64,000 nucleotides of DNA from an uncultured Actinomycetota bacterium (lineage in GTDB: Bacteria > Actinomycetota > Actinomycetes > JAHEKZ01): the NCBI GenBank assembly GCA_963829525.1, contig CAWHIJ010000003.1, positions 2,368,001-2,432,000 on the forward strand, read 5' to 3'. Within the stretch, counting starts at the first letter, position 1, and every line of letters starts with the position of its first letter. A program made the translations under genes and the position numbers. A model generated the notes under the pieces. That model did no database searches. It was not told where the DNA came from and saw nothing but the letters and a program-made list of their open reading frames with translations. This document shows positions 1-64,000 of this stretch, in pieces.

Positions 1-421
1 TTTCGTGGAACCTTGCGGCGTCGCCGGCCGATCCAGACTCCGGTGGCGATGGTGCTGTGGAGGCAATGCGAGCGAGTTCGAGCAGCGTGAAGGTGCGGCG
101 CACCGCTCCAGGAACGAGGCCTACGACGTGCGCCCTGTGCTCTCTGGCGGCGGTGATCACGAGGTCAGACGATCGCACCAGCTCTTCGGTCAGCGGAGTA
201 GCCACGAACCCCGCAGCGTCCACGCCAAGTTCACTCAACGTCTTCCCTGCGAAGGGCTGCATGGGTTCGCCCGGATGTGCCCAGGTACCGGCGCTTGCGA
301 CAGAAACTTCATCGCTGGCGCCACGTTGGTCCACGGCAGCACGCAGCATCCGCTCCATCATCGGCGACCGGCAGATGTTGCCCGTGCACACCATGAGCAC
401 CCGGAGAGGGGGACCGGTCAC
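1..421 (-). CDS. Low-molecular-weight protein-tyrosine phosphatase family protein (3' end cut by window edge)
   Basis: Read manually (absent from the ORF track). GTG at 421 overlaps the tsaC stop (GTGA). Translation MTGPPLRVLMVCTGNICRSPMMERML contains the CX5R P-loop CTGNICRS. Confidence 0.9.
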   Translation of the reverse strand, partial: MTGPPLRVLMVCTGNICRSPMMERMLRAAVDQRGASDEVSVASAGTWAHPGEPMQPFAGKTLSELGVDAAGFVATPLTEELVRSSDLVITAAREHRAHVVGLVPGAVRRTFTLLELARIASTAPSPPESGSAGDAARFHE

Positions 422-1068
422 GTGTCGGATTCTCCGACCAGGTCGGGAGCCGTCTGACGCAGCAGATCTTCAGAGTACGCGCCAGAGCGCAACAGCCGCG
501 GTTGGCGGTCGGTGAGGTCGACCACGGTGGAGGGCGGTCCATCTGGCAGCTCTCCGGAGTCGAGATAGATCGAGACGGTGGTGTCGAGCTGCGCCTGTGC
601 GTCGTCGCAGGTTCTGGGTACTGGCTCACCTACCCGGTTGGCCGAGACCACCGCCATGGGGCCGACCCCCTGGAGAACCGCGAGTGCAATCGGGTGGAGC
701 GGCATGCGGACAGCTACATGGCGCCCATTGCCACCGATGTCCCAGTGCAGTGTCGACTGTTGACCGCAGACCGCGGTAAGCGGACCCGGCCAGAAGCCTT
801 CAATCAGCAGCTCCCCCTGCGGATGCAGAACTCCGACGAGGGCGCGCGCTGCCTTTACTGACCCGACCATGACCGGTAGTGCGTCGATTCCGGCCCGGCC
901 TTTGGCCGCGTTCAACCGCTCGACGGCGAGGGGAGAGAACGCGTCACAAGCAACGGCATAGGACGTCTCGGTCGGGAAGACGATGAGCTGATGGCGACCT
1001 GCGGCCGCAATGGCGCGGTCTATGCCGCGACTGCGCTCGTCTGGACGCGCACAGTTGTAACGCGGCAT
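418..1068 (-). CDS. tsaC: L-threonylcarbamoyladenylate synthase (Sua5/YrdC family)
   Basis: Motifs IVFPTETSY, FWPGPLT, AVRMP, SAN, PSTVVDL; usual position after prmC. Confidence 0.9.
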   Translation of the reverse strand: MPRYNCARPDERSRGIDRAIAAAGRHQLIVFPTETSYAVACDAFSPLAVERLNAAKGRAGIDALPVMVGSVKAARALVGVLHPQGELLIEGFWPGPLTAVCGQQSTLHWDIGGNGRHVAVRMPLHPIALAVLQGVGPMAVVSANRVGEPVPRTCDDAQAQLDTTVSIYLDSGELPDGPPSTVVDLTDRQPRLLRSGAYSEDLLRQTAPDLVGESDT

Positions 1069-1951
1069 CAGCGAGATCCGCGTCGAGCCGAGACAAACCG
1101 GTCGCGGCCTGCCAGATCGGCATGGTCAGTGACGTCAAGCCATGAGCCGGCCACAGTGAAGATCTGCGGCACAGACTCCCCCTGGAGGTCGCCGTGCTCG
1201 GCCACGACCCAACCGCCCGGCCTAAGCAAGCGCTTCGCTGACTGCTCGACAAGCCGCGTGTGGGAGAGGCCATCAGGACCGGAGTAGAGCGCCATGGCTG
1301 GATCGAACCGGGCTACCTCGGGGTCGCGCGGGATGCAGTCGTTGGGGATGTAGGGAGGGTTGGCTACGACCACGTCGACCTGGCCGGTCAGCTCTGGAAG
1401 ACAATCTTCGATGTCGGCCAGGTGCGGCGTGAAGCCGTGGGTGCGGGCGTTGCGCTCAAGCCAAGGACCGGCCCCAGGATCGCGTTCAACCGCATGCACC
1501 TGAGCCCCCGGCGCCTCGACGGTGACCGCAGCTGCCATCGTGCCGGCGCCCGCACAGAGGTCGACAACAACCGGATGTGGGAGATCTAGCGCTGCGAGCA
1601 GATCAAGAGCGTGGCCCACGACCACCTCGGTCTCGGGCCGAGGCGAGAAGACGCCGGGCCCGACTGCCAGGGTCACAGTGCGGAAGTGCGCCCACCCGGT
1701 CAGGTGCTGGAGGGGGATTCGCTCAGCCCGGCGTGCGACGAGGTCGTCGAACCCCGCGGGCGCGGCAACATCGAGATGGTTCCAGAGACCACCCCGACCA
1801 ACTCCGAGGAGGTGGGACGCGAGCAGCTCTGCGTCAACCGCGAGGAGACCGAACCCCGCACTCAGCCAGATGCAGCTCTGCCGCTCGGAGCGCATCCCGC
1901 AGAGACCGGCCCTGACCTGCCGGCAAGGGCGGAGGTCCTGATGCTGGTCAC
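1068..1951 (-). CDS. prmC: Release factor glutamine methyltransferase PrmC (frameshift near 1840; start uncertain)
   Basis: PLQHLTG, PRPETE, DLCAGAG and NPPY motifs. The N-terminal [21 protein letters not shown] lies in a different frame from [11 protein letters not shown]. Confidence 0.88.
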
Positions 1952-3021
1952 GTGGCGCCACCGGACAGCTCAGCCTCACGGTCTGCTTGCTTGCATGCGT
2001 CAATGACCGCAGAGAGGTCTCCGTCAAGAACCTGATCGAGGTTGTACGCCTTGAACCCAACCCGGTGGTCAGAAATGCGGTTCTCCGCGAAGTTGTAGGT
2101 GCGGATTCGCTCCGATCGATCGACCGTGCGCACCTGAGAGCGGCGTGCGGCTGACGCTTCGGCGTCGGCAGCCTCCTGCTTTTCGGCGAGAATTCGCGCC
2201 CGCAGGATTCGCAACGCCTGCTCCCGGTTCTGCAGCTGAGATTTCTCGTTTTGGCAGCTGACGACAATTCCTGTGGGCAGGTGGGTGATCCGGACGGCTG
2301 AATCGGTGGTGTTCACGCTCTGACCGCCGGGGCCGCTGCTGCGATACACGTCGATCCGGAGATCGTTGGGGTCGACGTCAACTTCGACATCCTCGGCCTC
2401 CGGAAGAACCAGGACCCCAGCGGCGCTTGTGTGGATGCGACCCTGGCTTTCGGTCACCGGCACCCTCTGCACGCGGTGTACTCCGCCTTCGTATTTCAAA
2501 CTAGCCCAGACACCTTCACCAGGCACTGGTGCTCCCTTTGCTTTGATGGCGACCGAGACGTCCTTATAGCCACCGAGGTCTGACTCTTGTGCATCGAGAA
2601 CCTCGGCCTTCCACCCCTGCCGCTCGGCAAATCGTAGGTACATCCGCAGCAAGTCACCAGCGAAGAGGGCGGACTCGTCACCCCCCTCACCTGCTTTGAC
2701 TTCGAGGATGACGTCCTTGTCGTCGTCGGGATCACGAGGCAGTAGGAGCTCGGTGAGCCGGTCGGCCAACGCGGCCTGCTCGGCGTCGAGCCGATCAGCC
2801 TCTTCCGCGAAGGCATCGTCATCAGCGGCGAGCTCACGGGCGGCATTGGCGTCACCGCCAACGGTCTTCCATCGCTGATACGCCGAGACAATCGGACCCA
2901 GCTCGGCATAGCGGCGTCCAACGGTGCGGGCGCGTCCAGCGTCTGCATGCACGCTCGGGTCAGCGAGCTGCCGCTCCAGATCGGCGTACTCGGCGACGAG
3001 CACGTCGATCTGGTTGAACAT
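1948..3021 (-). CDS. prfA: Peptide chain release factor 1
   Basis: GGQ motif ([12 protein letters not shown]), PVT recognition motif ([14 protein letters not shown]), RTYN. Confidence 0.97.
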
Positions 3022-3051
3022 GGTCACTCCTGGCGTAGCCGTAAGGATGGG

Positions 3052-3096
3052 GCAGAAACAACGACGACGCCGCAGGCCATGAGGCCTACGGCGTCG
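3052..3096 (-). terminator. Probable intrinsic terminator after rpmE
   Basis: On the minus strand, 14-bp stem cgacgccgtaggcc/ggcctgcggcgtcg (one G-U pair) with a 4-nt loop, followed by tcgttgtttct. Confidence 0.6.
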
Positions 3097-3105
3097 ATCG
3101 CGAAG

Positions 3106-3312
3106 CTACTTCTTGCCGTACCGCTTCTCGAAGCGGGCGACTCGCCCTCCGGTGTCAAGGATGCGCTGCTTGCCGGTGTAGAAGGGGTGGCACTGCGAGC
3201 ACGTCTCGGCATGGATCGAGCCGTTCTCGGCGGTGCTACGGGTCACGAACGTCGAGCCGCAGGTGCAGGTGACCTCGGTCGGCACGTAGGTGGGGTGGAT
3301 ATCGGGCTTCAT
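3106..3312 (-). CDS. rpmE: 50S ribosomal protein L31 (zinc-binding type)
   Basis: [34 protein letters not shown]. Confidence 0.97.
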
Positions 3313-3472
3313 CGCTTCTCCTCGTTCAGGGCGCCGGGTCGATCAGGCCAGGTGGCCACGTCGTGAACCGGATCCGCAAGAGATTGTGCCACTCAATGTG
3401 GCGCCGGCCCAAACGCAGACTCGGCCAGCAGCATTCCCGCCTCCTTCGGCGGGGATGGTCAAGAACAAGCCG

Positions 3473-5173
3473 TTAGTCGGCGTCCCCGCTCAGCATCGCA
3501 CCGGGCGTGGTCTTCTGAACCTGAAGGAGGAACTCGGTATTGCTGGTGGTCTCCTTCAGCTTCGAGAGCAACAGTTCAAGGGACTGCTGTGACTCGAGCG
3601 CATGCAGGACGCGTCGGAGACTCCAGACGACCTTGAGCTCGTCGGCAGCCAACAGCAGCTCTTCCTTGCGAGTTCCCGACGCATCGACGTCCACTGCCGG
3701 GAAGACCCGCTTGTCCGCGAGCCTGCGGTCGAGCTTGAGCTCCATGTTTCCGGTGCCTTTGAACTCCTCGAAGATGACCTCGTCCATCTTGGACCCGGTC
3801 TCGACCAGGGCCGTGGCGAGGATCGTCAGCGATCCACCGTTCTCGATGTTGCGAGCAGCACCGAAGAAGCGCTTGGGCGGGTAGAGGGCCGACGAGTCGA
3901 CTCCACCAGACAGGATTCGCCCTGATGCCGGTGCGGACAAGTTGTAGGCACGTCCGAGCCGGGTCATCGAGTCCAGCAGCACAACCACGTCGTGACCGAG
4001 CTCGACAAGACGCTTGGCACGCTCAATCGCCAATTCGGCAACCGTGGTGTGGTCGTCGGCCGGGCGGTCGAAGGTCGAGGCAATGACCTCGCCCTTGACG
4101 GTGCGCTGCATATCAGTGACCTCTTCAGGCCGCTCATCCACCAGCACCACCATCAGGTGCACCTCTGGGTTGTTGGTGGTGATCGCATTGGCGATCGCCT
4201 GCAGGACCATCGTCTTTCCCGCCTTGGGCGGGGAGACGATCAGCCCGCGCTGCCCTTTGCCGATCGGCGCCACAAGGTCGATGACGCGGGTTGTCAACAG
4301 ACCCGGCTCAGTCTCCAAGCGAAGTCGGTCCTGAGGGTAGAGCGGAGTCAGCTTGTTGAAGTCCGGTCGCTCCTTGGCCTTGTCTGCTTCGCCACCATTG
4401 ATGGTGTCGAGTCGGACCAGGGCGTTGAACTTCTCACGACGCTCGCCGTCCTTTGGCTGGCGTACCGCGCCGGTGACAGCGTCACCGCGACGGAGCCCGT
4501 AGCGACGCACCTGGGAGAGTGAGATGTACACGTCGTTGGAACCGGGCAGGTAGCCCGACGTCCGAACAAAGGCGTAGCTGTCGAGGACGTCGACGATGCC
4601 GGCAACCGGAACGAGGACGTCGTCAGGACTGACCTGCGGCTCCCCCTCTGCGAAACGGTCCCGAGTGCCGCGCTCGCGGTAGCGGTCACGGTCACGACCA
4701 CGCCGCCGACGTCTACTGCTGCGGCTGCCCTCGTAGTTGTCGCGGTCGCCCCTGTCAGTGCGGTCCTTGGACTGCTCCGGCTGGTTTGTCTTCGCGGGAC
4801 GTTCACGTGTGGACTCGTCCCGGCCGGGTTGGGTCTTGGCTTTCGTCGCTGGAGGACGGGTGGCGTCCCCGTTCTTCGAAGAACCGTCCGTCTCGTCCGC
4901 TGCCGCCGGCCGTGCGACTGTCTTCGGCTTGCGGGCTGGTGCCCGGCTGCCCTTGTCGGCTTCGGTGGAGGCGCTACGGGCTGGAGCAGACTGCCCCTGC
5001 TTTTCACGAATCGCCTCGATCAGCTCACCCTTACGCATGCGGGTGGTGCCGGTGATGCCCAAGCCAGACGCGACGGTCTGCAGCTCGGCAAGGACCATGC
5101 CGGACAGCGCGGGACTCTTGCGACGAGTGGTCGCGCCGTCTGTGGCTGGCATGGTGTCGGTGGTGTCGCTCAC
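3473..5173 (-). CDS. rho: Transcription termination factor Rho with actinobacterial N-terminal insertion
   Basis: [37 protein letters not shown]; RBS ggaagga before the GTG at 5173. Confidence 0.97.
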
Positions 5174-5533
5174 GCGATGTCCTTCCAAATGTTCCGGTGC
5201 GTCGGAAGTGACGCCGGAGGGGATCCTGGCGCGTCGTTCGGCGTCAGGAGGTGGAGCGTCGCCGGAGTCAGAGAGGCCGGCGGAGACCGGTACCGGAGTG
5301 AAGGAATCCCAGTTGCTGAGCGATCAGATGGGAACTTGAGTGAACCAACTTCTGAACGCAACAGCTTCCATCAAAAAGCATCAGGATCTGAGATGAGGAA
5401 GACACTCGGGATACCCGGTGTGTTGCCACCGTAACACCTCGCGTGACCCCGATGTTCCCGGGGGGTCTAGATCTCTATCGGCGTGTCGCCGCGCCACCTG
5501 AACCCCACAACCCCCGGTGATGCCGGTGACGGG

Positions 5534-6445
5534 TCAAAGAGGCAGGATTTCGACGCCCTGACGGTCGGCCTCGAGCTCGACGATCTGCCACCCTCGACGA
5601 GTCTGCGCGATGAGGTCGGGTGCTGTGGTCCGGTTGGTGAGCGCCAGGACCGTTGGTCCCGCACCAGACACGACGGCGGGTACCCCCGCGGCCCTTAGCT
5701 CGTCGACGAGCGCAAGCGTGCGCGGCATGACGGTGCGGCGGTACTCCTGGTGCAGGAAGTCTTCTGTGGCCACCATGAGCAGGTCGGGGCGATCGGTGAT
5801 CGCACGCCCCAGAAGAGCCGCGCGGGCACTGTTGAGAGCGGCATCCCCATGCGGCACAACGTCCGGAAGTGCTTTGCGCGCCTTGGTGGTCCGCAGTTCG
5901 GTAGCAGGGATGAAAGCAACGGGAAGCAGCTCGGGGTCCGGGTTCGACCTGAGCACACCCACCTCTCCCCCGTCAGTCCAAGCCACGGTGAATCCCCCGT
6001 GGACCGTGGCTGCGACGTTGTCAGGATGACCCTCCATCTCAGTGGCCACCGCCAGTAGCCGCTCGTCGTCGAACCGGTCATCGCCTCCCACTGTCAGAGC
6101 GCGCGCGGCAGCCAGTCCGCCGACGATGGCAGCCGATGACGACCCCAGTCCGCGCCCGTGGGGGATGCGGTTCAGGCAGCGCACCTCAAGGCCACGTGGG
6201 CGACCTCCCATCCGGTCGAAAGCGGTGTTCATCGCCTTGATCACCAGGTTGCGTGAGTCCTTGCGGACCTTGTCGGCACCCTCACCAGCAACGTCCAGGT
6301 CAAGCCCGTCCTCGCCGACCCGCACAACAATTTCGTCGTGAAGGGATAGCGCCAGGCCGAAGGAGTCGTACCCAGGCCCGAGGTTGGCGCTTGTGGCCGG
6401 GACCCGCACCCGCAATGTCGCGGCCCGGAACATCGGGGCCGCCAC
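5534..6445 (-). CDS. thrB: Homoserine kinase
   Basis: VPATSANLGPGYDS, PHGRGLGSSSAA, EGHPDNV, SGAGPT; GTG overlaps the thrC stop. Confidence 0.95.
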   Translation of the reverse strand: MAAPMFRAATLRVRVPATSANLGPGYDSFGLALSLHDEIVVRVGEDGLDLDVAGEGADKVRKDSRNLVIKAMNTAFDRMGGRPRGLEVRCLNRIPHGRGLGSSSAAIVGGLAAARALTVGGDDRFDDERLLAVATEMEGHPDNVAATVHGGFTVAWTDGGEVGVLRSNPDPELLPVAFIPATELRTTKARKALPDVVPHGDAALNSARAALLGRAITDRPDLLMVATEDFLHQEYRRTVMPRTLALVDELRAAGVPAVVSGAGPTVLALTNRTTAPDLIAQTRRGWQIVELEADRQGVEILPL

Positions 6446-7527
6446 TAGTCGGTCAGCCCCAGCAGGGAAGCAGCAGCGCGCGCGTCGTTTTCGACTGTCA
6501 CCGGCTGCGGAGCGCCAGCGATCGCCCAGTCGGGATCCTTCAGACCGTGACCGGTGACGGTACACACCACCCTCTGCCCTGCATCGAGCAAACCAGCGTC
6601 CGACTTCTTGAGCAGGCCAGCCACGCCTGACGCCGACGCCGGTTCGACAAAGACGCCCTCCTGCGAAGAGAGCAGTCGATATGCGGAGAGGATCTCGCGA
6701 TCGGTCACGGCGTCAATCAGGCCAGCGGACTCGTCGCGTGCCTCGAGGGCGTACTGCCACGAAGCAGGGTTGCCGATCCTGATCGCTGTGGCGACCGTCG
6801 ACGGCTTCGGCACCACCTCGCCACGGACGATCGGTGCAGCCCCTGCCGCCTGAAAGCCCCACATGCGTGGGCGGTGGGAGGCCATCGCATCGTCGGCGTA
6901 CTCGCGGTAGCCCCTCCAGTAGGCGGTGATGTTGCCCGCGTTCCCAACCGGGAGCGCGTGGATGTCTGGCGCATCCCCCAACTGATCGACAATCTCAAAT
7001 GCGGCCGTCTTCTGTCCTTCGATCCGCGCCGGGTTCACGCTGTTGACCAGGGCAACCGGATACTGCTCGGAAAGCTCGCGTGCCAACGTCAGGCAGTCGT
7101 CGAAGTTGCCATCGACCTGAATCAGGCGGGCGCCGTGGGCCAGGGCCTGGCTCAGCTTGCCGAGCGCGATCTTGCCCTGGGGGACGAGCACAGCGCAAAC
7201 CATCCCGGCGCGGACGGCGTAGGCAGCAGCACTGGCACTGGTGTTGCCCGTCGATGCACAGATTACGGCGCGGGCGCCTTCTTCGGCCGCCTTCGAGATC
7301 GCCATCGTCATACCGCGGTCCTTGAAGGAGCCGGTGGGGTTGGCGCCTTCGACCTTCAGCCACACCTCGCAGCCGGTCCGCTCGGAGACAACGTGGGCGC
7401 GCACCAACGGCGTGCCACCCTCTCTCAGCGAGACCACCGGTGTCGCGTCACTGACGGGCAGTCGCTCGCGGTACTCGTCGATGATTCCGCGCCACTGCTG
7501 GGTCCTTTGTGTCAACACAGTGCTCAC
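6445..7527 (-). CDS. thrC: Threonine synthase
   Basis: [10 protein letters not shown] (PLP lysine), [16 protein letters not shown]. Confidence 0.96.
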
Positions 7528-8819
7528 TCTCCCACCACCCGCATGATCGACGTGATCCGCCGGACCGAGTCAAGACCCTGGAGGCTCTTGCACGTCTCCG
7601 CCAGCTGCTTCTCCTGAGCCTCATGCGTGACGATCTCCAGGCTGGCGTCTTCCCCGTGCCCCTCTTGTCGCAGCGTCTCGATGCTCACGTCGTGCTCGGC
7701 GAACACCGCGGCCACGGAGGCCAGGACGCCTGCCTTGTCGGTGAGGTCGAGTGCGATGTAGTAGCGCGTCAACGACTCGTCCACCGACAGGACCGGGAGA
7801 GCTGCGTACGTCGACTCGCGCGGGCCGTGTCCACCGCTGATGCGGTTGCGGGCAACCGCGACGATATCTCCGACCACCGCGCTTGCAGTAGGTGCTCCAC
7901 CGGCACCGGGACCGTAGAACATCAGCTGACCGGCGGCGTCCGACTCGACGAAGACCGCGTTGTAGGCATCACGGACCGCAGCAAGAGGGTGATGGCGCGG
8001 GACCATCGCTGGGTGTACCCGAACGTTGATGCCGCGGCCGTCAACAGATCGCTCGGCAACCGCAAGCAGCTTGACGACGTGCCCGGAGTCCCTCGCCGCC
8101 GAGACGACATCGGCCGTGACGGCCGAGATGCCCTCGCAGTAGACGTCGGCCAGCGTGACCCGCGAGTGGAAGGCCAGGCTGGCGATGATGGCAGCTTTGG
8201 CAGCCGCGTCATGCCCCTCGACATCGGCAGAGGGGTCCGGCTTCTCCGCATATCCGAGCTCTTGCGCCTCTGCCAGCGCGTCGTCGAAGGAGGCGCCGCT
8301 TTCGTCCATCTGCGTGAGGATGAAGTTGGTCGTTCCGTTCACGATTCCCAGGACCCGTTGCACACGGTCACCGGCCAACGACTCGCGCAGTGGTCGCAGC
8401 AGCGGGATGGCGCCCGCAACGCTCGCCTCGAAGTAGAGGTCGAGGCCAGCAGCGTCGCAGGCCTCGTGAAGCTCGGCACCATGCTGGGCCAGCAGTGCCT
8501 TGTTGCCTGTGACGACGCTCGCACCTGAGGCGAAGGCGTCCAGGATGAGCTGCCGGGCGGGGTTGATCCCACCCATGAGCTCCACAACGATGTCGGCGCC
8601 GCGGCCGGTGACAAGTTCCTGGAGGTCGTCGGTGACCAAAGCAGGGTCGATCCAGGGGCCGCGGTCGACCCCGGTACGTCGAACGCCGACGCCGACCAGT
8701 TCGAGGGGAGCGCCAATGCGGGCCGTGAGGTCGGGAGCCTGCTCCACGAGCAGGCGCGCGACCTCCGAGCCGACGATACCGGCGCCGAGCAGCGCAATCT
8801 TGAGCGGCTCAGCGCTCAT
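7524..8819 (-). CDS. hom: Homoserine dehydrogenase with C-terminal ACT domain
   Basis: [43 protein letters not shown]. Confidence 0.95.
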
Positions 8820-8870
8820 CAATCCTCCCGTCGGTCGACTCCGGTTGTGACCCAGAGCGTTCCCGAGCAG

Positions 8871-9254
8871 CTATGCATCGCCCTCGGGAGCTTGCAGGTC
8901 AAGCCTCCCATGAGCGACGACACAGAACTCATGCCCCTCTGGGTCAGCCATCGTCTGCCACTCCACCCCATGGGCCGCCACCGGAGCACCGAGCCGTCTG
9001 GCTCCCAGGGACTCCAGCAGTCGGACGTGGTTGGCCGCATCGGCTGGATGGACGTCGAGGTGCATGCGGTTCTTCCCGCTGCGCTCCTCGGGTACCGGCT
9101 GCAAGATCAGGATCGGACCCTCCGGTTCACCCTCGGCTGGAGCCAAAATGCGGTAACCGTCAGCCCGGTCGACCAGCCGGTAGCCGAGCGCCGCTTCCCA
9201 GAAGGGCACCAGGACATCGGGTTCCAGACAGTCCAGCACGACCGACACTCGCAT
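8871..9254 (-). CDS. VOC/glyoxalase-like family protein
   Basis: FWEAALGY, KNRMHLDV, MADPEGHEFCV; TAGGGT 6 nt before the ATG (leaderless geometry). Confidence 0.85.
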   Translation of the reverse strand: MRVSVVLDCLEPDVLVPFWEAALGYRLVDRADGYRILAPAEGEPEGPILILQPVPEERSGKNRMHLDVHPADAANHVRLLESLGARRLGAPVAAHGVEWQTMADPEGHEFCVVAHGRLDLQAPEGDA

Positions 9255-9279
9255 GGGACCACCCTAGGCGCGTCTGAAC

Positions 9280-10681
9280 TCACGCGCCCGTGTCGAGAGC
9301 CAGAAGGTCGTCGACGGTTTCGCGGCGAATGAGCACCCGTGGTTCGCACGATGCCGACACCGCGACTACCGGAGGGCGACCAAGAAGGTTGTAGGTGGAC
9401 GCCATGCTTCGGCAGTAAGCGCCGGTAGCAGCCACCGCGAGCAGATCGTCGGCCCGCACATCGTCGGGTAGCCAGGCGTCGCGCACCACGATGTCGCCGC
9501 TCTCACAGTGCTTGCCGACGACCCTGGCCAACATCGGTGCGGCGTCGGAGTGCCGATCGGCCACAACCACCGTGTAGTCGGCGTCGTAGAGCGCCGTGCG
9601 CGGGTTGTCGCTCATCCCGCCGTCGACGCTGACGTAAGTCCGTGACGCCCCGGCGTCCAGCGCCACTTGCTTAACGGTGCCGACTTCGTAGACCGTCACC
9701 ATGCTGGGACCGACAAGTGCGCGGCCAGGCTCAACGGCAAGCCGTGGCACCGAAAGCTCGAGAGGCCCGGCACTCACGCTCGACGATCGCGTGCAAGCTG
9801 ATCGCGACGTCCTTGGTTTCGGCGGGGTCATCTGAAGGGACATAGGCGATGCCGAGGCCGCCTCCGAGGTTGAGCTCGGGAAGCTCGATGCCGTGACGCG
9901 CTCGCACGTCGGCCAGCAGTTCGACGGCTCGGTGGGCTGCCACCTCGAAGCCCGATGTATCGAAGATCTGTGAGCCAATGTGGGAGTGCACGCCGACCAG
10001 GTCAAGCGATGGTTGCAAGAGCACGAGCTCGATAGCCCGAGCCGCGGAACCAGACGCGAGCTGAGAAACCGAACTTCTGGTCTTCGTGGGCCGTGGCAAT
10101 GAACTCGTGAGTGTGCGCCTCGACGCCCACCGTCACTCGCACCAGTACTCGTTGCCGAACGCCGGCCTCCTCTGCACACCGTGCCAGTCGGCGGATCTCC
10201 TCTGTCGAGTCGATGACGACCCGCCCAACACCCAGCCCAACGGCGCGGGTCAGCTCTTCGACGGACTTGTTGTTCCCATGGAAGAGCACCCGCTCCATCG
10301 GGAAGTCGGCGCGCTCGGCGACTGCCAGCTCTCCCCCGGTCGCGACATCGAGACCCAGCCCCTCCTCCGCCACCCACCTGAGGAGCTCGACGCTGGTGAA
10401 CGCTTTGCTCGCGTAGTAGACGTCCGTGCCCGTGAACGCATCGGCGTAGGCACGGGCCCGCCCACGGAAGTCTTCCTCATCGAGCAGAAAGACCGGAGTA
10501 CCGAAGGACCTCGTGAGGTCGGAAACCAGGTGGCCGTGCAACTCGAGCTCGCCTGAGTCATCCCGCCGTGCACCGGCTGGCCAACGTGGCCACTGAGCGC
10601 GTTGAGGTTGGCCGGTGGTGCCGCGTGCACGGTGTCGCTGACGAGATCGCCGTGCCGAGGGCCGGCGGGATGGGCGCGCAT
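9280..10681 (-). CDS. lysA: Diaminopimelate decarboxylase (split by about three frameshifts)
   Basis: Consecutive ORF pieces: [12 protein letters not shown]; [27 protein letters not shown]; [16 protein letters not shown]; [28 protein letters not shown]. Confidence 0.92.
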
Positions 10682-10772
10682 GGGTGAAGCTCCTTGCGGT
10701 GAGGGCGATCAGTTCGGGCCGGCGAAGTGACGAGCCTAGTGCGACGGGACAGCCCGACCGAGGGTCGTCCCC

Positions 10773-11156
10773 CTAGTCGCCAGGCCCATCCAGCAGTCCA
10801 TTCGCCGCTAGTTTCTCGTAGCCGCGTCGCGTCAAGGTCTCGAGCTGACCAAAGAGCTTGGCGTCAACTGCGGTGAAGTTGAAGCAGCTCTTTCCCTGCA
10901 TGCGCTTGAGCAACTCTGGCGAGAGGTCATCGACTAGCTCAGGGAAGGTGTACAGCGCCATGAGGTAGTAGCTGACGTACCGCTTACCCAGTTTCGCGGA
11001 ACCGAAGTAGCCCGGGTAGCCGTCCTTTGGCCGCCGCCAGTGCGTGTTGAGTCCGTACTCGACGTCAGTGTCAGCGATGACTTCCATTTCCGGTGCATAC
11101 GGCTCGAGAATGGCCCGCAATCCGGCGAATGTCGCAGGGAAGTCCTTCTCTGCCAT
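10773..11156 (-). CDS. Conserved hypothetical protein (DUF1801-like)
   Basis: YVSYYLM..LSPELLKRMQGKSCFNF signature; RBS ggagga before the ATG. Confidence 0.7.
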   Translation of the reverse strand: MAEKDFPATFAGLRAILEPYAPEMEVIADTDVEYGLNTHWRRPKDGYPGYFGSAKLGKRYVSYYLMALYTFPELVDDLSPELLKRMQGKSCFNFTAVDAKLFGQLETLTRRGYEKLAANGLLDGPGD

Positions 11157-11173
11157 GAGGTCCTCCGTTCGAC

Positions 11174-11368
11174 TCAGCCAGGGTTGAAGATGCTGTGCGA
11201 GTCGTGGAAGTGCAAGACGTACCGACACCCACGACATATGTAGAGAGTCATCCGGTGGCTGGTCAAACCCCAGCGGCCGTTCTGGCGCGACTCCTGCATC
11301 TCGAAGTCGACGCAATCGCAGACCGGGCACTTCAGCCGGATCTGCCCACTCTCGTCCTTCATTCCCAT
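11174..11368 (-). CDS. Small zinc-ribbon protein (about 62-64 aa)
   Basis: CPVC...CRGC pair in MKDESGQIRLKCPVCDCVDF...YICRGCRYVLHF; co-oriented with its neighbours. Confidence 0.65.
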   Translation of the reverse strand: MGMKDESGQIRLKCPVCDCVDFEMQESRQNGRWGLTSHRMTLYICRGCRYVLHFHDSHSIFNPG

Positions 11369-11445
11369 GCAGTGGAACTTAGCCGCCGAACCCCATGGGC
11401 CGCGCCAACAGTCGCGAAACCGCGTTTCACCAACGATCTCGAAGT

Positions 11446-11506
11446 TTGGCGGATTCTGCACCGAAACGGGCCTGGTTTGACGCCGGATCGGTGCGAAATC
11501 CTCCAG
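11446..11506. repeat. Imperfect intergenic inverted repeat (REP-like)
   Basis: Arms ttggcggattctgcaccga and tcggtgcgaaatcctccag are 15/19 complementary. Confidence 0.5.
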
Positions 11507-11551
11507 AAGAGGGAGGTGCGGTGATTCGCCAAGGACGTAGGTCGCGGGTGC

Positions 11552-13219
11552 CTACATACGTTCGGGCGCTGTAACGCCGAGGAGTCCGAGCCCGTTCGCC
11601 AGCACCTGACGTGTTGCCGCACACAGAACAAGGCGCGCTCCGTGCGTCGGCGTCGGCTCCTCATCGCCACGGGGCAGGACGCGACAGGAGTCGTAAAACC
11701 TGTGATATGCGTTCGCCAGCTCTTCGAGATAGCGCGCCACCCGGTGCGGCTCGCGCAGCTCTGCGGCACTTGTCACGACCCGGGGGAACTCGCCTAGCGA
11801 TCCGAGCAGGTCCCCCTCTCGGTCGTGCAAGAGCAACGACGGGTCAAAGCCACCCACGTCAACTGCTAGCCCGACGTCTGCCGCGTTGCGAAGCAGCGAT
11901 GAGATGCGCGCGTGCGCGTACTGGACGTAGAACACCGGGTTGTCGTTGGTCTGCTTGACCAACAGGTCCAGGTCGAGTGTCAGCGGCGAGTCCACCGGGT
12001 ACCGGCAGAGCGTGTACCTGGCCGCATCGACGCCCACTTCGTCGACGAGGTCCTCCAGCGTGACGATGTCACCCTTGCGTTTGGAGAGGCGGACTTCTTG
12101 GCCCCCGCGGTACATCTTGACGAGCTGTCCGATCAACACTTCGATCGAGTAGTTCGGGTCGTCACCAGCGCAGGCCGCGATGGCGCGCAGCCGGTTCACG
12201 TATCCGTGGTGGTCGGCACCGAGGAGGTAGATGTTGATGTCGAAGCCGCGCACGCGCTTGTCGAGGTAGTAGGCCGAGTCGGAGGCGAAGTAGGTGGTAC
12301 CTCCGTCGTTCTTGATTAGGACTCGATCTTTGTCGTCATCGAAGTCCGTCGTTCGGAGCCACAAGGCGCCGTCCTGTTCGTAGACGTGACCCTGCTCCCT
12401 TAGTGTCGCGAGACCTCGCTCTACAGCGCCTGACTCGTAGAGCGACCGCTCTGAGTACCAGACATCGAACTCGGTGCGGAACAGGGCGAGCACGTCCTGC
12501 TGCTGCTTCAGTTGGAGCACGTATCCCGCCTCCCGGAACACGACGAGTTGCTCGTCATCCGGCAGATCCAGGTACTCCGGGTGAGCGGCCACGATCGCTG
12601 CTGCGAGATCGGTGATGTACCCGCCGTGATAGCCATCCTCGGGCGCTCGGCGTCCATTCGCTGCCTCGCGGAGTGACTCTCCGAAGCGATCCATCTGGAC
12701 GCCGCGGTCATTGATATAGAACTCCCGGGCTACCTCTGCACCAGCCGCCTCAAGGACCCGAGCGATGGCATCTCCCACCGCCGCCCAACGGGTATGCCCG
12801 AGGTGTAGCGGGCCGTTCGGGTTTGCGCTGATGAACTCGACGTTGACCCGAACTCCCGACATCGTTGTCACCAGGCCGTACTGCGCGCCTTGGCCCACGA
12901 TGGTGCGCGCGAGCTCGCCCTGGGCAGCGGCGTCAAGGGTGATGTTGAGGAAGCCTGGGCCGGCGATATCCACGCTGGCGATGCCCGGCAAAGCCGTGAT
13001 CCGCTCAGCCAGCACCGTCGCAACCTCGCGCGGTGGCCGACCTGCAGCCTTCGCCAACTGGAGGGCGACGTTCGTGGCGTAGTCCCCGTGCTCGGCCGAG
13101 CGGGGCCGTTCGATGGTGACACTCGTCAGTCGTCGTTCTGCTGGGACAGCCAGCTCTCCAGAAGCCAGGGCTGCGTCCAGAACCGACAGGAGAGCAGACG
13201 AGAGTTCGGCGGGAGTCAC
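11552..13219 (-). CDS. argS: Arginine--tRNA ligase
   Basis: [15 protein letters not shown] (HIGH motif), [26 protein letters not shown] end; TACCCT 6 nt before the GTG. Confidence 0.97.
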
Positions 13220-13261
13220 TGCTCCAGGGTAGTGATACAGCCAAACGTTAGGAGGAGGACC

Positions 13262-13618
13262 TCAGCCGGCGGCGACGATCGCTGCGGCAGAGGCCAGGGA
13301 CAGCACCACCAGCACGCCGGCGGGCAAGACGGCAGCGAGCGGTAGTCGGCGCGTCAGTTGACGAAACGCGAAAGCCGCATAGGACAGCGCGAGAACGACA
13401 GCAGCGACGGCAGCAACTGCGTGGGCGGCGAAGATCCCCACGACCAGGAACGCAGCCGCCACCAGCTCGAGCCAGCCGGAGGCAGTCCAGACACCGGCAG
13501 AGATCCCCGCCCGGTCGCGAACTTGGAGCGACGCGGGCAGCCGCTGCACCTTTGCCATGCCGACAATGACGGCAAGGAGAGTGAGCAGGAGGGAGAGACC
13601 GACCGCCAGCAGTTCCAC
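13262..13618 (-). CDS. DoxX-like small membrane protein
   Basis: About four hydrophobic segments; G-x-x-K and GWLELVAA pattern. Confidence 0.6.
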   Translation of the reverse strand: MELLAVGLSLLLTLLAVIVGMAKVQRLPASLQVRDRAGISAGVWTASGWLELVAAAFLVVGIFAAHAVAAVAAVVLALSYAAFAFRQLTRRLPLAAVLPAGVLVVLSLASAAAIVAAG

Positions 13619-13636
13619 GCCCGGGATCCTCTCAGA

Positions 13637-14038
13637 TCACCTTCTGGTGATCAGTCGCCGCACCTCGGCGAGGAGCTGGTCCGGGTCGAACGGCTTGGTC
13701 AGGTACCCGTCCGCGCCGGCGCCCTGTGCGAGTTCGAAGTCGCGACGCTGCGCCGAAGCACTCACGATGAGGATCGGGATCGACGCCATCGAGGGCGTTG
13801 CCTTGAGCTTGGCGGTGAGTTCGACGCCATCGAGCCCAGGCATCACGACGTCCAGGCAGAGCAGCTGCGGGGCAAGCGCGCGCCCCTCGGAGACCTCAGC
13901 CAGCAGCCGGAGACATTCCTGACCATCCTCAGCTGTCTGGACGTCATACCCCTCGAGTCCGAGGTTAAGCGCGATCAACTCACGGATCGTCGAAGAGTCG
14001 TCGACGACCATCACGCGTCCCATGCTCTGCTCCGCCAC
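13637..14038 (-). CDS. Stand-alone response regulator receiver (CheY-like)
   Basis: VVDD, LDVVMPGLDG (phospho-Asp), VSA, YLTKPF; no output domain. Confidence 0.9.
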   Translation of the reverse strand: MAEQSMGRVMVVDDSSTIRELIALNLGLEGYDVQTAEDGQECLRLLAEVSEGRALAPQLLCLDVVMPGLDGVELTAKLKATPSMASIPILIVSASAQRRDFELAQGAGADGYLTKPFDPDQLLAEVRRLITRR

Positions 14039-14046
14039 ACCACTCC

Positions 14047-14072
14047 TTCGGCCGAACGGGGGTCGATCTTCA
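14047..14072 (-). promoter_or_regulatory. Putative sigma28/WhiG-like promoter of the receiver gene
   Basis: TGAAG-N15-GCCGAA on the minus strand, 8 nt upstream of the start codon. Confidence 0.55.
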
Positions 14073-14909
14073 GGCCACCGATGCGAGAACGGCTACTGAT
14101 ACCGCCGCAAGGGCCAGCCCCCACCGCTGCAGGGCCTGCAGGTGCTCCTTGAGGACGATCCTCGCCATCAGCACGGTGGCCGCTGGATACAGGGCGGTGA
14201 TCACGGCGACCACCGTCAGCAGACCCTCGCGGGTCGCGAGCATGAACATGGCCGTGGCTGCCACGTCCAACAGCGTCGACACCCCAGCTAGGACCAGGAC
14301 GTCGCGTGGTGGTCTGGCCAGCACCCGAGAGCCGATGGCCGCGCCGAGGAGCAGGACCGAGGTGACGATGCGGACGACGACCAGGGGCCACAACCCGCTG
14401 TCGTCCGGAGCCCGTTCCAGCGCCACCAAGAAGATCGAGATGAAGACGCCTGCACCGAAGGAGAGCAACAACACTTGCGCCGAGACCGGATGCGGTGCGT
14501 CATCATGCACCTGACTCACCATGAGGACGGCCAGCATCCCCATCGCGATGCCGATCCAGCCCAGGGGTGGCAGTCGCTCTCCGAAGGCCACACCGGCCAG
14601 CACTGGGAGCACCACAGCGACCAACGCCGAGATCGGCGACGCGACACTCATCGGTCCGATGGCCAGCGCGCGAAAGAGCATCACGTACGCGAAGGCCCCG
14701 CCCAATCCCGACACTGCGCCCCAGAACCAGACCTCCGAGGTCACCGTCCCACCAACCAGCGGAGCCACCACAAGCAGAACGACGAGCCCGAGGGGCTGGG
14801 TCAGCGATCCCAGTAGAAAGATGTGGGCGCGCCGTGCCGCGAGCCCACCGAGGAAGTCCGTCAGGCCATAGGCGACCGACGACCCCAGAGCCAACAGGAT
14901 CGCTGTCAC
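14070..14909 (-). CDS. EamA/DMT family transporter
   Basis: About ten TM segments in two repeats (GPMSVASPI..GERL; LYPAAT..KEHL). Confidence 0.85.
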   Translation of the reverse strand: MTAILLALGSSVAYGLTDFLGGLAARRAHIFLLGSLTQPLGLVVLLVVAPLVGGTVTSEVWFWGAVSGLGGAFAYVMLFRALAIGPMSVASPISALVAVVLPVLAGVAFGERLPPLGWIGIAMGMLAVLMVSQVHDDAPHPVSAQVLLLSFGAGVFISIFLVALERAPDDSGLWPLVVVRIVTSVLLLGAAIGSRVLARPPRDVLVLAGVSTLLDVAATAMFMLATREGLLTVVAVITALYPAATVLMARIVLKEHLQALQRWGLALAAVSVAVLASVA

Positions 14910-15526
14910 GCTGCAGTCGTCCCCAGAATCCTGCGAGCTGAGCGCATGGCAGCCCTGGTGGCGCGGGCCGAGCGCATTCGGTTGTCGCCGAGCTCTACTT
15001 GCAGGGAGAGCCCGTCGACCAAAGCAACTAGCGACGCGGCAGCCTCCTCCGACGATCCGTCGATCGTGAAGTCACCGGTGGTGACCCCGTCCTCCACTGC
15101 TCGCCGAACCAGTAACCGCCAGCCGCGCGCGATGGCAGCGGACTCCTCGCGCAGCGCAGGGTCACGCGATGCTGCACGCCAGTACTCCATCCACAAGAGC
15201 CAGCCCTCGCGACGCCGCCCATCATCGATGGAGATTCCCAGCCGAATGAAGGTCTCGATCCGCTTCCATGGGTCGAGCTCACCTTCAACGGCTGCACGCA
15301 GCCGAGCAAGCTCCTCGGCGACTCCCGTTCGCAAGACTTCACGGACCAGCGCCTCGCGCGTACCGAAGCCGTACTGCAGCGAGCTGACAGGCACGCCTGT
15401 CGCCTCTGCCACGTCGGCGAAGCGAAGGGCGTCGAAGCCGCGCCCGACTGCCACGGCCCGAGCCTGTCGAAGAAGATCATCACGGTCGTGGGCCGGCGGG
15501 CGGCCCTTGCGTTTGGGGTCAGACAT
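14906..15526 (-). CDS. TetR/AcrR family regulator (BetI-like C-terminal domain)
   Basis: GRPP..GFDALRFADVAEATGVPVSSLQYGFGTREAL helix-turn-helix; LVALVDGL C-terminus. Confidence 0.88.
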   Translation of the reverse strand: MSDPKRKGRPPAHDRDDLLRQARAVAVGRGFDALRFADVAEATGVPVSSLQYGFGTREALVREVLRTGVAEELARLRAAVEGELDPWKRIETFIRLGISIDDGRRREGWLLWMEYWRAASRDPALREESAAIARGWRLLVRRAVEDGVTTGDFTIDGSSEEAAASLVALVDGLSLQVELGDNRMRSARATRAAMRSARRILGTTAA

Positions 15527-15539
15527 ACCCATTGTTCTA

Positions 15540-15555
15540 CCGTATGCCGATACGG
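15540..15555. promoter_or_regulatory. Candidate TetR operator
   Basis: CCGTAT-gccg-ATACGG inverted repeat in the 46-bp gap between divergent genes. Confidence 0.55.
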
Positions 15556-15572
15556 AAACATTGAGGGAGACC

Positions 15573-16961
15573 ATGGACACCGCACGACGCTCTATCTCGT
15601 ACTGGCACGACTCACTCCCTGAAGGAGAGCTCGCTGCCCTGCGTCCTGAGCTGCCCGGCGACATCGACGCTGACGTCGCCATCGCCGGAGGGGGTTTCAC
15701 CGGTCTTTGGACTGCCTACTACCTGGCGCTCCGTGACCCCTCTCTCCGCATCGTCGTGCTCGAGAAAGACTTCGCAGGGTTCGGCGCTTCCGGTCGCAAC
15801 GGCGGATGGGCATCGGCCTTTCTTCCCACTAGCTGGGAGGCGGTCGCCAAGGCATCCTCTCGCGACGAGGCACTCCGCATGCAGCGAGCCGCCAACGCCG
15901 CCGTCGACGTCGTGGGCTCGGTAGCTGCCGAGGAAGGCATTGACGCCCACTACGCCAAGGGTGGATACCTCCGCGTTGCGACGTCTGCGCTGCAGTGGGC
16001 CCGATTGCAGCAGCAGCTCGCCCACGCTCGCGAATGGGACCAGACCGAAGAAGACATCGCCCTTCTCGATCGTCGCGAGGCAACAGCCCGCATCGACGCC
16101 GACGGGGTTTTCGGCGGGCTGTACACGCCGCAATGCGCCGCGATACACCCGGCGCGGATGGTGCGCGGACTGGCAGCGGCTGCCGAGCGACTCGGTGTGA
16201 CCATCTACGAGGGCACCGAGGTCACGGCCATCGAACCGGGAGCAGCACGCACAGCGCTCGGAACCGTACGTGCCGAAGTGGTGGTTCGCGCGCTTGAGGG
16301 GTACACCGCGAGCCTGCCGCAGTACCGACGCGCGCTGTTGCCGATGTACTCGCTGATGATCGCCACCGAACCCCTCCCCGACCACGTGTGGGACGAGATC
16401 GGCTGGCGCGATCGCGAGACTCTCAATGACGACCGGCGCTTCCTGATCTACGCGCAGCGCACAGCCGATGGCCGCATCGCGCTCGGCGGTCGTGGTGCTC
16501 CATACCGGTGGGGTTCTCGGATCGACCCCGCCTTCGAACACCCTCGCGGGGTACACGAGGCGCTGCGCCACAGCTTGATCAAGCTCTTCCCCGCCCTCCA
16601 CGGCATCTCCATCACTCACCGGTGGGGAGGCGTCCTAGGCGTTCCGCGTGACTGGTTCCCGTCGGTCCGCTTCGACCGATCCACCGGGTTTGCCACCGCA
16701 GGTGGGTACGCCGGCGACGGCGTAACCCTCACCAACCTTGCCGGGCGGACGTTGGCCGACCTCATCACTGGAACCGAGAGCGACCTGACCTCGCTGCCGT
16801 GGGTCGGGCACGAGTCGCGCAACTTCGAGCCAGAGCCAATGCGCTTCACAGGGGTCAACGCCGGCATGCGGCTGGCCTCGTGGGTCGACAGCCGCGAAGA
16901 GCGGACCGGCCGTCACGCCGGCGTCCTGGACAAAGCGCTAGGCCTGCTTAGCGGCCACTGA
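15573..16961 (+). CDS. FAD-dependent oxidoreductase (DadA/PuuB-like amine oxidase)
   Basis: SYW..DVAIAGGGFTGLWTA, GASGRNGGW, GYAGDGV; RBS gggag before the ATG at 15573. Confidence 0.85.
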   Translation: MDTARRSISYWHDSLPEGELAALRPELPGDIDADVAIAGGGFTGLWTAYYLALRDPSLRIVVLEKDFAGFGASGRNGGWASAFLPTSWEAVAKASSRDEALRMQRAANAAVDVVGSVAAEEGIDAHYAKGGYLRVATSALQWARLQQQLAHAREWDQTEEDIALLDRREATARIDADGVFGGLYTPQCAAIHPARMVRGLAAAAERLGVTIYEGTEVTAIEPGAARTALGTVRAEVVVRALEGYTASLPQYRRALLPMYSLMIATEPLPDHVWDEIGWRDRETLNDDRRFLIYAQRTADGRIALGGRGAPYRWGSRIDPAFEHPRGVHEALRHSLIKLFPALHGISITHRWGGVLGVPRDWFPSVRFDRSTGFATAGGYAGDGVTLTNLAGRTLADLITGTESDLTSLPWVGHESRNFEPEPMRFTGVNAGMRLASWVDSREERTGRHAGVLDKALGLLSGH

Positions 16962-16992
16962 TGCCAGGCCGTCCTCACCCTGCCGGAGGGTC

Positions 16993-17595
16993 TTAGAGCG
17001 CCTTTCGGGCGGCGAGCATGTCTTCCATGGTCGCGATCTCAGCTTGCTGTCCGGCCACGATGGTGTCCGCCAGGTAGGTCACCTCCTCGCGTTCGGTGAG
17101 TGGCAGCACCGCCTCGGCCATCTCGACCCCGCCTTTGTGGTGCTCGATCATCAGCTGAAGAAAGAGGATCTCGGCCTCCCTCCCAGACGCGTCGCGCAGC
17201 TTCTGCAGATCAGCGTCCGATGCCATACCGGGCATGTCGTCGTACGACGTCATCATTGCGTCGTTGTGCCCATGGTCGGTCCACTCCATCGGTGGCCGCA
17301 CTGACGTCTGCGGTAGCTCCCACTGCTGGAGCCAGCCGCTGAACATCCCGATCTGGGCGCGCTGAGTGTTGATGATGTCGTAAGCCATGGCGCGCACCTC
17401 GGGATCGTCGGTGCGATCGCGCACGATGAAGGCAAGCTCGACCGCCTGGGCGTGGTGCACCGACATGTCGCGCGCAAATCCGGCCTCGGCCGACTGGTCC
17501 CCCGGCTCGGTCTCGTTGCCCAACAGGAGCGCGCCAAGGACGAGGCCGAGAATGAGCGCCGCGACCGCGGCGATTGCGACCGTCAGGGCCTTCAC
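16993..17595 (-). CDS. DUF305 (CopM-like, His-rich ferritin-like) protein
   Basis: FARDMSVHHAQAV, MPGMAS, FLQLMIEHHKGG; N-terminal TM segment. Confidence 0.85.
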   Translation of the reverse strand: MKALTVAIAAVAALILGLVLGALLLGNETEPGDQSAEAGFARDMSVHHAQAVELAFIVRDRTDDPEVRAMAYDIINTQRAQIGMFSGWLQQWELPQTSVRPPMEWTDHGHNDAMMTSYDDMPGMASDADLQKLRDASGREAEILFLQLMIEHHKGGVEMAEAVLPLTEREEVTYLADTIVAGQQAEIATMEDMLAARKAL

Positions 17596-18137
17596 TCCAT
17601 CAGCCCCGACTCACAGGTGGCGCCGGGCTCGGGGGTCTGCGGGCCGGCTCGGTACATGGTGAGGAACTCATCGATGCGCGGGTCGCCAGCGCTGTCAACG
17701 CCGAGTTGGACACCCCATGCGGTGAGCACGATGGGCGAGTCCTGGCCCGGATAGGGACTCATGAACGAGTACGGCTGACCGTCGACCTTGGCGGCCAGGG
17801 CGTCGATGTCGGTCTGAGAGACGGCGTCGGTGTAGGTCACCCAGACAGCGCCGTGCTCCATCGAGTGCACGGCATTCTCGTTCCGGAGCGGCTGCTCATA
17901 GACAGTGCCCGTGCAGTCCATCCACTTCGGATCGTGGTCGCCGCCCACGGGAGGACTCTGCGGGTAGTCGACATCGTCAGTTGTGTGATCGCGCGCAAGA
18001 TCCCCGTACGTCTGGACCCCCTCGATCCCCCCGTCACTGGGCGTTGGAGTGGGCTCGGAGCTACTCGAGCAACCAACCAGCGATCCCATGACGAAGACGA
18101 CGGAGACGGCGAGCACAACCTGTGAGCGAGTCTTCAT
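17592..18137 (-). CDS. DUF3105 family lipoprotein
   Basis: Lipobox LVGC; YPQSPPVGGDH, AVHSMEHGAVW, TPEPGATC. Confidence 0.85.
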   Translation of the reverse strand: MKTRSQVVLAVSVVFVMGSLVGCSSSSEPTPTPSDGGIEGVQTYGDLARDHTTDDVDYPQSPPVGGDHDPKWMDCTGTVYEQPLRNENAVHSMEHGAVWVTYTDAVSQTDIDALAAKVDGQPYSFMSPYPGQDSPIVLTAWGVQLGVDSAGDPRIDEFLTMYRAGPQTPEPGATCESGLME

Positions 18138-18168
18138 ACCCACGATGGAACCACGTTGCAGCACCGGA

Positions 18169-20682
18169 TCAGGACAACGGGCGGCTCCGCTCGGCGTCGA
18201 AGAAGGGCCGCAGCGACGCCTTAACCGGCACGCGGGTGCCGGCGATGTCGACCTCGAAGCTGCCGCCGTTGATGTCAGCGGCGGTGAACCCGGCCTCTCT
18301 CTCGACATCGGCGATGCCACAGGCAGCCCCCAGCGAGTACCCGAAGGCCCCGACTCGGAGCGAACCGACTGGCTCGCTATCGATGAAGATCGGCTCGGCC
18401 CCGACAAGGTCGAAGTCTGCAGACTCAAGAAGGACGTTGACGAGTCGCTTCTTCAGCGGACCACTCTCCTTCTGCTTGAGAAGCGCCTCGCGTCCGACGA
18501 AACCACCCGGCTTGTCCCAGGCGACGGCGAACCCGAGGCCAGCCTCGAGAGGAGTGTCCGTCGAGTCGATGTCGTGCCCCATGTCGCGATAGGCCTTCTC
18601 CATGCGCATCGACGACAACGCTCCAACCCCGGTCGGCTTGAATCCAAGGTCTTGGCCAGCAGCGCGGATCTGGTCGTAGAGGGTCGCGCCGAACTCAGTA
18701 GGAATGAGCAGGTCCCAGCCGAGCTCGCCAACGTAGGTGACGCGCAGCGCCCAGAGCGGCGTATATCCGAGTTCGACCTTCTGCGCGGTGAGGTAGGGAA
18801 ACGCCTCGTTCGACCAGTCGTTCGGGCTGAGCCGCTGCAGCAGCTCGCGGGAACGTGGGCCCTGGACGGTGAGTAGCCCCAGTCCGCTGGTGACGTCGGT
18901 GACCGTGAGGAACTCACCCTCGTCGGTGTGCCGGCGGATCCAGGCAGGCAGCCGCCGGTGGACGTTGTCGGCGCTGATGACCAGGAACTGGTCGTCAGCC
19001 TGACGCGTCACGGTCACGTCGGCGATGATGCCGCCGCGCTCGTCGAGCCACTGGGTGTAGACGATGCGTCCGACCTCGGTGTCGATGTCGTTGGCGCACA
19101 CCCGGTTCATCACCTGCATCGCGTGCGGGCCCTGGACGAGGTAGTTCGACATCATCGTCATGTCGATGGCGCCGACGTTCTCGCGCGCATTCAGGTGCTC
19201 GTCACGGGTACGGTCGAACGCCTCACCCCGCTTGAACCCCCACTCGACTGTTGGCGTAGCACCTGGGCCACTGAAGAACTCCGGGTACTCCCAGCCGTTG
19301 GACGCGACCATGTAGGCGCCGTCCGCCAGGTGCTGCTCGTGGAACGGCCCGCGTCGAACGTTGCGACCTTCCTTCGGCATGGCGTTCGGCCACGACAGGT
19401 CGTTGAGCAGGAAGCCAAGGCGCTCGACGGTTCGCTCCTTACGGAACAACCGCGTCGCCTGGAACTCGTGGGTGCGGTCAACGCCCACCTCGGTGAGGTC
19501 GATCGGCGGGTACTCCTCGATCAGCCACTGCGCCATGACGTGGCCGAGCCCGCCACCCATGAGGATGCCGACGGAGTTCAGGCCGCAGGCGAGGTAGAGC
19601 CCATCCACCTCGGGCGACTCACCCAGCATTGGCGAGATGTCGTCGGTGAAGCTCTCCGGTCCGCAGAAGAGCGTGCGGATACCCGCGTCTTCCAAGGCGG
19701 GGAAGCGTTTCATCGCCTTCTCGAGGAACGGCGAGAGACGGTCCCAGTCGGGCGGTAGAACGGCGAACGCGGAGTCCTTGGGAGTGCCGTCCAACGACCA
19801 CGCCGCACCGACCGGCTCGAACATTCCGACGAGCAGGCCGCCGCCCTCTTCGCGGTAGTAGCCGTAGGCCTCGGGGTCTTCGATCACCGGGACGCTCTCG
19901 GGCGTGACGCCGTCGATCGGCTCGGTCAGCAGGTAGTAGTGCTCAGCGGCCTGCAGCGGAACGGTAACGCCGGCCTTGGCTGCAAGCTCCCGGCCCCACA
20001 GCCCCGATGCCAGCACGACCTTCTCGCATTCGATGGTTCCGCGTTCGGTCACGACGCCAACGATGCGGCTGTCCTTGATGACGAAGTCGATGACCTCGGT
20101 GTTCTCGAAGATCTGGGCGCCCTTCATCTTGGCGCCTTTGGCCATCGACATGGTCACGTCGACCGGGTTGGCGCGGCCCTCGTCCGGCGTCCAGAACCCG
20201 TGGATGACGTCGTCCACCTGCATGAGGGGAACGATGTCGAGGATCTCCTGCGGAGACAGGATCTGCTTCTCCATGCCGATCGAGCGCATGTAGGCGGTTT
20301 CGCGCCGGTAGGCCTCGTCGCGACGCTCAGTCGTGGCCAGCTGGAGATAGCCGACGTCCTTGAAACCGGTCGACAGGCCCGTCTCCTTCTCCAACCTGGT
20401 GTAGAGGTCGCGCGAGTACCGCGCCATCCAGAGCGGATCTTCCGATGCCCCTCCGGAGACCACCTCACCGGCGGCATGCCAGGTGGTGCCAGAGGTCAGC
20501 TGTTTACGCTCCAGAAGCACGACGTCCGTGGCGCCCATCGTCGCAAGGTGGTAGGCGATCGAGGTACCGATCACCCCACCACCGACGACGACGTACTGCG
20601 CCCGCGACGGCAGATCTGAGCCGCTCTGGGTATCGGCAGCCTTTGCTGCCGCTGGGTTGATATCAGCGAAGTCGAGAGACAT
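18169..20682 (-). CDS. FAD-dependent oxidoreductase fused to GcvT domain (dimethylglycine/sarcosine dehydrogenase-like)
   Basis: VVVGGGVIG, SGTTWHAAG, CGPESFT, VTYVGELGW, MRMEKAY, TPLEAGL. Confidence 0.9.
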   Translation of the reverse strand: MSLDFADINPAAAKAADTQSGSDLPSRAQYVVVGGGVIGTSIAYHLATMGATDVVLLERKQLTSGTTWHAAGEVVSGGASEDPLWMARYSRDLYTRLEKETGLSTGFKDVGYLQLATTERRDEAYRRETAYMRSIGMEKQILSPQEILDIVPLMQVDDVIHGFWTPDEGRANPVDVTMSMAKGAKMKGAQIFENTEVIDFVIKDSRIVGVVTERGTIECEKVVLASGLWGRELAAKAGVTVPLQAAEHYYLLTEPIDGVTPESVPVIEDPEAYGYYREEGGGLLVGMFEPVGAAWSLDGTPKDSAFAVLPPDWDRLSPFLEKAMKRFPALEDAGIRTLFCGPESFTDDISPMLGESPEVDGLYLACGLNSVGILMGGGLGHVMAQWLIEEYPPIDLTEVGVDRTHEFQATRLFRKERTVERLGFLLNDLSWPNAMPKEGRNVRRGPFHEQHLADGAYMVASNGWEYPEFFSGPGATPTVEWGFKRGEAFDRTRDEHLNARENVGAIDMTMMSNYLVQGPHAMQVMNRVCANDIDTEVGRIVYTQWLDERGGIIADVTVTRQADDQFLVISADNVHRRLPAWIRRHTDEGEFLTVTDVTSGLGLLTVQGPRSRELLQRLSPNDWSNEAFPYLTAQKVELGYTPLWALRVTYVGELGWDLLIPTEFGATLYDQIRAAGQDLGFKPTGVGALSSMRMEKAYRDMGHDIDSTDTPLEAGLGFAVAWDKPGGFVGREALLKQKESGPLKKRLVNVLLESADFDLVGAEPIFIDSEPVGSLRVGAFGYSLGAACGIADVEREAGFTAADINGGSFEVDIAGTRVPVKASLRPFFDAERSRPLS

Positions 20683-20765
20683 GTCGTCAGCCTGCCATGG
20701 GTTGGTTCGCTGGTCGACCATTCAGTCAAAATGGGGGTAAAGATTCCGCAACGCTGGTCAAGCGC

Positions 20766-21395
20766 TCAGGCTTGGGGGTCTTCGCAGGAGGCTCCCGGCT
20801 CCGGTGTCTGCGGTCCCTGCCGGAACTCGGTGACGAAGTCGTCCAACCGGGGGTCGTCCGGGCCATCGAGGAGGAGCTGGTTGTTCCACGCGGTCGCGAC
20901 CACCGGGGCCTCCTGCCCCTCGAACGGCGAGAGCAGCGTGTAGTTCTCGTCCAGCCTGCCCTTCAGCGCGTCGATCTCCGACTCGGACAACGCGGGGTCG
21001 TAGGTGATCCAAACCGCACCATGCTCGAGCGAGTGCACCGCCTTCTCGCTGGCGATGGGGTCGTCGTAGAACTTGCACTCCAGCCAGACCGGGCTGTGCT
21101 CCCCACCGACCGGCGGTGACTCTTCGTACTCGACCTGGTCGTCGACCGCCGGAGTGTGTTTCCCGGCGCCGTAGTCGAAGGTCTGCACCTCGTCGAGGGC
21201 ACCCGGAGTGGCATCCTCGGTTCCGGCCTGGACCGCCCAGACCACACCACCCACCGTCACGACGACGGCTGTCACCAGACCACCGGTGAGCAGCGCGGTC
21301 GATCGGCGGGATCGCTTGGTGTCGTCATTGCGCATCTGCGCAACCTTCTTCTCACGCTCTTCGCGCCGGCGCTGGGCGTTCGACCCCATGTTCAC
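20766..21395 (-). CDS. DUF3105 family membrane-anchored protein (second copy)
   Basis: YEESPPVGGEH, AVHSLEHGAVW, GPQTPEPGASC. Confidence 0.85.
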   Translation of the reverse strand: MNMGSNAQRRREEREKKVAQMRNDDTKRSRRSTALLTGGLVTAVVVTVGGVVWAVQAGTEDATPGALDEVQTFDYGAGKHTPAVDDQVEYEESPPVGGEHSPVWLECKFYDDPIASEKAVHSLEHGAVWITYDPALSESEIDALKGRLDENYTLLSPFEGQEAPVVATAWNNQLLLDGPDDPRLDDFVTEFRQGPQTPEPGASCEDPQA

Positions 21396-21504
21396 TCCTG
21401 AAGTGTGCTTCGTGTCTTGAAGACTGTAACCTCAGCCACACCAAGACGCCGCTCCACGCGCCTCTGCACGCGTCTGCACTGGTCTCCAGGGATCTCACGG
21501 GGTT

Positions 21505-22278
21505 TCAGCCCGGGAGGCGAAGTTTCCGCGTCGTCGCGACTAGACCGAACCCCAGCGACTCATAGAGCCGTCGGGCCGGGTTGCCTTCGGTGACGGCCAG
21601 CGACACCGACGACTCCCCCGACTCTCGGCAGAGGATGAGCGCGCGGACGAGGAGGGCGCGACCCAGTCCCGCGTAGCGCCGATCTGGGTCGCGAAACAGG
21701 TCGGTGACCCATGGCCCGCCGGTGGGCGCAGCGCCAGGAACCCGGTTGACCATGACCAACCCGACGGGCCGATCATCGTCGAAAACCAGGGCACTCATGT
21801 CCATCAAGGCACCGAGTCGATCGCCGTCGAGCGCGCGCCTGATGTCGCGGACGATGTCGTCATCGCTGCCGAGCTCTTCATCAGGATGGCCGGGCGGGTA
21901 GGCCGATCTGACCAATCCGATGATGTCGCGCGGGATCTCACTGTCGATCATCAGCGGACGCACGTCGTAAACATCCAGCGACGCGATGTCACCAATCCGC
22001 TCACCCCGAGAGGCAAGATCGACGGTCATCAGGGAAAAGTGCCGAGTCGACAAGGCGCCGCACTCGATCAGAGCCGAGGCGAGCGCATCGTCGGTAGTGG
22101 TGAGGTTCCACCCGGCCAGGTCGGTCAGGATGGCATCGACCACGCGCCCCAGATCCGCCGTTGCCTCGAACAGCTCAGCTGAGGGAGGGTCCGCGTCGTA
22201 CCGGTTGAACTGTCCGAGCAGTTCGCTACCGCGCGTCAACTGCTCAACGCGTTGGCTCCTGTCGCTGTCCCCATCCAC
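21505..22278 (-). CDS. GNAT family acetyltransferase
   Basis: RYAGLGRALL, LAVTEGNPARRLYESLGF. Confidence 0.8.
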   Translation of the reverse strand: MDGDSDRSQRVEQLTRGSELLGQFNRYDADPPSAELFEATADLGRVVDAILTDLAGWNLTTTDDALASALIECGALSTRHFSLMTVDLASRGERIGDIASLDVYDVRPLMIDSEIPRDIIGLVRSAYPPGHPDEELGSDDDIVRDIRRALDGDRLGALMDMSALVFDDDRPVGLVMVNRVPGAAPTGGPWVTDLFRDPDRRYAGLGRALLVRALILCRESGESSVSLAVTEGNPARRLYESLGFGLVATTRKLRLPG

Positions 22279-22382
22279 ACACCATGCCTATCGCGTCAGC
22301 CCGCGCTGCGCCATCACAATCTGCAACGGGTCAGGCCGACGGGAGTGTGACCCGCCGCCGCTGATAGCCTCCCGAAGTCCCC

Positions 22383-22454
22383 GCCCCCGTAGCTCAGGGG
22401 ATAGAGCATCGGCCTCCGGAGCCGTGTGCGCAGGTTCGAATCCTGCCGGGGGCA
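22383..22454 (+). tRNA. tRNA-Arg(CCG)
   Basis: GCCCCCG/CGGGGGC acceptor stem, D arm agctcaggggatagagc, anticodon loop ctCCGga, T loop gttcgaa. Confidence 0.95.
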
Positions 22455-22463
22455 CAGTGTGAC

Positions 22464-22502
22464 CGCAGGGGTTCGACGCAGGGATTCGCCGCAGGGGTTC
22501 GA
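22464..22502 (+). repeat. Three tandem 13-bp repeats
   Basis: cgcaggggttcga / cgcagggattcgc / cgcaggggttcga. Confidence 0.75.
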
Positions 22503-22517
22503 CTAGGACAGGGTCAC

Positions 22518-22868
22518 CTAGATGGGTGTTGCTCCCTCGGCCGTGATGAGTATCAGCACGAACCGGCACGGTGTCAGGGCGAGCACGGCGTGGCGTTCGT
22601 TGGGCGCCAGGTAGACCACATCACCAGCTGCCAGGTTGTGACGCTGACCTGCCGCGGTGAAGGTGATGCTTCCTTCCATCACCTGGACAACGACTGGGCG
22701 TGGCGCCGAGTGGTCGGTCAGCTCTTGCCCCGCGTCCATGGCGAAGGACACCACGCGGGCGGCGTCGTTGCTCACGACAGTGCGTGAGGTCGTGGCCTCC
22801 CCCGTGATGGGCAGCTCCGCATGGACGTTCTCGACCACGATGGAATCTGCTACCGCCGTCTTCGTCAT
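22518..22868 (-). CDS. Cupin domain protein
   Basis: FAMDAGQELTDHSAP..QVMEG..AGDVVYLAPNERHAV. Confidence 0.85.
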   Translation of the reverse strand: MTKTAVADSIVVENVHAELPITGEATTSRTVVSNDAARVVSFAMDAGQELTDHSAPRPVVVQVMEGSITFTAAGQRHNLAAGDVVYLAPNERHAVLALTPCRFVLILITAEGATPI

Positions 22869-22942
22869 CGTGGCCTCCGGACCGTTGCAACTCCGGTCCC
22901 GATCCTTTCACACTCCCACGGAGCCGATCGAACTACTGAGAG

Positions 22943-23665
22943 CTACTGCGAAAGAGCCACCTTCAGCTCGTCCGAGGACTCGTATCTGGTCCAGTCGGAT
23001 CCTTTTCGGACGTGGACGCCGCCACGGCCGACGACCTGCCACCGCTCCCCATCCCCGATCATCGCGGTCTGCTCGTCCACGCCGATCAACAGATCCTCGC
23101 CAGGTACCGTGCGCATCATGTGATCCACGAGCCCAGGTGCGAAGCGATCCAGCATGTCCCAGTGCGGACCGAGCCACGCGTGCGGAAAGAGCTCAAGGCC
23201 CTGTCGCCAGAGATCTGGAGAGAAGTCCTCGACGCTGCTGTCCGGAGCCTTACGACCCAGGCATGCCATCCCGGCGCTGCAGCCGATGTAGCCCATACCT
23301 CGGTCCAGCCCACTGACGATGGCCCGCCAAAGTGCGGTGCCCTTGAGTGAGGCGGCCAGGTAGGCCGGGTTACCTCCGGAGAAGTAGACGAGGGACGCCG
23401 TTTCCACCCGCTCGGCGATCGACCTGTCATCAGCATCGGTCCGGTCCCGCACCTCGAGAAGCTCTGCGGTCATATCTGCCTCCGCGAAGTGGGCCAGCCC
23501 CGCCTCCGCCCATCCGCTGAACATCTCATCACCCTCCGGCGCCGACGCCGTGGGCACGATGAGCACCCGGCCATCACCGGTCACTCGATCGAGCAACCAG
23601 GCATCGACCTCGTGCGACCACGGCTGGAACTCACCGGAGCCGAGCAATCCGAACCATCCGCTCAT
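22943..23665 (-). CDS. Peptidase S51 (peptidase E / cyanophycinase-like)
   Basis: LGSGEF, VPTAS, YFSGGNP, GCSAG nucleophile, PHWD. Confidence 0.8.
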   Translation of the reverse strand: MSGWFGLLGSGEFQPWSHEVDAWLLDRVTGDGRVLIVPTASAPEGDEMFSGWAEAGLAHFAEADMTAELLEVRDRTDADDRSIAERVETASLVYFSGGNPAYLAASLKGTALWRAIVSGLDRGMGYIGCSAGMACLGRKAPDSSVEDFSPDLWRQGLELFPHAWLGPHWDMLDRFAPGLVDHMMRTVPGEDLLIGVDEQTAMIGDGERWQVVGRGGVHVRKGSDWTRYESSDELKVALSQ

Positions 23666-23755
23666 TCGCTCATCCATTCTGCGCATCGGAGGGACTGCCG
23701 TGCCATGGCAGGGCTCCACTGATCCTCACCGAAAGAGGCGGCCAACCAAGCCATC

Positions 23756-24811
23756 ATGGTGATCAGCCCGTCGGGAGCGAAGGTACCGCCACACCAGGGA
23801 ACCGGCAGAGATCGATCAAGGAAGATGCCCGAGGCGTCGATATCTGGACTGACCCCGACGACGCCAACCTCTGGACTCGGCATGTATCCACCCGATGACT
23901 CCCCCTGTTGGGATGGCACGTGGACGCCCGTCGCACCCCTGGTGGACCTCTGGGCCCAGAGCGCACTTGCGCGGACCGCCGCTGTTCTCCCGCCGCTACA
24001 CCCTTGGCGGATGGAGGACGACACCAGTTCGCACCACGCGCTGCTGTGGGCCGGGGCCCCCATGGCGACACCGACCTCCAACTCTGACGCCAAGGATGGA
24101 GGAGTCGCGGTATTCGTGCAGACCGCACCTGCGCCATCTCTTCCTCTGGGCGACACTGAACCCGACATCGATCCGTTCAGCGACGCAGTGATGGCTATGG
24201 CAGCCGTAGCGAGGATCGATGACCCCCAGTTGCGCGCCGAAGGATCCAACGAGTTCATACCCCTCGACCATGGGGTACGGCGCTGGGTGGGAGGAATGGC
24301 GAAGCTCGTTGGTGCGTGGCTGCCAGACCTGGTGATCTTGCCGCGGCGGCCCGGCGACATCAACGGTCATGACACCGACTGGGAGACGGAGTCCTTGGCG
24401 TTTGCGTCACAACACTCTGTTCATACCTCAGATGTCCGGTTTGCATCCGATGTCCTGGCACCACATGTGATGGCGCTGATCTTGGACGGCGTCCCAGATG
24501 ACGCTGCCGTTACCGTGTCAGGAAACGCAATCCATGTCTGGTGGGAGTACACCCCAGACAGTCGCCTCGACCTGCGGCGGGCGCGCCACACAGTCGACAC
24601 AGCTTTCCAGATCCGGCATGCCCTTCCGTCCTTCGTCCTTGCGGCGTACCCCGACCACTCTGACCAGGTTGAGCAACGCCTCGCCCAACGTGCCGCTGAG
24701 GGGGCTGCCTACCGCGCCGCACGGGTTGCGGGGCACGCCAGTGACCCCACCCTGCAGCGCATCTACTCTCAGGCTCAGGCGACCTATGAGCTCGGTCAGC
24801 GACCCGAGTAG
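23756..24811 (+). CDS. Hypothetical protein (start possibly 23882)
   Basis: Long ORF filling the gap. ESLAF...DVRFASDVLAPHVM recalls DUF3137-type actinobacterial proteins (weak). Confidence 0.55.
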   Translation: MVISPSGAKVPPHQGTGRDRSRKMPEASISGLTPTTPTSGLGMYPPDDSPCWDGTWTPVAPLVDLWAQSALARTAAVLPPLHPWRMEDDTSSHHALLWAGAPMATPTSNSDAKDGGVAVFVQTAPAPSLPLGDTEPDIDPFSDAVMAMAAVARIDDPQLRAEGSNEFIPLDHGVRRWVGGMAKLVGAWLPDLVILPRRPGDINGHDTDWETESLAFASQHSVHTSDVRFASDVLAPHVMALILDGVPDDAAVTVSGNAIHVWWEYTPDSRLDLRRARHTVDTAFQIRHALPSFVLAAYPDHSDQVEQRLAQRAAEGAAYRAARVAGHASDPTLQRIYSQAQATYELGQRPE

Positions 24812-24882
24812 TCCGCGTGGGGGAGCAACCTCCACCACGTCAGCAAGCACTGTTGCCTTGCGGCCCCTTCTATCCTGACAAG

Positions 24883-25794
24883 GTGCTGACATCAGAGGCG
24901 GACGGCTCCCTCAGGCGACAACTGGATGAACGTCCAGTGCTGCTCGACGGTGGGCTTGCCACGACGCTCGAGCTCCTTGGCTACGACATCTCTGGCGACC
25001 TCTGGTCAGCGCAATTACTGCTGGATCAACCCGCAGCCATCGTCGCGGCGCACAGTGCTTTCTTCGCCGCTGGCGCAGAGGTTGCAACAACCGCGTCCTA
25101 CCAGGCAACCTTCGGTGGCTTCGCTGCGCACGGCATCGACCGTCGTCAGACCGCCAAGCTGATGCGGAGGAGCGTCGACCTGGCCCGCGAGGCGTGCGCA
25201 CAGGTGACCGGCCGGCGTACCTGGGTTGCCGCATCCGTCGGACCATACGGTGCGATGCTTGCCGACGGATCGGAGTACCACGGGCAGTACGGGCTGAGCG
25301 TCGCGCAGCTGCGCGAGTTCCACCGGCCGCGCATCGAGGTCCTCGCGGCGGCGGGCGCCGACCTCCTGGCATTTGAGACGCTCCCCTGCGCGGCAGAGGT
25401 GGAGGCGGTGCTCAGTGAGATCGACGAGAGCGGGGTTGAATGCTGGGTTTCGGTGTCGATCGACGGAGCACGGACGAGAGCGGGCGAACCACTCGACGAT
25501 GTCTTTGCGATGGCAGCTGATGTGTCCAGCGTTCTCGCACTGGGCGTCAACTGCTCCACCCCCAGTGATGCCACTGCAGCAGTGGGTGTGGCCGCACACA
25601 CGGGCAAGCCGGTGGTCATCTACCCCAACAGCGGAGAGGGTTGGGATGCTGAGAACCGGAGATGGGTTGCTGCTGACACCGCTCCGCACTTCCCGGTCGA
25701 ACGGTGGTTAGCAGAAGGCGCCCGGCTCGTTGGAGGTTGCTGCCGCGTCACGCCTGCTGACATCTCGGCCATGGCCGTCCAGCTCGGCCAGTAA
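24883..25794 (+). CDS. mmuM: Homocysteine S-methyltransferase
   Basis: LLDGGLAT, LWSA, ASVGPYGA..DGSEY, GVNC, YPNSGE, VGGCC zinc ligands; TATCCT 6 nt before the GTG. Confidence 0.92.
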   Translation: MLTSEADGSLRRQLDERPVLLDGGLATTLELLGYDISGDLWSAQLLLDQPAAIVAAHSAFFAAGAEVATTASYQATFGGFAAHGIDRRQTAKLMRRSVDLAREACAQVTGRRTWVAASVGPYGAMLADGSEYHGQYGLSVAQLREFHRPRIEVLAAAGADLLAFETLPCAAEVEAVLSEIDESGVECWVSVSIDGARTRAGEPLDDVFAMAADVSSVLALGVNCSTPSDATAAVGVAAHTGKPVVIYPNSGEGWDAENRRWVAADTAPHFPVERWLAEGARLVGGCCRVTPADISAMAVQLGQ

Positions 25795-25804
25795 TGTCGC
25801 CTGC

Positions 25805-26218
25805 GTGAAACAAGTCTCGATACGTGTGCGCTGGGCAGACATGGACGCCTACCAACACGTCAACAACGCTGTTTACCTCAACTACCTCGAAGAGGCTCGC
25901 GACACCGTCATGGTTGGCCTCTTCGGACCCGAGGCGCTCGACTTCGTTCTCGCCCACGTCGACATCGACTTCCGGAATGAGGTCACCCAAGACGACGGCG
26001 AAGTCACTGTGCTGAGCCGGGTGGTCGGCTATGGACGGTCGAGCGTGCGTAGCCGAGAGGTCGTCCGCAAACCTGATGGGTCGCTAGCGGCTGAAGGTGG
26101 CGCCGTCGTCGTTCCACGCGACAACACCACAGGACGCTCGCGGCCCCTGACCAACGCCGAGATCGTTCTCATCGACGCCGAGCTCGCCGCCGACCAGGCC
26201 GCCGGCATCAGCTTCTGA
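25805..26218 (+). CDS. Acyl-CoA thioesterase (hotdog fold, 4HBT-like)
   Basis: RWADMDAYQHVNNAVYLNYLEEAR. Confidence 0.88.
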   Translation: MKQVSIRVRWADMDAYQHVNNAVYLNYLEEARDTVMVGLFGPEALDFVLAHVDIDFRNEVTQDDGEVTVLSRVVGYGRSSVRSREVVRKPDGSLAAEGGAVVVPRDNTTGRSRPLTNAEIVLIDAELAADQAAGISF

Positions 26219-26258
26219 CCTCTCTCAGGGCGTCGATCACGTTACGTGGTGGACCCGC

Positions 26259-27437
26259 TCAGGCTGCCGGCACTTGGCGCGGGAAAGCCAACAGGCCATT
26301 GACGCCGCGCTTGGCGATCTCGTTGCCGATGATGAGTCGCTGGATCTCCGAGGTGCCTTCCCATACGCGGTCGACCCGCAGCTCGCGGTAAAGCCGCTCC
26401 ACCGCGAAGTCCCGCATGTAGCCGCGTCCGCCGTGGATCTGCACGGCCCTGTCGACGACCCGGCCGGCAGCCTCTGACGCGGCAAGCTTCACGACGGCCG
26501 CCTTGGCATGAAGTGTTTTTCGGTCCAGCACGCCTGAGTCGATCTCGCAACCGACCTGGTAGACCAACGTCCGCGCACCGGTCGTGTCCACGATCATGTC
26601 AGCGAGCATCGCCTGAATCAGCTGGTGGCTCACCAATGCACCACCGCCCTGGATCCGGCTTGTTGCGAAGTCGACGGACTCCTCGATCGCGCGGGTCGCG
26701 GCACCGACGGTCCGGGCACCAATCATCAGACGCTCCTCCACGAACCAATCGCGGATGAGGTCATACCCCTGCCCAATCTCGCCAAGCACCTGCTCCGGCC
26801 CGACCTCGACGTTGTCGTAGGTGAACTCGGGGTGTTCGTAGACGAAGGTGTGCGTGTACTTCGGCGTGCGCTTGATTGACAGCCCCGGCGCGTCTCTGTC
26901 GACGATGAAGAGGGTCGGCTGCTCGTCGACCCACGCAAGCGTCAAGATGAAGTCAGCGACATCTCCGACCGTGACGAACCACTTCTCACCATTAATGATG
27001 AAACGGTCACCTTGGCGCTTGGCTGTCGTGCTCATCGCCAGCGGGTCGGATCCGGCGAACTCCTCGGTGACCGCGATGGCATCGCGCTTCTCACCCCGGA
27101 TCCCCGGGAGCAGGTAGCGCTCACGCTGCTCTGGGGTGCAGGCCTTGAGCGCGTTGGCTGGGCGCCACACGGTGTCCCACAACGCGTTCGTCAGCCGGCC
27201 AAGACCCTCGTGATAGAGGATCTGCTCCATCGTGGTCAGGCCGGCCCCTCCCCACTCGCGAGGCATGTTGACCGCCTGCAGGTCGGCGTCAAGGACGGCC
27301 TGCCGGATCGTGGCGTGTGCCTCAGGCGTCAGGCCGTTGTTCATTTCACACTCAAGCTCGTAAGGCTTGATGAAGTCGCAGAGCTCGCGGACCCGGGCGA
27401 TGAGTAGCTGCTGCTCCGGCGTGTAGCTGAAGTCCAT
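26259..27437 (-). CDS. Acyl-CoA dehydrogenase family protein
   Basis: AVTEEFAGSD, INGEKWF, QIHGGRGY, RVWEGTSEIQR. Confidence 0.92.
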   Translation of the reverse strand: MDFSYTPEQQLLIARVRELCDFIKPYELECEMNNGLTPEAHATIRQAVLDADLQAVNMPREWGGAGLTTMEQILYHEGLGRLTNALWDTVWRPANALKACTPEQRERYLLPGIRGEKRDAIAVTEEFAGSDPLAMSTTAKRQGDRFIINGEKWFVTVGDVADFILTLAWVDEQPTLFIVDRDAPGLSIKRTPKYTHTFVYEHPEFTYDNVEVGPEQVLGEIGQGYDLIRDWFVEERLMIGARTVGAATRAIEESVDFATSRIQGGGALVSHQLIQAMLADMIVDTTGARTLVYQVGCEIDSGVLDRKTLHAKAAVVKLAASEAAGRVVDRAVQIHGGRGYMRDFAVERLYRELRVDRVWEGTSEIQRLIIGNEIAKRGVNGLLAFPRQVPAA

Positions 27438-27443
27438 GACTGG

Positions 27444-29543
27444 CTAGTTCCCCTCGGCTTCAATCTCGACGTCGCGTACGGCGATCGCCCTGGCATCAAG
27501 TGCCACCGCTCCGTGTGCGGTGACCAGTAGCGGATTGACCTCGAAGTCGGCGATCTCCGGATGGGCACACGCAAACAGAGTTATTGCGGCGATCTGCTCC
27601 GAGGCCGCGGCGATGTCTACGGCCGGGCGTCCACGCACCCCGTCCAGCAATGCCGACGTACGCAGCCTCCGAAGAAGATCGGTGGCCCGTGACGCGTCAA
27701 TGGGAGCCAACGAGGTCGCGACGTCGTCGAGCACCTCGGTGAGGATCCCACCACCGCCCACCATGGCAACGGGTCCGAACCGCTCGTCCCTACGAACGCC
27801 AACGATCAGCTCGACACCTTCGCTGGTGTCGACCATCTGCTCAATCGTGACGGCCGGAGGGGTGAGCCGGAGAACCATGGCCCGGTACTCACTGCGAAGC
27901 TCATCGGCATCGGCGATAGCGAGTCTGACTCCGCCGACATCGGTCTTGTGCAGCAAGCCCATTGCTTTGAGTACGACCGGATATTCGATAGATGCGAGCG
28001 CGTACTCGAACTCTGCATCGGACGTGACCAGGTGCGCCTGGGGGAAACTGACCCCGGCCTCGACCAGCGCAGCACGGACCTCCCAGTAGCCGAAAGCGGG
28101 CAAAGGCGGTTCTGGCTGCGGAATCGGCTCCAGCCCGACCGGCGTAACACCAGCCGTCTCACCGAGCGCGATCAGCGCTCCCTCGATCGTGCGGTAGACC
28201 GGGACACCGCGCCCGCGTAGCTCGGTGGCCGCCGACCCCTGCGGGAACATCGAGTGAACGACCAGGGGGCGCCCCGACTCAGACACCGCATCGGCAAGCG
28301 CACCCGCGGTCTCCACCTCGAGCTCGGCCAGTGCTTCACCGTACTGCTCGTAGCCACCGAAGTATCCGCTCACGACCATCGCGTCGACCTCACCGCTAGT
28401 GAGTACCGACCGCACGACTCGACCAAAGCACGACAGGTCCTGCTCCCCCCCGCCGGCCACATCGATCGGATTCACGCTGGTCGCAGCCGCTGGAAGCTCG
28501 GCTGCAACGGTCGTCGCGAGCTCCTGGCTGAAGTGCACCACGCGCAAACCGACAGACTCCGCCACGTCTGCCGCGATCGACGCATGGCCGCCGCCATCGG
28601 TGATGATCGCCACCCTGCGCCCGCTTGCGATCGGGCTCTCCCGGAGGAGCGCAACGGCGTCCACCATCTGCGAAGGTGTGTTGACGCGCACAATTCCACC
28701 GGCCGCACATGCGGCGTCCACCACATCCGACGACGACACCAACGAGGCAGTGTGCGAGGACGCCTGACGGGCAGATGCCTCGCTGGCGCCGACGGTCAAG
28801 AGCACGACGGCCTTGCCCGCATCGCGCGCATCAAGCGCAGCCTGCGCGAAGCGCCTACCGTCGCGGAAGTCTTCGCAGTAGACCGCGATCACCTTCGTGC
28901 TGTCGTGCGAAACGGTCGCCTCGACCAGATCCGCGGCGTCGAGATGAGCTTGGTTGCCCAGGCTGGCAAAGCGCGAGAACCCCAGACCATAGTCATCGAG
29001 CAGCTGGGCCAGCTCGAGCGAGAGGTTCCCGCTCTGCGAGATGAAGGCAACGTCCCCTGGCTGCAGGGGGTTCGATGTGAGGGAGAGCCCCGCTGCAGCG
29101 TCAGACACTCCCAGGCAGTTTGGCCCCAGCAGCACAGCACCAGCTGCCCGGACTCGCTCGACAACGGCCTGCTCGCGCGCTCTCCCCTCGGGTCCGGTCT
29201 CACCGAGACCCGCGCTGATGCCAACAATGGCGCGGGCACCAGCAGCCAGCGCGTCGTCTACGGCGGCCTCAAATGCCGAGGCGGGGACAGCAACCACCGC
29301 AAGGTCGGCGGTGAGCCCGGCCTTCACGAGCGACGGTACTGCGGGGCGGTCGAGTACGACGTCGGTGCGGGCGTTGACGAGGTGAACAGGCACTGGTCCT
29401 GCGAGCGCCCCCTTGGCGACCCAGTTGCCCCACTTGCGTATGTCGTCGCTCGCGCCGATGACCGCGACGCTCTTCGGTGCGAAGAGCGCCTCCAACGCGT
29501 CCGCGTTTGGTGGCCCGGGATCGACCGCGGGTCGCCGCTCCAT
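27444..29543 (-). CDS. NDP-forming acyl-CoA synthetase (acetate--CoA ligase family, fused subunits)
   Basis: PKSVAVIGAS, GPNCLG, SQSGN, SHTASL (phospho-His), HKTDVGGV, EVNPL. Confidence 0.9.
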   Translation of the reverse strand: MERRPAVDPGPPNADALEALFAPKSVAVIGASDDIRKWGNWVAKGALAGPVPVHLVNARTDVVLDRPAVPSLVKAGLTADLAVVAVPASAFEAAVDDALAAGARAIVGISAGLGETGPEGRAREQAVVERVRAAGAVLLGPNCLGVSDAAAGLSLTSNPLQPGDVAFISQSGNLSLELAQLLDDYGLGFSRFASLGNQAHLDAADLVEATVSHDSTKVIAVYCEDFRDGRRFAQAALDARDAGKAVVLLTVGASEASARQASSHTASLVSSSDVVDAACAAGGIVRVNTPSQMVDAVALLRESPIASGRRVAIITDGGGHASIAADVAESVGLRVVHFSQELATTVAAELPAAATSVNPIDVAGGGEQDLSCFGRVVRSVLTSGEVDAMVVSGYFGGYEQYGEALAELEVETAGALADAVSESGRPLVVHSMFPQGSAATELRGRGVPVYRTIEGALIALGETAGVTPVGLEPIPQPEPPLPAFGYWEVRAALVEAGVSFPQAHLVTSDAEFEYALASIEYPVVLKAMGLLHKTDVGGVRLAIADADELRSEYRAMVLRLTPPAVTIEQMVDTSEGVELIVGVRRDERFGPVAMVGGGGILTEVLDDVATSLAPIDASRATDLLRRLRTSALLDGVRGRPAVDIAAASEQIAAITLFACAHPEIADFEVNPLLVTAHGAVALDARAIAVRDVEIEAEGN

Positions 29544-30751
29544 CAGCGGGCCACCGCCGCTGACTTGACCGACGTCGGGTAGTGCTCGGCGACGGCTGCT
29601 CGCTTCTCCTCCGAGATCGCAGTGGCCGCCTCACGCGGAGAGATCGCCTCGCGGCGTGCCCGTGTCAGAAGCTGAAGGGTCAGCGGACGTAGGACGCCGC
29701 TGATCTTGGCGAACGAGGCTTCTGCCGTCGGTTCAATGTCAGCGAACGCCACCCACCACCACCAGGCGTTTGTCCCGACGTTGGCCACGAAGTCCGGCAC
29801 CACGGTGACGCCACGCTTGGTCAGGACGGCCTCGGCCTCCGGCATCGTCGCGACGTTGGCAGCTTCGCAGATGATGCTGGCCTTCACGCGGTCGACGTTG
29901 GCAGCAGTGATCACGTACGACATGGCAGCGGGCACCAGAACGTCGGCATCCACATCGAGCCAGTCGTCCCCAGGACGCAGCTCATCACCCGGCTGGAGCT
30001 GGTTGCGGTCGATGACGCCGAACACATCGCGGCTCGTAAGCAGTTCCTCAACGTCCAAGCCTTCGGGGTTGTAGACCAGTCCCTCCTTGTCGGAGATGCC
30101 AACGACACGCACGCCGGCGGCAGCCAGGTAGCGCGCAGTAGCGCCGCCCATCGAGCCGAAGCCCTGCACCACTGCGGTCGCAGAGGCCGGTGCGAGCCCA
30201 CGAAACTCCAGCGCGGCCAGAGCAGTCTCGGCGACGCCGAAGCCGCCGACCAGCTCGCCGAGGCCGACTCCATGAACGGTCTTCGCGAACGCGACCTTCA
30301 GGCGTTCGTGGGCTGCGTCGGCGCCGTCATCGACTAGACCCAGCGCGGACTCGGCCGATGACCGGATGCCCTCTTCAGCGAAGACCTCGTCCATCACGTC
30401 CTGGCGAACCCCGAAATCCTCACCGGTGGCGAAGAGCGCCTCGATCAGCGGCTTCATCGCACGGCCGAACCGGGCGAGCACCTCGCGTGCTCGTGGGTCG
30501 TACGGGTCGCAGTCAATGCCACCCTTGGCGCCTCCCAAAGGGATGTACCGATCGCCCGGCGTGTAGACAACGGCCTCTTTCAGAGTCATCGCCTGTGCCA
30601 GATCGCGCACCTCGTCCAGGGTGACGCCGTCACGCATACGCAGGCCGCCCCCGGCAACGCCCCGGCTCAGGGTGTCGATGACGACGTAGCCCTTGATGCC
30701 GGTGACCTCGTCAGTCCAGGTCAGCTCGAGGTAGGAATCGTGGGTGCTCAA
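29543..30751 (-). CDS. Glu/Leu/Phe/Val dehydrogenase family protein
   Basis: GGLRM, MTLK, GGAKGGI, TGEDFG, QGFGSMG, EAAN, PDFVAN. Confidence 0.88.
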   Translation of the reverse strand: MSTHDSYLELTWTDEVTGIKGYVVIDTLSRGVAGGGLRMRDGVTLDEVRDLAQAMTLKEAVVYTPGDRYIPLGGAKGGIDCDPYDPRAREVLARFGRAMKPLIEALFATGEDFGVRQDVMDEVFAEEGIRSSAESALGLVDDGADAAHERLKVAFAKTVHGVGLGELVGGFGVAETALAALEFRGLAPASATAVVQGFGSMGGATARYLAAAGVRVVGISDKEGLVYNPEGLDVEELLTSRDVFGVIDRNQLQPGDELRPGDDWLDVDADVLVPAAMSYVITAANVDRVKASIICEAANVATMPEAEAVLTKRGVTVVPDFVANVGTNAWWWWVAFADIEPTAEASFAKISGVLRPLTLQLLTRARREAISPREAATAISEEKRAAVAEHYPTSVKSAAVAR

Positions 30752-32367
30752 CGGGGTGATCCTTCCGGTGGGGGCGTTTCTTTGATGACGAGCACCGTCG
30801 GCCCCTGATGGGTCGCGGCCGTACGAAGTTCAGCAATGAGGGCGTCCGGCGTCTCGACAGAGATGCCGCGAGCACCGAGTGCCTGAGCGAGAAGAACGAG
30901 GTCGCGCGGTGGCGCGTCGACTGCTGTTGGCTTCTCGTCGCGCTCGAGCATCTCGGCCCTGATCTCGCCGTAGCCACTGTTGTCGAACACCACGATCGCC
31001 ATGGACAGGTGCTCAGCGGCAGCGACGGCGAGCTCAGTTGCGGTGAACAGCAACCCGCCATCGCCGCTAATGCCGATGATCTGCCGATCAGGAGCGGCCA
31101 GCGATGAACCCACCGCGACGGGAACGGTGAACCCCAACGTTCCGAACCCCGTGGGGAAGTGAAAGCTGGACGCATGCTGCATGGGGAGTACGCCGATCGT
31201 CCCGAAGTAGACGCACATTGCGTTGTCTGTGGCGATCACCGCGTCCGGCGAACGCCCGAGGTCGATCGCGTCGATCCACGGCCGCCAGCGGGAACCGGCC
31301 TCGCCTGACTCGGCAGTGGCGGCCGCACGGAGGTCGGTGACCCACTCGGGAACGCCATCGTCAACGCTCGAGGTCTCGATCGCCGCGTCCAGCTGACCCA
31401 GAACGGTCGCCGCGTCACCGACGAGCATGGTGTCAGCACTGATGTTGACGTCAACCATGGACGCATCGACGTCTATCCGCACGATGTGACCCTTTGGCGC
31501 GAGCATCCCTTGCCACATGTCGGAGTTGCCGAGCTCGGCACCGACCACGAGCAGGACATCGGCAGCATCTGCGGCAGCGACCACCGACGCAGTGCCCATC
31601 CGAGCACCCAGCGCGAGCGGGTGGTGCTCGTCGACGGACCCCTTGCCGTTGATGGTGGTGGCGACCGGGGCGGACAACCGCTCGGCGACGGCGAGCAGCG
31701 CTACCCCCGCTCGACGAGCACCCCCTCCGGCGATGATCATCGGACGCCTTGCTGCCGCAAGTCGCCTTGCGGCATCAGCGACCAGGTCGGCGGGAGCAGA
31801 TGTTGGAGAGGCAAGGTCGGCAGACGTCACGGTGGCGTCACCGATGGCGTCGAGCAGGTCGAGCGGAACCTCGAGATGGATCGGCCGAGGGCGTCCTGCG
31901 GAGAACGAGGCAAAGGCTTCCGCGACGGCGTCGGCGACCTGCTGGTGCGTGGTGACGCGGAGGCACCGGGCCGCGATCCGGTCCATCGCACCGGTCTGGT
32001 CCTTCGCCTCGTGCAGGTAGCCCGTTCCGGGTCCATCGACCGGCAGGTCCATCGGCATGCCTGGGCTGACGAGCAGCACCGGGATCGAGTCGGAGTACGC
32101 CTGCGCCACCGCGGTGGCCGCGTTGTAGACAGCCGGGCCACTCGTGACCACCGCGACACCTGGTCGCCCTGAGGTCCGGGCGTACCCGTCAGCGGCGTAC
32201 CCCGCTCCCTGCTCGTGGGTGGTCGCCACCGTGCGGATGCCGTACCTCGTCAGGGCATCGAAGACCGAGAGGTTGTGCGTGCCGGGGATGCCGAAGACGA
32301 CTCCGACATCGTGAAGAGCAAGCGCGGCAACGACGACCTCACCGCCTGTGACGCCGGTCAGATGCAC
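30748..32367 (-). CDS. Thiamine-diphosphate-dependent enzyme (2-oxoacid decarboxylase-like)
   Basis: FGIPGTHNL, HEQGAGYAADGYAR, GFGTLG, GDGG..DN ThDP motif. Confidence 0.88.
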   Translation of the reverse strand: MHLTGVTGGEVVVAALALHDVGVVFGIPGTHNLSVFDALTRYGIRTVATTHEQGAGYAADGYARTSGRPGVAVVTSGPAVYNAATAVAQAYSDSIPVLLVSPGMPMDLPVDGPGTGYLHEAKDQTGAMDRIAARCLRVTTHQQVADAVAEAFASFSAGRPRPIHLEVPLDLLDAIGDATVTSADLASPTSAPADLVADAARRLAAARRPMIIAGGGARRAGVALLAVAERLSAPVATTINGKGSVDEHHPLALGARMGTASVVAAADAADVLLVVGAELGNSDMWQGMLAPKGHIVRIDVDASMVDVNISADTMLVGDAATVLGQLDAAIETSSVDDGVPEWVTDLRAAATAESGEAGSRWRPWIDAIDLGRSPDAVIATDNAMCVYFGTIGVLPMQHASSFHFPTGFGTLGFTVPVAVGSSLAAPDRQIIGISGDGGLLFTATELAVAAAEHLSMAIVVFDNSGYGEIRAEMLERDEKPTAVDAPPRDLVLLAQALGARGISVETPDALIAELRTAATHQGPTVLVIKETPPPEGSPR

Positions 32368-32378
32368 AGCTTCGCGCG

Positions 32379-33200
32379 TCACCACGACGGTGTCGCCGAG
32401 AAGCCGTACACCTGCTTGCCGAGCCACTGCCCACCATCGACAACCAAGGTGTCACCGGTGATGTAGGCGGCGTCGTCGGAGAGCAGGAAGGCCGCCGAGG
32501 TGGCCACCTCTTCCGGGGTCGTGAAGCGCTTCAGCGGGACCGAGTTGGTGAGGCTAGCCCGGTCCTGCTCGGTCGGCCACAGGGCGGCTCCGGCACCCTC
32601 GGTCTCTGTCGGGCCAGGAGCGATGCAGTTGATTCGGATCCCGTAGCGCGCCCACTCGACAGCGAGCGTGCGCGTCATCGCTTGAACGCCGGCCTTGGCC
32701 GCAGCGCTGTGCACGACTCCGGGGTGGCCGGTCCATGCGTAGGTGGCGATCACGTTGAGGATCGAGCCGCCGTCCTCCCGCTCCTTGACGATGCGCGCGA
32801 ATGACCGCGAGCAGTAGAAGGTGCCGTTCAGCACGATGTCGACGACGGCTTTGAACCCGCGCGGGCTCATCTCCTCCGCAGGAACCACAAAGTTGCCGGC
32901 CGCGTTGTTCACGAGGATGTGCAGACTGCCGAGCTCGTCGGCGATCGACCCGAAGGCCTCCTCGACAGCATCGTGGTCGCGGACGTCGAGCGAACGCGTG
33001 GTGATGCGATCGGCATTGATCTCCGACTGCGCTCTTCCCAGCTTTTCGGCGTCGCGTCCGATCAGCGCCAGCGTGGCTCCGCCGGCCGCCAGGCGGTGCG
33101 CGATGCCAAGACCGATGCCACTGCCACCACCGGTGATGATCGCGACCTTGCCGGCGAACTGCTGTGGGTCGACGGCAGCGGTACTCAGGGAGGAGGTCAT
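32379..33200 (-). CDS. SDR oxidoreductase, 2,4-dienoyl-CoA reductase-like
   Basis: TGGGSGIG, NNAAGNF, HSAAAK (His in place of the usual Tyr), LAVEW, IAPGP. Confidence 0.8.
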   Translation of the reverse strand: MTSSLSTAAVDPQQFAGKVAIITGGGSGIGLGIAHRLAAGGATLALIGRDAEKLGRAQSEINADRITTRSLDVRDHDAVEEAFGSIADELGSLHILVNNAAGNFVVPAEEMSPRGFKAVVDIVLNGTFYCSRSFARIVKEREDGGSILNVIATYAWTGHPGVVHSAAAKAGVQAMTRTLAVEWARYGIRINCIAPGPTETEGAGAALWPTEQDRASLTNSVPLKRFTTPEEVATSAAFLLSDDAAYITGDTLVVDGGQWLGKQVYGFSATPSW

Positions 33201-34399
33201 GACAGGACTCCGATCGTGGGGGTGGCGGCCAGTCGTCGAGAGATGATCAGACGCTGGATGTCAGACGTTCCTTCTTCGATCTCTTCGAGCTTGGCGTCCC
33301 GCATCCACTTCTCGGCAAGGAACTCGCGCGAGTAGCCCCAGCCTCCCAGGGTCTGGACCGCTCCCCAGGTGCAGAACATGGCCGCCTCGGACGCCACGAG
33401 CTTGGCCTGCGCGCAGATCGCCGCCGCGTCGAGCCCAGCATCCAGACGCTTGGCCGCACGCCATACCAGAAGCCGCGAAGCCTCGACGCGCGTTGCCATG
33501 TCAGCCAGCCGGAAGGCGACGGCCTGGTGCTCGATGATCGGCTTGCCGAACTGGTTGCGCTGCTTGGCGTACTCGAGCGCGTACTCAGTTGCGGCCCGTG
33601 CAGCGCCGGTCGCGGCCGCCCCGAGAATGGCGCGTGACGCATCAAACGTGTGCATCAGGCCATAGAAACCCTGGCCTTCCTCGCCGAGCCGGTCCTCTTC
33701 GGGTACGAAGACGTCGTCGAGGAAGAGCTCGGTGTTGACCAGTGCGCGTTGCCCCATCTTCTTCATCGGCTGCCCGAAGCTGAGCCCTTCGACGCCTTTG
33801 CGCATCATGAAGGCGGTAACGCCTTTGGAGCGTTGGGTCGGGTCTGTCTTGGCGAAGACGACATAGAACTCAGCAGACCCACCGTTGCTGATCCAGGTCT
33901 TCTGCCCACTGAGGCGGTAACCGCCATCGACCTTGACGGCTTTGGTCGTCATGGCGGCAGAGTCCGAACCGACCTCAGGCTCGGTGACGGCGAGCGACGT
34001 CATCGGGGTGTCGGTCTGCGCGAGCGGAGTGAGCCAGCGCACCTTCTGCTCCGGAGTCCCCAGCTCCATCACCGGGTGCGCGAAGAAGCCGTTGGAGGCC
34101 ACCAGGTTGCCGATGCCGGGGTCTCCGGCGCACAGCTCCTCTTGCACCAGGCACTGGCTGAACGTGTCGGTGAACCCGCCGCCGCCGTACTCCTCCGGAA
34201 GCATGAAACCCGTCAAGCCGACCTTGGCAGCCTTGTGCCAGATCTCCCAGGGCGTCTCGATGTCGGCCTCGTCGACCTCGCGGGCGATCGGCCGGATCTC
34301 GCGCTCGGCGAAGCTGCGGGTGAGCTCGACGATGGCCTGCTGCTCGTCGGTGAGCGGCAGCAGTTCTGTCGGCAGGTCGCGCAGCATGGGGTCCTCCAC
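33197..34399 (-). CDS. Acyl-CoA dehydrogenase family protein
   Basis: AVTEPEVGSD, SGQKTWISNG, RNQFGKPI, LGGWGY, EEGTSDIQR. Confidence 0.93.
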   Translation of the reverse strand: MEDPMLRDLPTELLPLTDEQQAIVELTRSFAEREIRPIAREVDEADIETPWEIWHKAAKVGLTGFMLPEEYGGGGFTDTFSQCLVQEELCAGDPGIGNLVASNGFFAHPVMELGTPEQKVRWLTPLAQTDTPMTSLAVTEPEVGSDSAAMTTKAVKVDGGYRLSGQKTWISNGGSAEFYVVFAKTDPTQRSKGVTAFMMRKGVEGLSFGQPMKKMGQRALVNTELFLDDVFVPEEDRLGEEGQGFYGLMHTFDASRAILGAAATGAARAATEYALEYAKQRNQFGKPIIEHQAVAFRLADMATRVEASRLLVWRAAKRLDAGLDAAAICAQAKLVASEAAMFCTWGAVQTLGGWGYSREFLAEKWMRDAKLEEIEEGTSDIQRLIISRRLAATPTIGVLS

Positions 34400-34427
34400 G
34401 GTTGGTTCTCACCATCATGCCTGTCAT

Positions 34428-34439
34428 CTGACGCGTCAG
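34428..34439. promoter_or_regulatory. Candidate TetR operator 1
   Basis: Perfect 12-bp palindrome CTGACGCGTCAG. Confidence 0.7.
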
Positions 34440-34502
34440 TCAACCCATGATGAATGCTGTTTCAGCAGGTGGAACCTCCAATACGCTTACATACTGGTCA
34501 AC

Positions 34503-34518
34503 AACTGACGCGTCAGTT
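34503..34518. promoter_or_regulatory. Candidate TetR operator 2
   Basis: Perfect 16-bp palindrome AACTGACGCGTCAGTT abutting the TAGTAT -10 of the leaderless tetR gene. Confidence 0.75.
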
Positions 34519-34529
34519 AGTATTGACCC

Positions 34530-35123
34530 ATGAGTGTTGCAGCCGTTGAGGAGGACCGCCGTCGGGAGATTCTTGACGCCGCCGTGTCCGTCGTTGTCGA
34601 ACGCGGGTACGCCTCAGCACGGGTCTCCGACATCGCCAAGCGGGCCGGAACCAGCACCGGAACGGTGCACTACTACTTCCCCACCAAGGTCGACGTGCTC
34701 GACGCCGCGCTCCAGCACGCGTCCGAACGCTCCCACGCGCGCCACCGCGCTGAGCTGGTCGCGCTCACCGAGCCGCGCGAGCAGCTCTTGCGCCTGATCG
34801 ACCTGCAGATCCCCGACGCCGACATCGCCGACGAGTGGGCGATCTGGCTGGAGTTCTGGAACGAGGCACGTCGTCGCGACGAGCTGCGTGACCGCAACCA
34901 CGAGATCTACACCCGGTGGGTCAGCATGATCGAGTCGATCGTGCGCAATGGTCAGCGGCAGGGACAGTTCTCGCTCGACGCCGACCCAGCGGACTTCGCC
35001 CTGAGGTTCGCCGGGCTCTTCGACGGGCTCGGCATCCAGGTGCTGCTGCAACCGTCACTGGAGAACCGCTGGCGGCTACGTGCAGCGCTCCGCGGGGTGG
35101 TGGAGCGCGAGCTCCTCGCCTGA
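34530..35123 (+). CDS. TetR/AcrR family regulator (BetI-like)
   Basis: ILDAA..GYASARVSDIAKRAGTSTGTVHYYFPTK; WLEFW; LFDGL. Confidence 0.92.
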   Translation: MSVAAVEEDRRREILDAAVSVVVERGYASARVSDIAKRAGTSTGTVHYYFPTKVDVLDAALQHASERSHARHRAELVALTEPREQLLRLIDLQIPDADIADEWAIWLEFWNEARRRDELRDRNHEIYTRWVSMIESIVRNGQRQGQFSLDADPADFALRFAGLFDGLGIQVLLQPSLENRWRLRAALRGVVERELLA

Positions 35124-35191
35124 TCGGTGCGGCGGCAGGGTCGGTGAGCCCTGCCGGTAATGTCGGCGGTACACACCTGAGGAGCCATCAC

Positions 35192-35672
35192 ATGCGAGTT
35201 CAAGCGCAGTCTTCGACCCGTCACGATCGCACTGGCGGGACTGGCTCTGCTCGGTCTCCTGGGTGCCTGCGGTGACAGCTCGACCACGGAGGAGAGCACC
35301 TCCGGCGAGACGATGTCGACGACGCCCTCAGCATCGGCGACCGACGACTGCGCCGACGTGACCGCCCTTCAGGATTCGCTGACGGCACTGACCGACGTGG
35401 ACCCGTTGGCCGACGGCACCGACGCGCTGAAGGCCGCGATCACCGACGTCAAGAGCAGCCTCGATGCGGCCGCCGCGTCAGCGTCAGCCACCCTGCAGCC
35501 CCAGGTCGACGATGTGAAGACGGCTTTCGCTTCGCTTCAGACGGCGGTGACTGGCCTCACCGCTGACAACCTCACCCAGAAGGCGCCGGAGATCAAGTCG
35601 GCCCTTACCGAACTGGGCGCCGCGACAAAGACACTTGGAACGTCGATCACCGACAACTGCGTGACCAGCTAG
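35192..35672 (+). CDS. Helical lipoprotein (frameshift just after the start codon)
   Basis: RBS aggag and ATG at 35192. The signal peptide FKRSLRPVTIALAGLALLGLLGAC (lipobox) is in frame with ORF 35313-35672 but not with that ATG. Confidence 0.65.
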
Positions 35673-35692
35673 CCTCGGCAGTTCGGCCGGGC

Positions 35693-35902
35693 TTACGTCT
35701 GCGGGTGGTCGACCAGCTTCGACAGGTAGAGCGGCTCACCGAGCGGCTCCATCACTGACAGCTGCGACTCGAGGTAGTCGACGTAAAGCTCCTCGTCGGC
35801 GAGGATCTGTTCGAAGATGGCGGCGCTGGTGATGTCGCCGACTCCGCGCATGTAGGCACGTACTGTCGGGTCAGGCTCACGCAGAAGCGGATATGGCGTC
35901 AA
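35693..35902 (-). pseudogene. Bacterioferritin C-terminal remnant
   Basis: MRGVGDITSAAIFEQILADEELYVDYLESQL..LGEPLYL matches the Bfr C-terminal helices; no N-terminal half upstream. Confidence 0.75.
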
Positions 35903-35962
35903 GCCGACCTGCGGTCATCTCTCGCTGTCCCGCTCACGACCAGCCGAGCTAGCCTCGGGACC

Positions 35963-36379
35963 GTGCGGATTCGACACCTGGTAACCGGCGACGTCGAGGT
36001 CGTTCTCGGCGCAGGTCACCTGTTCGACAACCCTCCGACATGGGCCTGGACCGAGGACTTCCTGCGTCGACGGGGCCATCACCTTCTCCTCGCCGAAGTC
36101 GAGGAAGCGCCCGCCGGATTCGTGAGCGGTATCGAGATCGCTCACCCTGACAAAGGCGTCGAGATGCTGCTGTACGAGCTCGGCGTCGACGAGCACTTTC
36201 ACCGACGCGGAATTGGCCGGGCACTCGTGGAGGCACTGAAGGCGTCCGCCACGAGCGCAGGGTGCTCGGGGATGTGGGTGCCCGTCGAGCAGGGGAACGA
36301 CGCGGCTACCGCTCTCTACCGCGCCACGGGGGCACAGGAGCCCGAGCCAGGCACCACCCTGTGGTGGAGCCTTCCGTAG
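35963..36379 (+). CDS. GNAT family acetyltransferase
   Basis: LYELGVDEHFHRRGIGRAL, NDAATALY; TAGCCT 7 nt before the GTG. Confidence 0.88.
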   Translation: MRIRHLVTGDVEVVLGAGHLFDNPPTWAWTEDFLRRRGHHLLLAEVEEAPAGFVSGIEIAHPDKGVEMLLYELGVDEHFHRRGIGRALVEALKASATSAGCSGMWVPVEQGNDAATALYRATGAQEPEPGTTLWWSLP

Positions 36380-36432
36380 CGAGCCGCCCGCCTCGTCTGG
36401 TTCGAACCGCGAACCCGTGATAGCCAAGAGCC

Positions 36433-37287
36433 ATGGAGCGCGACGGCAACGGCTGGGTCGAGTGCGAGCTCGGACACCGGCACTGGGGGCTGCACGGCGC
36501 AGCGGGCTTGCTGCTCCACACCGCCGACTCCGATGGCACGCTGCGTGTCCTGCTGCAGCATCGCGCCGAGTGGTGCCATCACGGGGGCACGTGGGGTCTC
36601 CCCGGTGGTGCTCGGGACAGCCACGAGAGCGTGCAAGAGGCCGCACTGCGCGAAGCCGTCGAGGAGACAGCGCTGGACGGCACCAAGGTCCGCCTCCGTC
36701 ACACGTTCGTCGATGACCACGGCGGGTGGAGCTACACCACCGTCTATGCAGACGCACTGACGCAACTGGAGACGGTGCCCAACGAGGAGTCGGCGGCCCT
36801 GGAGTGGGTGGCAGCGGACTGCGTCCCGGAGCTCCCCTTGCACCCCGGGTTCGGGCACACCTGGCGGGACGTCCAGCTGCCTCCCCTGACGCTCGTCGTC
36901 GACGCAGCCAATGTCGTCGGCGCGACACCGAACGGGTGGTGGAAGGACCGCACCGGGGCAGCAGCACAGTTGGGCGCGTCTCTCGCACCGTTGATCGCCA
37001 GTACGCTGCGCGCTGGCGACATCGACGGCGTCGTAACCTCGGTAGTTGTCGTGGTGGAGGGCCAAGCTCGGGACGCGATGCTTCCCGAGGATATCGAGAC
37101 CGTGCGTGCCACAGGCAACGGAGACGATGCGCTGGTGGAGGCCGTGCAGACCCTTGCTGCAAGACGGGGCCGCCTCGTGGTCGTCACCAGCGACCGCGAG
37201 CTGCGTGAGCGCGTGACCGCTGCGACGGACGGCGACGTGGTCATCCGCGGCGCTCGGTGGTTGCTGGACCTCATCGACCAGATCTGA
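36433..37287 (+). CDS. Nudix hydrolase fused to a PIN/NYN-like domain
   Basis: Nudix box GGARDSHESVQEAALREAVEE; C-terminal VVDAANVVG..GDD..VVTSDRELR. Confidence 0.8.
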   Translation: MERDGNGWVECELGHRHWGLHGAAGLLLHTADSDGTLRVLLQHRAEWCHHGGTWGLPGGARDSHESVQEAALREAVEETALDGTKVRLRHTFVDDHGGWSYTTVYADALTQLETVPNEESAALEWVAADCVPELPLHPGFGHTWRDVQLPPLTLVVDAANVVGATPNGWWKDRTGAAAQLGASLAPLIASTLRAGDIDGVVTSVVVVVEGQARDAMLPEDIETVRATGNGDDALVEAVQTLAARRGRLVVVTSDRELRERVTAATDGDVVIRGARWLLDLIDQI

Positions 37288-37290
37288 GGG

Positions 37291-38944
37291 TTATCTCGCG
37301 AAGACGCGTTCACCCTCGACGAAGGTTTGCGACACCTCGACGGTGCCGATCTCCATCGGGTCGACGGCGAAGGGGTCGCGATCGAGCAGCGCCAGGTCGG
37401 CGTACTTGCCGACTTCCAGCGTGCCCGTCACGTCATCGAGATGGTTCACCCACGCCGACCCCTGTGTGTAGGCAGTCAGCGCCGACTCCAGCGACAGGGC
37501 CTGCTCCGGCAGGAAAGCCTCCTTGCCGCCATGATCGTCGCCGTCCGGTGGCGGCATGCGGGTAACGGCGACGTGCGTGCCCCACAGCACGTCGGGACTG
37601 CTCACCGACCAGTCACTGCCGCCGACCAACCGCGCGCCCGCCCGTTCGAGATCACCAAACGGGTACTGCTACCGCCACCGCGGCTCACCGAGATAGGGAA
37701 TGGTCAGCTCGTCCATCTGTGGCTCGTGACAGGCCCAGAGCGGTTGCATGTTTGCCGCGGCGCCCAGTTCGGCAAAGCGCGGGATGTCGTCGGGGTGCAC
37801 CACCTGGATGTGCGCGAGGTGATGACGCAGGTCGTTCATCCCGTTCGCTGCTCGGGCAGCGGCAATCGCGTCGAGTCCTTCTCGAACAGCACGATCGCCC
37901 AGCGCGTGAAAGTGCACCTGGAAACCTTCAGCGTCCAGCGCAACCACGGCGTCGTTCAGCAGCGTCGGGTCGACGAAGAGAGTCCCGGCATTCGGCGGTT
38001 TGGCAGCCACAGGCATCCAGGTAGGGAGCGGTCATAGCAGCGGTGAAGTTCTCTGCAACGCCGTCTTGCATGATCTTGACGCTGGTGGCGCGGAACCGCC
38101 CTACCTCGCCGGCATCGCGTCGCTCCTTCAACTCAGCGATCTGCTCGAGTCCGCGGCTGCGGTCCCACCACAGCGCTCCCACGACCCGCGCCTTGAGGCG
38201 TCCATCGGCATCACCGCGCATGTACGCCTGCAGGTTGTCCGGGCGGCCGTTGACCTCACCGACGATGGCGTCCTGCCATCCGGTGATGCCGAGTGAGAAC
38301 AGGTATTCCTGCGCCACATCAAGCGCGCGGTCGTAGTCGGCATCAGTCGGGGGCGGCACGAGGTGACTGACCAGGGCCATGGCGCCCTCGTGCAGGCATC
38401 CGGTCGGCTCTCCGTCTGCGTCACGCTCGACGCGGCCGTCACCGGGGTCGGCGGTGTCGCGGGTGATGCCGGCCGCAGCGAGTGCTGCCGAGTTCACCCA
38501 GCCGCTGTGTCCGTCGCGGTTGGGCAAGAAGACCGGACGGTCCGGCACGACGGCGTCCAGCAGCTCTTTGGTGGGCGTTCCTCCGGGGAAGGCCTCCATC
38601 GACCAACCGCCGCCGAGAATCCACGGCAGATCGGGATTGGCGGCTGCGTAGGAGGCAACCGCCGCCACGCTCTCGTCAGACGTCGCGATGGCGTGCAGGT
38701 CGCACTGTGCCATCTGCGTTCCGCCGTATACGGGATGCACATGGGCGTCTTGAAAACCTGGTGTGAGCAGTCCACCACCGATGTCGATCACCTCGGTGGA
38801 CGGGCCGGCCAGCGCTCTCATGTCGCCGTCGGAGCCGACCGCCACGATGCGACCGCCGGCCACAGCGACCGCTCCCTGCTGGGCCGGTCGGCCATGACCG
38901 GTGAAGATGCGTCCTCCGACAAAGACCAGATCTGCGTGTGACAT
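37291..38944 (-). CDS. YtcJ-like amidohydrolase (split by two frameshifts)
   Basis: PGFQDAHVHP, DGHSGWVNS, KIMQDG; HFHALGDRA, HHLAHIQ; GGSDWSVS, GTLEVGKYADL. Confidence 0.85.
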
Positions 38945-39016
38945 GGGCGTCAGTCAACCAGCGCCGCGCCCATCATGCGCGAGCTTGACGAGGTTGGCGG
39001 CCTGCGTTATTTTCTT

Positions 39017-39039
39017 CGAAACGAAACCGTTTCGTTTCG
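39017..39039. promoter_or_regulatory. Candidate TetR operator
   Basis: Perfect 11-1-11 inverted repeat CGAAACGAAAC-c-GTTTCGTTTCG. Confidence 0.75.
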
Positions 39040-39072
39040 TTCCTTTCCGTGACCGAGGCCGTAGGAGGTGCC

Positions 39073-39708
39073 ATGACGCCCCAGGCCGTCGTCGCTCGTC
39101 TGCGCCGCTCCGACGTCGCCAGGCACACCGAGATCCTCGACGCCACCCTCGGCGAGCTCCAGGAGTCGGGCTACGACCGGATGACGATGGACGCCGTCGC
39201 CAAACGCGCCGGTGCCAGCAAGGCGACCCTCTACCGCCACTGGCCCCGCAAGGCCGATCTCGTCGTGGCGGCAATCCGGCAGATGCGGGGCGATGCCGCT
39301 GACGTCTTGCCCGACACCGGCCGGCTTCGCGACGACTTGCTGGCCCTGCTCAGGGGCGCCCAGCCCCGCTCGGCCGAAGACCAGCTCTGCGTGATGCGCG
39401 GCATGGTCTCGGCCTGCGGTTCGGACGCCGAGCTCGCCACTGCGTTCTTCGAGCAGGTGGTCGAAACCAAGCGTTCAGCTGCCCTCGAGCTGATTCAGCG
39501 TGCCCAAACTCGCGGCGAGGTGTCAGAGGCAACTGATATCCAGTTTCTTGTGGATGCCGCTCCAGCGATGCTGATCTTCCGACACCTGATGACCCCGTAC
39601 CCAGTCGACGAGAACTACCTCACCCGTCTGGTCGACGAGGTCTGGCTGCCACTGCTGACAGCCAACGCCCCGGCTTCCCCTTCTGCACGTGTTCCTGTCC
39701 ACCCCTAG
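39073..39708 (+). CDS. TetR/AcrR family regulator
   Basis: GYDRMTMDAVAKRAGASKATLYRHWPRK; PDTGRLRDDL; RBS aggagg. Confidence 0.92.
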   Translation: MTPQAVVARLRRSDVARHTEILDATLGELQESGYDRMTMDAVAKRAGASKATLYRHWPRKADLVVAAIRQMRGDAADVLPDTGRLRDDLLALLRGAQPRSAEDQLCVMRGMVSACGSDAELATAFFEQVVETKRSAALELIQRAQTRGEVSEATDIQFLVDAAPAMLIFRHLMTPYPVDENYLTRLVDEVWLPLLTANAPASPSARVPVHP

Positions 39709-39744
39709 ACCCAACCGCTCCCCCACCCCACCCTGAGGAGTTCC

Positions 39745-41300
39745 ATGTCGACCCCCGACAAGATCACCGAGATCGAAGAGCATGCGCACCGGCCCAAGAG
39801 CCTGGTACTCGCGCTCATCGTGATCTGTACCGCGCAACTGATGGTGGTGCTCGACGCCACGATCGTGAACATCGCACTCCCGAGCATCAAAGACGACCTC
39901 GGCTTCTCGCAGGCCAACCTCCAATGGGTGCTCACCGCCTACACGCTGGCCTTCGGCGGCTTCCTGCTGCTTGGCGGCCGCGCCGGTGACATCCTGGGTC
40001 GTCGCCGCGTCTTCATCTTCGGAATCCTGCTCTTCACTGTCGGCTCACTCGGCGGCGGCTTCGCGTGGAGCGAAGGGTCGCTGCTGGCGTTCCGCGCCAT
40101 CCAGGGACTCGGTGCCGCCATTGCCGCGCCCACCGCACTGTCGCTCATCGCCACCGAGTTCCCCGAGGGCAAAGAGCGCAACCGCGCAATGGGTGTCTAC
40201 GCGGCCATGTCTGGAGCCGGCGCCGCGGTCGGCCTGATCCTCGGTGGAATCCTCACCGAGATCGACTGGCGCTGGGTGATGTTCGTCAACGTCCCGATCG
40301 GGCATATTCATCGCACTCGTGGCGCCACGCGCGCTCACCGAAACCGAACGCCACACTGGCAAGTTCGACCTGCCGGGAGCAATCGCCGCCACCACGGGCC
40401 TGGCCATGCTGGTCTACGGCCTCACCCGCGTCGCCACGGACGTCGGCAAGAACGCCACCGCCGGGATCGCCGATCCAGCGCAGGAGGCTTGGACCAACAC
40501 CACGAACATCGCGATCATCGCCACCTCGGTCGTCATCCTCGCCGTCTTCATCGTCCTCGAGGCACGCAGCCGCCATGCGCTCATGCCGCTGCGAATCTTC
40601 GAGAACCGCAACCGTGCCGGTGCCTACGGCATCATGCTGATCATTGGTGCTGCCATGTTCGGGATGTTCTTCTACCTCACCCAGTTCGTGCAGGAGATTC
40701 TCGGGTACTCGCCGATCAAGGCCGGTTTCGCCTTCCTCCCCGTGAGCGTCTGCATCATCTTGTCCGCGGGTACCGCGTCACAGCTCATCACCCGATTTGG
40801 CGCCAAACCGTTCGCCTTGATCGGGTACTGCCATGACCGCGATCGGCATGATGTGGCTGGCGCAGATCCAGCCTGACTCCACCTACGTCGGAGGCCTGCT
40901 CGGCCCGATGATCGTGTTCGCGCTCGGTCTGGGCTTCACCTTCATGCCGCTGACCTTGGCGGCGGTTTCGCAGATCGACGAGAGTGACGCGGGAATTGCG
41001 TCAGGTGTCCTCAACACCACGCAACAGATCGGTGGATCGATTGGCCTCGCCGCTCTCACCACTGTTTCGGTGACCGTGTTTGCCACTCAGTTCGCCGACT
41101 TCATCAATGGCGGTGGGACGCCCCCGGCATCGGGAGCGCCACTCCCCGCTGAGCTGGTCACCGCTCAGGTCGACGGCTGGACGGCCGCGTTCCAGGTCTC
41201 CGCCTGGCTGGCGGTAGGTGCGTTTATCATCACCATCTTTGCCATCAAGGTGACGAAGGAAGAGGCCGCCCACGCCGGCCCCGTCGGCGGCGCTCACTAG
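39745..41300 (+). CDS. DHA2-type (14-TM) MFS efflux transporter (two frameshifts)
   Basis: VLDATIVNIALP, GRAGDILGRRR, WRWVMFVNVPIG; FDLPGA; ASGVLNTTQQIGG. Confidence 0.88.
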
Positions 41301-41311
41301 TCGACAACCAG

Positions 41312-41357
41312 CAACGTGGTGGTGCGGTCGATCTAGCGGCCGCACCCCACCACGTTG
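41312..41357. terminator. Hairpin between convergent genes
   Basis: caacgtggtggtgcggtcg / cggccgcaccccaccacgttg stem with a bulge. Confidence 0.55.
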
Positions 41358-41362
41358 TTCGT

Positions 41363-42052
41363 TCAGCCGGGCGGCGGAGCGGTGCCACCGAGCCGCTGCG
41401 GTTGCCACCACTGTCCCGCACCGTCATCGGGGTACTCGTCTTGCGCACGTCGCACGAGTGCAATCACCTGTGATCGAAGTTCGGTGGCCGCCGCGTCACC
41501 GGTCAAGGTTGCTTCGATCGGTTCCCCGACGTAGACACTGACCGGTACGCCGCGCTGCTTGAGCGTGGAGTGCTCGTCGTAGGTCCAGAGCCGCTGGCTT
41601 CCCCAGACTGCCACCGGGATGAGCGGCGACTTGGTGGCTTTCGCCAGCCGTTCGGCCCCGGTCTTGAACTCCTTGGGCTCGAACGGCCGACTGATCGTTG
41701 CCTCCGGGAAGAGCCCGACCACCTCACCCGCCTTGAGCGCATCGAGCGCATCGCGAAAGCTCTGCATTCCCGCCTCACGGTCGACCGAGATATGGTGCAT
41801 GCCGCGCATCAAAGGCCCCGCCAACCAGTGAGCGAAGATCGGCTCCTTGGCCATGAACCGCACGTAGCGCCGCGACTGTCGAGCACCGAGGCCCACAAAT
41901 ATGAAGTCGAGGTGGCTGACGTGGTTCGACGCCATGACCGCAGATCCAAGGGCAGGAACGTGTTCGCCGCCCTCGACGCGAAGCTGTAGACCCAGAGCCT
42001 TAAAGGCGGTGAGGGTTGCAGCAATCACTGGTGGGTAGACAAGTTCAGACAC
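41363..42052 (-). CDS. Lysophospholipid acyltransferase (PlsC family)
   Basis: NHVSHLD (HX4D), FMAK, FPEATIS; TAGGCT 7 nt before the GTG at 42052. Confidence 0.9.
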   Translation of the reverse strand: MSELVYPPVIAATLTAFKALGLQLRVEGGEHVPALGSAVMASNHVSHLDFIFVGLGARQSRRYVRFMAKEPIFAHWLAGPLMRGMHHISVDREAGMQSFRDALDALKAGEVVGLFPEATISRPFEPKEFKTGAERLAKATKSPLIPVAVWGSQRLWTYDEHSTLKQRGVPVSVYVGEPIEATLTGDAAATELRSQVIALVRRAQDEYPDDGAGQWWQPQRLGGTAPPPG

Positions 42053-42083
42053 GGCAGTGAGCCTATCTGGGGACAATTCGGGT

Positions 42084-42896
42084 TTAGCGCGAGCGAACGG
42101 GAACGAAGCTCTGGGCAACGAGAAGAGCTGCATCGGCGCCTTCGGCGGCGAGAACGGCCGCCACGTGGTCCTCAACCGCTGACAACATCATTTCCGGGTC
42201 ACCCCGGTGCACCAGGCCACGCTTCTTTGCGATGACGGCAATCACCGTCGCGCGATGGATCGTCGCCCGGCGAGTTGACAGCTCACCCTCGTCAGCATCG
42301 GGGAACGCGTGCACAACCCCGTCACCGGCCGCGAGCTCGAGAAGTGCCGACCCAGCTCGGCGGCCGACTCGACCAGACTCAAGATGCCCAGACTCAAGAT
42401 GCCCAGACTCAAGGTGCCCAGCCGAAAGATGTGGGGCACCGAGGTTGAGCGCCCACACCGTCGCGTCCCCCACAGGGTGGACTACCTGAGAAGCGAACCG
42501 AGCGGCCTGCTCCCACCTGCCCGATTGCCAGCACGCCGCGACGCAGGTCTCGACCAGGTCGGCGATGCGTTCGTCAGATGCCCGCCACTCGAGCCATTCA
42601 CCGAGGCCGGCACGGCGAGCGGCCTCCGCCAGGTGCAGATCACTGGCCGCGGCCGTCGCCTCCCGGCTTACGCAGGCAGGGCATTGGGGCTCGGCCCACA
42701 CGTGGACCGCGAGGATGACGTCGAGCACCGAGTCGCCGAGGAACTCCATCCGCTGAAACTGCCGACCACGCCCGTCTCGCACGGCGTGCAGTGCCTCCTC
42801 ACTCGAAAGAGGCCCCAACACGGCTTCGATCTGGCCGCGTTCGGCGGCGGTCACCACGGCTCGAAGCCTCGGCGGCGGAGTATCCGGCAACGTCAC
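42084..42896 (-). CDS. Protein with two tandem RNase III-like domains and no dsRBD
   Basis: Domain A: QRMEFLGDSVL and ADLVE. Domain B: AGSALLEL..FPDADEGELSTRRA and LSAVEDHVAAVLAAEG. GTG overlaps the sbcC stop (GTGA). Confidence 0.8.
   Translation of the reverse strand: MTLPDTPPPRLRAVVTAAERGQIEAVLGPLSSEEALHAVRDGRGRQFQRMEFLGDSVLDVILAVHVWAEPQCPACVSREATAAASDLHLAEAARRAGLGEWLEWRASDERIADLVETCVAACWQSGRWEQAARFASQVVHPVGDATVWALNLGAPHLSAGHLESGHLESGHLESGRVGRRAGSALLELAAGDGVVHAFPDADEGELSTRRATIHRATVIAVIAKKRGLVHRGDPEMMLSAVEDHVAAVLAAEGADAALLVAQSFVPVRSR
42373..42417. repeat. Three in-frame 15-bp tandem repeats encoding (GHLES)3
   Basis: ccagactcaagatgc twice plus ccagactcaaggtgc. Confidence 0.9.
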
Positions 42897-45878
42897 GCAG
42901 AGACCACCAGCCGGCTGGAACCATCCCGGTTCGGCACCACAGTGATGCGCTCAGCAATACGCTCTTTGAGCTCAGGGACATGGCTGACGATGCCGACGAC
43001 GCGCCCACTGGTTCCAAGACCAGAAAGCACCGAAAGCACGTTGTCCAAGGTGTCCGGGTCCAGCGAACCGAAGCCCTCGTCGACGAACAGCGTCCCGAGG
43101 TCGACGCCACCAGCCTCCGCCGTCACGACGTCTGCCAGCCCGAGGGCCATCGCAAGTGAGCAGTAGAAGGTCTCGCCTCCCGAGAGCGTCCCCGGATCGC
43201 GTAGCTGGTCGGTGTGGGTGTCGCGCACGCGCAGCCCGAGACCGCTCCGCTTGTTGCCCTCACGGTCTTCGACGTGCTCAAGGGTGTAGCGACCATCACT
43301 CATGGTGGCAAGCCGATCGTTTGCCGACGCCACGACGTCGGCGAATCGTTCACGCAGCACGAATGTCGGCAGGCTCATCGACCGCACGTTGTCTGGCGGT
43401 AGACCCGCTCACCAGATCGGCCATTCGAATCACCGGCGCCGTCGATCGCTCAATCTCGGCGTGGGCGGTCAGCGCCGCATCGACCTCAGCGGCGCGCAGG
43501 ACGCTGTCATCAAGGCGCTGCCGAAGCTGGGCGAGCTGATCGTGCACGGCCTGTTGAGCAGCCTCGGAGTGAGCAACCACTGCGTCGGCAGCCCGCACGT
43601 CGATCACCTCATTGACGTCGACGTCGACAAGATCTGGGGCTGAAAGCTCGGCGCCAAGCTGAGCTCGTCGTCGGTCGGTCGCGTCGAGACTTTCGACAAG
43701 GGCAGACCTCTCACTCTCCTCAAGTCGAGCCGCTATCACCTCGTCGCGAGTGTCGAAGGGAGCGTCCGCCAGCTCAGTGGCCCACTCCGATGCCCGTATG
43801 TCGCAGTCGGCCTTCGCCGACTCTGCCGTCTGGGATGCCTCGGCCGCTGCGGCGAAGGAGTCGGCCTCCGCGTGGAGCGCCGCGATTCGCTCGGCAATAG
43901 ATCCGTGTCCCTCCAGTGCTGCAGCGACTCGCTGCTCGTCAGACTCCACCGCTTCCTTTGCAGCCTGAACCTCGGTCTGCAGCCGAGCTGACGCACCAGC
44001 AAGCTCAACACTGGCGGTGCGGTGCCGGGCGATGTCCTGCTCACGAGCGGCGATGTCAGCCTCGATCCGCTCGGCGTCCTGGGTGGCGATCTCCAGGTCA
44101 GCCACGGCAAGGTCGGCATTGACCAGCGCCAGCTGCGCCTCAGCAACTGAGACGCCATCAGCCCGGCCACGCAACTCTGCGAGCTCAGCTGCGACCTTGT
44201 TCGCCTCAGCCGAAGTCGCCTCGAGCGCGGCGGTCGCCTCGGCCAATCGCTCGGCGGCTGCGTCGACGTCCGACCGGGTCACATCGCCCGGCTTGCGCGC
44301 TGCTGGACGGGGGTGTTGGCGCGATCCACACACCGGACAAGGTTCGTCGGCGACCAGCCCAGATGCGATGTATCCCGCCATCCCGTCAAGGAAACGGCGA
44401 CGGATGTCGGTCTCTTCGGCCAGGCACTGCTGGGCAAGCTGGTGGGCTGCCTCTCGTGCTGCACCGGTCTCGGCTGCACGACCTTGCGAGGCGTCCAGCT
44501 CGGCGGTAGCCGCCAGCACCGCTGCCGCTGCCCGACGTGCGTCCGGCGCCCCAGTCCGCTCGCCACGTAGTGTCAACGCCGCCGCAAGTTGCTGCCGGAG
44601 GTCGGTGAGGACGGCGGGCGCCAGGACAAGTACCTCGTCGGCCTCCCTGCGCCGTCGCTCGACTTCGTCCTGCTCCGCTACCAGGACGGTCAGCCTCTGA
44701 ACACGCCCCGACAGCGTCAGCTCAAGCTCACGCAGCGCGGCAAGCTCGGCAGCGCGGTCCCGGAGGGAGCGTTCGCGTTGGTGCCATGTCTCTGCAGCCG
44801 ATTGCGGTTCAGCCAGGGCGGAGCGTCGTTCTGCCAGCACCGCAGCTGCTACATCGCGACGTTGCTCTGCCGCGGCTAATCCGTCGAGGAGTGGGACCAG
44901 CCGGGTCGCATCGTCAGCTCGAATCAGCCGAGCGCGGTCGGCGTCTCGCTGGTCAGCGAGGGAATCATGGGCGGCTAGTTCACCGCGCAGTGCAACCACA
45001 CGCCGTCGGGCTCGTTCGCGGGCCAGGCAGTCCGTCGCTCGCTTCCGTGCTTCCTCGACGATGCTCGTTGCCGAGGCGGCGGTAGCAGCAACTGTCTCAA
45101 CCTCGCGTCCCAGCTGATCAATCTGTTCGGCGGTTGCCCCGCCCAGCCCTCCTGCGGGCTTCTCGACAAGTGCAGCTTCGGCTTCCTCGTCGAGCCCGGC
45201 AGCTCCGCAGTAGGCACGAATGGCGCCAGCCACTGCAACGGCTGCGGCCACCTTGGACTGCCGCGCTGCCCTTCGTTGATCGACGAGCCGTTCAAGAACG
45301 GTGTCGTAGATCTCCGTTCCAAAGAGCCGCTGCAACAGCTCGCGCCGCACCTCAGGGGCTGACCGCAAGAACGTGGCGAACTCGCCTTGCGGGAGAACCA
45401 CGGTCTGGACGAACTGCTCCTGCGTCAGCCCCACGATCCTTGTCACCTCGCCGCCCACCTCGTCCAGCCTGGTGGATATGGGCTCACCGAGATCGGTGGA
45501 CGCGGCGCCCGGTGATGCGAGGAGCCAAAGCTTGGCCGACGCATTTTCTGTCGTCGTTCCGTCGCCGCGTCGTTTGGCGCGCTCGTGCTTAGGGGTGCGA
45601 CGGATGCGGTACATGCCATGGGCTGTGCTGAAGTCCAGCTCGACGAACGGCGTGACGTCTGGCCCTGCGACGTCGGAGTGCATGCGGTCAGCACTGGAGG
45701 TGCGCCCAGCCACGTCACCATAGAGCGCGAAGACGATTGCATCGATCAGCGTGGACTTACCGGCACCGGTCGGGCCTTCGAGCAGGAACAGACCCGAGGC
45801 GGCCAGCCGCTCGACGTCGACTTCGCAGGTCTGGGCGAACGGCCCGATCGCACAGAGGGTGAGGCGGTGCAGCTGCAT
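42893..45878 (-). CDS. sbcC: SbcC/Rad50-like SMC ATPase (frameshift near 43385)
   Basis: Walker A GPTGAGKS, LPQGEFA Q-loop, long coiled coil, zinc hook CPVCGS; in the next frame LSGGE, LFVDEGFGSLD and VSH. Confidence 0.92.
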
Positions 45879-47071
45879 CAGGCGCTCCGGCCCTCGGCAA
45901 GTGCCCACTCATAGGCACTGGTGAACGTGACGAGCTCGGCCGATGAGATGTCACCACCGGTGACGTAGCGGACAAAGGCTTCGGCCACCTCCGCCGGCTG
46001 AGCCGGGACTTGTGACGATCGATCCTTCTGTTCGACAAGCGGACCGCACGCCGGAACGTGCCGGATCACCAGTGCCTCGGAGAACCTGTCTCGAACTTTG
46101 GCGACCATTTCAGATGGACGCGCCGCGTCAGTCACCGACACCTGCACCCAGGCGTGGGTGACGCTAATGAACTCATCCGAGGTGAGCAGCTCATCGAGAG
46201 TGCCGCCGATAGACGCCATATCTCGTGGTTGCTGCACAACCACCGACTCAGTGCCGCCAAAACCGTTGGGGCCTAGGTCGACCACCAGAAGCTGTTTTTG
46301 CTGGTTGACCTCGCTGAACGAGTAGCGCACCGGGGAGCCGGAGTACCGGACGTTCTCGCGTCCCACGCGCTGTGCCCCGTGCAAGTGTCCAAGTGCTACA
46401 TAGTCGAAGCCGCTGAAGACCTCACTAGGGACGCTGTCGACACCACCGACTCTGATGTCGCGCTCGCTGTCGCTGCGCTCGCTGTCGCCTTCGGTGCCCC
46501 GCACCTCTGCCGCCACGACGAACGCATGGGCCATGACCACCGCTCGCGACGCCGGCTCGGTAGCGCGACGAGCAGCGAGGTCGCCCCTGACTCGGTTCAT
46601 GGCCGCCGTCATGACGGCCTCGTGCGACCGCTCCAGCGGTTGGCCGCCATCGCTGAGCGCATGTCGAGCGACATCGGGGTCGAGAAAGGGAATCGGGTAG
46701 ACCAACACCGGACCAGCGGCATCGTGCAGCTGAATGGGAGTGCCAACAGCGCTCAACTCGGTGACGATATGGACGCCGTCGCGGAACAGGTCGGAGCCGA
46801 CACCCAAGCGCGTGGCTGAGTCATGGTTGCCAGGGATGACGATCACCGGAACGAGGGCGGAGAGCTCTTTGAGCGCATCCGACCAGAGGCGCACAGATCT
46901 CACGGGCGGCACCGCACGGTCATAGACGTCTCCAGCGATGAGCACCACATCCACCGAATAGCGCCTCACGCTGTCGACAACCTGATCGACTACGTGCTGC
47001 TGTGCCTCGTGCAGATCAACGCCGTGCAGTCCACGGCCCAGATGCCAGTCAGACGTGTGCAGCAGGCGCAT
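45878..47071 (-). CDS. sbcD: SbcD/Mre11-like nuclease
   Basis: LHTSDWHLG, AGDVYD, GNHDS, AHAFV, ALGHLH, YSGSP; TGATG overlap with sbcC. Confidence 0.95.
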   Translation of the reverse strand: MRLLHTSDWHLGRGLHGVDLHEAQQHVVDQVVDSVRRYSVDVVLIAGDVYDRAVPPVRSVRLWSDALKELSALVPVIVIPGNHDSATRLGVGSDLFRDGVHIVTELSAVGTPIQLHDAAGPVLVYPIPFLDPDVARHALSDGGQPLERSHEAVMTAAMNRVRGDLAARRATEPASRAVVMAHAFVVAAEVRGTEGDSERSDSERDIRVGGVDSVPSEVFSGFDYVALGHLHGAQRVGRENVRYSGSPVRYSFSEVNQQKQLLVVDLGPNGFGGTESVVVQQPRDMASIGGTLDELLTSDEFISVTHAWVQVSVTDAARPSEMVAKVRDRFSEALVIRHVPACGPLVEQKDRSSQVPAQPAEVAEAFVRYVTGGDISSAELVTFTSAYEWALAEGRSA

Positions 47072-47077
47072 GCGCTG

Positions 47078-47099
47078 ACGCTACCGACCGGCGCCGACA
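47078..47099 (-). promoter_or_regulatory. PafBC/RecA-NDp-type DNA-damage promoter of sbcD
   Basis: TGTCGG-cgccggtcgg-TA-gcg-T followed by 6 nt and the ATG; exact match to TGTCGG-N10-TA-N3-T. Confidence 0.8.
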
Positions 47100-47144
47100 G
47101 AACGCGGGAGGCAGGCGTGGGATCTTTGGTGCGGAGCGGATCGA

Positions 47145-47750
47145 TCAGTAGATCTGTGAACCTGAACCCAAAGCAGCCGAGACGCCTGGTGCAGCATTCA
47201 GTGGGGCAGCGACGACAACGTTGCCGTGACGGACCCAACCGATCGCCGAGTTCGTCTGCGGGTCTTTGAGGAGTGCCGCGACCCACTTCTCAGCCTCGGC
47301 GGGCGACTCGAAGAGTCTGACCGCCATCGTGGCGTTGCAGGTGGCAACGTCCCCTGACACCGCCGCCCCGTTGCACACGATCCCGCCGTCCTCGAGGGCG
47401 GAAATCACCATTGTCGGATCGGACACGCTCGCCGGTAGGCCACTTTCACCGGATCCACTAAGTGCCCCAGCGGCCCATACCGCGCCGGCTGCAACTGCCA
47501 GTGCCAGGACCGCGCCGGTAACGATCTTGCCCTTGCCGCTTCCCCGGGGGGCTTCGGTGGTCTCCGCTTCCGCCGAGTCGTCGACGGGCTCCTGGGGAAC
47601 CTGGTCGAGCTCAGGATCGAGGACGGGCTCAACCACTCCGTCTGGGAGGACCGCGTCTTCGGCAGCCGAATCGGCGATCAGGGCGTCCTCAGCGAGCACT
47701 GTGCCCTCGGCCGCCTCGTCGACGGACTCGGACTTCTTGCGTGCGGACAC
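47145..47750 (-). CDS. Hypothetical single-pass membrane protein
   Basis: Acidic N-terminus, one TM segment, C-terminal domain with two Cys; RBS ggagg. Confidence 0.65.
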   Translation of the reverse strand: MSARKKSESVDEAAEGTVLAEDALIADSAAEDAVLPDGVVEPVLDPELDQVPQEPVDDSAEAETTEAPRGSGKGKIVTGAVLALAVAAGAVWAAGALSGSGESGLPASVSDPTMVISALEDGGIVCNGAAVSGDVATCNATMAVRLFESPAEAEKWVAALLKDPQTNSAIGWVRHGNVVVAAPLNAAPGVSAALGSGSQIY

Positions 47751-47875
47751 GTAACCTCCCAGGTAGTCCCTGCGCTGGAATCGGCTCGCGGACGGTTGAG
47801 CCTTCGCCCTCGTCACCCGTTCGGCCCAGTCCCAGAAGGGGACAGTTCAGTCACAGAGGTGGCCCACCTGGTCGG

Positions 47876-47901
47876 TCAACCTGCTGCCTCCAACAGCCGA
47901 A
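47876..47901 (+). promoter_or_regulatory. Putative sigma28/WhiG-like promoter
   Basis: TCAAC-N15-GCCGAA upstream of ORF 47948. Confidence 0.5.
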
Positions 47902-47947
47902 ACACCAAGTGGGAAGCATGGGGATTCACGTGGGGAAGGGGCCGAGC

Positions 47948-48220
47948 ATGTCGGCAGCAGCAGACCGGATTGACATTTTGGACGAGGCAGGGCGATCGAT
48001 TGGCTGGGTCGACCCTCGCTCTGGCGCCCGCAACCTCAGCGACCCCGATCACGCCAAGGAGTTCGCCGAGATGGTCGACTTCTGGTTGACGACTGCTGGT
48101 GTCGACGGACCCGACGACGGCACCAGAGCGCCGACCGACCGATGGTCAGTCGCTGAGGTGCGTTTCCCCGACCCCCCAGTAATCCGGAGCCTGCTCATAC
48201 CGTTGCGCCCCCTCAGCTGA
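47948..48220 (+). CDS. Small hypothetical protein (90 aa)
   Basis: RBS-like aaggg; DRIDILDEAGRSIGWVDPRSG recalls the N-terminal domain of actinobacterial NERD proteins (weak). Confidence 0.55.
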   Translation: MSAAADRIDILDEAGRSIGWVDPRSGARNLSDPDHAKEFAEMVDFWLTTAGVDGPDDGTRAPTDRWSVAEVRFPDPPVIRSLLIPLRPLS

Positions 48221-48242
48221 CTCCTTTCGGCAAGATAGAGGC

Positions 48243-50222
48243 GTGACCGACACCCCTCTCTGGATTCCCACCCCGGATCAGACGCGACGCACGCAGGTCC
48301 ACGCTTTTCGCTGCGAGGTCGCAGACTCGTACGGAATCGACCTGCCAGACACCGCTGCCCTGCACTCCTGGTCGACCACGTCCGTCGGCGACTTCTGGGA
48401 CGCGGTCTTCAGCCGCTGGATCCTCGGTGACCGCGGCGCGGAACCAGCGCGAGTCGGCGACGACATGGAGGGAACCCACTTCTTCCCCGACGCGGCCGTC
48501 AGCTATGCAGAGAACCTGCTCGCAGGTGCCGACCGATCCGGGGCCGGCCCGGGTGCCACCGCCGTTACCTTCATTCGCGAGGACGACGTCCGCCGCACGC
48601 TCTCGTGGACCGAGCTCACCGACCACGCCTACGCCTTCGCCGCCTTCCTGCGGGCCAATGGCGTCGGCCCAGGTGACCGCGTCGCTGCATGGCTGCCAAA
48701 CACACCCGAGGTCCTCGTCGCCATGCTTGGCACGTCTCTTGTGGGTGGGGTGTTCACGTCGACATCCCCCGACTTTGGCGTTGCCGGAGTCCTCGATCGG
48801 TTCGGCCAAGTCGAACCCAAGGTGTTGGTCGGAACCGACGGCTACGTCTACGCGGGCAAGCACCAGCCGCGGCTCGAAAGACTGACCGACGTCGCCGCTG
48901 GTCTGCCCACCGTCGTGGTCACCGTCGTGGTCGGTGAGCTCGAGGCGAGCCCTGACTTGGCCACGCTGCCTTCTGCCGTGTTGTGGTCGGACGCGCTTAG
49001 CACCGGAAGAGAGCTCCCTCGGCCCGAACCGGTGCGGCTGCCGTTCTCTGCTCCCGGATTCATCCTCTACAGCTCGGGGACGACCGGAGCGCCCAAATGC
49101 ATAGTGCACAGCGGCGCTGGCCTCGCGCTCAAGCATGCAGTCGAACAACGCCTGCAGAGCGACATCGGATCAGGAGACGTGGTCTTCTACTTCACCACCT
49201 GCGGATGGATGATGTGGAACTGGCTCGTCTCTGCGCTTTCCTGCGGTGCGTCACTGGTGCTCTACGACGGCTCACCGTTCCACCCCGCCCCTGACCGGCT
49301 CTGGGACCTCGTCGACGAGTTTGGCATCACGTTTTTCGGTACCTCGGCCAAGTACATCGATGCCTCACGGAAGGCGGGAGTGACTCCGCGTGAGACGCAC
49401 GGCCTGGAGAGCATGCGGACCATCGCGTCCACCGGTTCTCCCTTGGTGGCCGAAGGCTTCGAGTACGTCTACAAGTCGATCAAGGCTGACGTGCACCTGG
49501 CGTCCATCTCGGGCGGCACAGACATCTGCGGCTGTTTTGTAGCGGGCGACCCCACCCTGCCGGTCTACCGTGGTGAGATCCAGGGGCCTGTGCTCGGTAT
49601 GGCAGTTGACGTCTTCGACGAGAACGGCGAGTCCCTCCGCGACTCTCCCGGATCTCACGGTGAGCTGGTTTGCACCCAGCCTTTCCCCTCGATGCCGGTC
49701 GGATTCTGGAACGACCCGGCCGGAGAGCGCTACCACAATGCCTACTTCAGCCGGTTTCCTGGGATCTGGGCGCACGGCGATTTCGCCTCTTGGACGTCAC
49801 ACGACGGACTGGTGATTCACGGCCGCTCAGATGCGACACTCAACGCCGGTGGCGTTCGCATCGGGACGGCCGAGATCTACCGACAGGTCGAGCGGCTCCC
49901 CGAGGTGCTGGAGGCATTGGCCGTTGGCCAGGAGTGGGATGACGACACGCGCATCGTGCTCTTCGTGCGGCTGGCCGATGGCGCGACGCTCGATGCCCAA
50001 CTGGTCGGGAACATCAAGCGGACCCTTCGGGAGAACTGCTCGCCGCGACACGTCCCGGCCAAGATCGTCGCCGTCCACGACCTCCCAAGGACGCGCAGCA
50101 ACAAGCTGGCTGAGCTGGCGGTCGCCGACGTAGTTCATGGTCGGGAAGTTCGCAACAAAGAAGCGCTGGCGAACCCAGAGTCGCTGGAATACTTCCGAGA
50201 CGTCCCCGACCTGGCCACCTGA
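48243..50222 (+). CDS. Acetoacetate--CoA ligase
   Basis: SYAENLL, YSSGTTGAPKCIVH, GWMMWNW, SISGGTD, GRSDATLN. Confidence 0.92.
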   Translation: MTDTPLWIPTPDQTRRTQVHAFRCEVADSYGIDLPDTAALHSWSTTSVGDFWDAVFSRWILGDRGAEPARVGDDMEGTHFFPDAAVSYAENLLAGADRSGAGPGATAVTFIREDDVRRTLSWTELTDHAYAFAAFLRANGVGPGDRVAAWLPNTPEVLVAMLGTSLVGGVFTSTSPDFGVAGVLDRFGQVEPKVLVGTDGYVYAGKHQPRLERLTDVAAGLPTVVVTVVVGELEASPDLATLPSAVLWSDALSTGRELPRPEPVRLPFSAPGFILYSSGTTGAPKCIVHSGAGLALKHAVEQRLQSDIGSGDVVFYFTTCGWMMWNWLVSALSCGASLVLYDGSPFHPAPDRLWDLVDEFGITFFGTSAKYIDASRKAGVTPRETHGLESMRTIASTGSPLVAEGFEYVYKSIKADVHLASISGGTDICGCFVAGDPTLPVYRGEIQGPVLGMAVDVFDENGESLRDSPGSHGELVCTQPFPSMPVGFWNDPAGERYHNAYFSRFPGIWAHGDFASWTSHDGLVIHGRSDATLNAGGVRIGTAEIYRQVERLPEVLEALAVGQEWDDDTRIVLFVRLADGATLDAQLVGNIKRTLRENCSPRHVPAKIVAVHDLPRTRSNKLAELAVADVVHGREVRNKEALANPESLEYFRDVPDLAT

Positions 50223-50232
50223 ACGCCGCGGG

Positions 50233-51706
50233 CTACTGCATGGCCGGACGGTTCATCCAGGTCTGGTGCATGCGTCGACTGCGGCGCCGCGCTGTTCGTC
50301 GGTGTCGGTGTCGGTGTCGGTTCACTCTCAACTCGGTGTCTCGGGTTATTCGCGGAGTGGTGGTCGGGTCGGTGGCAGTGGGTATCTGGTCGGGGTCGGT
50401 GTAGTGCCAGGGCTGGGTGTGAAACTTCCGGCCGGTGGGGGTGGTCCAGGTCATGATCGCCGGTGGGGTCGAGTTCGGCGTTCCATCCGGGGGTGTGTTT
50501 GAGGCGGTGGTGCCGCCGGCACAGGACAGCAAGGTTGGCAGCTGCGGTGGGGCCTTGCGGCCAGGGCACGGTGTGGTCGAGGTCGGTGCCGGCGCTGTCG
50601 GCGGAGCGGCGGCAGCCGGGGAACCGGCAGGTCACATCCCGGGCGCGGACGGCCCGGTCCAGCCCTGCTGACGGCCGGTAACGCTTCTCGGCTAGGTCGG
50701 TCAGGATCCCGGTGGTCGGGTCGGTCAGCAACCGCCGCGACCGTGACATGGGTTCCCATCTCAGAGCCGGTGCCGGACCCAGTGCCAGAACCCGGTGCCA
50801 TCACGTCCGGTGAGCTCGTCGACTTCGGTGGCGGTGACCGGTCCCAGTCCGGGAACCCAGCCGGGTTGGTCGCTGTCTCCGGTGATCGTGTCGGCGGGCA
50901 CGATCACCTGCAGGTTCACCGCCGGTGGCTGGGTGCGTCCGAGGAGCAGGTCGACCAGGGTGTCGGCGCGGCGTTGGTCCATGGTCCGGGCATCACCGGT
51001 GTCGCTGCCGCCTAGTTGCTGCGCGCAGCTGGTCAGGGTTTGTCTGGATCTGCCGGGCCTGCACCCCCGGCAGCAGCGCCCACAGCTCGCTCATGCCGTC
51101 CTCGCCGGGGGTGATGACCACCCGGCGGTCGGCTACAGCGCGTTGCCGGCGTTCCTCGGCCGCCCCGGGGTCCGCGGCGATCACCTTCCGGCGCAGCCAC
51201 TGCCGCAGCTGCGGCGCGGTCCGGGACCTGCCGGGCTCGGTGGCGTACCCGACCGCGTCAGTGGCCACGGACTGCGCGGTGGCTCGGTCCAAGACCGCGA
51301 CCTGCTCGGCGATCACCGCGACCTTGCGGGCATCGACCCGGCCGGCCCGCCACGCCGCAGCGACCACCGGCAGGTCGGCGACCCGGCACGCGGTGTCATA
51401 CCGGGCCACAGCGGCCATCTTCGTCCACCCCAGCAGCACCCCGATCTCATCGGGAACATACGTTTCGCGGCACTGCTGCGACCACATCGGCTCACCACCG
51501 GCGACCACTTCAGCCTGGTCAGCGGCCCGCGCCCGGACCCCCATCTGCACCATGATCTGCGCTTGGCGAGCGGCCAACATCTGCGCTGCCTGCTCACACG
51601 CCACCAGCTCGTCGCGAAGCGCATCATCACCGAGCCGCGCGACCGGTATCGCAGCATCAAGCAGGCCATCAACCTGCTCGACGATGCTGACCGTGGACGA
51701 GTTCAT
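50233..51706 (-). CDS. DUF222 + HNH endonuclease (13E12-repeat type), multiply frameshifted
   Basis: DQRRADTL; RDVTCRFPGC..DLDHTVPW..NLAVLCRRHHRLKH; WTTPTG. Pieces lie in several frames. Confidence 0.85.
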
Positions 51707-51713
51707 GCACGAC

Positions 51714-51735
51714 ACTCTGCCAGCCACCACCGACA
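51714..51735 (-). promoter_or_regulatory. Near-consensus PafBC/RecA-NDp promoter of the HNH gene
   Basis: TGTCGG-tggtggctgg-CA-gag-T, 7 nt before the ATG at 51706 (one mismatch). Confidence 0.65.
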
Positions 51736-52071
51736 AGACGGCGCGAGTTTCCCCAGGCACAGCCTGCCGAAACTCCATCGACCACACGTCGCACTCGACA
51801 TCCCAAATCCGGCACCCAAAGGGACACTCGACGAGCAGCGACGTCAACCGGCTGTGCACTCGACGAGCAGTGGTCGGGGGTCAGGCTTGACGGTGCATGA
51901 GGCCGACATGTTGATCGGCCATGCGGGGGAATCGCATTCGCAGCCGGGTGACACGTTGCTTGCGTCACACCCGTTCGGTGCAGCAAGCGCGTCAACGCAT
52001 TCACCGAACCACTAGATGTGAACGTCAAAGGGGACGCACTGGCAGGCTCGACCAAGGGGGGAGCAAACGAC

Positions 52072-52224
52072 ATGGTGATGACGCTGCTCTCAGATCACGT
52101 ACCGCTTTCACTCCTGCACGACCTGTGGAGTCCGTACGGCCCAGAGTCCTGGGAGATCTTCGCTGTCGAGGCCGGCTGGCTCGACCCACGCAGCCTCGAT
52201 CGAGTCGAGCTGACGAGCGCCTGA
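52072..52224 (+). CDS. Microprotein (50 aa), paralog A
   Basis: Strong RBS aaggggggag; motif LLSDHVPLSLLHDLWSPYGPESWEIF shared with 57304-57507. Confidence 0.75.
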   Translation: MVMTLLSDHVPLSLLHDLWSPYGPESWEIFAVEAGWLDPRSLDRVELTSA

Positions 52225-52299
52225 GGGCGATTTCGGGGGACGCCAATCCCGCTGCTAGAGTTCCCTCTGCTCCTGGGGTGCTGACGCCGCTGGAGCATC

Positions 52300-52372
52300 G
52301 CGCCGCTAGCTCAACTGGCAGAGCAGCGGACTCTTAATCCGCGGGTTCGGGGTTCGAGTCCCTGGCGGCGCA
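52300..52372 (+). tRNA. tRNA-Lys(CTT)
   Basis: GCGCCGC/GCGGCGC acceptor stem; gcgga-ctCTTaa-tccgc anticodon arm; gttcgag T loop. Confidence 0.95.
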
Positions 52373-52380
52373 CCCGTTCT

Positions 52381-52546
52381 TGTGTTACTCCGGCTGATAG
52401 GTGACGTTTGGTCTTCGGTTGATCCCGGACAGTGTTTCGGTTGATGGGTTACAGCTGTTTCGGTTGAGTGGTGAAATTTCCTGCTCGCTTGAGGCTTGAC
52501 GGTGTCTCAGCTGATTGTTGACACCGTCTCGGTTGATCCTTGACAC
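52381..52546 (+). repeat. Array of seven degenerate direct repeats with 22-25 bp period, resembling a transposon end
   Basis: Cores at 52391, 52416, 52438, 52461, 52486, 52508 and 52530; consensus YTCGGYTGAT-N3-4-TGACA; begins with TGT. Confidence 0.75.
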
Positions 52547-52573
52547 CTCGCTGGTTGCTGCTGCCGGCATTGA

Positions 52574-54563
52574 CTACGCAACACCCCCCAGGTCTTCGGC
52601 GAATTGGCTGTTATAGAGGTCTTGGTAGAAGCCGCCTGCCGCCAGAAGGTCAGCGTGCCTGCCACGTTCGATGATCCGCCCTCGGTCCATAACCAAGATC
52701 GTGTCGGCGTGACGCACCGTCGAGAGCCGGTGCGCGATCACGAAACTAGTTCGCCCCGATCGAAGCCTGGCCATCGCTCGCTGGATCAAGACCTCGGTAC
52801 GTGTGTCCACCGAGCTCGTCGCCTCGTCGAGGATGAGTACCGCGGGGTCAGCGAGGAATGCGCGGGCGATCGTCAGGAGCTGCTTCTCCCCTGCAGAGAC
52901 GTTGGCCGCCTCATCGGCGAGAACGGTGTCGTAGCTGTCCGGAAGCGTCCGGATGAAGTGATCGGCGTGGGCGGCGCGCGCGGCGTCCACAACCTGACCC
53001 TCCGTGGCGCCCTCGGCACCGTAGGCGATGTTGTCGCGGATGGTGCCACCGAAGAGCCAGGTGTCCTGGAGGACCATGCCGAATGTTCGCCGCAGATCGT
53101 TCCGGGTCAGATCGCGGGAGTCGAACCCATCGACCAAGATCCGACCCTTGTCTATCTCGTAGAACCGCATCAGCAGGTTCACCAATGTCGTCTTTCCGGC
53201 ACCGGTCGGACCCACAATGGCTATCGACTGCCCAGGGGCGACCTCCAGTTCCAGGTCCTCGATCAGCGGCTCATCCGCCTCATACCGAAAGGACACCTTC
53301 TCGAAGGTGATGCGGCCACGAGGGGATGTGAGCCTCGTCGGATGGGCTGGGTCGGGGAGTTCCTCGGCCTCGTCGAGCAGCTCGAAGACCCGTTCTGCCG
53401 AGGCGATCCCGGACTGCAGGAGGTTCATCACACTCGCGATCTGGGTGATCGGCATGGTGAACTGGCGTGAGTACTGGATGAAGGCCTGGACGTCGCCCAG
53501 CGACATCGCACCGGTCGCCACACGCAGTCCGCCGACGACTGCGATGGCGACGTAGTTCAGGTTGGCGATGAACATCATCGCCGGCTGGATGATGCCTGAT
53601 ATGAACTGAGCCTTGAAGCTGGACTCGTACATCTTGTCGTTCGCGACGTCGAAGTCCTCGACCGCTCGGTCTTGGTGCCCGAATACCTTGACCACGTCAT
53701 GGCCGGTGTACATCTCCTCGACGTGACCGTTCAGTCGTGCCGGTCCATTCCCACTGGGCCACGAACTGTCGCTGTGAGCGGCGGACGATGTACATCGTCA
53801 CGACGAAGGAGAGCGGAACGGTCAGCAGCGAGATCAGGGCGAGCAGCGGGCTGATCCACACCATCATGGCGAGAACACCGATCACAGTCAGTACCGAGGT
53901 GATCAGCTGAGTCAGTGTCTGCTGGAGCGTTGTGGAGATGTTGTCGATGTCGTTGGTCACCCGGCTCAGCACATCGCCTCGTGCGTGCGCGTCGAAATAC
54001 CTCAGCGGGAGCCGCCCAAGCTTCAGGTCCACCTCCTCGCGGAGGCGGAAGACTGTTCTTTGCGTGACACCCGCCATCAGGTAGTTCTGCCCCCAGCTGA
54101 AGAGTGCACTCAGCAGGTAGAGGAAGGACACCAGCACAAGGACATTCGCCAACGCTTGGTAGTCGACGCCCACGCCCGGCGTAACATTCATCGCGGAAAG
54201 CATGTCGGCCTGCAAGTTATCTCCAGATGCTCGGAGCATCTGGACGGCTTGTTCCTGCGTGACGCCCGGTGGGAGCTGCTTACCGACGAATCCGTCGAAG
54301 ATGATGTTGGTCGCGGTGCCTAGCAGCTTCGGACCGAGGATCGCGAGAACGACGCTCACGATGCCGAGGACCAGAACGACGAAGATGACCATCGCATCGG
54401 GACGTAGCCTGCCGGTCAGACGACGCAACGAGCCGGCGAAGTCGCGCGCCTTCTCTGGCGGCAGACTCATGCCCATCCCGCCAGGACCAGCACCGAAGGG
54501 TCCACCCGGACGACGCGGTGGCGCACCGGGACCGGGGGATGCAGAAGCCATGTGGCCGCTCAT
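52574..54563 (-). CDS. ABC exporter, TMD-NBD half 2 (frameshift near 53735)
   Basis: [12 protein letters not shown]; [29 protein letters not shown]. Confidence 0.9.
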
Positions 54564-56293
54564 GCAACTTCGTCCTCAGTGAGCTGTGAGAGGACGATCT
54601 CGCGGTAGGTGGGACAGTCGACCATGAGGTCGGCATGACTCCCGAGTCCGACGACTAATCCTGCGTCCAGGACGACGATCTGGTCGGCATGCATGATCGT
54701 GCTCACCCTCTGGGCGACGATGAGCACCGACGCCTCGCGTGTCTCACCCCTCAGTGCAGTCCTGAGGCGAGCATCCGTAGCGAAGTCGAGCGCCGAGAAG
54801 CTGTCGTCGAAGATGTACACCTGGGGGCGCCGAACCAGAGCTCGGGCGATGGCCAGCCGCTGGCGCTGACCGCCGGACAGGTTGGTGCCACCTTGCTCGA
54901 TGTCGGCGTCAAGCTCTCCGGGCATCGCGGAGACGAACTCCCGAGCCTGCGCGACGTCGAGTGCATGCCACAGCTGGTCCTCGGAGGCATCTTCTCTGCC
55001 GAACCGAAGATTGCTCGCAACGGTTCCGCTGAACAGCATCGACCGCTGGGGGACGAACCCCAACATCGATCTGACGTCGGACTGAAGCCTCGTTCGAACA
55101 TCCAGCCCGTCGATCAGCACTGCGCCCTCTGTCACGTCGTCGAGACGCGGTATGAGGTTGATGAGTGTCGACTTCCCCGATCCGGTGCTGCCGACCACGG
55201 CGGTGGTTCGGCCAGGGGCCAAGGAAAACGACACGTCTCGGAGCACGGGCTCCTCGGCGCCGGGATACCGGTACTCCACGTTCTGGAACTCCACAAGGCC
55301 ACGGGGAGGGCCCTTTGGCACCTGGGGAACAACCGGGTCGGCGATTGCGGTTTCCGTTGCCAGCACCTGTTGAATCCGCTCCGACGATACGGCAGCCCTG
55401 GGCACCATGATCAGCATCATCACGGCCATCAAGACCGACGTCAGGATCAGCATGATGTACGAGATGAAGGCAGTCAGGTTGCCAATCGGCATTTGACCGC
55501 TGCCGACGAGATGCCCACCGAACCAGACAATCGCCACCGTTGAGAGATTCATGATCAGCATGAGCGAAGGCATGGCAAGGGCAAACAGTCGAGTGACGCT
55601 CAGAGCAGTTGCCGTCAGATCCGCATTTGCCTCCGCGAACCGCGCCTCCTCCGACTCGGTGCGCACGAAGGCTCGGATCACCCGAATTCCGGATAGCTTC
55701 TCCCTCAGCACGGCGTTGATGCGGTCGATCTTCAGCTGCATCGATCGAAAGAGTGGGACTGCGCGCTTGACCATGAACCCGACCACTGAGGCCATGAGCG
55801 GGATGATGATCAACAGCAGCGCCGACAGCTCGGCGTTCTCACGCCAAGCCATGATGATTCCCCCAATGGCCATGAGCGGCGCCGAGATCATCATCGTCAG
55901 ACCGAGCAGCACCAACATCTGAACCTGCTGGACGTCGTTGGTGTTGCGGGTGATCAGAGACGGCGCCCCGAAAGCATTGAGCTCACGCAGTGAGAAACGC
56001 TCGACGTTCCGAAAGAGGCTGCCTCGCACGTCACGACCAAGTCCCATCGCCGCTCCTGCGCTCAGGTAGACACCGAGCACCGCACATGCACCGACCAAGA
56101 GTGTGACCACGAGCATGACGGCTCCCACGCGCACGATGTACGCCGCGTCACCCTTGACCACCCCGTTGTTGATGAGGTCGGCGTTCAGGCTAGGGAGGAA
56201 GAGGTTTCCTATCGCCTGAAACAGCAGCAGAAATGTGACGAGCACCAACTGCTTCCGGTAAGGGCGTAAGAACCTCCTCAGCAACGCCGTCAC
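54560..56293 (-). CDS. ABC exporter, TMD-NBD half 1
   Basis: SLITRNTNDV; GSTGSGKS, LSGGQRQ, degenerate FDDSFS and AQR, typical of heterodimeric exporters. Confidence 0.92.
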   Translation of the reverse strand: MTALLRRFLRPYRKQLVLVTFLLLFQAIGNLFLPSLNADLINNGVVKGDAAYIVRVGAVMLVVTLLVGACAVLGVYLSAGAAMGLGRDVRGSLFRNVERFSLRELNAFGAPSLITRNTNDVQQVQMLVLLGLTMMISAPLMAIGGIIMAWRENAELSALLLIIIPLMASVVGFMVKRAVPLFRSMQLKIDRINAVLREKLSGIRVIRAFVRTESEEARFAEANADLTATALSVTRLFALAMPSLMLIMNLSTVAIVWFGGHLVGSGQMPIGNLTAFISYIMLILTSVLMAVMMLIMVPRAAVSSERIQQVLATETAIADPVVPQVPKGPPRGLVEFQNVEYRYPGAEEPVLRDVSFSLAPGRTTAVVGSTGSGKSTLINLIPRLDDVTEGAVLIDGLDVRTRLQSDVRSMLGFVPQRSMLFSGTVASNLRFGREDASEDQLWHALDVAQAREFVSAMPGELDADIEQGGTNLSGGQRQRLAIARALVRRPQVYIFDDSFSALDFATDARLRTALRGETREASVLIVAQRVSTIMHADQIVVLDAGLVVGLGSHADLMVDCPTYREIVLSQLTEDEVA

Positions 56294-56438
56294 TGGAGCA
56301 CCGGGCTCGAGCGCTGCATCACTCCTGGCACCGACAACACATTCCCAGAGCCTATGCGAGTTGCGTAGGCTCGTCGTCCAGATGACGCGGGGTGCCGCAA
56401 CCACGCTCTTCCTCCGAGCATCTGGCTACGCTGCCCGT

Positions 56439-57254
56439 GTGACCGACCTCGGGGATGCCGTCGACAGCGCCATCCGAGCAGCTGCGGACCATGCCGTCGT
56501 CCCGCGCTTTCGCACTCTCCAAGCCCACGCCATCACCGAGAAGTCGCCCGGCGACTGGGTCACCGACGCTGACCACGAATGTGAAGACCTGCTCACCACG
56601 GCGCTGCATGCCATCGAGCCAGGTGTCCCCGTCGTTGGCGAGGAGGCCGTCGCGTCTGAGCCCTCGCTGCTCACCGTCGCCCACGGTCACAATCGAGTAT
56701 GGCTAGTCGACCCGGTCGACGGCACCAAGGCGTTCATCGACGGCAGCCCCGACTTCGCCACCATGGTGGCGCTCGTCGAGGGGGGCATCACCACCGCCTC
56801 CTGGATCTGGCAGCCCATCCACGGACAGATGTTCTCCGCGTGGAGGGGGGAGGGCGCCAACTGCGATGGGGAAGAACTGCGCGCGCCAGGCGATCCCGGG
56901 CCACGCGTGCATTGGCAAGGTCTGCTGCGTACCCATGCCATGCCAGCGGTCCTACGCGCCGCATCGAACGCCAGCCTGGCGCGGGCTGGTCTGCAGCACA
57001 CGCAGGTCGCTGCGGCGGGCATCACCTATCCCAAGACCACCACTGGAGAGTTCGCATACGCCCTTTACTGGCGGACGCTGCCCTGGGACCACGCCCCCGG
57101 GGCGCTCCTCGCAGAAGAGGCCGGGCTCACCGTCCGGCGCCTCGACGGGACGCGGTACCGCCCGTTCGACGGGGGGCTAGGGGTGCTGACGGCCGCCACG
57201 CAGGAGGTCTGGGCAACGGTGCGCGGGGCCCTCCCGGAGGTTCTCGAGAACTAG
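56439..57254 (+). CDS. Inositol monophosphatase family protein
   Basis: VTDAD, GEE, WLVDPVDGT, PWDHAPG; TACGCT 6 nt before the GTG. Confidence 0.9.
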   Translation: MTDLGDAVDSAIRAAADHAVVPRFRTLQAHAITEKSPGDWVTDADHECEDLLTTALHAIEPGVPVVGEEAVASEPSLLTVAHGHNRVWLVDPVDGTKAFIDGSPDFATMVALVEGGITTASWIWQPIHGQMFSAWRGEGANCDGEELRAPGDPGPRVHWQGLLRTHAMPAVLRAASNASLARAGLQHTQVAAAGITYPKTTTGEFAYALYWRTLPWDHAPGALLAEEAGLTVRRLDGTRYRPFDGGLGVLTAATQEVWATVRGALPEVLEN

Positions 57255-57266
57255 CCTGACGCAAGG

Positions 57267-57293
57267 CTCAAGTTCTGATCGAGGGTTGCCGAA
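57267..57293 (+). promoter_or_regulatory. Putative sigma28/WhiG-like promoter
   Basis: CTCAAG-N15-GCCGAA, 10 nt upstream of the GTG at 57304. Confidence 0.6.
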
Positions 57294-57303
57294 CTACATC
57301 ATT

Positions 57304-57507
57304 GTGATTACCTCTCCAGGGACTGCGCGAGCCTGGTCGCTGCTGCGCGCCGGCGTCCCCCTCAGCCTGTTGTGCGACCTCGCCGAGCCAGGCGGTCCGC
57401 CGTCCCGCGAGATCTACACCGCCGAGGTGGTGGCCGACGATGTCGACCGCGCCCACCCGCCCGGCCGATTGATCGAGCTGGCGGAGGTTTCGATCTTCTC
57501 GGCATGA
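57304..57507 (+). CDS. Microprotein (about 67 aa), paralog B
   Basis: LLRAGVPLSLLCDLAEPGGPPSREIY; ATGA overlap with the next gene. Confidence 0.72.
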   Translation: MITSPGTARAWSLLRAGVPLSLLCDLAEPGGPPSREIYTAEVVADDVDRAHPPGRLIELAEVSIFSA

Positions 57508-58526
57508 GCCTGCACGAACGCCGAACAACGACCGCCGGCCTGATCGCGGTCGCCTGCGGCCTGGCGCTGATGGGTGCCGTGCCGGCCGCCGGCACGGCCC
57601 TCGTATCCAGTGACGCCAGCACACGAGACGGCGTCGCTGCTGAGGCCCGCGCGGTTGCAGGTTGCTCGGTCTTCCCGAAGAACAACTACTGGAACGCCGA
57701 CATCAGTGAGCTGCCACAACACCCCCGAAGCGATGCATGGCTCCGGCACATGACCCCGCGCACGAAGCTGCACCCCGACTTCGGACGCGCCTTCGGCGCG
57801 CAGCCGGTGCCCTACGGGATCCCGGTCACCGTCGTCGGCGGTGGGCACCGCCGCGTCCATGTGGGGTTCACCTACGACCGAGAGAGCGACAAGGTGCGCT
57901 ACCCGTTCGGCAGCGACACCAAGATCGAAGGTGGCCGCAAGTCCGACGGCGACCGGCACGCGATCGTCGTCGACAAGTCGCGTTGCCGGCTCTACGAGAC
58001 GTGGAACACCCGCAACCGCGACGGACGGTGGCGGGCAGGATCCGGCGCAGTGTGGAACCTGGACTCCAATGCACTGCGGCACGATGGATGGACGTCGGCA
58101 GACGCTGCCGGACTTCCGATCCTCCCCGGACTGCTGCGCTGGAGCGAGGTACGCAAGGGCAAGGTCGACCACGCCATCCGCTTCACCACCGATATCACCG
58201 ACCGGCGCTACGTCTGGCCGGCCCGGCACCAGGCCGGTTCAGTCAACAACCGCAACTACCCGCCGATGGGCGCCCGGTTCCGACTCAAGGCCGCGTTTGA
58301 CATCTCGCAGTACAGCGCGCGCACCCGCGTCGTGCTGCGCGCCATGCAGCACTACGGGCTCGTGCTCGCCGACAACGGCTCGCCCTGGTACTTCCAAGGT
58401 GCGGCCAGCTCGAAGTGGCCGAACGAGCTGATCTCTGAGCTCAAAGAGGTCCCGGCGCGAGCCTTCGTCGCGGTCGACACCTCGTCGATGATGGTCGACC
58501 CGAATAGCGCCCGCGTCCACCCCTGA
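57504..58526 (+). CDS. Secreted hypothetical protein
   Basis: Signal peptide; globular region with FPKNNYWN, LHPDFG, DGDRH, SADAAGLP, DHAIRFT, YGLVLADNG. Confidence 0.75.
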   Translation: MSLHERRTTTAGLIAVACGLALMGAVPAAGTALVSSDASTRDGVAAEARAVAGCSVFPKNNYWNADISELPQHPRSDAWLRHMTPRTKLHPDFGRAFGAQPVPYGIPVTVVGGGHRRVHVGFTYDRESDKVRYPFGSDTKIEGGRKSDGDRHAIVVDKSRCRLYETWNTRNRDGRWRAGSGAVWNLDSNALRHDGWTSADAAGLPILPGLLRWSEVRKGKVDHAIRFTTDITDRRYVWPARHQAGSVNNRNYPPMGARFRLKAAFDISQYSARTRVVLRAMQHYGLVLADNGSPWYFQGAASSKWPNELISELKEVPARAFVAVDTSSMMVDPNSARVHP

Positions 58527-58592
58527 CTCCAAGAAGGACGCGCATTCACCGCGCTCCTGCGCAACTAACTCTCCGTTCATCCCGGGAACTGG

Positions 58593-59219
58593 CTACGCGT
58601 CGCGCACGGTGCGCACGCCGAGCAGGCCGGCGAACCCCAGCAGCCCCACGCCAGCGGTGACGTCGATGCCCAACAGCGCGCGACGCCCGAGCCGACCCCC
58701 AAGACGTGACGCCACCAGCGCAAGGAGGACGAACCACGCGGCGCTGCCGACCATCACACCCGCCAGCAGCGACACCGCTGCCGTGGTTGAAGTGAGCAGG
58801 GAAGCGGTCGCCGCTGCGCCGAAGATGGCCGCCCAGGAGAGGATCGTCAGTGGGTTGGATGCTGTGGCGACCAATCCGGTGCGGTAGGACGCCACCCCGC
58901 TCAGCACCTCGACCGCAGCCTCTCCCCCGAGCCGGATCCGCCAAGCGTCCCGCAGAGTTCGCACGCCCATCCAGGCGAGCACGCCCGCACCAGCAACACC
59001 CACTGCGAGGCGGACGGGCTCGAGCTGGATCAAGGCAGCTGCCCCCAGAACACCGAGCGCCGCGTACACGACGTCCACCGTCGCCGCACCGGCACCGATG
59101 GCAGCAGCAGGACCGAAACCGTTCCGCGTTGCGGTGCGAATGCAGAGCAGCGAGACCGGTCCGACCTGCGCGGCGACAAATGCGCCGAGCATGACGCCGA
59201 CGACCAAGGCTTTCAGCAC
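58593..59219 (-). CDS. LysE family translocator
   Basis: AQVGPVSLLC, GAATVD, ASNPLTILSW; six TM segments. Confidence 0.85.
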   Translation of the reverse strand: MLKALVVGVMLGAFVAAQVGPVSLLCIRTATRNGFGPAAAIGAGAATVDVVYAALGVLGAAALIQLEPVRLAVGVAGAGVLAWMGVRTLRDAWRIRLGGEAAVEVLSGVASYRTGLVATASNPLTILSWAAIFGAAATASLLTSTTAAVSLLAGVMVGSAAWFVLLALVASRLGGRLGRRALLGIDVTAGVGLLGFAGLLGVRTVRDA

Positions 59220-59279
59220 ATACCGAGCATGGCAGGCGGGCTCCAATGCACGCATCCCAGTATCTGTCGGGCGCCCCCG

Positions 59280-59603
59280 TCAGAGGTAGAGGCCGGTGCT
59301 GTTCTCGACCCGAGCGGCAGCGACCGCGTGAATGTCTCGTTCCCGGAGGAGCACGAGGGTCTCGCCCTTGAGCTCGACCTCGCCGCGGTCCTCTGGCTCG
59401 AAGAGGACCCGATCGGCCAGCTGTACGGTGCGCACATTGGGGCCGACCCCGACGACCTCGGCCCAAACGAGTCGCTTGCCCACCTGAGCGGTTGCCGGGA
59501 TGACGATCCCGCCGGTTGAACGGCGCTCGCCGTTGGGACCGTCCTCCTTGACCAAGACGCGGTCGTGCAGCAGTTGGATCGGCAGCGCGTCAGCAGCCCC
59601 CAT
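59280..59603 (-). CDS. groES: Co-chaperonin GroES-like protein (no adjacent groEL)
   Basis: LLHDRVLV, STGGIVIPATA, VVGVGP, LLRERDIHAV. Confidence 0.88.
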   Translation of the reverse strand: MGAADALPIQLLHDRVLVKEDGPNGERRSTGGIVIPATAQVGKRLVWAEVVGVGPNVRTVQLADRVLFEPEDRGEVELKGETLVLLRERDIHAVAAARVENSTGLYL

Positions 59604-60031
59604 CAGCCGCGGTGGAAGATCTTGCGCAGCACGACGAGCGAAGTCAGTGTCCCGGCCACGATCGCGATCGGCTTGGCCTTGGGTGTGCCGTCTTCCTCGA
59701 CGAACACCTGCTTCACCCGGTCCATCGCGTCCTGGGCCAAAGACTGCGGCGCGAGCCGATCGGAAAGCTCATCCACCTGGTCGGCCAGGCGACGCTGGGC
59801 AGCGTCGATGTCGGACTGGATCTGCACCGGAGTCCGTTCCGGGGCGGCGGGCCCGTCCTCGGTGCTGGTCGGCTTTGCTTTAGCTGTCTTGGTCGACGCC
59901 GTGTGCTCGGCATCGACCGGCTTGGCATCGACCGGCTTGGCATCGGTTGGCTTCGCAGGGGTCGGCTTCGCCGGGGCTGCTTGGATGGGCTCGGCTGGCG
60001 GGGCGTCTACGGGGGTGCTTGGCTCAGTCAC
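59603..60031 (-). CDS. DUF3618 family protein with Pro/Ala/Lys-rich N-terminus
   Basis: RTPVQIQSDIDAAQRRLADQVDELSDRLAP; C-terminal TM segment. Confidence 0.8.
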   Translation of the reverse strand: MTEPSTPVDAPPAEPIQAAPAKPTPAKPTDAKPVDAKPVDAEHTASTKTAKAKPTSTEDGPAAPERTPVQIQSDIDAAQRRLADQVDELSDRLAPQSLAQDAMDRVKQVFVEEDGTPKAKPIAIVAGTLTSLVVLRKIFHRG

Positions 60032-60121
60032 GTCCTAACCGTATCCGGGGCCGACTTGTCGCCTGCAAGCGACTCCGCGGCTGCTCGGAGCGCTCGTCGT
60101 CGGCCGGCACCGCTGGCTTGT

Positions 60122-60160
60122 TGCGAACAGTTTGCAGGAGCAAGAGGGCTGCAGTAGCGT
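60122..60160 (+). promoter_or_regulatory. Housekeeping-type promoter overlapped by a Zur/Fur-like box
   Basis: 7-1-7 imperfect palindrome TGCGAAC-A-GTTTGCA (60122-60136) overlaps TTGCAG-N17-TAGCGT; GTG follows 7 nt later. Confidence 0.6.
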
Positions 60161-60167
60161 CGGCGTC

Positions 60168-61181
60168 GTGACTAACTCCGCTCGTTGTGCCTCTCGCTCG
60201 ATGTCGTCGGCTGTTTTCGCCGTCGCAGCCCTGGTTGCGCTCTCGGCCTGCTCTTCTGACCCTGAGAGCACTGGAGCGCTGAAGGTCGCCACAACCGTCG
60301 CGCCCATCACCTCCATCGCCGCAAACATTGGCGGCGATCGTGTCGACATCGAGGGCATCGTTCCCGAAGGCACCAACAGTCACACCTTTGAGCCCGCCCC
60401 CCAGGTGGCTGAGCTTCTCAGCACTGCTGACGTCATCCTGGTCAACGGCCTGCAGCTCGAGGAGCCGACGAAAGACCTCGCAGAGCAGAACAAGAAGGAC
60501 GGGGCCGTCATCGTCGACATCGGCGACGAGGTGCTGCCTCCCGAGGACTACATCTTCGACTTCTCTTTCCCCGAGGAAGACGGCAAGCCGAACCCGCACC
60601 TGTGGACCGATCCCAACTACGCCATCCAGTACGCCGAGGTCATTGCCAAGACATTCTCCGATGAGGACCCCGACAACGCTGGCTACTACGCCAAGAACCT
60701 CGAGGCGTTCACCAAGAAGGCAACCGCACTCTCAGATGCGCTGCGCTCCGACCAGATGTCAGTGCCCGAGGGCAACCTCAAGCTGCTGACCTACCACGAT
60801 GCCTACGCCTACTTCGCTAAGGACTACGGCTGGGACGTGATCGGCGCCGTCCAGCCGAAGAACTTCGAAGACCCGACACCTGAAGAAGTCGCGGCGATCA
60901 TCGACCAGGTGGAAGCCGAGAACGTCCCGACGATCTTCGGCTCCGAGGTGTTTCCCTCCGCAGTCCTCGAAGAGATCGGGCGAGCTACCGGAGCCCGCTA
61001 CGAAGACACCCTCCGCGACGACGACCTGCCCGGTGAACCCGGTGACGCTGAGCACTCATGGCTCGGGTTGATGAGGTACGACTATGCGACCATGATTGAG
61101 GGACTCGGTGGTAATGCCACCAAGTTGGAGTCGGTAGATGTCGCCGACGTGGCACCGGACGAGGCGGAGTACCCGCAATGA
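60168..61181 (+). CDS. Zn/Mn ABC transporter substrate-binding lipoprotein (TroA/ZnuA family)
   Basis: Lipobox LSAC; SHTFEP, NPHLW, YHDAY metal ligands. Confidence 0.9.
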   Translation: MTNSARCASRSMSSAVFAVAALVALSACSSDPESTGALKVATTVAPITSIAANIGGDRVDIEGIVPEGTNSHTFEPAPQVAELLSTADVILVNGLQLEEPTKDLAEQNKKDGAVIVDIGDEVLPPEDYIFDFSFPEEDGKPNPHLWTDPNYAIQYAEVIAKTFSDEDPDNAGYYAKNLEAFTKKATALSDALRSDQMSVPEGNLKLLTYHDAYAYFAKDYGWDVIGAVQPKNFEDPTPEEVAAIIDQVEAENVPTIFGSEVFPSAVLEEIGRATGARYEDTLRDDDLPGEPGDAEHSWLGLMRYDYATMIEGLGGNATKLESVDVADVAPDEAEYPQ

Positions 61182-61960
61182 CAGCGACGGGCGTCGGGCC
61201 AGTCATCCTCAAGCTCGACAACATCACCGTGGGGTACGAGCACGCTGCGGTTCTGCGCGACGTCTCGTTCCACGTCCACTCCGACCAGTTCACCGGCATT
61301 GTCGGCCCTTCCGGTTCCGGCAAGACCACGCTCCTCCGCACACTGCTTGGCGCACTGCGCCCCCAGCGCGGAACGGTGACCACCAAGCCAGGACTGCGGA
61401 TGGCGTACGTGCCGCAGCTCGAGACGGTGAACTGGAACTTCCCGGTGACGGTGTTCGAGTGCGTCCTCATGGCCCGCACCGAAGGTCGACAGTGGCCGCG
61501 TGCCAGCCGCACCGACAAGGCAGACGTGTCGGCGGTTCTGGACCGGCTCGGGATCGCCGACTTGGCAGGGCGGCACATTCGTCAGCTGTCCGGCGGCCAG
61601 CAGCAGCGAATGTTCATCGCCCGCGCCTTGGTGAGCAACCCTGACCTTCTGGTCCTCGACGAGCCGACGTCCGGCGTCGACGTCAGCACTCGGCACGATA
61701 TGTTGCACCTGCTCGCCGATCTGCACGAAGACGGCATCTCGATCGTGCTGACAACGCACGACCTCAACGGCATGGCCGCGCACCTCCCCCACCTAGTCAC
61801 GATCAACGGCAAAATCATCGCCGAGGGAACCCCGCACGAGGTCATCACCTCTGACGTGCTGGAGCGGACGTTCGGTGCCCGGCTTGAGGTGCTCGAACAC
61901 CTCGGCATGCCCGTCGTGATCGACGACTACCACCGCGTCGGTCCGCGAGCCGTTTCGTGA
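61178..61960 (+). CDS. Metal ABC transporter ATPase
   Basis: GPSGSGKT, YVPQ, LSGGQQQR, LDEPTSGVD, THDL. Confidence 0.92.
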   Translation: MTATGVGPVILKLDNITVGYEHAAVLRDVSFHVHSDQFTGIVGPSGSGKTTLLRTLLGALRPQRGTVTTKPGLRMAYVPQLETVNWNFPVTVFECVLMARTEGRQWPRASRTDKADVSAVLDRLGIADLAGRHIRQLSGGQQQRMFIARALVSNPDLLVLDEPTSGVDVSTRHDMLHLLADLHEDGISIVLTTHDLNGMAAHLPHLVTINGKIIAEGTPHEVITSDVLERTFGARLEVLEHLGMPVVIDDYHRVGPRAVS

Positions 61961-62868
61961 ACGCCGCCCTGCTGTTCCTGGACACGCTGACGGGACCGCT
62001 GCAGTACGCCTTCTTCCAGAAGGGGCTTATCGTCGCCACGATCTCCGGTGCGCTCCTCGGCTTCGTCGGGGTCTACATCACCCTTCGTGGCATGAGCTAC
62101 ATCGGTCACGGGCTCTCACACGCGATCTTCGGAGGTTTTGCCGCAGCCTCCCTCGTCAGTGCCTCGTTCATCTACATCGGTGCCGGAATCTGGGGTGTCA
62201 GCTCAGCGCTGGCGATCAACTGGGTGACGCGCAAGCACCGCATCGGCGCCGACGCGGCTATCGGAGTGATCACGACGGCCTCCTTCGCCCTCGGTGTCGC
62301 TCTGCTTTCGTACTACGGCAGTTCGGGGCCGAGCTTTGACAACGCTCTCTTCGGCTCGATCTACGGAATTACCCCCGACCAGATCGTGATGCTGATCGGC
62401 GTCTCGGTGGCGACAGCGGCCTTCGTCTTCTTCCGCTACCGCTCGCTGCTCTTTACAACATTCGACCCCGAGGTGGCGGCCGCGTCCGGAGTCAACGTCG
62501 CGCGCACCGAGGCGATGCTGATGCTGCTGCTGTCGCTGTCGATCCTTGCGACGCTGACCGTGATCGGCGTCACGCTGGTGGCTGCCATGCTGGTGATCCC
62601 GGCGGTGGTGGCCCGGATGATCACTGATTCCTTCGGGCGGATGCTGATCATCTCGACCGGCGTCGGCGCATCCTGCGGACTTGTGGGCATGTACATCAGC
62701 TACTTCGCCGGCGTTCCGTCCGGCACCATGATCGTTCTCACCGGGGCCGCAGTCTTCTGCCTGGCCCTCGCATGGCAGGGTTGGCGTTCCCTGGCCCGGA
62801 CCGCGGGCCTGGACGACCACCACGAAGACGCGCTCGAGGCCGTTGCCTCGCCCACCAGGAGCACCTGA
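61957..62868 (+). CDS. Metal ABC transporter permease
   Basis: MSYIGHGLSH, DAAIG, LFGSI, FDPEVA. Confidence 0.92.
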   Translation: MNAALLFLDTLTGPLQYAFFQKGLIVATISGALLGFVGVYITLRGMSYIGHGLSHAIFGGFAAASLVSASFIYIGAGIWGVSSALAINWVTRKHRIGADAAIGVITTASFALGVALLSYYGSSGPSFDNALFGSIYGITPDQIVMLIGVSVATAAFVFFRYRSLLFTTFDPEVAAASGVNVARTEAMLMLLLSLSILATLTVIGVTLVAAMLVIPAVVARMITDSFGRMLIISTGVGASCGLVGMYISYFAGVPSGTMIVLTGAAVFCLALAWQGWRSLARTAGLDDHHEDALEAVASPTRST

Positions 62869-63353
62869 TGCCCGAGACACCACGCCTTTCCCCCGGCGAC
62901 AAGGCTCCGGACTTCACGCTCACCGACGACTCCGGTGCCAGCGTTCGGCTGGCTGACCTCCGCGGCGGCAAGGTGATCGCCTACTTCTACCCAGCAGCGA
63001 TGACTCCTGGATGCACGACTCAGGCGTGCGACTTCACGGCGGCCATGACCGACTTCACGACGGCCGGCTACACGGTGCTCGGCATCTCACCCGACAAGCC
63101 GGAGAAGCTAGCGAAGTTTCGTAACGAAGGCTCGCTCAACTTCACGCTGCTCTCCGACCCCACCAAAGAGACGATGACCGCGTACGGCGCGTTCGGTGAG
63201 AAGCAGCTGTACGGCAAGACTGTCGTCGGTGTTATCCGGTCAACCTTCGTGATTGACGAGGACGGCTTGATCGAGCAGGCGCAGTACGCCGTCAAGGCCA
63301 AGGGCCATGTCGCCAGACTTGCCCGCGAGCTCGCGATCCCGCTGCCCCATTAG
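62868..63353 (+). CDS. bcp: Thioredoxin-dependent thiol peroxidase Bcp
   Basis: APDFTL, YFYPAAMTPGCTTQACDF, RSTFVID; TGATG overlap. Confidence 0.93.
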   Translation: MPETPRLSPGDKAPDFTLTDDSGASVRLADLRGGKVIAYFYPAAMTPGCTTQACDFTAAMTDFTTAGYTVLGISPDKPEKLAKFRNEGSLNFTLLSDPTKETMTAYGAFGEKQLYGKTVVGVIRSTFVIDEDGLIEQAQYAVKAKGHVARLARELAIPLPH

Positions 63354-63439
63354 CCAAGAGCGACGCATTCACGCGCGCTGCTGAAACAAGCTCCGCACTC
63401 ATCCTCTGGATGAGTGGTCGACGTACACTTTGGCGTCAC

Positions 63440-63521
63440 GCGGAAGTGGCGGAACTGGCAGACGCGCACGGTTTAGGTCCGTGTGCCTTCGGGCGTGGGG
63501 GTTCAAGTCCCCCCTTCCGCA
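63440..63521 (+). tRNA. tRNA-Leu(TAG)
   Basis: GCGGAAG/CTTCCGC acceptor stem, cacgg-ttTAGgt-ccgtg anticodon arm, long variable arm, gttcaag. Confidence 0.95.
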
Positions 63522-63522
63522 C

Positions 63523-64000
63523 TCAGGTCGAGCACGTCACCAGGAGGGCCGCGAGCGCGCGAAATGCGGCACCGCGGTGGCTGATGGCGTCCTTCTCGTG
63601 CGGTTCCATCTCCGCCGTCGTCCGGCTCTCGCCGTCCGGGCAGAAGATGGGGTCATAGCCGAACCCGTTCGTCCCCCGCGGCTCTCGGACCAGACCCCCT
63701 TGGAGCTCTCCACGTACTACCTGCTCCTGGCCACCGGGACGAGCAACAGCGGCCGCACACACAAACGCTGCGCCGCGGTGTCCATCTGCCACGTCAGCGA
63801 GCTGCGCGAGCACGAGCCGCAGGTTTGCAGCGTCGTCCCCGTGTTTGCCAGCCCATCGCGCTGAGAAGATGCCTGGCATGCCGCCGAGGACGTCGACGGC
63901 CAGACCCGAGTCGTCGGCGATCGCCGGCAGCCCAGTTGTCTCAGCGATCGCGCGCGCCTTCAACAGAGCGTTCTCCTCGAACGTCAGGCCTGTCTCGGCC
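63523..64000 (-). CDS. rdgB: Non-canonical purine NTP pyrophosphatase (5' end outside the window)
   Basis: ADDSGL, PGIFSARW, GFGYDPIF, EKDAISHRG. Confidence 0.95.
   Translation of the reverse strand, partial: AETGLTFEENALLKARAIAETTGLPAIADDSGLAVDVLGGMPGIFSARWAGKHGDDAANLRLVLAQLADVADGHRGAAFVCAAAVARPGGQEQVVRGELQGGLVREPRGTNGFGYDPIFCPDGESRTTAEMEPHEKDAISHRGAAFRALAALLVTCST

Follow-up and report, generated by a model that had tools for sequence, protein, structure and literature searches.

Three genes on the reverse strand, sbcD, sbcC and a third gene encoding a tandem RNase III protein, lie directly upstream of plsC in the window, by which we mean the whole 64,000-nt stretch of DNA from an uncultured Actinomycetota bacterium that was analysed. 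A promoter-like motif of the RecA-NDp/PafBC type precedes sbcD. The features are collected in Table 1.

Table 1. Features of the sbcD-sbcC-RNase III locus (coordinates in the window)
Feature	Position	Strand	Basis
Conserved element GCCTCCCGCG, shortly upstream of the motif	47103..47112	(-)	By eye, 13 upstream sequences
RecA-NDp/PafBC-type motif TGTCGG-N10-TAGCGT	47078..47099	(-)	Sole match in the window; conserved; leaderless
sbcD (397 aa), Mre11-type nuclease subunit	45878..47071	(-)	TIGR00619, Metallophos, SbcD_C
sbcC, N-terminal 842 codons to premature stop: Walker A head, coiled coil, CPVC hook	43350..45878	(-)	AAA_23, TIGR00618 positions 1-194
One-base excess splitting sbcC	43394..43400	(-)	Alignment with relatives, run contigs
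sbcC, C-terminal part with the signature and Walker B lobe, read in another frame (164-aa ORF)	42893..43387	(-)	SbcC_Walker_B, NF041751 positions 850-990 of 1007
Third gene (270 aa), single-chain tandem RNase III	42084..42896	(-)	Pfam Ribonuclease_3 (two stretches), AlphaFold2, alignments
15-nt tandem repeat, 3.3 copies, GHLES x3 in the interdomain linker	42373..42421	(-)	TRF
plsC promoter-like TAGGCT (42065-42060) and probable GTG start (42052-42050)	42050..42065	(-)	Leaderless

Gene identities and the sbcC frameshift

SbcD matched TIGR00619 over residues 1-259 with 164.8 bits (cut-off 77.65), as well as Metallophos (1.2e-13) and SbcD_C. The parts of SbcC were all present (AAA_23, CPVC and SbcC_Walker_B, with CPVCG in the translation of the N-terminal part), but they were split, and neither half alone reached the whole-protein cut-off. 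The Pfam and NCBIfam searches also confirmed that plsC encodes an acyltransferase; in tblastn comparisons, PlsC is conserved from about residue 32-42 of the longest ORF onwards. The gene set proposed from the sequence alone therefore stood as regards the identities of sbcD, the sbcC parts and the RNase III gene; sbcC as a single open frame did not.

The sbcC frame that begins at 45878 ends at 43350 after 842 aa, and the Walker-B end forms a separate ORF. The 2986 nt that span 45878 to 42893 are not divisible by 3, and sbcC is therefore not a single open frame as assembled. The C-terminal part is 74-99% identical to its counterparts in relatives, in which the two parts share one frame, and all four aligned relatives lack a base that is present here at about 43394. 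The single covering contig of run X1 has one base fewer at 43394..43400 and no other difference, and the single covering contig of run X5 is also one base shorter there. With one base removed, sbcC would be 2985 nt long, equal to the length in L003. As the contigs from two public runs lack the base, its presence here probably reflects an error of the assembly or variation between strains. A programmed frameshift was considered and ruled out, since the relatives are in frame and the two independent contigs are without the base.

Gene junctions and the probable operon

The TGA stop of sbcD (45880-45878) and the ATG of sbcC (45878-45876) have one base in common, giving TGATG, and the GTG start of the third gene (42896-42894) overlaps the TGA at 42895-42893, giving GTGA. 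Both junctions are as the sequence-only reading had described them. The junction between sbcC and the RNase gene was tightly coupled in all 16 sbcC-linked loci compared, with a 4-nt GTGA/ATGA overlap in 14 and spacers of 5-7 nt in the other two, and no TANNNT hexamer was seen 5-10 nt before the GTG of the RNase gene. These facts suggest that the third gene is probably co-transcribed with sbcDC, in agreement with the operon proposed earlier.

Between 41200 and 47900, the coding strand showed no terminator-like site. A scan of the same interval with the sigma-70 consensus gave no promoter-like site, a scan that is uninformative for leaderless actinobacterial promoters. Among 20 runs listed, there was no RNA run that held the locus. 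As a background for the junctions, we examined 212 same-strand neighbour pairs in a 400-kb stretch, based on rough gene calls of our own: a 4-nt overlap was possible in 38 pairs and a 1-nt overlap in 10, so that 23% of the pairs can overlap.

The proposal that plsC has its own -10 element was borne out in the form of a leaderless TAGGCT that is conserved in relatives. This hexamer lies 7 nt before the GTG at 42052. In eight relatives, TAGGCT begins with the TAG that ends the RNase gene, and the GTG follows 6-7 nt further on. The -10 element of plsC would mark the downstream limit of the putative damage-controlled unit.

The promoter motif upstream of sbcD

The last base of the motif is located 6 nt before the ATG of sbcD at 47071. 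The RecA-NDp consensus, which we take to be a TGTC(A/G)G-type element at a fixed spacing to a TANNNT -10 element near the start codon, is matched exactly. In 11 of the 13 loci compared, the motif was found at -28/-29 of the sbcD start. The occurrence of the motif is by itself weak evidence. One match was observed in the window, where 0.15 was expected and at least one match appeared in 13 of 100 shuffles, and the genome-wide count (13 matches) is not above the roughly 10.8 expected from independent base frequencies.

The degenerate form TGTC[AG]G-N10-TANNNT had 17 matches in the genome. The long ORFs behind these matches include RecA, UvrB, UvrA and RadA, together with a DEDD-exonuclease/UvrC-like protein and four DUF222-HNH proteins. 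The genome also carries adjacent genes for a PafC-like protein (HTH_PafC, WYL and WCX) and a PafB-like protein (WYL and WCX). The gene junctions and the motif stand above chance because they are conserved, and in the case of the motif also by the identity of the genes downstream. The exact match, its conservation, the repair genes behind other matches and the pafBC-like genes agree with the earlier assignment of a leaderless PafBC/RecA-NDp promoter to sbcD. The GCCTCCCGCG element, seen by eye in complete or almost complete form in the closer relatives, is possibly part of the regulator site.

According to one report, PafBC acts through RecA-NDp (PMC6789036), and another lists sbcD among the repair genes of the PafBC regulon in Mycolicibacterium smegmatis (PMC11348249). 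The link between the promoter and sbcD is not new for this reason. The present locus resembles the mycobacterial one in having a RecA-NDp-type motif ahead of sbcD and pafBC-like genes in the genome.

The tandem RNase III protein

RNase III profiles matched both halves of the third-gene protein (PF00636, 48.9 bits against a cut-off of 27). The four catalytic acids, E51, D55, D113 and E116, are present in the N-terminal domain and are invariant in alignments A1 (19 sequences) and A3 (9 sequences) and in the equivalent columns of A7 (27 sequences). The C-terminal domain is degenerate, with R179 and S183 at the positions of the signature acids, and all 19 sequences of A1 have an invariant R and an S or A at these positions. 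Residues H65, C72, C75, C118 and H140 are also conserved and are candidates for metal binding. The Pfam search gave no dsrm match that would indicate a dsRNA-binding domain (dsRBD), nor any further domain. The members of the family are 255-270 aa long. The protein does not belong to the Rnc equivalog, as its TIGR02191 score was 48.2 bits against a cut-off of 166.25, and a canonical rnc gene is present separately in the genome.

The AlphaFold2 model of the protein had a pLDDT of 90.8 and a pTM of 0.90. It could be superposed on DCL3 (7vg2) and Drosha (5b16) over 250-251 of its 270 residues with a Z-score of 18.6 and an rmsd of 3.7-3.9, and Foldseek gave TMq values of 0.54-0.67 for the tandem domains of Drosha and Dicer. 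Bacterial RNase III structures, in contrast, matched the N-terminal half only (Z about 12-13.6, about 120-130 residues). The best sequence matches in the PDB were also Drosha and DCL. In the ESM Atlas, only generic RNase III clusters were found for this protein, with scores of at most 0.89. With two Ribonuclease_3 stretches and a model close to Drosha and Dicer, the tandem architecture noticed at the outset was confirmed, and the protein is modelled as a Drosha/Dicer-like intramolecular dimer.

The GHLES linker is the stretch of lowest confidence in the model. The GHLES insertion is missing from the other 18 sequences of A1, and the contig of run X5 is 15 nt shorter at the repeat, so the copy number differs between strains.

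The residues at the two sites and the predicted dimer point to one active site, in the N-terminal domain, beside a degenerate C-terminal site. We infer that the protein would bind an A-form duplex and cut one strand only, and would thus nick rather than dice.

Comparison with known enzymes

Like Drosha and Dicer, the present protein has two RNase III domains per chain, predicted to pack as an intramolecular dimer. It differs from them in that it is bacterial and small, is without helicase, PAZ and dsRNA-binding domains, and has a degenerate second catalytic site. The N-terminal domain shares the full ExxGD...DxxE set with class 1 RNase III (Rnc) and with Mini-III. Mini-III also has no dsRNA-binding domain. 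Rnc and Mini-III are single-domain homodimers with two equal sites, whereas the present protein would be a fused pseudo-dimer with one site. The endonuclease of the trypanosome editosome is an RNase III heterodimer with a degenerate partner and one active site. There, as is proposed here, an active and a degenerate RNase III domain are paired so that one strand of the duplex is cut, but the trypanosome enzyme consists of two polypeptides in a large eukaryotic complex and the present one of a single small bacterial chain.

The literature searched, for instance PMC5303251, regards the presence of two RNase III domains in a single chain as eukaryotic (Dicer and Drosha) and the bacterial enzymes as single-domain homodimers. 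It contained no account of a bacterial RNase III with two domains in a single chain, nor of an operon that joins sbcCD to an RNase III gene, and the family appears to be undescribed. The bacterial tandem most likely arose independently of Drosha and Dicer by a putative internal duplication. SbcD, and probably also SbcC, whose parts are split in the assembly, belong to the same families as SbcCD of E. coli and the mycobacterial sbcD-sbcC of the PafBC regulon. The difference from both lies in the third, translationally coupled RNase III-like cistron, which is undescribed in the literature searched.

Distribution and gene neighbourhood

A two-domain match was found in 21 of the 401 sampled genomes of the class; among the best 150 representatives, 37 matched over their full length. 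In one family-level lineage, sbcC lies directly upstream of the RNase gene in 16 of the 18 RNase-bearing genomes. Two genomes of genus g4 (G003 and G004) have kept the RNase gene and lost sbcCD. In G003 the order is up223-RNase-plsC, with sbcDC missing. In G004 neither SbcC nor SbcD was found over the cut-off; its RNase copy is present and truncated C-terminally, a truncation that could reflect decay once SbcCD was gone. Two metagenome contigs (L161 and L162) likewise carry the RNase gene without sbcCD, and genome G001 is without sbcD, sbcC and the RNase gene.

None of the four more distant genome homologues adjoins sbcC, and in 11 metagenome loci of one clade the RNase gene stands behind a MaoC-like gene. 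The motif was not found ahead of the distant or unlinked homologues. Outside the one family-level lineage the homologues are mostly unlinked to sbcCD, and there the survey goes against the sequence-only reading on its own terms. In L016 and L017, the sbcDC-RNase triad is intact though both flanks differ.

The RNase tree was built from 48 of the 55 rows. L015, L150 and L159 (partial, less than 200 aa), L166, L167 and L020 (weak or partial) and L010, a near-copy of L009, were left out. L020 (Blastococcus) was left out of the conclusions as well, as its match covers the N-terminal part only and overlaps a long ORF on the opposite strand. Within the main clade, the sbcC-linked rows are spread over several deep branches, from which it follows that the linkage to sbcC is old. 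Since the deep branches form a polytomy, the tree gives no order for gains and losses of the linkage. An old linkage that survives where both flanks differ fits some functional tie.

Is the RNase a partner of SbcCD?

The reading that we prefer, with a probability of roughly 0.5, is a damage-inducible leaderless sbcD-sbcC operon to which a nickase-like RNase is coupled as a passenger or co-regulated helper, not as an obligate subunit. On DNA damage, we infer, the PafBC/RecA-NDp-type promoter would drive sbcD-sbcC, an arrangement known in Actinomycetes, and the third cistron, translationally coupled to sbcC in the family-level lineage of uncultured freshwater and sediment Actinomycetes, would be transcribed with them. 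Because of this coupling, the RNase would most likely be made whenever SbcCD is induced. Its two domains, packed as an intramolecular dimer, would nick one strand of a duplex, and this work would be separable from that of SbcCD.

The original proposal of a dedicated three-component module goes further, in that the three products would act as one unit. The RNase would then work at SbcCD substrates, for example by nicking the RNA strand in RNA:DNA hybrids, in R-loops or at RNA-capped ends and so opening the DNA to processing by SbcCD. The frequent position behind sbcC, the coupling in every linked locus, the triad kept between differing neighbours, the linked state over deep branches and the joint absence of all three genes from G001 argue for this view, and one live and one dead site would suit a duplex of two unlike strands. 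On the other hand, the RNase gene persists without sbcCD in G003, G004, L161 and L162, the distant genome homologues are unlinked, 11 loci are linked to MaoC instead, and overlapping junctions are common in the genome. The linked cases all belong to one family-level lineage and hence are not independent. RNase III domains are not known to cut RNA:DNA hybrids. A complex prediction for SbcD, the SbcC head (in two pieces) and the RNase scored 0.00 in both runs, for which controls were absent, and is counted neither way. We regard a single working unit as unlikely. The confinement of the linkage to one lineage, the retention in genus g4 and the different surroundings of the distant homologues leave the three-component module weakly supported, and the RNase probably does not serve SbcCD as a dedicated partner. 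More specifically, a Drosha-like RNase with one live and one dead site could be a damage-induced accessory of SbcCD, acting at breaks and stalled forks, where it would nick the RNA strand of RNA:DNA hybrids or of RNA-blocked ends; we consider this quite improbable. Drosha and Dicer are reportedly involved with MRN at eukaryotic double-strand breaks.

It is also conceivable, though doubtful in our judgement, that the RNase is a housekeeping enzyme of RNA maturation, like Mini-III on rRNA precursors, with no role in DNA damage and an accidental position behind sbcC in a compact genome. The varied gene contexts across the family, the retention after loss of sbcCD, the unlinked homologues without the motif and the share of neighbour pairs that can overlap are in line with such a role. 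The narrow distribution would be odd for a core maturation enzyme, however, and canonical rnc is present as well; moreover, a leaderless damage promoter and no promoter of its own would give a poor basal supply. A defence system against phages or plasmids, built on an SMC/Rad50-like ATPase with nucleases, is very improbable. The N-terminal part of SbcC does match Rad50-like defence ATPases weakly (LmuB at 1.4e-18, among others), as is expected from shared ancestry. In PADLOC at E<=0.001, no family was found for the RNase, SbcD or the upstream gene, and SbcC had only generic Rad50-like matches. SbcD scores as a bona fide member of the SbcCD subfamily, to which the SbcC parts probably also belong, the promoter is of the repair-regulon type, and the locus is syntenic and vertically inherited and does not lie in a variable island.

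Biological meaning

The sbcDC operon with its PafBC-type promoter is known biology that is here extended to an uncultured lineage; the new part is the third gene. Judged from its residues and the structure prediction, the RNase family would be a minimal form of a fused pseudo-dimer, in which only one site is catalytic, and would be a compact model for the evolution of RNase III asymmetry and of strand-selective cutting. The enzyme could be of use as a natural nickase for dsRNA. Should it cooperate with SbcCD, RNA-duplex cleavage would be linked to break processing in bacteria, and an accessory role to SbcCD, if true, would mirror in prokaryotes what is reported for Drosha and Dicer together with MRN.

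Gene layout and the sbcC reading frame

Profile searches identified the three products as SbcD (TIGR00619, 164.8 bits against a cut-off of 77.65; NCBIfam), SbcC, of which both the N and C parts were recognised (Pfam and NCBIfam), and a tandem RNase III (hereafter the RNase), in which Ribonuclease_3 matched two stretches (Pfam/NCBIfam). The following gene, plsC, encodes an acyltransferase by Pfam/NCBIfam. All of these genes are encoded on the minus strand.

Features of the sbcD-sbcC-RNase locus
Feature	Position	Strand	Remark
TGTCGG-N10-TAGCGT motif	47099-47078	minus	sole match in the window
up223 (223 aa)	47145-47816		upstream of sbcD
sbcD (397 aa)	45878-47071	minus	TGA stop
sbcD/sbcC junction, TGATG	45880-45876	minus	one A common to TGA and ATG
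sbcC as assembled (2986 nt)	45878-42893		first frame ends at 43350
sbcC/RNase junction, GTGA	42896-42893		TGA of sbcC overlapped by GTG of RNase gene
RNase gene (270 aa)	42084-42896	minus	GTG start
15-nt tandem repeat (3.3 copies)	42373-42421		GHLES x3, RNase inter-domain linker

The sequence-only reading held that stop/start overlaps join the three genes. Both overlaps are present; sbcC, however, is split as assembled, and its Walker-B end forms a separate 164-aa ORF. Alignment with four relatives placed one surplus base at about 43394. In Logan contigs of four sequencing runs (X1, X2, X5 and X6), the site is covered once in X1, by a 463-nt contig that is identical except for one base fewer at 43400, and once in X5, by a 6010-nt contig from a relative of about 95% likeness that has one base fewer at 43398; X2 and X6 had no contig spanning the site. 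Since X1 is perhaps the source sample, its contig is not independent proof. With one base removed, sbcC has 2985 nt, the same length as at the related locus L003. On these sequence comparisons, we attribute the frameshift to misassembly or to variation between strains, and do not regard it as a genuine feature.

Of the 16 linked loci (sbcC directly upstream of the RNase gene), 14 have the two genes overlapping by 4 nt, and in the remaining two a spacer of 5-7 nt separates them. No TANNNT hexamer was found 5-10 nt before the RNase GTG, nor any terminator-like site on the coding strand at the locus. Overlaps are common in the genome (4-nt possible in 38 and 1-nt in 10 of 212 same-strand neighbour pairs, from rough gene calls in a 400-kb stretch). 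They are evidence of joint transcription rather than of a shared function.

The proposed -10 of plsC itself, a leaderless gene, was borne out: TAGGCT stands 6-7 nt ahead of its GTG, and likewise in eight relatives (L003, L006-L008, L011-L014), where it starts with the RNase stop codon. In the window it sits 19 nt further along (region 42060-42086). The longest ORF would have plsC begin at TTG 42175, which is probably not the true start; GTG 42052 matches conservation.

Promoter of sbcD

The motif ahead of sbcD, identified by what we take to be the RecA-NDp consensus letters, ends 6 nt before the ATG. At least one match occurred in 13 of 100 window shuffles, and 13 genome-wide matches compare with about 10.8 expected. 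Taken alone, the motif is not beyond chance; it is the context that makes the promoter reading convincing. Of 13 loci, 11 carry the motif at -28/-29 relative to the start of sbcD, and the two exceptions still keep the -10 hexamer. The pattern TGTC[AG]G-N10-TANNNT gave 17 matches in the genome, and the ORFs downstream include RecA, UvrB, UvrA, RadA and a DEDD-exonuclease/UvrC-like protein (NCBIfam), as well as four DUF222-HNH proteins; several of these genes share the leaderless position. The genome also encodes a PafC-like protein (HTH_PafC+WYL+WCX) and, in the gene next to it, a PafB-like one. The conservation, the repair genes and the pafBC-like genes together uphold the proposed PafBC/RecA-NDp-type promoter. 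PMC6789036 and PMC8223512 describe RecA-NDp as the promoter type through which PafBC acts, and PMC11348249 names sbcD together with adnAB among the fork-repair genes of the PafBC regulon. The sbcD promoter and the sbcDC operon are real, yet already known biology.

The four DUF222(-HNH) paralogues with a RecA-NDp-like motif upstream lie at L126, L127, L129 and L134 on contig C3. In one of them (motif at C3:2148515), a TCGAAC-N4-GTTCGA palindrome directly follows the -10, resembling what is presumably the actinobacterial LexA box. The motif also stands in leaderless position, 6 nt ahead of the start of a DrrA-like ABC-transporter ATPase gene (C3:332734, L125), possibly a non-repair regulon member or a chance match.

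Predicted fold and active site of the RNase

Both halves of the RNase match RNase III profiles, its top PDB sequence matches are Drosha and Dicer-like proteins, and Pfam found no dsRBD in it. A canonical rnc is present elsewhere in the genome. With the AlphaFold2 model (pLDDT 90.8, pTM 0.90; 19-row alignment), Foldseek ranked Drosha and Dicer first (TMq 0.54-0.67), whereas bacterial RNase III covered just one half (TMq 0.36-0.39). In VIA-align, DCL3 and Drosha matched with Z 18.6 across 250-251 residues; for single-domain enzymes, Z was about 13 across 117-130. The likeness to Drosha and Dicer spans the whole model, tandem domains included, but the acid positions of the C domain are degenerate. 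Its GSALLEL segment is aligned opposite GDAVLEL, and the two signature-acid positions carry an invariant R and S/A (19/19 sequences). The acids E51, D55, D113 and E116 of the N domain do not vary in any of three alignments. We infer one catalytic site, with which one strand would be cut.

H65, C72, C75, C118 and H140 of the N domain are (near-)invariant among the 19 sequences and may form a metal site; the CxxC is absent from the most distant homologues. The GHLES repeat is found in none of the other 18 aligned homologues, and the X5 contig has one 15-nt copy fewer. The repeat appears to vary in length between strains, in a loop that is modelled with low confidence.

Distribution and linkage to sbcC

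The taxonomic order to which the window belongs comprises 20 species genomes, all of one family; 18 of them carry the RNase gene, with sbcC directly upstream in 16. Genome G003 has the order up223-RNase-plsC without sbcDC, G004 keeps the RNase gene with neither SbcC nor an over-cut-off SbcD found, and G001 lacks all three genes. In G010, sbcD was found on a short contig, and the gap there probably stems from incomplete assembly. Outside the family, two-domain relatives were found only in G345, G247 and G181 among 401 sampled class genomes; they adjoin unrelated genes, as in Geodermatophilus pulveris, and in G345 and G181 sbcC is on a different contig. None of seven unlinked RNase loci examined has the motif. 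In a search of 1.84 billion proteins, 37 of the best 150 representatives were full-length matches.

Over 55 loci, the gene upstream of the RNase gene was sbcC in 22, MaoC-like in 11, up223 in three and another in 14; five had no upstream sequence. The MaoC-like dehydratase (296-304 aa; L141, L142, L147-L149, L153-L156, L158, L160) precedes the RNase gene by a few bases and is a second recurrent context. These loci form a separate clade, with DUF2505 and Abhydrolase_9 genes further upstream, neighbours also seen in G345 (L115). In a 48-row tree, sbcC-linked rows are spread over several deep branches within a single starred clade, which also includes sbcCD-less rows and the MaoC clade.

Most relatives keep up223, for which neither Pfam nor PADLOC gave a match, at the corresponding position, and at loci lacking sbcDC it directly precedes the RNase gene. 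Two near-identical sbcD-sbcC-RNase copies, at L009/L010 (also L080/L091, G014), each break off within the RNase gene where the contig stops. Rather than a duplication, they probably reflect redundancy of the assembly or a bin containing two strains.

The linkage expected from a damage-induced module of SbcD, SbcC and the RNase stands within the family, but not among the outside relatives. With the outside relatives next to other genes, a MaoC-like gene upstream in 11 loci, and the RNase kept without sbcCD in G003 and G004, a dedicated three-component module is not supported as proposed. The RNase is probably co-expressed upon damage at this locus, and the evidence favours a function separable from SbcCD. 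The part worth pursuing is the tandem RNase III protein family.
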